From: Erysipelotrichaceae bacterium | Lineage (GTDB): Bacteria > Bacillota_I > Bacilli_A > Erysipelotrichales > Erysipelotrichaceae | Direction of reading: 5' to 3' | DNA: 32,000 nt | Assembly (NCBI GenBank): GCA_963676105.1 | Contig: OY781039.1 | Location: forward strand, 1,230,001-1,262,000 | In this document: positions 1 through 32,000 of the stretch, piece by piece | Position numbering within the stretch: position 1 is the first letter of the stretch | Layout: the number at the start of each line of letters is the position of its first letter | Notes under the pieces: generated by a model | Database searches by the model: none | Told to the model about the DNA's origin: nothing | What the model saw: the letters and a program-made list of their open reading frames with translations, nothing else | Program-made: the position numbers and the translations under genes

Positions 1-206
1 CGTTTGAAATCGATAATACGATATAAACGTTTGTGGCCACCGCCTTTATGACGAGTGGTGATACGGCCGTTGTTATTACGACCACCTTCCTTGTTGAAGC
101 TATCTAACAAGGAACGTTCTGGCTTACGATCGGTGATTTCATCATTCACCAACGTGGTCATGCCACGTCGACCTGGCGTGGTCGGTTTATACTTCTTAAT
201 CGCCAT
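1..206 (-). CDS. rplB: 50S ribosomal protein L2, N-terminal part (gene continues beyond window start)
   Basis: Minus-strand translation from the ATG at 206 gives [68 protein letters not shown], a canonical L2 N-terminus. A TAGGAGGAAACACA SD lies upstream. It follows rplW as in S10 operons. It is absent from the ORF track because it is open-ended. Confidence 0.93.
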
Positions 207-270
207 TGTGTTTCCTCCTAACGCAGTTTATCCGGAAATAGCGTGATTCTTCCGATATGTAAATTAGTAA

Positions 271-552
271 TTAAACTAATTCGATGCTGTTGCCTTCAGC
301 TAACTTAACGATAGCTTTACGAACAGCACTTGTTTTACCAACGTAACGACCCATACGTTTTGTTTGTGGGCGAACATTGACAATGTTTACTTTTTCAACT
401 TTTACATTGAAGATTTCTTCAACAGCTTGTTTAACTTGTGTTTTATTAGCAGTTCTAGCAACTTCAAATGTTACTTTGTTATCTTCTGCTTGTAATTTCA
501 TTGTTTTCTCAGTAATTAGAGGACGAACAATGACATCTCTTGCGTTTGACAT
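271..552 (-). CDS. rplW: 50S ribosomal protein L23
   Basis: 93-aa ORF ([17 protein letters not shown]...) typical of L23. S10-operon position between rplD and rplB. TAATG overlap with the rplD stop. Confidence 0.96.
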
Positions 553-1181
553 TAAGCTAAGACCTCCCCAGCTACTTTAGCAGCTGCTTCAGTAAAGACG
601 ATGTTGTTTACACGCATCATGTCGTATAAGTTCAAACCTTCAACAGTTGTGAAGAGAACGTTTTCTAAGTTACGCATTGAGAGATAAGCATTTTCCCAAT
701 CTTCATTAGATTCAAAGACATAAAGTGTATTTCTTGTGCATTTTAATGCTTCTTGAACAACAACGAAGTCTTTAGTTTTTGGTGCTGCTAGGTTAATAGC
801 ATCGACCACTAAGATTTCTTTCGCAGCCATTTTTTCAGATAAGACTGAACGAACAGCTAAACGACGAACTTTACGATTTACACGGTAAGCGTAACTACGT
901 GGTGTAGGACCGAAGGATACACCCCCGCCTCTCCAGTGTGGGTTACGGATAGAACCGGTACGAGCACGACCTGTGCCCTTTTGACGCCAAGGCTTACGTC
1001 CACCACCGCGAACTTCAGCTTTACTTTTGACATCATGTGTTCCTTGACGCATCGCAGCGCGTTGTGCCAATACGGAATCAAATACAGCTTGTTGATTTGG
1101 TTCGATACCAAATACAGCATCAGCTAATTTTAATTTGCGAAGAACTTCGCCAGTTTGACTTAATACATTAATTGATGGCAT
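552..1181 (-). CDS. rplD: 50S ribosomal protein L4
   Basis: 209-aa ORF with L4 motifs ([29 protein letters not shown]). AGGAGG SD upstream. Correct operon position. Confidence 0.97.
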
Positions 1182-1184
1182 GGC

Positions 1185-2039
1185 TTAGTCCTCCTTTTTT
1201 TCTTCAGTTGCTTCTTCTGCAGCAGGTGCTTCCTCAGCAACAACTTCTTCTTTAACTTCTTCAACCACTGCTTCAGCTGCAACTTCTTCAACAACCGGTG
1301 TTTCTTCAACAACAGCAGTTTCCGCTACAACTTCCTCAGCGACAACTTCTTCAACAACTTCTTCAACGACTGGTGTACGATCGAGTAAATCTTTCGCATC
1401 AACAGATTTCTTACGTTTTGTTGTTGTTTTAACGACTACGAAGCCACGTTTAGGTCCAGGTACATTACCTTTAATTAATAGTGCATCGTTTTCGAGATCA
1501 ACTTTAATAATTTCTAAGTTTTGGTTAGTTGTGGAATATCCACCTTCTTGACCAGCCATTGCACGGCCTTTGTTGATAATACCGTTATTACGTCCAACAG
1601 TAGCGAGTGAACCTACACCTCTGTGGAAGCCTGAACCGTGAGATTTAGGACCGATAGTTTGATTGTTACGAACAATCGCACCCATGAATCCTTTACCTTT
1701 CGATGTGCCAGATACATCAACCATTTCGCCTGCAGTGAATAAGTCAACTTTAACTTCTTGACCTACTTCATATCCATTCATAGCTTCACCGCGAATTTCG
1801 CGAATGAATTTCTTTGGAGCAGCATTTGCTTTGGTAGCATGTCCGACTAGTGATTTGTTTGCACGTTGAGGTTTAACATCTTGTACACCTAATTGAACGG
1901 CAACGTAACCGTCTGTTTCGACAGTTTTCTTTTGAAGAACGATATTAGGCTCAACCTTAACAACTGTTACAGGAATTAATTGACCTTCAGTTGTGAAGAT
2001 TTGAGTCATACCCAATTTTCTTCCGAGTAGTCCTTTCAT
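1185..2039 (-). CDS. rplC: 50S ribosomal protein L3 with a 63-aa acidic Val/Glu/Ala C-terminal extension
   Basis: The N-terminal ~220 aa is canonical L3 (MKGLLGRKLGMTQIFT..., GKGFMGAIVRNN). The ORF continues to 284 aa with a VVEEVVEEVVAEEVV... tail. AAGGAGA SD upstream. Confidence 0.96.
   Translation of the reverse strand: MKGLLGRKLGMTQIFTTEGQLIPVTVVKVEPNIVLQKKTVETDGYVAVQLGVQDVKPQRANKSLVGHATKANAAPKKFIREIRGEAMNGYEVGQEVKVDLFTAGEMVDVSGTSKGKGFMGAIVRNNQTIGPKSHGSGFHRGVGSLATVGRNNGIINKGRAMAGQEGGYSTTNQNLEIIKVDLENDALLIKGNVPGPKRGFVVVKTTTKRKKSVDAKDLLDRTPVVEEVVEEVVAEEVVAETAVVEETPVVEEVAAEAVVEEVKEEVVAEEAPAAEEATEEKKED
1188..1376 (-). repeat. Low-complexity imperfect tandem repeat (GTTGAAGAA-like units) encoding the V/E/A tail of L3
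   Basis: The plus strand shows reiterated caacttcttc / aacaacttcttc units. Translation: TPVVEEVVEEVVAEEVVAETAVVEETPVVEEVAAEAVVEEVKEEVVAEEAPAAEEATEEKKED. Confidence 0.85.
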
Positions 2040-2058
2040 GAATTTTTCTCCTTGTTTC

Positions 2059-2370
2059 TTATAACTTAATTTCGATATCTACACCGCTAGGTAGTTCTAA
2101 ACGACTTAGCGCATCAATTGTTGCGGTAGATGGACCCACGATCTCAATGAGACGTTTGTGAGTTCTTTGTTCGAATTGTTCACGTGAATCTTTGTACTTA
2201 TGTACAGCACGTAGAACAGTTACTACTTGTTTTTCAGTTGGTAGTGGAACTGGTCCGATAACTTTTTTAGAACCATTGTCTTCAGCAGCTTGTACAATTT
2301 TTTGAGTAGCTGTATCTAGACTTCTGTGTTCATAAGCTTTTAGACGAATACGAATACTATTCTTTGCCAT
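2059..2370 (-). CDS. rpsJ: 30S ribosomal protein S10
   Basis: 103-aa ORF ([19 protein letters not shown]...) canonical for S10. TAGGAGG SD upstream. First gene of the S10 operon. Confidence 0.97.
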
Positions 2371-2501
2371 GGTTAGCCTCCTATTAGCGCCTTTAAGAAT
2401 CCTTGTTCTTACGCAACGTACGAATAACCCGACTTGACACTGACCATGACAACGCTTATCAGTGTGTCAGCAACCTCTTACGTTTGAGCGTGCGCTTTAA
2501 A

Positions 2502-2530
2502 ATTATACTACCGCTACATATAAAAAGCAA
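2502..2530 (-). promoter_or_regulatory. Putative sigma-A promoter of the S10 operon (TTGCTT-17 nt-TATAAT)
   Basis: Minus strand reads TTGCTT (2530-2525), a 17-nt spacer, then TATAAT (2507-2502). The -35 overlaps the 3' arm of the gltA terminator hairpin. It leaves a ~125-nt leader before rpsJ. Confidence 0.6.
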
Positions 2531-2548
2531 GACCTTTTTTGTCTTGCT
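2519..2548 (-). terminator. Intrinsic terminator downstream of citrate synthase
   Basis: Minus-strand RNA AGCAAGAC-AAAAAAG-GUCUUGCU followed by UUUUUAUAU, 17 nt after the gltA stop. Confidence 0.75.
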
Positions 2549-2564
2549 TTAAATGACGTTTTAT

Positions 2565-3917
2565 CTAGCGTTCATCGATGTTTTTATAAGCTCGATGATC
2601 GCTTAAATTTATATACGCTGGACGCATGATTTTATCATCCAAAATTTGTTCTAAACGATGTGCTGACCAACCTGCAATTCGCGCAATCGCAAAGATAGGA
2701 GTTGTTAATTCTTGTGGAATATTTAACATCGATAGGACAAACCCCATATAGAAGTCAACATTAGCTGACACGCGATTATCAGATTTAACTTTAGAATTAA
2801 TCAATTCACAACCAATACGGTCTACATCTTCTAAGAACTTAAATTCTTTTGAGCGACCTTTATGTTTTGCTAATTCTTTAGCTTTCTCTTTAATAATCTT
2901 AGTGCGAGGATCAGATAATGTATAGACCGCGTGACCTAAACCATAGATAAGTCCTTTTTTATCATACGCTTCTTTATTTAAGATTTTTTGAAGATAAGCT
3001 CTTAACTCCTCTTCATTATCTTTATCCTTCACATGAGAACGAATATCTTTGATCATATCTGAAGTTGCTTTATTCGCTCCGCCGTGTTTTGGACCCTTAA
3101 GAGCACCAATAGCCGTAGAGATCGCTGAATATGTATCAGTACCAGTAGATGAAACTACATGGGTTGCAAAGGTTGAGTTATTACCACCACCGTGTTCTGC
3201 TTGAACGACGAGTAGTAAATCTAACATCTCAACTTCTTCACGAGTGTATTTCTTATCCGCTCTAACCATACGAAGAATATTAGCAGCAGTTCCAATCCCT
3301 TTTTGAGGGCGATGAACAATCAATGATTCATTGTGATATGCATGACGTTTTGCTTGATAACCATAAGCTGCAATGGTCGGTAGTTTCGCAATCAAGTTAA
3401 TGGATTGTTTTAGAACATTGTAAACCGAAATATCATCAGGGTTTTTATCGTAAGAATATAAGACAAGTATTGCTCTTTGTAGTTTATTCATAACGTTATT
3501 AGCGGGAATTTTCATAATGACATCTTCCTTATACCCTTTAGGAAGTGCTCGAGCTTCATCTAAGACTTGATTAAAATAATCGAGTTCAATGTGGTTAGGT
3601 AGTTTTGCGAACAATAGAAGGTAAACAATTTCTTCAAACCCTAAGCGATGATCTCTTTGAAATCCTTCCGCTAGTTCTGAAAGTGCGTAACCCCTATAGT
3701 AAACTTCACCTTCACACGGAACTTTGACACCATTTTCATTTAAATAGCCAACAACTTCACCAACTTTAGTTGCGCCAACTAAAACACCGGTCCCATTATC
3801 ATTTCTAAGACCGCGTTTAATATTGTGTTCTTTGTACAACGCATTATCAATCGTATTGTTTTGAAGGATTGCGTCAGCGTACTTTTCTAAGTTAGCTTCG
3901 AGTTTTCGTTGTGACAT
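2565..3917 (-). CDS. gltA: Citrate synthase (Si-type, GltA/CitZ family)
   Basis: 450-aa ORF with citrate synthase signatures (AEHGGGNNSTFA, GLGHAVYTLSDPR, the NVDFYMGF region). Last gene of the acn-icd-gltA cluster. Confidence 0.88.
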   Translation of the reverse strand: MSQRKLEANLEKYADAILQNNTIDNALYKEHNIKRGLRNDNGTGVLVGATKVGEVVGYLNENGVKVPCEGEVYYRGYALSELAEGFQRDHRLGFEEIVYLLLFAKLPNHIELDYFNQVLDEARALPKGYKEDVIMKIPANNVMNKLQRAILVLYSYDKNPDDISVYNVLKQSINLIAKLPTIAAYGYQAKRHAYHNESLIVHRPQKGIGTAANILRMVRADKKYTREEVEMLDLLLVVQAEHGGGNNSTFATHVVSSTGTDTYSAISTAIGALKGPKHGGANKATSDMIKDIRSHVKDKDNEEELRAYLQKILNKEAYDKKGLIYGLGHAVYTLSDPRTKIIKEKAKELAKHKGRSKEFKFLEDVDRIGCELINSKVKSDNRVSANVDFYMGFVLSMLNIPQELTTPIFAIARIAGWSAHRLEQILDDKIMRPAYINLSDHRAYKNIDER

Positions 3918-3929
3918 AATTCTCTTTCT

Positions 3930-4913
3930 TTAGTGAGATTGAATGAGTTCAATCATTTTCTGAGTATAAGCTTTGGTGTCGAGTGGTCCCTTTACATCTT
4001 TTGTAAATGTATTTGGATCACTGTAAATAACATCTAAGGCTTTTCTGATCTTTTCAGCTGCCTCTCTTTGATCTACATAATCAAGCATCAAACATGCACT
4101 AAGCAACATTGCAGATGGATTAGCTAAACCTTTGCCTGCAATATCTGGCGCAGTCCCATGAACTGCTTCAAAGATAGCACTGTCTTCACCTAAGTTGGCA
4201 GAAGGTACAAAACCTAAACCACCAATTAAGCCAGCACATAAATCAGATAAAATATCGCCATATAAGTTTTCAGTTAAGATAACATCAAATTGTGATGGAT
4301 CAATAACCAATTGCATACACATGTTGTCAACTAAGACTTCTGTGGTTTCAATGCTTGGATAATCTTTCGCAACTTCACGACAACTTTCTAAAAATAGACC
4401 GTCAGATAGTTTCATGATGTTTGCTTTTTGAACAATCGTAACTTTCTTACGATTATTATCTACCGCAAAATCATACGCAGCTTTAGCAATACGTTTAGAT
4501 GCTTTACGGGTAATAACTTTAATTGAATGGGCTGTATCTTCATCTATTTGTTCTTCGATACCAGCATATAAATCTTCTGTATTTTCTCTAAAGATGACTA
4601 AATCAACATCTTTAAAGCGAGTTGGAATAACCCCTAAATTTTTAACTGGACGAATATTGGCAAAAAGTTTAAATTCTTTTCTAAGTTGAACGTTTAGTGA
4701 TCTAAAACCTTTCCCAATCGGTGTCATGAGAGGTCCTTTTAAAGCAATCTTATTTTTTTGAATACTTTTTAGAACTTCGTCATTTAAGACGCCATTTTCA
4801 ACTTTTTGAATATCCCAAATAATATCTGCTTTTGCAGCTTCTAGAATTTCACGGACAGCCTGAGTAATTTCAGGACCAATTCCGTTGCCTTCGATTAATG
4901 TGACAACACTCAT
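3930..4913 (-). CDS. icd: NAD-type isocitrate dehydrogenase (isocitrate/homoisocitrate/isopropylmalate dehydrogenase family)
   Basis: 327-aa ORF with family motifs ([69 protein letters not shown]). Substrate is inferred from the acn and gltA neighbours. The ATGA overlap with acn implies translational coupling. Confidence 0.8.
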
Positions 4914-6829
4914 TTACTTGCCTCTTGTTTCGCAAAATTTAAGTAACCGCCTGCCATTAAAATTTCTTTTTCACGATCAGTTAGTTGAACCTTCACCATG
5001 ACATCTGTATCTTGAGTTAAATTACGAACCGCAAATTCATCCGTTGTTTTAATTGCTTCATGAATATTAGAGAATTCTAAGACATCTCCTTGTGCTACTT
5101 CGCCTGATACATATAAACAAGGAAGAATAGCCGCATTAATAAGATTGTTTCTGTGAATTCTCGCAAAGGATTTTGCGATTACAGCTTTAACACCTAAATA
5201 TAAAGGGATTAAGGCCGCATGTTCACGTGATGAACCTTGACCATAGTTATCACCACCAACAATCACACCACCATTATTGTCTTTAGCGCGTTGATAGAAA
5301 TCACGATCAGCACCATGGAAACAATATTCAGCTAATGCTGGAATATTAGATCTAAGTGGTAAGAGTTTTGCATAAGATGGAACAATATCATCGGTTGTGA
5401 TATTATCACCCACTTTAAGTGTAACAACTTCTTTAAATGTATCCGCTAAGGCTTTTGATTGTGGGAAAGGTTTAATGTTAGGTCCTGTGTAAATTTCTAC
5501 AGATGCAGGATCATCACTTGGCGGAATGATATAACCACCGACATTTCCAAATGAATCTAAATCATCAATTTTTAAATTAAGATCTAATTCTGTCACATCA
5601 CTTAATTCACCTTTAATCGCTGAGTAAGCAGCTGTTTCTGGTGATACTAAATAAACTTGAGCACTTTGTGTGCCTGAGCGTCCTTTAAAGTTACGATTGA
5701 ATGTTCGTAAAGAAACGGCGTCCGTACGTGGTGCTTGTCCCATACCAATACATGGTCCACATCCTGATTCTAGAATACGCGCCCCTGCTTTAATCATGTC
5801 AGCCAATGCGCCATTTTCAGAAATAAGTCTTAATATGTTAGCTGAACCAGGTGACACGACAAAGGATACATCTGGATGAACCGTTTTTCCTTTTAAGATA
5901 CGTGCGACTTTCATTAAATCTGCATAAGAAGAGTTTGTACATGAACCAATCGCAACTTGATCTACTTTTAAGCCTTTAACTTTGTCGACTGAGACAACGT
6001 TATCTGGCATATGAGGTTGCGCAACCATTGGAGTTAACTCACTCAAATCAATGGTAATTTTATTATCGTATTCTGCATCTGCATCAGCGACAAATTCAAC
6101 CCAATCTTGCTCACGATTTTGTTGTTTAAGGTATTTACGTGTATTTTCGTCTGATGGGAAAATTGACGTTGTTGCTCCAAGCTCGGCTCCCATATTTGTA
6201 ATCGTTGCACGATCTGTAACACTTAAGTACTTTAGACCTTCGCCGCTATATTCCATAACGTAGCCAACACCACCTTTAACAGATAATGTTTCAAGTACTT
6301 TTAAAATAATATCTTTACCATTAACAAATGATTTAGGTTGGCCGATTAGTTCAACATTAAACACTTTTGGTGATGGAATATAAACTTGTCCAGTTGCCAT
6401 ACCAACCGCAATATCAAGCCCACCCATACCAATGGCTAATGCTCCAATACCACCCGCATTTGGGGTATGTGAATCTGAACCGATTAATACTGTTTTTGGT
6501 TTAGCGAATTGTTCCAAGTGCACTTGGTGACAAATGCCTGACCCAGGTTTTGAATATACAATTCCGTGTTTTGCGGCAACAGATTGAATAAAGGCATGAT
6601 CATCAGCATTTTCAAAAGATGCTTGTAGTAAGTTGTGATCCACATAAGCCACAGACAAATCTGTTTGGACTTGTTGGATATCCATTGCTAAAAACTGTAA
6701 ATACGCCATAGTACCTGTCGTATCTTGCGTTAAAGTTTGATTAACTTTTAACTTTACTTCATTCCCAGGTGTTAAGTCACCAGAGATTAAATTCTGTTCT
6801 AATATTTTTTGTGTAAGTGATTTACCCAT
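4910..6829 (-). CDS. acn: Aconitate hydratase (~640-aa short aconitase family)
   Basis: 639-aa ORF with Fe-S aconitase motifs (GSDSHTPNAGG, AIGSCTNSS, CGPCIGMG) and a C-terminal swivel domain (GGDNYGQGSSREHAA). GGAGGA SD upstream. Confidence 0.88.
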   Translation of the reverse strand: MGKSLTQKILEQNLISGDLTPGNEVKLKVNQTLTQDTTGTMAYLQFLAMDIQQVQTDLSVAYVDHNLLQASFENADDHAFIQSVAAKHGIVYSKPGSGICHQVHLEQFAKPKTVLIGSDSHTPNAGGIGALAIGMGGLDIAVGMATGQVYIPSPKVFNVELIGQPKSFVNGKDIILKVLETLSVKGGVGYVMEYSGEGLKYLSVTDRATITNMGAELGATTSIFPSDENTRKYLKQQNREQDWVEFVADADAEYDNKITIDLSELTPMVAQPHMPDNVVSVDKVKGLKVDQVAIGSCTNSSYADLMKVARILKGKTVHPDVSFVVSPGSANILRLISENGALADMIKAGARILESGCGPCIGMGQAPRTDAVSLRTFNRNFKGRSGTQSAQVYLVSPETAAYSAIKGELSDVTELDLNLKIDDLDSFGNVGGYIIPPSDDPASVEIYTGPNIKPFPQSKALADTFKEVVTLKVGDNITTDDIVPSYAKLLPLRSNIPALAEYCFHGADRDFYQRAKDNNGGVIVGGDNYGQGSSREHAALIPLYLGVKAVIAKSFARIHRNNLINAAILPCLYVSGEVAQGDVLEFSNIHEAIKTTDEFAVRNLTQDTDVMVKVQLTDREKEILMAGGYLNFAKQEASK

Positions 6830-6852
6830 AAGTCCTCCATAATAATATGTTC

Positions 6853-6881
6853 TATTCTATGTGAATTAAGCTTTTTATTCA
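6853..6881 (-). promoter_or_regulatory. Putative sigma-A promoter of acn-icd-gltA (TTGAAT-17 nt-TAGAAT)
   Basis: Minus strand reads TTGAAT (6881-6876), a 17-nt spacer, then TAGAAT (6858-6853), about 24 nt upstream of the acn ATG. Confidence 0.6.
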
Positions 6882-6963
6882 ACTTATTCATTTTGAAACT
6901 TTACACACAATAAGTTTATGTTTTAATAAGGATAACGATTACATAAGACTAAGGAGATTTTTT

Positions 6964-8136
6964 ATGCGCTATGCGAGACGGACGAAATCAAGCACCTCAT
7001 CCATTTTTGATCTAATAATTGAACATTTAAAGGATCCAAATATGATTTCTTTTTCAGGTGGTTTTCCTGCCATTGACTTATTACCTCATGAAGCATTAGA
7101 TGAAGCTAGTCAACTTGTTTTTAAAAACGATAAACATAACGCCTTAACTTATAGTTCTACATGGGGCTATCAACCATTAAGAGAATGGATATCAAAACGC
7201 TATAAAGATTTATACGACATGGATATCAGTGCTGATGAAATATTAATCACGACTGGATCTCAACAAGCATTGGATTTAATTGGTAAAGTCTTCTTAGACC
7301 CAATGGATCATATTTTAGTTGAAAAACCGAGTTATCTAGGTGCACTTCAATCCTTTCAACTCTTTGAACCAAATATTCACGAAGTTAATTTAAATGATAA
7401 TGGTATGAATGTTAATATGTTTCGAACTTTCTTAAGGACCTATCATCCAAAACTAGTTTATACGGTTCCTAACTTTCAAAACCCTTCAGGTATTTCTTAT
7501 TCACTTGAAGTAAGACAAGAAATGGTTAAAGCAATGTCACCTTATGATGTCATTATGATAGAGGATGATCCTTATGGAGATTTCAGATATGCTGGTGAAA
7601 CAGTTGCTCATTTCAAAAAACTCGCACCAGATCGAACTATTCTTTTAGGAAGTTTTTCAAAAATTATTGCGCCAGGTCTAAGAATTGGTTGGGTCACAGC
7701 TCCAAAAGAAGTCTTAGAAAAGTTATATACTGCTAAAGAAGCTTGTGACTTACATAGTTCTAATTTAGATCAACGAATCATTTATCAATATTTAGTAAAC
7801 AATGATTTAGATAAACATATTGAAAATGCAAAACGTAAATATAAAGATAACCAAGAAATCATGTTGAAAGCGATTAAGAAATATTTCCCAAGCAATATAA
7901 AAGTTGCCAAGTCAGAAGGTGGTATGTTTCTATGGTGTACAGGGCCCTATAACTTGGATGTTATGGAGTTATTTAATAAAGCTATTGTCCTACACGTTCT
8001 GATAATGCCAGGCACACCTTTCTATGCTTCAAGTCCTGAACCTAATACCTTTAGATTGAATTTTACAAATGTTAGCACTCAACAAATTGAAGAAGGGATA
8101 TCTAATTTAGGTGCCATCATTAAAGGAATGATATAA
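6964..8136 (+). CDS. PLP-dependent class I/II aminotransferase (2-aminoadipate/glutamate transaminase LysN-like family)
   Basis: 390-aa ORF with fold-type I motifs (TTGSQQALDL, VPNFQNPSG, EDDPYGDFRY, and SFSKIIAPGLRIGW containing the PLP Lys). AAGGAG SD upstream. Divergent from acn. Confidence 0.8.
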   Translation: MRYARRTKSSTSSIFDLIIEHLKDPNMISFSGGFPAIDLLPHEALDEASQLVFKNDKHNALTYSSTWGYQPLREWISKRYKDLYDMDISADEILITTGSQQALDLIGKVFLDPMDHILVEKPSYLGALQSFQLFEPNIHEVNLNDNGMNVNMFRTFLRTYHPKLVYTVPNFQNPSGISYSLEVRQEMVKAMSPYDVIMIEDDPYGDFRYAGETVAHFKKLAPDRTILLGSFSKIIAPGLRIGWVTAPKEVLEKLYTAKEACDLHSSNLDQRIIYQYLVNNDLDKHIENAKRKYKDNQEIMLKAIKKYFPSNIKVAKSEGGMFLWCTGPYNLDVMELFNKAIVLHVLIMPGTPFYASSPEPNTFRLNFTNVSTQQIEEGISNLGAIIKGMI

Positions 8137-8140
8137 AAAA

Positions 8141-8165
8141 ACGGAATATTCCGTTTTTCTTTTAC
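8141..8165. terminator. Bidirectional intrinsic terminator
   Basis: Perfect hairpin ACGGAATATTCCGT (8141-8154) flanked by an A-run upstream and TTTTTCTTTT downstream. It can terminate the plus-strand aminotransferase and the minus-strand small ORF. Confidence 0.8.
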
Positions 8166-8339
8166 CTAGTCTTTTGTATGTTTTCCAAACAACATGAAAT
8201 ATAAAATACCCACACTTACCATAAAACCAGGTATTCCATGTTCAAGTGATGCGATAAACAGAACTACTGCGTATAAGACGATAATAACGATAGCTATAAT
8301 CGTTGATAATGTATCCTCAAATGCTTGATTTTGTTTCAT
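8166..8339 (-). CDS. Hypothetical 57-aa two-TM membrane peptide (below the ORF-track cut-off)
   Basis: Hand translation: MKQNQAFEDTLSTIIAIVIIVLYAVVLFIASLEHGIPGFMVSVGILYFMLFGKHTKD, with two hydrophobic segments. No SD. An extended -10 (TGCTAGAAT, 8355-8347) ends 7 nt before the ATG, which is compatible with a leaderless mRNA. Confidence 0.4.
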   Translation of the reverse strand: MKQNQAFEDTLSTIIAIVIIVLYAVVLFIASLEHGIPGFMVSVGILYFMLFGKHTKD

Positions 8340-8346
8340 GAAAAAA

Positions 8347-8355
8347 ATTCTAGCA
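8347..8355 (-). promoter_or_regulatory. Extended -10 element TGCTAGAAT
   Basis: Minus strand reads TGCTAGAAT then TTTTTTTC then ATG of the 57-aa ORF. Confidence 0.4.
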
Positions 8356-8371
8356 TAGATTTAATGAAACA

Positions 8372-8548
8372 TTATTCCGTTTTTTGAGCAGCATGAATAT
8401 GTGGCAAAGACGCAGGTCCTAAACCATGAAGTTTTAATAGTTCTTGATCGCTATATTTTTTCAATTCCTCAATAGAATTGATGCCTGCATTCTCCAGTGC
8501 TCTTTGGGCTGGCTTACTAATTTTATTTAATAGCTCTTGATAGTTCAT
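8372..8548 (-). CDS. Hypothetical 58-aa helix-hairpin-helix protein resembling the RNA polymerase alpha C-terminal domain
   Basis: Hand translation: MNYQELLNKISKPAQRALENAGINSIEELKKYSDQELLKLHGLGPASLPHIHAAQKTE. The pattern xxRAxNxLxxAGIxS/TxxELxxxSxxELLKxxxLGxxSLxxI matches the alpha-CTD/HhH consensus. No SD. The ATG lies 13 nt after the tuf terminator. Confidence 0.4.
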   Translation of the reverse strand: MNYQELLNKISKPAQRALENAGINSIEELKKYSDQELLKLHGLGPASLPHIHAAQKTE

Positions 8549-8554
8549 AGTTAT

Positions 8555-8580
8555 TAAAAAAGCTAGACAGATGTCTAGCT
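8555..8580 (-). terminator. Intrinsic terminator downstream of tuf
   Basis: Minus-strand RNA AGCUAGACA-UC-UGUCUAGCU followed by UUUUUUAAU, 17 nt after the tuf stop. Confidence 0.8.
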
Positions 8581-8597
8581 AGTTTAGTTAGTTTTGA

Positions 8598-9782
8598 CTA
8601 TTTAATGATGGAAATAACGTTTCCAGCACCAACAGTACGTCCACCTTCACGGATTGAGAAAGTAGTACCTTGTTCAATCGCGATAGGAGCGATCAATGTA
8701 ACTTCCATTTCAACGTTGTCACCAGGCATAACCATTTCAACACCTTCAGGTAGTTTGATAACGCCAGTAACGTCAGTTGTACGGAAATAGAATTGAGGAC
8801 GGTAGTTAGCTACGAATGGAGTATGACGTCCACCTTCTTCTTTGCTCAAAACATAAACTTGTGCTTTGAACTCAGTGTGAGGTGTAACTGAACCAGGTTT
8901 ACATAAAACTTGTCCACGTTCGATTTCTTCACGGTTAACACCACGTAGTAATGCACCAATATTATCACCAGCTTGAGCTGAATCTAATAATTTACGGAAC
9001 ATTTCGATACCTGTAACAACAGTTTTCTTAGTAGGTTTTAAACCAACGATTTCAACTTCTTCAGAAAGTTTTAATTCACCACGTTCAACACGACCAGTAG
9101 CAACAGTACCACGACCTGTGATTGTGAATACGTCTTCAACAGACATTAAGAAAGGTTTGTCAGTTTCACGAACTGGATCAGGGATATATGAATCAACAGC
9201 ATCCATTAATTCGCCTAATTTAGGTTCCCAAGTAGGATCACCTTCGCCGCCTTTAAGAGCTGAACCACGGATAACTGGTGCATTGTCACCATCGAAACCG
9301 TTGTCAGATAATAATTCGCGAACTTCCATTTCAACTAAGTCGATTAATTCTTCATCATCAACCATGTCGCATTTGTTTAAGAATACAACGATATAAGGAA
9401 CACCAACTTGGTGAGCAAGTAGGATATGTTCACGTGTTTGTGGCATAGGTCCATCAGTTGCAGCAACAACTAAGATAGAACCATCCATTTGAGCAGCACC
9501 AGTGATCATGTTTTTAACATAATCGGCATGCCCTGGGCAGTCAACGTGTGCATAGTGACGTGCTTCAGTTTGATACTCAACGTGAGCAGTATTAATTGTT
9601 ATACCACGTGCCTTTTCTTCAGGTGCACCATCGATTGCATCGTAAGCCATAGCTTTAGCGCCACCCTTTTTAGCTAAGTAATTAGTGATAGCAGCTGTTA
9701 ATGTAGTTTTACCATGGTCAACGTGACCGATTGTTCCAATGTTAACGTGCGTTTTGGAACGGTCAAATTTTTCTTTTGCCAT
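8598..9782 (-). CDS. tuf: Elongation factor Tu
   Basis: 394-aa ORF with canonical EF-Tu sequence ([25 protein letters not shown]). AAGGAGAA SD upstream. Confidence 0.99.
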
Positions 9783-9856
9783 TTCTTTGTTCTCCTTTAT
9801 AGATTTGGTTTAAAAGCAATTTAATTTTAAAGCATCAATATACTTAATGCAAGATA

Positions 9857-11935
9857 TTAAGCGTCACTATTCTTTTTAGCGACTTTTTCAGCAATTGATT
9901 TAGGCACTTCATTGTAGTGGCTAAATTGCATGCCGTAGTTACCACGACCTTGTGTGAATGAACGAAGGTCAGTAGCGTAACCAAACATTTCAGATAGTGG
10001 GATGTCTGCAGTAACAACAACTGCATTTCCACGTTCTTCTTGGTCTTTGATGGTTCCACGTCTTGAGGAAACATCTCCCATTACAGAACCTAAGTATTCA
10101 CTTGGTGCTGTAACTTCGACTTTCATGATTGGTTCTAAAAGTTTAGGATCACACTTTTTACCTGCTTCTTTAAGCGCAAGTGAACCCGCAACTTTATAAG
10201 CCATTTCAGATGAGTCAACATCATGTGATGAACCATCAAATAATGTAGCTTTAATATCGATAACAGGGTAACCAGCAATCATACCGTTGGCTAGAGCTGC
10301 TTCAATACCTTCTTTAGTAGGTTTAATGAATTCACGAGGAACACTACCACCTACAACTGCATCAATAAATTCGAAGCCTTTACCAGTTTCATTTGGTTCA
10401 AAACGAACCCAAACGTGACCATATTGACCACGACCACCTGATTGACGAACGAATTTACCTTCACACTCTGCTGTACCACGAATTGTTTCACGGTAAGCAA
10501 CTTGTGGAGCACCAACATTACCTTCTACTTTAAATTCACGTTTCATACGATCAACGATGATATCTAAGTGAAGTTCACCCATACCAGCGATAATGGTTTG
10601 ACCTGTTTCTTGATCAGTATAAGTTTTGAATGTTGGATCTTCTTCAGCAAGTTTTGCTAAAGCAATAGACATCTTGTCTTGGTCACCTTTTGACTTCGGT
10701 TCAATAGCAATATTGATAACCGGTTCTGGGAAGACCATAGATTCTAAGATAACTGGCGCTTTTTCATCACATAGGGTATCCCCTGTTGTGGTGTCTTTTA
10801 ACCCAATTGCCGCTGCGATATCACCTGCAAATACTTCAGGAATATCTTCACGGTGGTTAGCGTGCATTTGAACGATACGTCCAAAACGTTCACGTTTATC
10901 CTTAGTTGAGTTAAGTACATAAGAACCAGATGTCATACTACCAGAGTAGACACGGAAGTAAGTTAAACGACCAATGAATGGGTCAGTCATAACTTTGAAC
11001 GCTAATGCTGAGAAAGGTTTACTATCATCAGATTCACGAACATCTTCTTCTTCAGTATCAGGATTAATACCTTTAATCGCTGGTACATCAACTGGTGAAG
11101 GCAAGTAATCCACAACTGCATCAAGCATTGCGGTTACACCTTTATTTTTATAAGCGGATCCACAGAGTACTGGATAGAAATCACCAGTAATAACTGCTTT
11201 ACGGATAGCTGCTTTGAATTCTTCAATGGTAGGTTCTTCACCTTCTAAGACTTTCATCATGAGATCATCATCAAAGTCTGCAACCATTTCAAGAAGTGCT
11301 TGGCGATATGTTTCTACATCATCCATCATTTCTGCTGGAATTTCACCAAATGTATCATCCTTCTCTTTTAAACCAGAGAAGAGACGTGCTTTTCTTTCAA
11401 CTAAATCAATAACGCCATCGAAGTAATTTTCGACACCGATTGGTAGTTGAAGTGGGGTAGCCTTTGCCCCTAAACGTTTAACAAGGGATTTAGCTGACAT
11501 ATAGAAGTCAGCACCAGTCGCATCCATTTTGTTAACGAATACAATACGTGGAACACGATATTTAGTTGCTTGACGCCAAACTGTTTCAGTTTGAGGTTCA
11601 ACACCACTTTTCGCATCTAGTACTGCAACCGCGCCATCTAAGACACGTAGAGAACGTTCAACTTCAACTGTGAAGTCAACGTGCCCCGGAGTATCGATAA
11701 TGTTAACTCGGTTACCCTTCCATGCAGCTGTTGTCGCAGCAGACGTAATAGTAATACCACGTTCTTGCTCTTGCGCCATCCAGTCCATAGTTGCAGCACC
11801 ATCATGAACTTCACCGATTTTATGCGTTCTACCTGTGTAATAAAGAATACGTTCAGTCGTTGTTGTTTTACCAGCATCGATGTGAGCCATGATTCCAATA
11901 TTACGAGTATTTTCTAATGAATATTCGCGAGCCAT
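9857..11935 (-). CDS. fusA: Elongation factor G
   Basis: 692-aa ORF with canonical EF-G sequence ([27 protein letters not shown]). AAGGAGG SD upstream. str-operon position. Confidence 0.99.
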
Positions 11936-11971
11936 TAGCTAGCCTCCTTTCCTAACTTTAATTGAAACATC

Positions 11972-12442
11972 TTACCAACGATAGTGAGCGAATGCTTTAT
12001 TCGCTTCAGCCATACGGTGGATATCTTCACGTTTTTTAACCGAAGCACCGGCACCATTTGATGCATCGATGATTTCGTTAGCTAAACGTAGTTCCATTGT
12101 ACGTTCGTTACGTAAACGTGCGTAGTTTACTAACCAACGTAGACCTAAAGTTAAGCGACGTTCTGCAGAAACTTCTACAGGAACTTGGTAGTTAGAACCA
12201 CCAACACGACGTGCTTTAAGTTCTAACATAGGCATAATGTTTGTTAATGCGAGTTCGAATACTTCCATTGGTTCACGTCCAGTTTTTTCTTGAACAAGAT
12301 CGAAAGCATCGTATAGGATGGTTTGAGCGATACCGCGTTTACCATCAATCATAATTTTGTTAATTAAGCGTGTTACTAATTTGGAGTTGTAGATTGGATC
12401 TACTAGAACATCACGCTTAGCTATATAACCTTTTCTTGGCAT
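11972..12442 (-). CDS. rpsG: 30S ribosomal protein S7
   Basis: 156-aa ORF ([29 protein letters not shown]...) canonical for S7. GGAGGAGG SD upstream. Confidence 0.98.
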
Positions 12443-12456
12443 GATAATCCTCCTCC

Positions 12457-12867
12457 TTATTTAGGTTTCTTTGCGCCATATAGTGAACGACTTTGTTTAC
12501 GATCGTTAACACCTGCGCAGTCTAGTGTTCCACGAATAATGTGGTAACGTACCCCAGGTAAATCCTTAACACGACCACCACGGATCATGACAACGGAGTG
12601 TTCCTGAAGGTTATGCCCAATCCCAGGGATATACGCAGTAACTTCCATTCCGTTTGATAAACGTACACGAGCATACTTACGTAAAGCTGAGTTAGGTTTT
12701 TTAGGTGTCATTGTACCAACACGGGTACATACACCACGCTTTTGAGGCGATGATAAATCAGTTGGACGACGTTTTAATGAGTTCAAACCACGATTTAATG
12801 CTGGTGATTTTGACTTATAAGTTTTGTCTGAACGACCTTGATTTACTAATTGATTAATTGTAGGCAT
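12457..12867 (-). CDS. rpsL: 30S ribosomal protein S12
   Basis: Canonical S12 begins at [12 protein letters not shown] (ATG at 12867) with an AAAGGAGAA SD upstream. The 26 upstream codons of the tracked ORF (to 12945) lie in the structured leader and are not expected to be coding. Confidence 0.96.
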
Positions 12868-12958
12868 TGTTCTCCTTTCTTGTGCACACGCATCCGGGTG
12901 TGCTGAATGTCTTCCCAAAACGAAAGTTTCCTCTTTGGGAAACATTCATTGCATAGGC
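12868..12958 (-). promoter_or_regulatory. Structured 5' leader of the str operon (two stem-loops)
   Basis: Minus-strand RNA has GAAUGUUUCCCAAA-(13 nt)-UUUGGGAAGACAUUC (about 14 bp, one bulge). This is followed by GCACAC-CCGGAUGC-GUGUGC, then the SD. Confidence 0.45.
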
Positions 12959-12964
12959 TAGTAA

Positions 12965-12993
12965 ATAATAGACCAAGAGAATGATTATGTCAA
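12965..12993 (-). promoter_or_regulatory. Putative sigma-A promoter of rpsL-rpsG-fusA-tuf (TTGACA-17 nt-TATTAT)
   Basis: Minus strand reads TTGACA (12993-12988), a 17-nt spacer, then TATTAT (12970-12965). The -35 lies in the loop of an AGAATGATT/AATCATTCT hairpin that follows the upstream membrane-protein gene. Confidence 0.65.
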
Positions 12994-13016
12994 TCATTCT
13001 TGTATAAAAAATAGAC

Positions 13017-13307
13017 TTATTTTGCTTCCTTTATTGGTAGTAAAGCCATTGTCAATCCAAGGCCTAGGCCAATCAAGAAACGTATCATAGACTCATCAGA
13101 ACTAATCAGTGATCCAAAGCCTACAAAGACCGCAACCACAAAGAAAGACAGGATGGACCATTGAAGTAAATTGAGCCAATGTTTTTTACGCTTAATTTGA
13201 TTCCAAACATAGCTATAGAACCCTGTTTTTCTAACTAAAAGCATAGATAAGGCAGTCCCAATAAATAGACCTGCTGCAAAGATTAAAGATGTTGTAAAGC
13301 TTCCCAT
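13017..13307 (-). CDS. Hypothetical small membrane protein (about 3 TM segments)
   Basis: 96-aa ORF with hydrophobic stretches (SLIFAAGLFIGTALSMLLV, WSILSFFVVAVFVGFGSLI, FLIGLGLGLTMALL). GAGGT SD 7 nt upstream of the ATG. Confidence 0.7.
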   Translation of the reverse strand: MGSFTTSLIFAAGLFIGTALSMLLVRKTGFYSYVWNQIKRKKHWLNLLQWSILSFFVVAVFVGFGSLISSDESMIRFLIGLGLGLTMALLPIKEAK

Positions 13308-13352
13308 AGTAAGTACCTCTTTATAATGTGTATTAGTTTACCACTATATTGT

Positions 13353-13383
13353 CAAAAAGAAAAAGATGGAAATCCATCTTTTT
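13353..13383 (-). terminator. Intrinsic terminator downstream of the XRE-family gene
   Basis: Minus-strand RNA AAAGAUGG-AUUU-CCAUCUUU followed by UUCUUUUU, immediately after the stop at 13386. Confidence 0.7.
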
Positions 13384-13385
13384 GC

Positions 13386-14342
13386 TTAATTTCTAGGTTT
13401 TTTAAACAAATCGAAGATAATATATGACACAATACCGGCAATTGGCCAAATAATCCATGTAATATGCCAATCAAAAGTGAGAAAACTCCATAAAAGATAA
13501 ACTGCTGTAATAATTAACCAAAATAAGGTTTCAAATGGTTCTTTCTTTTGTCTAAATAAGCGTTGTTCCTCAGTATATTCTCCAATTCTTAGAATAACAT
13601 CTAATATCTTTTTAACATTCGCTGTATAAACAATCATTCCTACGCCTATTGAAATAATCAAGAACATTAGCGCAACTAGATTAATTAATGTACTTTGTGG
13701 CCATTGTAGTATTCCACCAAAAATTAATGGAACAAAGCTAACAATAAACAACATGATCGCAACAGCTAGATATACTGCATGATTGCGGTTGTGTTGTTTG
13801 GATTCTTCCTTAACAACATTAATAACGCCATACTCTAATTTATATTCTGCTTTTTCTAAGTATTCATATTCTTTCATTCTTAAGTTCGTCACAATGATGG
13901 TTCCAACACCAACTGCGATGAGTCCAAACATACTAACTAATCCTAATGCTGAGTAGAAAGGTGAGTAAAATGTATCAAATTGACTTAAAATGATCATCGG
14001 TGCAACAGATATGACAAGTGCTGAAACTGCAAATGCCATAAACTTAGAATAAATTTTTCGCTTTTCAATACCTTCTCTAACTTCTTCTAATGTAACACGT
14101 CTAATACCATTGCCTTCTGTATCTGTTTTCATGTCATAGGTTTCAACTTCATCTTTTAATAAGTAATCCGTTGAAACACCAAAGAATTCAGAGAGTTGTA
14201 GAATACGATTCATATCTGGGATACTCATGGCTGATTCCCATTTTGATATGGATTGACGTGAAACGCCCAACTTTTCAGCTAATTCTTCTTGTGAGATATC
14301 CATCTCTTTACGTAGTTTATATATTTTATCGGCTAGTAACAT
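13386..14342 (-). CDS. XRE-family helix-turn-helix protein with a C-terminal polytopic membrane domain
   Basis: The likely start is the ATG at 14342 ([43 protein letters not shown] = Cro/C1 HTH) with an AAGGAGG SD. The C-terminal ~200 aa holds about 6 hydrophobic helices. The tracked ORF start at 14420 has no SD. Confidence 0.8.
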
Positions 14343-14445
14343 AATGTTTGCCTCCTTACGCTTAAATTCTAAGGTTTTGCATAGTTGCATACTAGCAAGT
14401 CTACCTTGAAATGTACGCAACTACTGGTTGCACATTCAGTTTAAC

Positions 14446-14475
14446 ATACAAAAAACCCCCTAATTAAAGGAGGTT
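14446..14475 (-). terminator. Intrinsic terminator downstream of rpoC
   Basis: Minus-strand RNA AACCUCC-UUUAAUUA-GGGGGUU (one G-U pair) followed by UUUUUUGU, 12 nt after the rpoC TAG. Confidence 0.75.
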
Positions 14476-14487
14476 TTGAGGTTTGGA

Positions 14488-17400
14488 CTACTCTTCTGTT
14501 TGTTCTTCGCGAGAATCACGTAGCATTTCAGGTGGCAAGCTTTGGGCTTCTTCTTCCATGATTCGATTACGTTCATCACGATCCTCTTTCATTTCAGCAG
14601 CCATTTCTTCGATACGTACGCTACTTTCTCTTTCAGCAAATGAGCCTGTTCCAGCAGGAATCTTCTTACCAATAATAACGTTTTCTTTTAGACCCATTAA
14701 GTGATCCACTTTACCTTTGATAGCGGCATCCGTAAGAACTTTAGTTGTTTCTTGGAAGGAAGCAGCTGATAGGAATGAATCAGTTTCAACAGATGACTTA
14801 GAAATACCTAAGAGAACTGGTTTGAATTTCGCAGGACGTTTGCCTGATAGTAGAGCTTTACGGTTAAGGTTAGTAATATTTGCTAGAGATAATTGGATAC
14901 CAGCACTTAAGTGTGTATCTTGTCCATCTGTAACAACCACTTTACGCATCATTTGTTTAACCATGACTTCGATGTGTTTGTCAGAGATTTCAATCCCTTG
15001 GCTTTGATATACTTTCTTAACTTCTTTCATGATGTACTCTTGAACTGCATGTACACCACCAACTTCTAAGAGTTCCTTAGGATCGATATGATCTTCAGTG
15101 AGTTTATCACCCGCTTCAATTTCATAACCCTCTTTAATCCATGGACGGATATGTTGGGTCATTGATGCGAAGTGTTCAACTGACTCTTTTTCATTGGTAA
15201 CAACAATCTTCATCAATAAGTCTTTATTACCACGAGATTCTTGTTCTGTGGATTTGAAGGATTCTAAATCACGAATGTTTTGGAACTTAGATTCTTCGTT
15301 GTTGATGACAGATAATAAGTATGAATAGATATTTGGGTCAACCCCTTCAATTGAAGTGATTGTACCTGAGATTTTTGAGAGTAATGCAGGTTTTTTAGGA
15401 CGACGAGCTTCGAAAAGTTCTTCAACACGAGGTAAACCTTGTGTGATATCCCCTCCGTCACCACCAGCAACCCCACCAGTATGGAAGGTACGCATGGTTA
15501 ATTGAGTACCAGGTTCCCCAATGGATTGGGCAGCCATGATACCGACAGCTTCACCGATTTCAACTTCTTTACCAGTTGCCATATTACGTCCGTAACATTT
15601 CTTACAAACACCATATGTCGCATCACATGTAAATACATTACGGATAACCGCTGATTTAACACCAGCTTCAACAACTGCTCGAGCTTGAGCTTCAGTGACT
15701 AAGGTATCACCTTCAACTAAAACTTCTCCAGTTGTCGGATGAATAATATCATCTTTTAGTGTACGACCAATTAATCGATCATAGATGGATTCAATAACGG
15801 TGTTGGTCTTACGATCAACGATATCTTGAATCACTTCACCACGATCTGTTCCACAATCTTCTTCTGAAATCATGACATCTTGAGCAACGTCGACTAAACG
15901 ACGTGTTAGATAACCAGACTCAGCCGTTTTTAGCGCCGTATCGGTTAGACCTTTACGCACACCGTGAGTGGAAATAAAGAATTCAGACACGTTTAGACCA
16001 TGTCTAAATGAGGAGTAAATAGGAACTTCGAAGATTGAAGTGATATATTTACGTTCACGAATCGCTTCAGTTTTAACTGCGTCATACGTCTCAACAGCAC
16101 CTGAATCTACACTATGACTAACATCGTTATCTTTAATTTCAAGGAATCTGTTATAGCTTAGTTTATTTGAATCAATCAGTTTTTTCGCTAACTCGTAGAA
16201 ACCATTTTCTAGATCTAAATCATTTTTATTGAGTAGATCTAATTCTTCTTGCGTTAAGTGTTTTAAGATACGTTCACTTTCAGCTTGAATGAGTTTTTTA
16301 GATTTTGCGATCAATTCACGACGTTGATACTTCGCGATAAGTTCTGGCGTAATCTTTTCTTCTTCTAGAAGTCCATCCACCACTTGGTTAATTAACTGCA
16401 TATCCTTACCTTTAGCTTCCGCTAAAATTTGGTGTTGGATAGGACCGAGTAATGGTGTAATTTCATCAGCGCTTGAAACAAGCATTTCAATGATAATTGA
16501 ACGATACTCTAAATCTTCCAAGAAAGCTTCATCAACACGATTGTTTTGTACAAGTGTAGTGGCAGCCATCGGAATTGACTTACGAGTTAAGCTATCAACA
16601 TCAATATATTCTTTAATTGTTTCAATGAGTGTATAGTTGCGTGCTTCTAAGAAGCTAACTGTCTTCTCAATAAGTGCTTTGATGTTTTGGAATGTTTCTA
16701 AATCTTCTAAAGAGAAACGGTTCGTGTCTAAGAGTGAATCAGATAAAGTTTTAATTGTTTCAGCTTTTGATTTTTTATCTTTAGCGCCAACTAATAAATC
16801 TTTTTCTTCTTCAGATAAACGATCTAAGATCATTTCATCACTTACTTTTAGACCATCAACGATAACTGTTCTGAGTTCTGCACGATCAAGAATGTTTTGA
16901 GTTAAAGCTTCACTACCCATGAGTTCATCAACCATTGGTTTGATTTCTTCAGCACGTTGTTTTTTGCCTTTAACAGTCGCAAGAACGAGTTGATCATCTT
17001 CAGATAATAGATTTGTGATTTCTTCTGTACCTAAGGTTAGGTGTTCTGTAAGTAGAGCACGTTTTTCTTTACGTAAATCACCTTCAAGTTTTTGAAGTTC
17101 AGACATTGTGACACGGTTCTCATCAACAAGATGTTCAGCCAATGTATTAATGTATTCTTCACGATTTGCCTTAAGGGTACGTAAACCATCTACATCACGG
17201 TTTGCGGTAAGGTTCTTGATGAATGGATTTTCTTTTTCAAGATGACGTTTCAACAATTCAGGAACACTCATAGCCATATGTGCTTGGTGTAAATGTTTGA
17301 TGTTGAGTTCATCACCATTCATTAAGTTAAGCGCAAACTCTTTAAGTTCTGCATGATTCTTAGATTTGTTAATAAGTTTGAGTTGTTGAATTTGTTCAGA

Positions 17401-20271
17401 ACTTAAAACTTCTAAGATCATTTCAGTTTCACGAGCGAGAAGTTCCATCAAGGTTAAACGTAATTGACGTGTAATTTCTGCTTTGTGCAATTTTTCTTCA
17501 CTAATACGATCTTCTGATACTAAACGATGAGCTAAAGCACGATAAGCTTCGGCTTTTTCTTTCGCATTATCAATCGCTTTTAATGATTTAGTTTCAGCCG
17601 CATTAACTGCTTTGAAGATTTCAGATGAACCTTCATTTAAGAGGTCTAAAACTAACGCTTGTTTTTCTTTGTTGGATGTTGCTTTACGTAAGATTTCATC
17701 TAGACCTTCTTTTTTGCGACGGTCGATAAAACTTTCCGCAACATACAATAAGTATTCATCATACTCAGATGCATCATCAATACTACTTAAACGCATTCTT
17801 TCATCTGAAGGAATGAACTCATCTAAGTTACCCCATTCGATAAGTTCTTTTACTTTATCGACAAGAGGTTCGAAGTTCTTAGTAACATCCTCAGATTCAT
17901 ATTGTTGTAGGATATCGCCAGCAGATGCAGCTTTGAATGGTTTACCCATCAATCCACGTGTACCAGCAAGTTGTGTAAAGTGAGATGCATTACCACGCGC
18001 ACCTGAGATTTTCATCATATTAATTGGATTTTTACGTGGAAGATGTGCTTCTAAGTCTTTTCCAATTTCAGATTTAATTCTATCCCAAAGTAGGGTTACA
18101 TGACGTTCCCATTCACGTGGTGTTAAACGACCACGTTGACGTAGTGACATGAGTTCTGATTCTTTAACCTTACCGTCTTCAACTAACTTGTTTGTATTAG
18201 GTGAAACAACGATATCAGCCAAGGCAACAGTCATACCTGCAACCGTAGAATATTTGAATCCATTGTCTTTAATTTGGTCTAAGATTTGTGAAGTTTTTGA
18301 AGTTCCATAACGGGCAAAGACTTCAGAAATAATGGTTCCTAAATCTTTCTTCTTAACATCACTGGATAAAGGCAATGCTTTTACTGCTTCTTTGACATTT
18401 TGTCCTGGCGCAACGAAATAACGTTGTGGAGTCGCAATAAAGTTTTCTTTAGTGACTTCGTTAATATATGGGAAATCACTTGGGAACATTTCATTTAAGA
18501 TTAACTTACCAACAGTGGTAATTACGAAACTTGCATTTTGTTCAGCTGTGAAAGCATCTTTGTTTAAAGACTTAGCTTTAACTGCTACACGTGAGTGTAA
18601 GTGAACTTGTTTAGCTTCATAAGCCATGATTGCTTCGTTAGTATCTCTAAAGACACGTCCTTCGCTCTCACCAAATTGTTGCCATTTATCAGCTTCTTCA
18701 TGATCACCTAAGGCTCTCATTAAAGCAGCTTTTTCAAAGAATTCGTCAGCGCTTTCTTCCATGGATAGGTAGAAGTTACCCATAACCATATCTTGAGAAG
18801 GTGTAACGATAGGTTTACCATCTTTTGGTCCTAGAATGTTATTAGAACCTAACATCAAGACTTCAGCTTCAGCACGAGCTGCTTCTGAAAGTGGTACGTG
18901 AACCGCCATTTGGTCACCATCGAAGTCAGCATTAAATGCTGGAGTAACGAGTGGGTGAAGACGAATAGCACGTCCTTCTACGAGTTTTGGTTTAAATGCT
19001 TGGATACCTAGTCTATGTAGAGTAGGCGCACGGTTTAATAGAACTGGGTGATCTGCGATAACATCATCGACGATATCCCAAACACGCTCATCTTGTCTTT
19101 CAATAAGCTTTTCAGCTGATTTCGGATTAGATGAAATACCACGATAAACGATTTCGTTGATAACGAAAGGTTTGAAAAGTTGGATAGCCATTTCACGTGG
19201 AATACCACATTCAAACATCTTAAGATCTGGTCCAACAGCGATAACTGAACGACCTGAGAAGTCAACACGTTTACCTAGTAAGTTTTGACGGAAACGACCT
19301 TGTTTACCTTTTAAGCTATGCGAAAGTGATTTTAAGGCACGACCACCAGCACCGGTAACAGCTTTAGAACGACGACCGTTGTCAATTAAAGCATCAACCG
19401 CTTCTTGAAGCATACGTTTTTCATTTTGTACGATAATCGCTGGTGTACCCATATCAATGAGTTTACGTAAACGATTATTACGAGTAATAACACGACGGTA
19501 TAAATCATTTAAATCAGATGTTGCGAAACGTCCACCATCAAGTTGTAGCATTGGACGTAAATCTGGTGGGATAACTGGAAGGATAGAAAGAACCATCCAT
19601 TCAGGTTTATTGTCAGAATTACGGAATGCTTCAATGGTTTCTAAACGTTTGATAAGTTTCTTGCGTTTGTCACCATGGGCATCTTTTAGGCTTTCTAAAA
19701 CATCTTTATGATCTTGTTCAAGATCAACTCTTTCTAAAAGATCTAAGACCGCTTCAGCACCTGTCTTTGCGACAAATGAACCAAAGCCATAACGACGAGA
19801 GTAGTTACGATACTCTTGTTCAGATAAAATTTGCTTAGCTTGAAGAGGTGTTGTTCCTGGATCAATGACAACCCAAGAAACGAAGTATACAACTTCTTCT
19901 AAGTTTTTAGGTGTAATCCCAAGAAGCAATGACATACGACTTGGAATACCACGTAGATACCAAATATGGGCAACAGGCGCTGCCAATTCGATATGACCCA
20001 TACGTTCACGACGGACACTTGATTTTGTAACTTCAACGCCACATCGATCACAGACTACGCCTTTATAACGGACCTTTTTATATTTACCGCAATAACATTC
20101 CCAGTCTTTTGATGGACCGAAAATACGTTCACAAAATAAACCATCACGTTCAGGTTTTTGGCTACGGTAATTTATAGTCTCAGGTTTTTTAACTTCACCA
20201 TGAGACCACTCACGGATTTGATCAGGTGAGGCTAATCCGATTTGAATGGATGAGAAATTGTTTATGCTCAT
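14488..20271 (-). CDS. rpoC: DNA-directed RNA polymerase subunit beta-prime, 1927 aa, carrying a ~634-aa lineage-specific insertion
   Basis: Zn ribbon [35 protein letters not shown], catalytic [12 protein letters not shown], bridge helix [26 protein letters not shown] and trigger loop [11 protein letters not shown] are all present in one uninterrupted frame. AGGAGGG SD upstream. Confidence 0.98.
16078..17619 (-). repeat. Eight tandem diverged ~61-67-aa protein repeats inside the rpoC insertion (protein-level periodicity, not DNA-level)
   Basis: Units start at aa 885, 952, 1018, 1085, 1148, 1216, 1271 and 1335. Each starts with Ile, as in I-L/T-x-x-L-S/T-x-E-E-x-x-L-L. About 30 aa later each has x-L-(V/L/M/I)-(D/S/N/G/E/Q)-x-(N/D/E)-(R/K/A/E)-(V/I/F/L)-(S/T/D/N)-x-x-x-L-x-x-x-(E/Q/H/K). 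Examples: [51 protein letters not shown]. Confidence 0.8.
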
Positions 20272-20286
20272 ATGTTTCTAGCCCTC

Positions 20287-23200
20287 CTACTCTTCATCGC
20301 CGCTTGGCGCAAGATCGTCATCTGCACCGACTACTGCGGCTTCTGCGATAAATTCATCGTCGTTCACAAGTTCATTAGTTGATGTTAAGTTCACATCATA
20401 GTCAGCACTTGTGTCTTCGACTTCCATCTTCTTAATATCGACTTCATCGCCATCATCGCTTAATAATTTTACGTCGATAGCTAAAGCATTTAATTCATGT
20501 TTAAGCACTCTGAATGATTCTGGAACACCAGGTTCTGGAATATCTTTACCTTTAATAATGGCTTCATAGGTTTTTGTACGACCCATGATGTCATCGGATT
20601 TAATGGTTAAGATTTCTTGTAGGGTATGAGATGCCCCATAAGCTTCAAGTGCCCAAACTTCCATTTCCCCGAAACGTTGACCACCATTTTGTGCTTTACC
20701 ACCTAATGGTTGTTGCGTAACAAGTGAGTAAGGACCTGTTGCACGTGCATGTAGTTTATCGTCAACCATGTGAGCTAACTTAATCATGTACATGACACCG
20801 ACTGAAATTCTTTCATCAAATGGTTCACCGGTACGTCCATCATAAAGAATGGTTTTACCGTCTTCTGCCATTTCAGCTTCAGCCATAATTTCTTTAAGTT
20901 CTTCGTTGTTGATACCATCGAAAACTGGTGTAGCGAATTTAACACCAAGTTTTTGCGCTGCAAAACCTAGGTGAATTTCAAGTACTTGCCCAATGTTCAT
21001 ACGTGATGGAACACCAAATGGGTTCAACATAATATCAACTTGTGATCCATCAGGTAGGAATGGCATATCTTCAACCGGTAAGATTTTAGAGATAACCCCT
21101 TTATTACCGTGACGTCCAGCCATTTTATCCCCTTCAGAGATTTTACGTTTTTGAACGATATAAATTTTAACAACTTCATTGACACCTGGAGGTAAGTCGT
21201 GTCCTTCAGAACGTTTGAAGATTCTGATTGATTGAACAATACCGCTACCCCCATGTGGAACTTTAAGCGAGTTATCGCGTACTTCACGTGATTTATCACC
21301 AAAGATTGCGAGTAATAATTTTTCTTCAGGAGAAATTTCAGATTGACCCTTAGGTGTAACTTTACCAACTAAGACGTCACCTTCTTTAACTTCTGCCCCA
21401 ATCATAACAATCCCGCGTGCATCTAAGTGTCTGCAAGATTCTTGGGATACGTTAGGAATATCACGTGTGATTTCTTCAGGACCAAGCTTAGTATCACGAA
21501 CTTCAATATCATATTCTTCAATATGGATTGAGGTATATACATCTTCTTTAACAAGACGCTCACTCATGATAACCGCATCTTCGTAGTTATAACCATACCA
21601 GGTCATAAATGCGATACGTACGTTTTGACCTAAAGCCAATTCACCATCTTCCATCGCAGGTCCATCAGCTAAGATGTCACCACGATTAACCATTTCACCT
21701 TTACGTACTAAAGGTTTTTGGTTGATACATGTTCCTTGGTTAGAACGTTTGAATTTTTGTAGGTGATAAACTTTTTCACCAAAATCACCTGTTGTGACAA
21801 TCTTATTGGCATCAACATAAGTAACCATACCCTGTTGAGTTGCGGTTACAGCTGAACCTGAGTCACGAGCGATACGGTGTTCAATACCTGTTCCAACATT
21901 TGGTGAATGTGGACGTAGTAGAGGAATTGCTTGACGTTGCATGTTAGCACCCATTAAGGCACGTGATGCATCATCGTTTTCTAAGTAAGGAATACATGCA
22001 GTCGCAACCGAAACAATTTGTTTCGGACTAACGTCTGCCAATTCTACATTTTCTTTTTTAGTTAAGATATGGTCGCCTTTAAAACGAACAACAACTTCAT
22101 CGTTGATGAGTTTTCCATCCATAACTTCATTCGCTTGAGCAATGTAGTAATCACGTTCATCATCAGATGATAAGTAAATAACATCTTCACTAACATTTCC
22201 ATCTTTATCGACGATACGATATGGCGTTTGAATGAAACCATATTCATTTACACGTCCATAAGAAGTTAAGTTAGAAATCAGACCAATGTTTGGTCCTTCA
22301 GGTGTTTCAATCGGACAGATACGGCCATAGTGACTTGAGTGAACATCACGAACTTCAAAGCCAGCACGCTCACGAGTCAAACCACCTGGACCTAAAGCTG
22401 AAATACGACGTTTATTAGTCAACTCAGCAAGTGGATTGGTTTGATCCATAAATTGTGATAATTGAGATGAAGAGAAGAACTCTTTAATCGCCGCAGTTAA
22501 AGGACGAATATTCGTTAGAGTTTTTGGGGTTAAGTTTGTAAAGTCAGTAATAGACATACGCTCTTTAACAACTCTTTCCATACGACTTAAACCGATACGG
22601 AATTGGTTTTGAATAAGTTCCCCTACGGTACGGATACGACGGTTACCAAGTTGATCGATATCATCTGTTTCGCCCACACCATCTTGTAGGTTTAATAGGT
22701 AATCAAAAGAAGCAATCATATCACTCATGGTGACTGTTTTCTTAATCATAAGTGGGTCAGTACCAATCGCACGAACCACTTTAGTGCTTTCCTTAGCGTA
22801 AACTTCTAAAGTTTGAACCGCTGCCCCAATTAACCAAGCATTAACAGTTGTTTTACCGTTAACCGCATTAACTAAAGCTTGTTCTTGATCAGATTTAAGT
22901 TTAGAAATTTGTGTATCAGGCATATAACGATCAACTAAGAGTTCGCCACTTGAAGTTAAAACATCTTGATCTTTCGCTGTAATACGACCTAAGACAAATA
23001 GACGCTGACCATAATTTAAGACAGCACGAACATTGGTTTTATCTAATTCCACTTTACGTGCAATTAATCCACCAAAGATTTCAATTTCTGAGAATGTTTT
23101 TGCGATCGCATCAACATCTTTTTCATTTAAGACTGTACCAGCTGTGAAATCAGTACCTGGTAAATCATCCGCTAAGATACGACCAATTAAAGCAGGTTTA

Positions 23201-24462
23201 ATCTTAGTTGATACAGTTACGTTTTCAGGGTAAGCAAATAAGGAATTAAATGGATAAGCCTCCATGTATAAACCTTTTGCCATATTTTCTTGAAGAATAA
23301 CTTTTTCTTTACGATCAACTAATGTATCTTTCGCTAAGACTACATTACCGTTTTCATCTAAAACATCTTGAGCTAAGACGTTATTGATCATACGGTTTGT
23401 GATACCTAATTTTTTACCAAGTTTAAAACGACCAGCACGTGTTAAGTCATAACGACGTGCATCAAAGAATTTTGCACGCATGAGGTTGATCGCACCTTCT
23501 TCAGTTGCGATTTCGTCACTACGTTGGTTGTTGTAGATTTCGTAAAGTGCTTCTTTAGTTGTTTTGACTTTATCTGATACTAAAGTATTGATAACTTCTG
23601 GGTACTCACCAAAGAATGCAGTATATAGAAGTAAGTAAATGTTTAAAAACTCACTTGGTTCAACTTCCATAAACAAGTCATAAACAGGTAAGTTTAATGC
23701 TTGTAGGAAGATTTTAAAAGCTGATGTATCAAAGGCATCTTCACCACGTTCTAAATCAAGTGAAAAACCGATCGCTTTGAATAGGATGGTTGATAAGATT
23801 TTACGTTTACGATCGATAGACACATTTAAGTGGAAATCGGATGTCGCTTGTGATGTATTTTCACCGGTATAAGTGACTTGAGGTGTACTGGTTTTCTTAA
23901 ACGCAGTCATGAACTCTAACCATGTCCCACGTGATGGGATGAGTTCACTCTTGTAAACCTCTTCTAAGTTCGCATCTTTATCCTTCATATAGAAAGAGTC
24001 ATAGTATGCACCTGGTGAACGTACGATTTGAGAAACAATTACACGTTCCGCTCCATTAATAATGAAGGTACCAGTATCTGTCATTAAAGGGAATTCTCCT
24101 AAGAAAACTTCTTCATGACGTTCAGTGATTTCACCTGTTGTAGGATTTGTCATTTCTAACATCATCGTCGCTTTTAAAGGCGCCGCAAAGTTAGCTTCTC
24201 TTTCCTTACATTCAGGGACTGAATATTTTGGCTCTGCGAATTCATATTTTAAGAAGTTTAAGCGAATGTTTCCGGTATAGTTAGTAATCGGATAAATCTC
24301 TTGAAAAACTTCTTGAATTCCTTCGTTTTTAAACCAATCAAATGAGTCCGTTTGGATCTCAACTAGATCGGGCAATTCTAAGCTACCGCTGACTTTTGAG
24401 TAATCTCTACGCTTTGCTTTGTTACCAAATTCAAGTACGCGATATGTCTTGTTTTTTTCCAT
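20287..24462 (-). CDS. rpoB: DNA-directed RNA polymerase subunit beta (about 1391 aa)
   Basis: Canonical beta motifs are present: the Rif cluster [34 protein letters not shown], plus GRHGNKGV and NMQRQA. The likely start is the ATG at 24462 ([13 protein letters not shown]) with GAAAGGA 8 nt upstream. The tracked ORF begins at a TTG at 24489 with no SD. Confidence 0.97.
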
Positions 24463-24562
24463 TAATGCCATCCTTTCAAAGTTAAACAACGACTAAAATG
24501 GGCATGTTATCCCATTCTATCATTATTAGTTTTATGCAATATATAATACTATCAAATCAGTT

Positions 24563-25165
24563 TTATAAAGTCAACGGATTTTTTGCAATCCAGACTTCAT
24601 ATCCTTTCTTTAAAACACAACGTTCACAATGTTCGAATAATGTTTGAACATGCTTTACCGCTGAAGCAACCCCTTGTTGACGTCGTATGACGAAATACAA
24701 GTGTCCTTCAGGTTTTAAATGTTTTTGTGCTGTACTTAGGAAATTGAAGACAACATCCTTACCAGCACGGATTGGAGGATTAGTTATTATCACATCATAC
24801 TTTCCTTCAACATCAACACACCCGTCTCCTTCATAGAAATGAAGATTTAAATTAAGGTTCTTAGCACTCACTTGCGCACAATCTAGTGCACGAGGATTAA
24901 TCTCAATGCCAGTTACTTCAACATCACTTAAGTGTTGTTTCAGAAGAATTGACATTAAGCCATAACCACTGCCCATATCTAATATAGATCCAGTTTCATT
25001 TCGTTTAATGACTTCTTCTACTAAAAGTAAAGAACCAAAGTCTGCTTTATCTTTTGAGAAGATTCCATCATCGACTGTAAAGGTCGATAGAATGCCCAAA
25101 AACCGGAAAGAAATTTCCTTCCGGTTTTGGATGATGTTTTTTGGTTTTGAAAAGTAATGTGTCAA
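24563..25165 (-). CDS. Class I SAM-dependent methyltransferase (RsmC/YbxB-like small methyltransferase)
   Basis: 200-aa ORF with the SAM motif ILDMGSGYGLMS and the NPPIRAGK (N/D-PP-x) motif. TTG start with an AAAGGAGG SD 8 nt upstream. It occupies the rplL-rpoB slot that ybxB holds in Bacillus subtilis. Confidence 0.8.
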   Translation of the reverse strand: MTHYFSKPKNIIQNRKEISFRFLGILSTFTVDDGIFSKDKADFGSLLLVEEVIKRNETGSILDMGSGYGLMSILLKQHLSDVEVTGIEINPRALDCAQVSAKNLNLNLHFYEGDGCVDVEGKYDVIITNPPIRAGKDVVFNFLSTAQKHLKPEGHLYFVIRRQQGVASAVKHVQTLFEHCERCVLKKGYEVWIAKNPLTL

Positions 25166-25206
25166 ACCCTTCGCCTCCTTTCACAAACTACATTTGTGAA
25201 TGAAAA

Positions 25207-25578
25207 CTATTTGATTTCGACGACAGCTTCTGCTTCTTCGAGTTTTGCTTTTACTTCTTCTGCAACTTCAGGAGTTACGCCTTCTTTGATTGCGCTTGGA
25301 GCACCATCAACTAAGCCTTTAGCTTCAACTAAGCCTAAACCAGTTAATTCACGAACTGCTTTAATAACTTTAACTTTTGAAGGTCCAACTTCTTTAAGGA
25401 TAACTGATACTTCAGTTGGTCCTGCTGCTACTTCTTCTGCTGCGCCAGCTGCTGCTGCTACTGGAGCTGCTGCACTAACACCGAATTCTTCTTCGATTGC
25501 TTTGATGAGTTCATTTAACTCAAGAATAGTCATTTCCTTTAGGGATTCAATGACTGCTGCTGTTTCTAATTTTGCCAT
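25207..25578 (-). CDS. rplL: 50S ribosomal protein L7/L12
   Basis: 123-aa ORF with an Ala-rich hinge and a C-terminal domain ([24 protein letters not shown]). Confidence 0.98.
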
Positions 25579-25596
25579 TTTTAATTTCTCCTTTAA

Positions 25597-26091
25597 TTAA
25601 GCTTGTTCTTTTTGTTGTGCCACTTGTGATAGGGCATATGCGAATGAACGGACTGGTGATTGCATCATTCCCATAAACATGGAAATCATACCTTCACGGT
25701 TAGGTAATTTCGCAAGATCTTTTAGTTCATCAGCGTTGACGATTTTTCCTTCAACAACACCACTTTTTAGAACTAAGTGTTCGTGTTTCTTAGCAAATTT
25801 CGCTAATACACGAGCTGGCGCTACTGCATCACTACTGAAAGCAAATGCATTAGGACCTGTGAGGCTATCTTTTAAACCATCAAGTTCAGCTGCTTCGACC
25901 GCACGTTGTACGAAGTTGTTCTTCATAACTTTGAAGTCAACACCTTCTTTTAACAACTCACGACGTAGTTCTGTAACTTCGGCAACAGATAGTCCACGAT
26001 ATTCGACAATAACACTAGATGATGCTGCTTTAAACATTTCTGTAATTTCAGCAACACGAGCTTTTTTGGCTTCGAGTATCGTTTGATTCAT
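25597..26091 (-). CDS. rplJ: 50S ribosomal protein L10
   Basis: L10-like sequence. The preferred start is the ATG at 26091 (MNQTILEAKK) with an AAGGAGG SD 9 nt upstream. The tracked ORF starts 2 codons earlier at a TTG. Confidence 0.96.
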   Translation of the reverse strand: MNQTILEAKKARVAEITEMFKAASSSVIVEYRGLSVAEVTELRRELLKEGVDFKVMKNNFVQRAVEAAELDGLKDSLTGPNAFAFSSDAVAPARVLAKFAKKHEHLVLKSGVVEGKIVNADELKDLAKLPNREGMISMFMGMMQSPVRSFAYALSQVAQQKEQA

Positions 26092-26246
26092 GAACAACGT
26101 CCTCCTTTATAAATCCAATAGACGCTTATAGTGAAATAAAAAACTCACGCTTCTTAGTAAAGACAGCGTGAGTAAAAGTTTAAAAGTTCTTTTACACCTC
26201 GGCAACTTTATTAAGCCATTGGCCGTTGCTGTCTTAGGTCTATTGC
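26092..26246 (-). promoter_or_regulatory. rplJ (L10) 5' leader with terminator-type attenuator hairpin
   Basis: A ~155-nt leader between the putative promoter and rplJ. Minus-strand RNA CUCACGC-UGUCUUUACUAAGAA-GCGUGAG (26172-26144) is followed by UUUUUUAUUU. This is consistent with the attenuation-type L10 leader described in Firmicutes. Confidence 0.6.
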
Positions 26247-26252
26247 TTTGTT

Positions 26253-26280
26253 ATTTTAACAAATTACATAAACTTGTCAA
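26253..26280 (-). promoter_or_regulatory. Putative sigma-A promoter for rplJ-rplL (TTGACA-16 nt-TAAAAT)
   Basis: Minus strand reads TTGACA (26280-26275), a 16-nt spacer, then TAAAAT (26258-26253), directly after the rplA terminator T-run. Confidence 0.6.
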
Positions 26281-26281
26281 G

Positions 26282-26301
26282 AAAAAAAGCGATTAAATCG
26301 C
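26282..26301 (-). terminator. Intrinsic terminator downstream of rplA
   Basis: Minus-strand RNA GCGAUUUAAUCGC followed by UUUUUUU, starting 3 nt after the rplA stop. Confidence 0.75.
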
Positions 26302-26303
26302 TT

Positions 26304-26993
26304 TTAGAAACTATTTGTGTCGACTTTAATGCCAGGACCCATAGTCGTAGATAGAACTAAGTTCTTCATATATGTACCCTTAACAGCTGCAGGACGTGCA
26401 CGGTTGATTAATTCAAAGATTGTTTTGATGTTTTCGTTAAGTTTTTCGTCATCGAATGAAACTTTACCTACTAACACTGCAATGTTACCTTCTTTATCAA
26501 CACGGTATTCAACTTTACCTTTTTTGATATCAGTAACAGCTTTTGTAACATCCATTGTAACTGTACCAGTTTTTGGGTTTGGCATTAAGCCTTTAGGACC
26601 TAATACTTTACCTAATTTACCAAGTTCAGCCATCATGTCTGGAGTCGCAACGATAATATCGAAATCGAACCATCCACCTTTGATTTGTTCAAGCATGTCT
26701 TTACCACCAACAAAATCTGCACCAGCATCTTTTGCTTCTTGTTCTTTAGGACCTTGAGTCACGACGAGAACTTTTTGGCTACGACCTGTTCCGTGAGGAA
26801 GTACAACTGCTCCACGGATTTGTTGATCAGCGTGACGTGGATCAACATTTAATTTGAATGATAATTCAACAGAAGCGTCGAATTTAACAGAGTTGATTTC
26901 TTTAGCTAAGCTAATTGCTTCAGCGATTGGATAGGCTTTGTTAGCTTCTACTTTAGCAATAGCTGCTTTGTATTGTTTACCGTGTTTAGCCAT
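26304..26993 (-). CDS. rplA: 50S ribosomal protein L1
   Basis: 229-aa ORF ([16 protein letters not shown]...[10 protein letters not shown]...) canonical for L1. Confidence 0.98.
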
Positions 26994-26995
26994 GA

Positions 26996-27418
26996 CTATT
27001 CACCATACCCTTCAATTGTGATGCCCATGTTACGAGCAGTACCAGCAACGATTGCCATAGCACCTTCGATATCATTAGCATTTAAATCAGGCATTTTATA
27101 TTCCGCAATTTCGCGTAATTGATCTACACTGATTTTTCCAACTTTAGTTACTTTTGCAGAACCACTACCTTTTGAAACTTTAGCAGCTTTCTTTAACATA
27201 ACTGAAGCAGGTGTTGTTTTTAGTACGAAGTCAAATGATTTGTCTTCATAAGCAGTAATAACAACAGGGACAAGTTCCCCTCTACGATCTGCAGTAGCAT
27301 CGTTGAACGCACTACAGAATTGTGGCATGTTGACACCAGCTGAAGCTAGAGCAGGACCAGGTCTTGCGCCACCGCCGTCGAATTGTAATTTGACGACTTT
27401 TGCAATTTTTTTACTCAC
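26996..27418 (-). CDS. rplK: 50S ribosomal protein L11
   Basis: Canonical L11 ([33 protein letters not shown]). The preferred start is the GTG at 27418 with an AAGGAGG SD 8 nt upstream. The 18 upstream codons of the tracked ORF lie in the leader. Confidence 0.95.
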
Positions 27419-27508
27419 AGTACAATCCTCCTTATATATAGATGTATGCCGCGGTTCATTTGGACATTGCATATCCTCCCGCGTATTGCCTGTTTGACAG
27501 GCTTACTT

Positions 27509-27537
27509 ATTTTATAGCGAAGCCTGTCTTATGTCAA
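27509..27537 (-). promoter_or_regulatory. Putative sigma-A promoter for rplK-rplA (TTGACA-17 nt-TAAAAT)
   Basis: Minus strand reads TTGACA (27537-27532), a 17-nt spacer, then TAAAAT (27514-27509), directly after the nusG terminator T-run. Confidence 0.6.
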
Positions 27538-27539
27538 AC

Positions 27540-27561
27540 AAAAAAAGCATCCGAAGATGCT
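27540..27561 (-). terminator. Intrinsic terminator downstream of nusG
   Basis: Minus-strand RNA GCAUC-UUCG-GAUGC (UUCG tetraloop) followed by UUUUUUUGUUU, 2 nt after the nusG stop. Confidence 0.8.
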
Positions 27562-27562
27562 T

Positions 27563-28108
27563 TTATGCGATTTTTTCTAAGTCGATATAAGCGATTTCTG
27601 TTGGGGTTTCACGGCCGAATAGTGAAGTTAATACAATCGCTGATTGTGCTTCATCATTCATGCTTTCGACTGTACCTTCAATGCCTGAGAAAGGACCTTG
27701 AAGAATACGTACGTGATCGCCAATTGCGAAATCCACTTGGATCTTGCTTTCGCTTAATCCTAAACGTCTAAAGATTGCTTCAATTTCATCTGGTGAAACT
27801 GGGAACGGTTTTGCCCCACCACCTGATGATCCGATAAATCCAGTAACACCTGGGGTATTACGGACAACATACCAAGCTTCATCTGTCATAATCATCTCAA
27901 CAAAAAGATAACCAGGGTAAAGGTTTTTCATCTTAACGACTTTTTTGCCGTTTTTGATTTCAACTTCTTCTTCTTCCGCAACTAGGATTCTGAATAAGTT
28001 ATGTTCGATACCCATCGTTTCAACACGACGTTCTAAGTTTTCTTTAACTCTGTTTTCATGACCGGCGTAAGTATTTACGACGTACCACTCTTTTACGATT
28101 TCTTCCAT
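27563..28108 (-). CDS. nusG: Transcription termination/antitermination factor NusG
   Basis: 181-aa ORF with an NGN domain (WYVVNTYAGHENRVKENLE) and a KOW domain (GDHVRILQGPFSGIEGTV). Confidence 0.97.
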   Translation of the reverse strand: MEEIVKEWYVVNTYAGHENRVKENLERRVETMGIEHNLFRILVAEEEEVEIKNGKKVVKMKNLYPGYLFVEMIMTDEAWYVVRNTPGVTGFIGSSGGGAKPFPVSPDEIEAIFRRLGLSESKIQVDFAIGDHVRILQGPFSGIEGTVESMNDEAQSAIVLTSLFGRETPTEIAYIDLEKIA

Positions 28109-28111
28109 AGC

Positions 28112-28297
28112 TTAAGCTCCAATTCCAATTAATTGTAAGAAGAAGGCTACGATTGCTTCGCTAGCGACGAAGAATGCACCAAAGAAAATAATAAAGATGA
28201 TTACGATCGTTGATAAACGAAGTAACTCACTTTGTTTTGGCCAACGTATACGTTTAATTTCGGTAAATATACCGGAAAGACTGAACCATTTCAACAT
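28112..28297 (-). CDS. secE: Preprotein translocase subunit SecE
   Basis: 61-aa single-TM ORF (EIKRIRWPKQSELLRLSTIVIIFIIFFGAFF) between rpmG and nusG. AGGAGG SD upstream. Confidence 0.9.
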   Translation of the reverse strand: MLKWFSLSGIFTEIKRIRWPKQSELLRLSTIVIIFIIFFGAFFVASEAIVAFFLQLIGIGA

Positions 28298-28311
28298 CTT
28301 TCAACTGCCTC

Positions 28312-28470
28312 CTACTTTGTTTCCTTATGTAAGGTTTTCTTATTGCAGTGTTTGCAATATTTCATCAACTCAAGTCTTTGACCTGCGTTGGCTTTTGTAC
28401 GTGAAGTCGTGTAGTTTCGATTGAGACATACAGTACACGTTAATATAACTTGTTTACTTTTATCCGCCAT
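28312..28470 (-). CDS. rpmG: 50S ribosomal protein L33
   Basis: 52-aa product [52 protein letters not shown] with a CxxC...CxxC Zn ribbon. The upstream part of the tracked 89-aa ORF overlaps the sigH 3' end and is not L33-like. Confidence 0.92.
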
Positions 28471-28519
28471 TAAAAAAACCACGTCTTTCGTTTCTTGCTT
28501 TATAACTCTATCATTTTGC

Positions 28520-29137
28520 CTATTCACTGTCAAACAAGCTGCGTATTTTACGTCGAACCTTTTGCAGGCTATTATCGACATCTTTTTCGTTAATATTTAA
28601 GTCGCTCGCAATTTCTTTATAGGTATAACCTATTTGAAACATATGATAAACCTTCCAATCACGATCATTGAGTGTATTTTTAATTTTAGGTAATTGATCT
28701 TGTGCCCAGTTAACCATGCATTGATATTCAGGATTATATTCTTTTATATCGATGCTTACGACATCTTCTAAATATAAATTATCTTCTTTCACCATAAATG
28801 GCTCATCTAGCGATTTTGCCTGACTTAATAGTTTATAAGAATGCGAACGTGTACGTCTTAAGAAACTGCGTATTTGTCTTTCAATACATACTGAAGCGAA
28901 GGCAGAAAAACGAGAATCTATATCATCTCGATATGCACGAATCGCATCCATTAGGCCCATCATGCCTTCTTGATATAAGTCATCTTTATCAAACCCAACG
29001 GGTTTAAAACGGCATAAATGATGAACTATCTTCCATATAATCAATCGATAACGATCAATTAATAGATTGTAGCTGTCTTGATCATCTTGTCTAATCAAAT
29101 ATAATAATTCGTAATCTGTAGGCTCTTGTAATTCCAT
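28520..29137 (-). CDS. sigH: Sigma-70 family sigma factor, SigH-like
   Basis: 205-aa ORF with a region 2 motif ([20 protein letters not shown]...[13 protein letters not shown]) and a region 4 HTH ([28 protein letters not shown]). Same position as B. subtilis sigH, between rlmB and rpmG. Confidence 0.8.
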
Positions 29138-29156
29138 AATTCCCCCTATGTGTTAA

Positions 29157-29870
29157 TTAGGGAAGACGTTGATTAAGAACCTCATACATAAGTAATGCAG
29201 CACTCACTGATGCGTTTAATGATGTGACTTCACCCATCATCGGGATTTTAACAATCACATCTGAATTTTTAAGCACCAATCGTGAAATACCTTGTCCTTC
29301 AGAACCAATAACCAAAGCACATTTTTCACTGTATTTTACTTTTCGATAGTCTTCAGACTTATCAGTTAAATCAGAAGCGTAAATCCAGAATCCTTGTGCT
29401 TTAAGCGTTTCAATACATTGATTGAGATTGGTTACCATTACTGTTGGGACGGTATCAATAGCGCCGGTTGATACTTTCGCAACCGTTGCGTTTAAGGAAA
29501 CTGAACCATGTTTTGGGATAATGACTGCACTGACAGCTGCTGCATCAGCAGTTCTTAGAATTGCTCCTAAATTATGAGGATCTTCTAAGCCGTCTAAAAT
29601 CACAAAGCACGCTTGATCATCAACATTAGCTAAAACTTCTTCTAAAGTGAAATAGCGAAAATCATCCACTTCTGCAATGACATTTTGGTGAACGCCTTTA
29701 AACTTCTTGAGTTCATGTTCATTGAGATATGTTAGTGGAATTTGATGTGTTTTTGCGAGCTGAACAAACGCTTGATCAGGTTTATTTTTGCTCAACAAAA
29801 GTCGATGAATTTTTTCTGTGGACAAGATGCGTTGACGAACAACGTTCTTCCCGTAAATGTAGTGTGCCAT
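29157..29870 (-). CDS. rlmB: SpoU/TrmH-family 23S rRNA 2'-O-methyltransferase (RlmB/YacO-like)
   Basis: 237-aa ORF with SPOUT motifs (DPHNLGAILRTADAAAV, LVIGSEGQGIS, IPMMGEVTSLNASVSAALLMYE). Synteny with yacO. Confidence 0.85.
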   Translation of the reverse strand: MAHYIYGKNVVRQRILSTEKIHRLLLSKNKPDQAFVQLAKTHQIPLTYLNEHELKKFKGVHQNVIAEVDDFRYFTLEEVLANVDDQACFVILDGLEDPHNLGAILRTADAAAVSAVIIPKHGSVSLNATVAKVSTGAIDTVPTVMVTNLNQCIETLKAQGFWIYASDLTDKSEDYRKVKYSEKCALVIGSEGQGISRLVLKNSDVIVKIPMMGEVTSLNASVSAALLMYEVLNQRLP

Positions 29871-29877
29871 ATGTTTT

Positions 29878-30255
29878 TTACTGGGTGGTTTTAAGTCTAT
29901 CCCAGACTTGTTTCAATCGTGTCTCATTATCGTTTAGATACCAATAACCTAATAATGCTTCAAAGCCTGTCGCTTGTCGATATGTCACAATGTCTGCATT
30001 CTTAGCTTTTGATGCACTTTTGTGATTACGTCCACGCAGATATATATTATTCTCTTCTTCACTTAGGAAATTCTCACTAAGTAAAGTTTGAACAAATTTT
30101 GCTTGAGCATTGGCTGAAACAAATTGAATACTTCTTTTTTGTAAATCGTTCGCTTTTGTATATCCTTGTTCAACTAAATAGGTTCTCACCCACAAACTAA
30201 GAACAGCATCGCCTACAAAAGCTAAGGTTGAACCGTTGAGTAATTCTGGATTCAT
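29878..30255 (-). CDS. mrnC: Mini-ribonuclease 3
   Basis: 125-aa ORF with an RNase III-like signature (LAFVGDAVLSLWVRTYL...YRQATGFEALLGYWYL). ATGA overlap with cysS, as for B. subtilis yazC. Confidence 0.85.
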   Translation of the reverse strand: MNPELLNGSTLAFVGDAVLSLWVRTYLVEQGYTKANDLQKRSIQFVSANAQAKFVQTLLSENFLSEEENNIYLRGRNHKSASKAKNADIVTYRQATGFEALLGYWYLNDNETRLKQVWDRLKTTQ

Positions 30256-31580
30256 AGTAAATTCTTTTCAATGAGTTGTGCACGATATGTATCTGCACTA
30301 GCAAAATCTTTGTCTGCTTTAGCTTGATTCCATTGATCAAATAATACGCGATTTTCATCACTTAAGACTATTTTATCAAAAACAATCCCAAAAACATTCA
30401 ACATCGATCGTAATGAATGATAATTGTTCTTAACATCTTCAGTCCATTCTTTTTGTCGAATTGAACTATTTAAAGCTTTAATTTGATCAAAGATATAGCG
30501 CATCGCATTAGGACTATTTAAATCATCTGATAAAGCATCTAAGAATGATTGATATAAATCAGTCTTTACATTTGAGTTTAAATCAATAGTTCTTAACTGA
30601 CTTTGTATTTCAACTTGTTTGAGAATACTTTGTGCTTTATTCACTTCTACTCGCGCATTCTCTATCAGTTCTTCTGTAATATTAATGGGTGCTCTGTAAT
30701 GTGTGGACAACATAATCCAACGTAAAACATTTCCACCTAATGATTTAAGCGCATCTTTAGCTAACATGGTATTGCCTAAAGATTTAGACATTTTTTCACC
30801 GTCAATATTCAACATCCCATTGTGCATCCACACATTGGCTAAACCATGATGTAAACATGCATGCGCTTGTGCAACTTCATTTTCATGATGTGGGAATTTC
30901 AGATCCATACCACCACCATGGATATCTATTTGTCTATGGAAATGATCATTGATCATGACCACACATTCTGTATGCCAACCTGGTCGTCCTTTACCCCAAG
31001 GCGAATCCCATTGAATGCCTTGTTCTGTTTTTTTCCATAAGGCAAAATCTAATGGATTTTCTTTATCAGATGTTTCTTCTATTCTTGCGCCAACCATAAG
31101 ATCTTCAATGCGTTGGTGTGAGATTTCGCCGTATTCATCAGCTTTAGCAACTCTAAAATAGACATTACCATTAACGTTGTATGCAAAATCTTGTTTGACT
31201 AAATCATCGATAAAATCAATAATCGCATCCATGCTTTCAGTGACTTTAGGTGTCTTTGTTAAACGCCCTGCATTTACGCCATCACGCACTGCATTATAAG
31301 CCGCAATATAGCGATCAGTAATATCTTTTTCACTGACCCCTTCTTCAAGTGCTTTATTAATGATTTTGTCATCTACATCAGTAATATTTGAAATGTATGT
31401 CACTTCATAGTTAAGTGCTTCAAATGTATTTCTTAAGGTATCAAAAACAATGATAGGTCGGGTGTTTCCAATATGTACATCTCCATAGACAGTTGGTCCA
31501 CAAACATACATAGATACTTTATTTTCTTCAATCGGTTTAAAATCTTCAATTTGATTGCTTTTTGAGTTATATAATCGCAT
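30252..31580 (-). CDS. cysS: Cysteine--tRNA ligase
   Basis: 442-aa ORF with class I motifs HIGNTRP (HIGH) and KMSKS and a WHTECV Zn site. AAGGAAG SD upstream. Confidence 0.97.
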   Translation of the reverse strand: MRLYNSKSNQIEDFKPIEENKVSMYVCGPTVYGDVHIGNTRPIIVFDTLRNTFEALNYEVTYISNITDVDDKIINKALEEGVSEKDITDRYIAAYNAVRDGVNAGRLTKTPKVTESMDAIIDFIDDLVKQDFAYNVNGNVYFRVAKADEYGEISHQRIEDLMVGARIEETSDKENPLDFALWKKTEQGIQWDSPWGKGRPGWHTECVVMINDHFHRQIDIHGGGMDLKFPHHENEVAQAHACLHHGLANVWMHNGMLNIDGEKMSKSLGNTMLAKDALKSLGGNVLRWIMLSTHYRAPINITEELIENARVEVNKAQSILKQVEIQSQLRTIDLNSNVKTDLYQSFLDALSDDLNSPNAMRYIFDQIKALNSSIRQKEWTEDVKNNYHSLRSMLNVFGIVFDKIVLSDENRVLFDQWNQAKADKDFASADTYRAQLIEKNLL

Positions 31581-31600
31581 ATTCTTCCTTTTTTTGTTTA

Positions 31601-31609
31601 ATTATAGCA
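31601..31609 (-). promoter_or_regulatory. Extended -10 promoter element TGCTATAAT upstream of cysS
   Basis: Minus strand reads TGCTATAAT about 20 nt upstream of the cysS ATG. The leader is too short for a T-box. Confidence 0.5.
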
Positions 31610-31658
31610 CGAGTATTTCACCCCAGTTTCACTTACACATGGTAGACTATAAAGGCAC

Positions 31659-32000
31659 ATGGAAAACATACTCGAAAAGCTGATATCGGTATCTACCGAT
31701 TTACATACTTGGTTCTTAAACTTAAATGATCAATTGGGCTTAGCCCTCAATGATAAACAATTACACTTTTGGATATTTGGCATTAGCGCACTTATCTTAT
31801 TTTATATTGTCAGAATTGTTTTTAAACTTTTAAATAAACTATCGATTTCTATCGTCGCATTCTTATTTACGCTTGTATTTTTACTAGCCTTTGCATTCGC
31901 AAATGAGATGGGTCAGTATTACAGTAGTGCTGGTATCATGGACTTTCAAGATGTCATCAGTGGTATCAATGGGTTTCTTGTGTTCTTTGGGATTGCATTT
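31659..32000 (+). CDS. Hypothetical membrane protein, N-terminal part (runs off window end)
   Basis: Open frame from the ATG at 31659 to the window end (114 codons): MENILEKLISVSTDLHTWFLNLNDQLGLALNDKQLHFWIFGISALILFYIVRIVFKLLNKLSISIVAFLFTLVFLLAFAFANEM... It has hydrophobic helices and an in-frame stop just upstream. The SD is weak. Confidence 0.5.
   Translation, partial: MENILEKLISVSTDLHTWFLNLNDQLGLALNDKQLHFWIFGISALILFYIVRIVFKLLNKLSISIVAFLFTLVFLLAFAFANEMGQYYSSAGIMDFQDVISGINGFLVFFGIAF

Follow-up and report, generated by a model that had tools for sequence, protein, structure and literature searches.

A large tandem-repeat insertion in the F-loop of the RNA polymerase β′ subunit of uncultured Erysipelotrichaceae

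The rpoC gene of an Erysipelotrichaceae bacterium was found to carry, at the tip of the catalytic F-loop of the RNA polymerase β′ subunit, a 634-residue insertion, and the presence in it of a real array of tandem repeats was confirmed. The DNA analysed (the window) comprises 32,000 nt of assembly GCA_963676105.1 (contig OY781039.1, positions 1,230,001-1,262,000). On our best reading, the novelty lies in the insertion site and in an all-α orphan fold, whereas the insertion of tandem modules into RNA polymerase is as such already known.

The top match of rpoC in the PDB sequence search was the B. subtilis β′ subunit (6wvj_D), in four blocks; the alignment covers aa 536-778 and then aa 1413-1644, with the insertion falling between, and the β′ subunits of array-less relatives align straight across the junction. 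Judged by alignment, the insertion is an extra segment between conserved segments of insert-free orthologues. Using the E. coli F-loop numbering of the F-loop/trigger-loop contact table in PMC13342826 and the Taq ΔFL definition in PMC3874190, the sequence alignment places the 634 residues (72.6 kDa, pI 4.96 and net charge -35 by computed composition) in place of the F-loop tip, D751-S753. In E. coli the F-loop residues L746, M747, A748, G752 and I754 contact G939-A941, R943 and T1131 of the trigger loop, I754 touching the closed trigger loop (PMC13342826), and the residues flanking the insertion are, as aligned, those that contact the trigger-loop tip, the site of the E. coli SI3 insertion. 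Downstream in rpoC, an insertion of about 40 aa in the jaw (Table 1) is missing from the array-less sister β′ P0140 and is conserved in each of the array-bearing lineages examined. Its joint occurrence with the array represents a single evolutionary event.

Table 1. Features of rpoC and of its insertion (nucleotide positions in the window)
Feature	Position	Strand	Residues (aa)	Remarks
rpoC (β′ subunit)	14488..20271	-	1927 aa	From ORF list and translation; Pfam Rpb1 domains 1-5
F-loop N-terminal arm	17938..17973	-	767-778	Aligned with E. coli β′ Q739-P750; B. subtilis alignment ends at aa 778
Whole insertion	16036..17937	-	779-1412	634 aa; unaligned gap at B. subtilis 754/758
N-terminal anchor	17821..17937	-	779-817	Two predicted helices
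Unit 0 (probable degenerate ninth repeat)	17620..17820	-	818-884	hhalign score vs unit 1, 31.5
Unit 1	17419..17619	-	885-951	Leave-one-out HMM 42.9 bits vs shuffle maximum 12.8
Unit 2	17221..17418	-	952-1017	Leave-one-out HMM 23.3 bits
Unit 3	17020..17220	-	1018-1084	Leave-one-out HMM 37.3 bits
Unit 4	16831..17019	-	1085-1147	Leave-one-out HMM 30.4 bits; in pLDDT-90 two-unit model
Unit 5	16627..16830	-	1148-1215	Leave-one-out HMM 20.7 bits; in two-unit model
Unit 6 (short, without basic loop)	16462..16626	-	1216-1270	Leave-one-out HMM 8.2 bits, above 300/300 shuffles
Unit 7	16270..16461	-	1271-1334	Leave-one-out HMM 9.4 bits, above all shuffles
Unit 8	16078..16269	-	1335-1398	Leave-one-out HMM 9.9 bits, above all shuffles
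C-terminal anchor	16036..16077	-	1399-1412	79% identical between subclades; predicted helix at insert residues 619-629
F-loop C-terminal arm	15991..16035	-	1413-1427	Aligned with E. coli I754 onward; B. subtilis alignment restarts at aa 1413
Presumed bridge helix	15877..15990	-	1428-1465	From rpoC sequence and established knowledge of β′
Trigger loop	15403..15495	-	1593-1623	Contiguous, gapless vs B. subtilis
Jaw insertion, ~40 aa	15211..15342	-	1644-1687	Gap at B. subtilis 984/989

Between its two anchors the insertion consists of tandem units of about 65 aa, nine in number if a probable one is included. The preliminary description had placed eight units at positions 16078-17619, which indeed correspond to aa 885-1398, and had them start at aa 885, 952, 1018, 1085, 1148, 1216, 1271 and 1335, each with Ile; all eight starts were exact in the translation, and the motif strings quoted there were all present at the residues named. 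Its count is probably one short, and the first ~105 aa (779-884), taken there as non-repetitive, are better described as an anchor plus a degenerate unit: aa 818-884 probably form a ninth repeat, which would leave as anchors no more than the first 39 aa and the last 14 aa of the insertion. Unit 0 aligned with unit 1 in hhalign at a probability of 79-87%, and its leave-one-out HMM gave only 4.6 bits, a score reached or exceeded by 12 of 300 shuffles, while the N-terminal anchor displayed no significant repeat likeness (hhalign 9.0 vs a null maximum of 11.2).

The units (~55-68 aa) are helical with a two-part consensus, in support of the description given before: motif 1, I-h-x-L-L-S/T-x-D/E-E...L, is followed by a basic loop (KGKKQR, KDKKxK, RKKKEG or KGK) and then by motif 2, L-V/I-D-E-N-R-h-S/T-x-E-x-L-x-K-A-E, for which the reported spacing of 60-69 aa agrees well with the measured values of 66, 65, 69, 63, 60, 61 and 64 aa. 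In the predicted three-helix unit, a short turn helix and a helix of 9 residues precede the basic loop, and helices of 16-17 and 18-27 residues follow it. In unit 8 the third helix is truncated and followed by a low-confidence linker (pLDDT < 50 from insert residue 593).

Under the shuffled-sequence control proposed in the preliminary description, the repeat signal stood far above shuffled and reversed sequences. Smith-Waterman comparison of unit against unit gave z-scores of up to 7.5 vs shuffles, and hhalign comparison of unit profiles built from orthologues gave scores of up to 41.5, against a column-shuffled null with mean 10.0, sd 2.1 and maximum 18.2; 19 of the 36 unit pairs exceeded every null with alignments in register. 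In hhalign, unit 4 vs unit 5 reached a probability of 95% and unit 6 vs unit 4 a score of 23.4. With the leave-one-out HMMs, units 1-5 scored 20-43 bits and units 6-8 scored 8-10 bits; each of these scores was above those of 300 shuffles, and reversed sequences stayed at 0-3 bits. Nine full-length matches of the unit HMM follow one another over aa 819-1398, and the HMM had no match elsewhere in the window. Gapless autocorrelation was borderline (z of 3.5 at lag 63 vs a 95% shuffle maximum of 3.58) because unit length varies. At the DNA level no tandem array was detected in the insert by TRF, in accord with the earlier claim of no identity between repeats, which needs one qualification, a 35-nt family of 63-74% identity at four unit starts.

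The array was found in 13 sequences (52-88% identity) from three lineages of uncultured Erysipelotrichaceae, consisting of MAGs and metagenome contigs and representing 13 independent assemblies, two of them complete chromosomes of ~2 Mb; no further carriers were found among 1.84 billion representative proteins. All 13 inserts are exactly 634 aa long, in frame and without indels. The net charge of the insert lies between -19 and -35. As judged from these sequences, the array appears confined to one lineage and intact in its members. In sister lineages only a 9-10-aa F-loop extension is present, both ends of which resemble the two ends of the insert, and among related β′ fragments 15 of 83 carry 9-10 extra residues at the F-loop tip. 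The insert gave dN/dS values of 0.114 and 0.085 vs 0.035-0.067 for the core, and between subclades it is 52-54% identical, the core 81-87%. The best-conserved parts of the insert are the anchors (79% identity between subclades), and among the units it is unit 3 (66%); the basic loops are invariant across lineages, as are long charged stretches in the third helices of the units. Identity is ~20% between paralogous units and 40-66% between orthologous ones, which bears out the ancient duplication proposed before, just as the dN/dS values and the absence of indels bear out selection on the array. These results show a genuine and ancient array whose length is fixed and on which purifying selection acts.

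Structure prediction, likewise suggested at the outset, gave an all-α fold with a repeating helix pattern. The model of the full insert, from a three-sequence alignment, was of moderate quality (pLDDT 65, pTM 0.45), and a two-unit AlphaFold model of units 4-5, for which paralogous units served as the alignment, reached pLDDT 89.8 and pTM 0.74 with a confident junction. Of the two shapes first envisaged, a solenoid or beads on a string, a rigid array is favoured over the beads because of this two-unit pTM and the lack of indels. No Pfam family matched the insert or its units, the PDB sequence search with the insert gave nothing at E < 0.1, Foldseek found no match for the insert models in PDB or BFVD, and the search for free-standing homologues by profile among 1.84 billion proteins returned no convincing relative, the single outside match (P0005, see below) being limited to a motif of 26 columns. 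The modelled fold would accordingly be an all-α orphan. Known α-solenoid repeats have units of 30-47 aa, and the ~65-aa unit, lying outside this range, makes a TPR-, HEAT- or ARM-type solenoid less fitting; TPR, HEAT, ARM, PPR, ANK, Sel1 and mTERF repeats were all rejected, with no match by Pfam, PDB sequence (E < 0.1) or Foldseek.

A nomenclature of bacterial β′ insertions was reportedly set out by Lane and Darst in 2010. The earlier statement that the array has no nameable analogue was too strong, since tandem-module lineage-specific insertions of RNA polymerase are well known, for example the SBHM/HABAS repeats in SI3 (PMC11515920). SI3 (β′In6 or β′i6, of E. coli and cyanobacteria) is, like the array, a large lineage-specific insertion of tandem copies of one module, and in cyanobacteria, with nine extra modules, is of similar size (PMC11515920). 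It is carried by a mobile catalytic loop and moves at each nucleotide-addition cycle (PMC13342826), and by analogy the array, attached to the F-loop, may do likewise. The two insertion points lie exactly opposite each other (Table 1 of PMC13342826), in van der Waals contact in the closed enzyme through F-loop G752/I754 and trigger-loop R943/T1131. SI3, however, is located in the trigger loop and the array in the F-loop, ~180 residues upstream; SI3 is β-rich, whereas the array is predicted to be all-α, and no sequence or structural similarity to SI3 was found. Membership in SI3/β′In6 was rejected, as the trigger loop (aa 1593-1623), which carries no SI3-type insertion in the B. subtilis alignment, is uninterrupted and the predicted fold is entirely α and not a sandwich-barrel hybrid (HABAS) β fold. 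The actinobacterial β′i1 resembles the array as a lineage-specific β′ insertion of α-helices only, but it is a single antiparallel two-helix hairpin of ~90 residues (PMC5511352), non-repetitive and situated near β′ residue 140 on the clamp, outside the catalytic loops. The catalogued β′ insertions (BEAN, HABAS, sLC) are similarly placed between conserved segments, follow phylogeny and are often duplicated; in contrast to the array, none of the seven listed locations (bD2, bD4, bD5, uD5, bD6, bD7) is in uD4, the domain with the rim helices, F-loop and bridge helix, and no helical repeat is among the listed folds (Alvarez-Carreno et al. 2024).

The F-loop, a target of the CBR and AAP inhibitors, was recently shown to cycle with the trigger loop at every nucleotide-addition step (PMC13342826). 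The explanation we consider best, and would hold as about evenly balanced between right and wrong, is that the array is a lineage-specific β′ insertion acting, by analogy with SI3, as a rigid accessory domain on the catalytic F-loop. Fixed in this clade, it would fold as a rigid, acidic helical domain and project where SI3 does, on the downstream/secondary-channel face adjoining the jaw, which in the same clade has its own 40-aa insertion. As the F-loop and rim helices close onto the folded trigger loop in each cycle, the array would move with the catalytic loop as SI3 does, thereby tuning trigger-loop and F-loop closure and hence elongation rate, pausing and cleavage; its large conserved surface may also contact the jaw, the β lobe, downstream DNA or a partner protein. 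The analogy with SI3, a trigger-loop β-fold, is one of position only.

Rather unlikely, in our estimate, is a main role in binding, in which nine HTH-derived units with their basic loops would line up as a platform for nucleic acid (downstream DNA or nascent RNA) or for a partner protein of acidic or basic character, any catalytic effect being incidental. The sole match outside the clade, P0005 (E 5e-5; 39.1 bits vs a shuffle maximum of 9.5), is a Clostridia protein of tandem HTH_23 repeats, and its family shares with the array tandem helical units (~57-62 aa) and a junction motif, L-I/V-x-x-G/N-R/K-I/V-S/T-x-E-E-I/L-x-x-A, at the same spacing from the unit start, the initial Ile being 40 aa from the R-h-S/T turn in both; the invariant basic loops, and the proposal that E. 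coli SI3 with βi4 clamps downstream DNA (PMC5511352), also speak for such a platform. The P0005 family is, however, free-standing with bona fide HTH signatures, which the rpoC units lack, and the similarity stops short of the first two helices: hhalign against 45 HTH repeats covered only columns 22-47 at a probability of 51%, and profile-profile likeness extended over 26-29 columns (helix end, turn and start of the next helix) at 51-71%, with no rise on deeper profiles. Assignment to HTH_23 or homeodomain-like repeats was rejected by profile, as the 18 units searched gave no Pfam HTH match at a threshold as loose as E 10, and Foldseek against PDB found neither HTH nor any other match. The strongly acidic character of the array counts against generic DNA binding, though the conserved basic loops leave room for it.

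Quite improbable is constructive neutral evolution, by which a chance insertion without specific function was expanded by duplication and is now retained only because unfolding or truncation of this 72-kDa load on the F-loop would be toxic to an essential enzyme. The tolerance of the F-loop tip to extra residues in related β′ fragments, the faster evolution of the insert than of the core and the orphan status of the array are in line with it, but an insert dN/dS of ~0.1 is far from neutral, no indel occurs in 634 columns over three lineages down to 52% identity, fold maintenance alone does not call for the long invariant stretches of charged residues, which presumably lie at the surface, and the co-occurring jaw insertion suggests co-adaptation. 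That the insertion is absent from the mature enzyme, as an assembly artefact, intein or mobile element in rpoC, is scarcely credible: only its size and missing annotation would suggest so, whereas the same in-frame insert recurs in all 13 independent assemblies, its coding frame is under purifying selection, and no DNA repeats flank it. Inteins are marked by a Hint domain, by Cys or Ser at the start and by His-Asn followed by Cys, Ser or Thr at the end; this insert starts with F779 and ends with YITS (S1412) before I1413, junction residues incompatible with protein splicing, and neither rpoC nor the insert has a Hint or intein Pfam match.

With the accessory-domain reading preferred, the array offers a natural enzyme that tolerates, and has long kept, a 72-kDa structured load on the F-loop, and so provides an existing natural system in which to probe the importance of F-loop motion. 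The array would be a case of accessory mass tuning catalysis, parallel to SI3 on the trigger loop. The catalogue of insertions, in which two β-rich modules have so far prevailed, gains from it a site (β′ uD4, F-loop) and a predicted all-α repeat fold, and a new orphan repeat family becomes available as a target for structure determination. The array-bearing clade is a striking exception to the usual description of Firmicute RNA polymerases as the smallest and least decorated (bioRxiv 10.1101/2021.06.06.447298). Tentatively, and with somewhat less than even confidence, we propose a previously undescribed class of accessory domain, a rigid nine-unit α repeat in the F-loop that regulates active-site closure and may co-evolve with inserts of the jaw and β lobe. 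If this is true, the array would be the F-loop counterpart of SI3, and together with the jaw and β-lobe inserts it may make up a downstream-face module particular to this lineage.

The repeat structure described for the 634-residue insert of β′ was confirmed. Each of the motif strings given in the preliminary description was found at the residue assigned to it, all eight unit starts are Ile, and the second motif recurs at intervals of 60-69 aa as had been described. The repeat is not an effect of composition, since the unit signal stood above both shuffled and reversed controls. Smith-Waterman comparison of unit against unit gave values up to z = 7.5 against shuffles, and unit profiles built from the orthologues aligned in register, with hhalign scores up to 41.5 compared with 10.0 ± 2.1 (maximum 18.2) for the column-shuffled null. 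In leave-one-out HMM tests, units 1-5 scored 20-43 bits when omitted and units 6-8 scored 8-10 bits, always above 300 shuffles, while reversed sequences gave 0-3 bits. The unit HMM yielded nine back-to-back full-length matches over aa 819-1398 and no other match in the window. The first 105 aa or so of the insert had been regarded as non-repetitive, which holds for the 39 N-terminal residues (not repeat-like by hhalign, as are the 14 C-terminal residues) but not for aa 818-884, which aligned with unit 1 at an hhalign score of 31.5 (probability 79-87%). By sequence comparison this segment is a probable degenerate ninth unit, graded no higher because its leave-one-out HMM score was weak (4.6 bits). 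A split tenth unit, composed of the N-terminal anchor and the C-terminal tail, was not supported (hhalign 9.0-9.9 against null maxima of 11-13). As to the claimed lack of DNA-level identity, the DNA indeed carries no tandem array, but a 35-nt family of 63-74% identity is present at four unit starts. With these corrections the earlier interpretation is largely right.

The column profile of the unit, compiled from 36 units of four lineages, shows a hydrophobic skeleton (positions 1, 4, 5, 13, 16, 25, 28, 32, 33, 38, 43, 46, 52, 55/56 and 59/60), a basic loop at positions 17-21, and two helix N-caps per unit, S/T-x-D/E-E and N-R-h-S/T-x-E. Using a three-sequence alignment, AlphaFold2 predicted the whole insert to be all-α with moderate confidence (pLDDT 65, pTM 0.45), a short helix followed by helices of 9, 16-17 and 18-27 residues recurring in each unit. 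The model of units 4-5, made from an alignment of consecutive unit pairs, reached pLDDT 89.8 and pTM 0.74, with the inter-unit junction above 90. The topology of the models was read from DSSP strings alone.

The rpoC gene lies in the setting usual for Firmicutes (nusG, rplKAJL, methyltransferase, rpoB, rpoC, then rpsL, rpsG, fusA and tuf). Pfam matched Rpb1 domains 1-5 in β′, and gave no match for aa 784-1424. The closest solved relative, B. subtilis β′ (6wvj_D), aligned in four blocks separated by three gaps, the second of which is the insert. In rpoB, aa ~200-292 (~90 aa) and aa ~407-558 (~150 aa) were unaligned to B. subtilis β, and therefore extra segments are present in the β lobe region too; the contigs of the sister lineages begin within this part of rpoB or past it. 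The ORF between rpoC and rpsL encodes an XRE-type HTH at its N terminus, and its hydrophobic C-terminal part probably spans the membrane; the ORF was found only in the window and in the closest relative (locus L001) and is missing from the other array-bearing lineages, by which a link of this gene to the array was ruled out. Between tuf and rplC/rplD, a block of metabolic genes breaks up the usual str-S10 operon neighbourhood.

Positions of rpoC, the segments of its product and neighbouring features (nucleotides of the window; aa of the encoded protein)
Feature	Position	Strand	Basis or remark
rpoC, β′ subunit, 1927 aa	14488-20271	minus	ORF and translation
Gap 1 against B. subtilis β′	aa 508-535	minus	6wvj_D alignment
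Helical insertion of ~30 aa	18658-18750 (aa 508-538)	minus	compared with B. subtilis
Gap 2, the insert, 634 aa	aa 779-1412	minus	between B. subtilis residues 754 and 758 (6wvj_D alignment)
Repeat units 1-8	16078-17619 (aa 885-1398)	minus	correspondence as in the preliminary description, verified
Gap 3 against B. subtilis β′	aa 1645-1686	minus	6wvj_D alignment
Insertion of ~40 aa in the jaw hairpin	15211-15342 (aa 1644-1687)	minus	
Glu-rich, highly acidic C-terminal tail of β′, ~45 aa	14488-14628 (aa ~1881-1927)	minus	past the B. subtilis-aligned region
rpoB, β subunit, 1400 aa	20287-24489	minus	
XRE-type ORF, 344 aa	13386-14420	minus	
Citrate synthase, isocitrate dehydrogenase, aconitase; aminotransferase	2565-8136	minus; aminotransferase plus	

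Residues L774, M775, G776, K777 and P778 align with E. coli L746-P750, and I1413 with E. coli I754, so that the insert replaces E. coli D751-S753, the very tip of the F-loop (FL). The Taq ΔFL deletion (1044-1056) takes out the F-loop stretch that corresponds to the insert flanks (PMC3874190). According to a cryo-EM study of 2026, the rim-helices/F-loop module closes on the folded trigger loop (TL) in every nucleotide-addition cycle, with contacts in E. coli between FL L746, M747, A748, G752 and I754 and TL G939-A941, R943 and T1131, and SI3, a trigger-loop insertion of 188 residues, moves together with the trigger loop (PMC13342826). The trigger loop of the β′ in the window is uninterrupted. 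R943 and T1131 lie on either side of the E. coli SI3 insertion. From this and the contacts listed, we infer that the array and SI3 leave the enzyme at one and the same place, SI3 from the trigger loop and the array from its partner, the F-loop.

Lineage-specific inserts of β and β′ are of a well-known kind. In the survey by Alvarez-Carreno et al. (2024), none of the seven β′ locations lies in uD4 (rim helices, F-loop, bridge helix), and almost all inserts were classed as HABAS (SBHM), BEAN or sLC folds (PMC11515920). Firmicute RNAPs have been described as having essentially no β′ inserts (bioRxiv 10.1101/2021.06.06.447298). The verified helical precedent, Actinobacteria β′i1, is helical like the array but comprises ~90 residues in two helices on the clamp (PMC5511352). 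The insert therefore fits among the lineage-specific RNAP insertions and differs from those known in site, fold and scale; literature searches, the Lane and Darst 2010 catalogue not being covered, found no report of an rpoC insertion in Erysipelotrichia.

A search with the insert returned two partial MAG proteins only, while eight insert loci, all labelled Erysipelotrichaceae MAGs, were identified in a scan that took one genome for each GTDB species, and four further loci came from JGI metagenomes. The 13 insert sequences form three lineages with 52-68% identity to one another. The preliminary description had proposed comparing repeat number across relatives, and all 13 inserts proved to be exactly 634 aa, with zero indels. 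The dN/dS of the insert was 0.114 (window against L001) and 0.085 (between the array-bearing loci L002 and L008), compared with 0.035-0.067 for flanking core segments. Between subclades the anchors are the best conserved part of the insert (79%, with the units at 40-66%). The insert is acidic (net charge -19 to -35, pI about 5), and despite this acidity the basic loops KGKKQR, KDKKxK, RKKKEG and KGK are invariant, as are long runs of charged residues in the third helices. The fixed length, the low dN/dS and the invariant stretches indicate that the array is old, fixed in architecture and under functional constraint.

With a junction-spanning query, in which the flanks were joined with the insert removed, identity was 62-63% at best, whereas members of the clade share 81-87% in the flanking core segments. 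Both junction motifs were located in 83 matches, and none of these has a large insert at the junction. An extension of 9-10 aa at the F-loop tip was present in 15 of these 83 (the β′ fragments P0006 and P0008 and 13 others; for example TQSKSKKEYQSS, and GHAKAGAGEYVPT in the setting KP-GHAKAGAGEYVPT-IIEVP), so that changes in length recur at this tip within this part of the Firmicutes. The two ends of the extension resemble those of the insert (FKAASAGD…KYITS), which suggests that the array arose inside a short extension that the F-loop tip already had. The β′ of an array-less sister lineage, P0140, carries the small insertion at aa 508-538, which is therefore older than the array, and lacks the jaw insertion. 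Every array-bearing lineage retains this jaw insertion, on which the array may dock. P0140 itself (ENA, 1308 aa) is probably a chimeric assembly, the first ~460 residues presumably being E. coli β′-like and the remainder Erysipelotrichaceae-like.

Pfam searches with the insert, its sub-fragments and 18 separate units gave nothing beyond scattered chance matches, the unit profile found nothing significant among PDB sequences (best E 0.11, a saposin), and Foldseek found no match for the full-insert model in PDB or for the two-unit model in PDB or BFVD. HMMER, run exhaustively against 1.84 billion representative proteins, gave three matches, two rpoC fragments of the array-bearing clade and the tandem-HTH protein P0005 (E 5e-5; 39.1 bits against a shuffle maximum of 9.5). 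P0005 belongs with its relatives P0141-P0188 to a family of 49 proteins, one member being labelled Clostridia, to which no source assigns a functional name; the members examined carry at least five tandem HTH_23 repeats with the junction L-I-x-x-G-R-I-T-x-E-E-I. The P0005 gene (2209-3294 of locus L013) lies between rny and ymdB, and the neighbours rny, ymdB and spoVS are in keeping with a spore-forming Firmicute. For the array, a role as a binding platform, which might derive from HTH repeats, would be a minor possibility. The match to P0005 is a lead on the origin of the array, and could be a convergent capping motif: it spans just 26-29 columns (a helix end, the G/N-R-I-S/T turn and the next helix start), deeper profiles on both sides made it no longer (probability 51-71%), and with the match held to 26 columns homology to the HTH-repeat family was not established.

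The F-loop tip carries, in covalent linkage, an all-α repeat domain that is fixed in length and under selection; an assembly artefact, an intein and a mobile element are excluded. Both ends of the insert would have to meet again at one β-hairpin tip with a sole flexible return linker of ~18 residues, which would make a straight nine-unit rod impossible; the array would fold back on itself, compact or closed, with the conserved helices at its two termini as anchors. The zero indels and the confidently modelled inter-unit junction would fit a rigid body. As for function, we infer as the most likely reading, at somewhat short of an even chance, a role like that of SI3: the domain would move with the rim-helices/F-loop module and dock on the jaw and the β lobe, and docking and movement together would determine how stable the closed active site is. 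An appendage that selection maintains although it has no function is a reading that we consider unlikely and slightly behind the binding platform. A structured load of 72 kDa on the F-loop would come as a surprise to an RNAP specialist, and the insert is a natural test of the recently proposed active-site motions.
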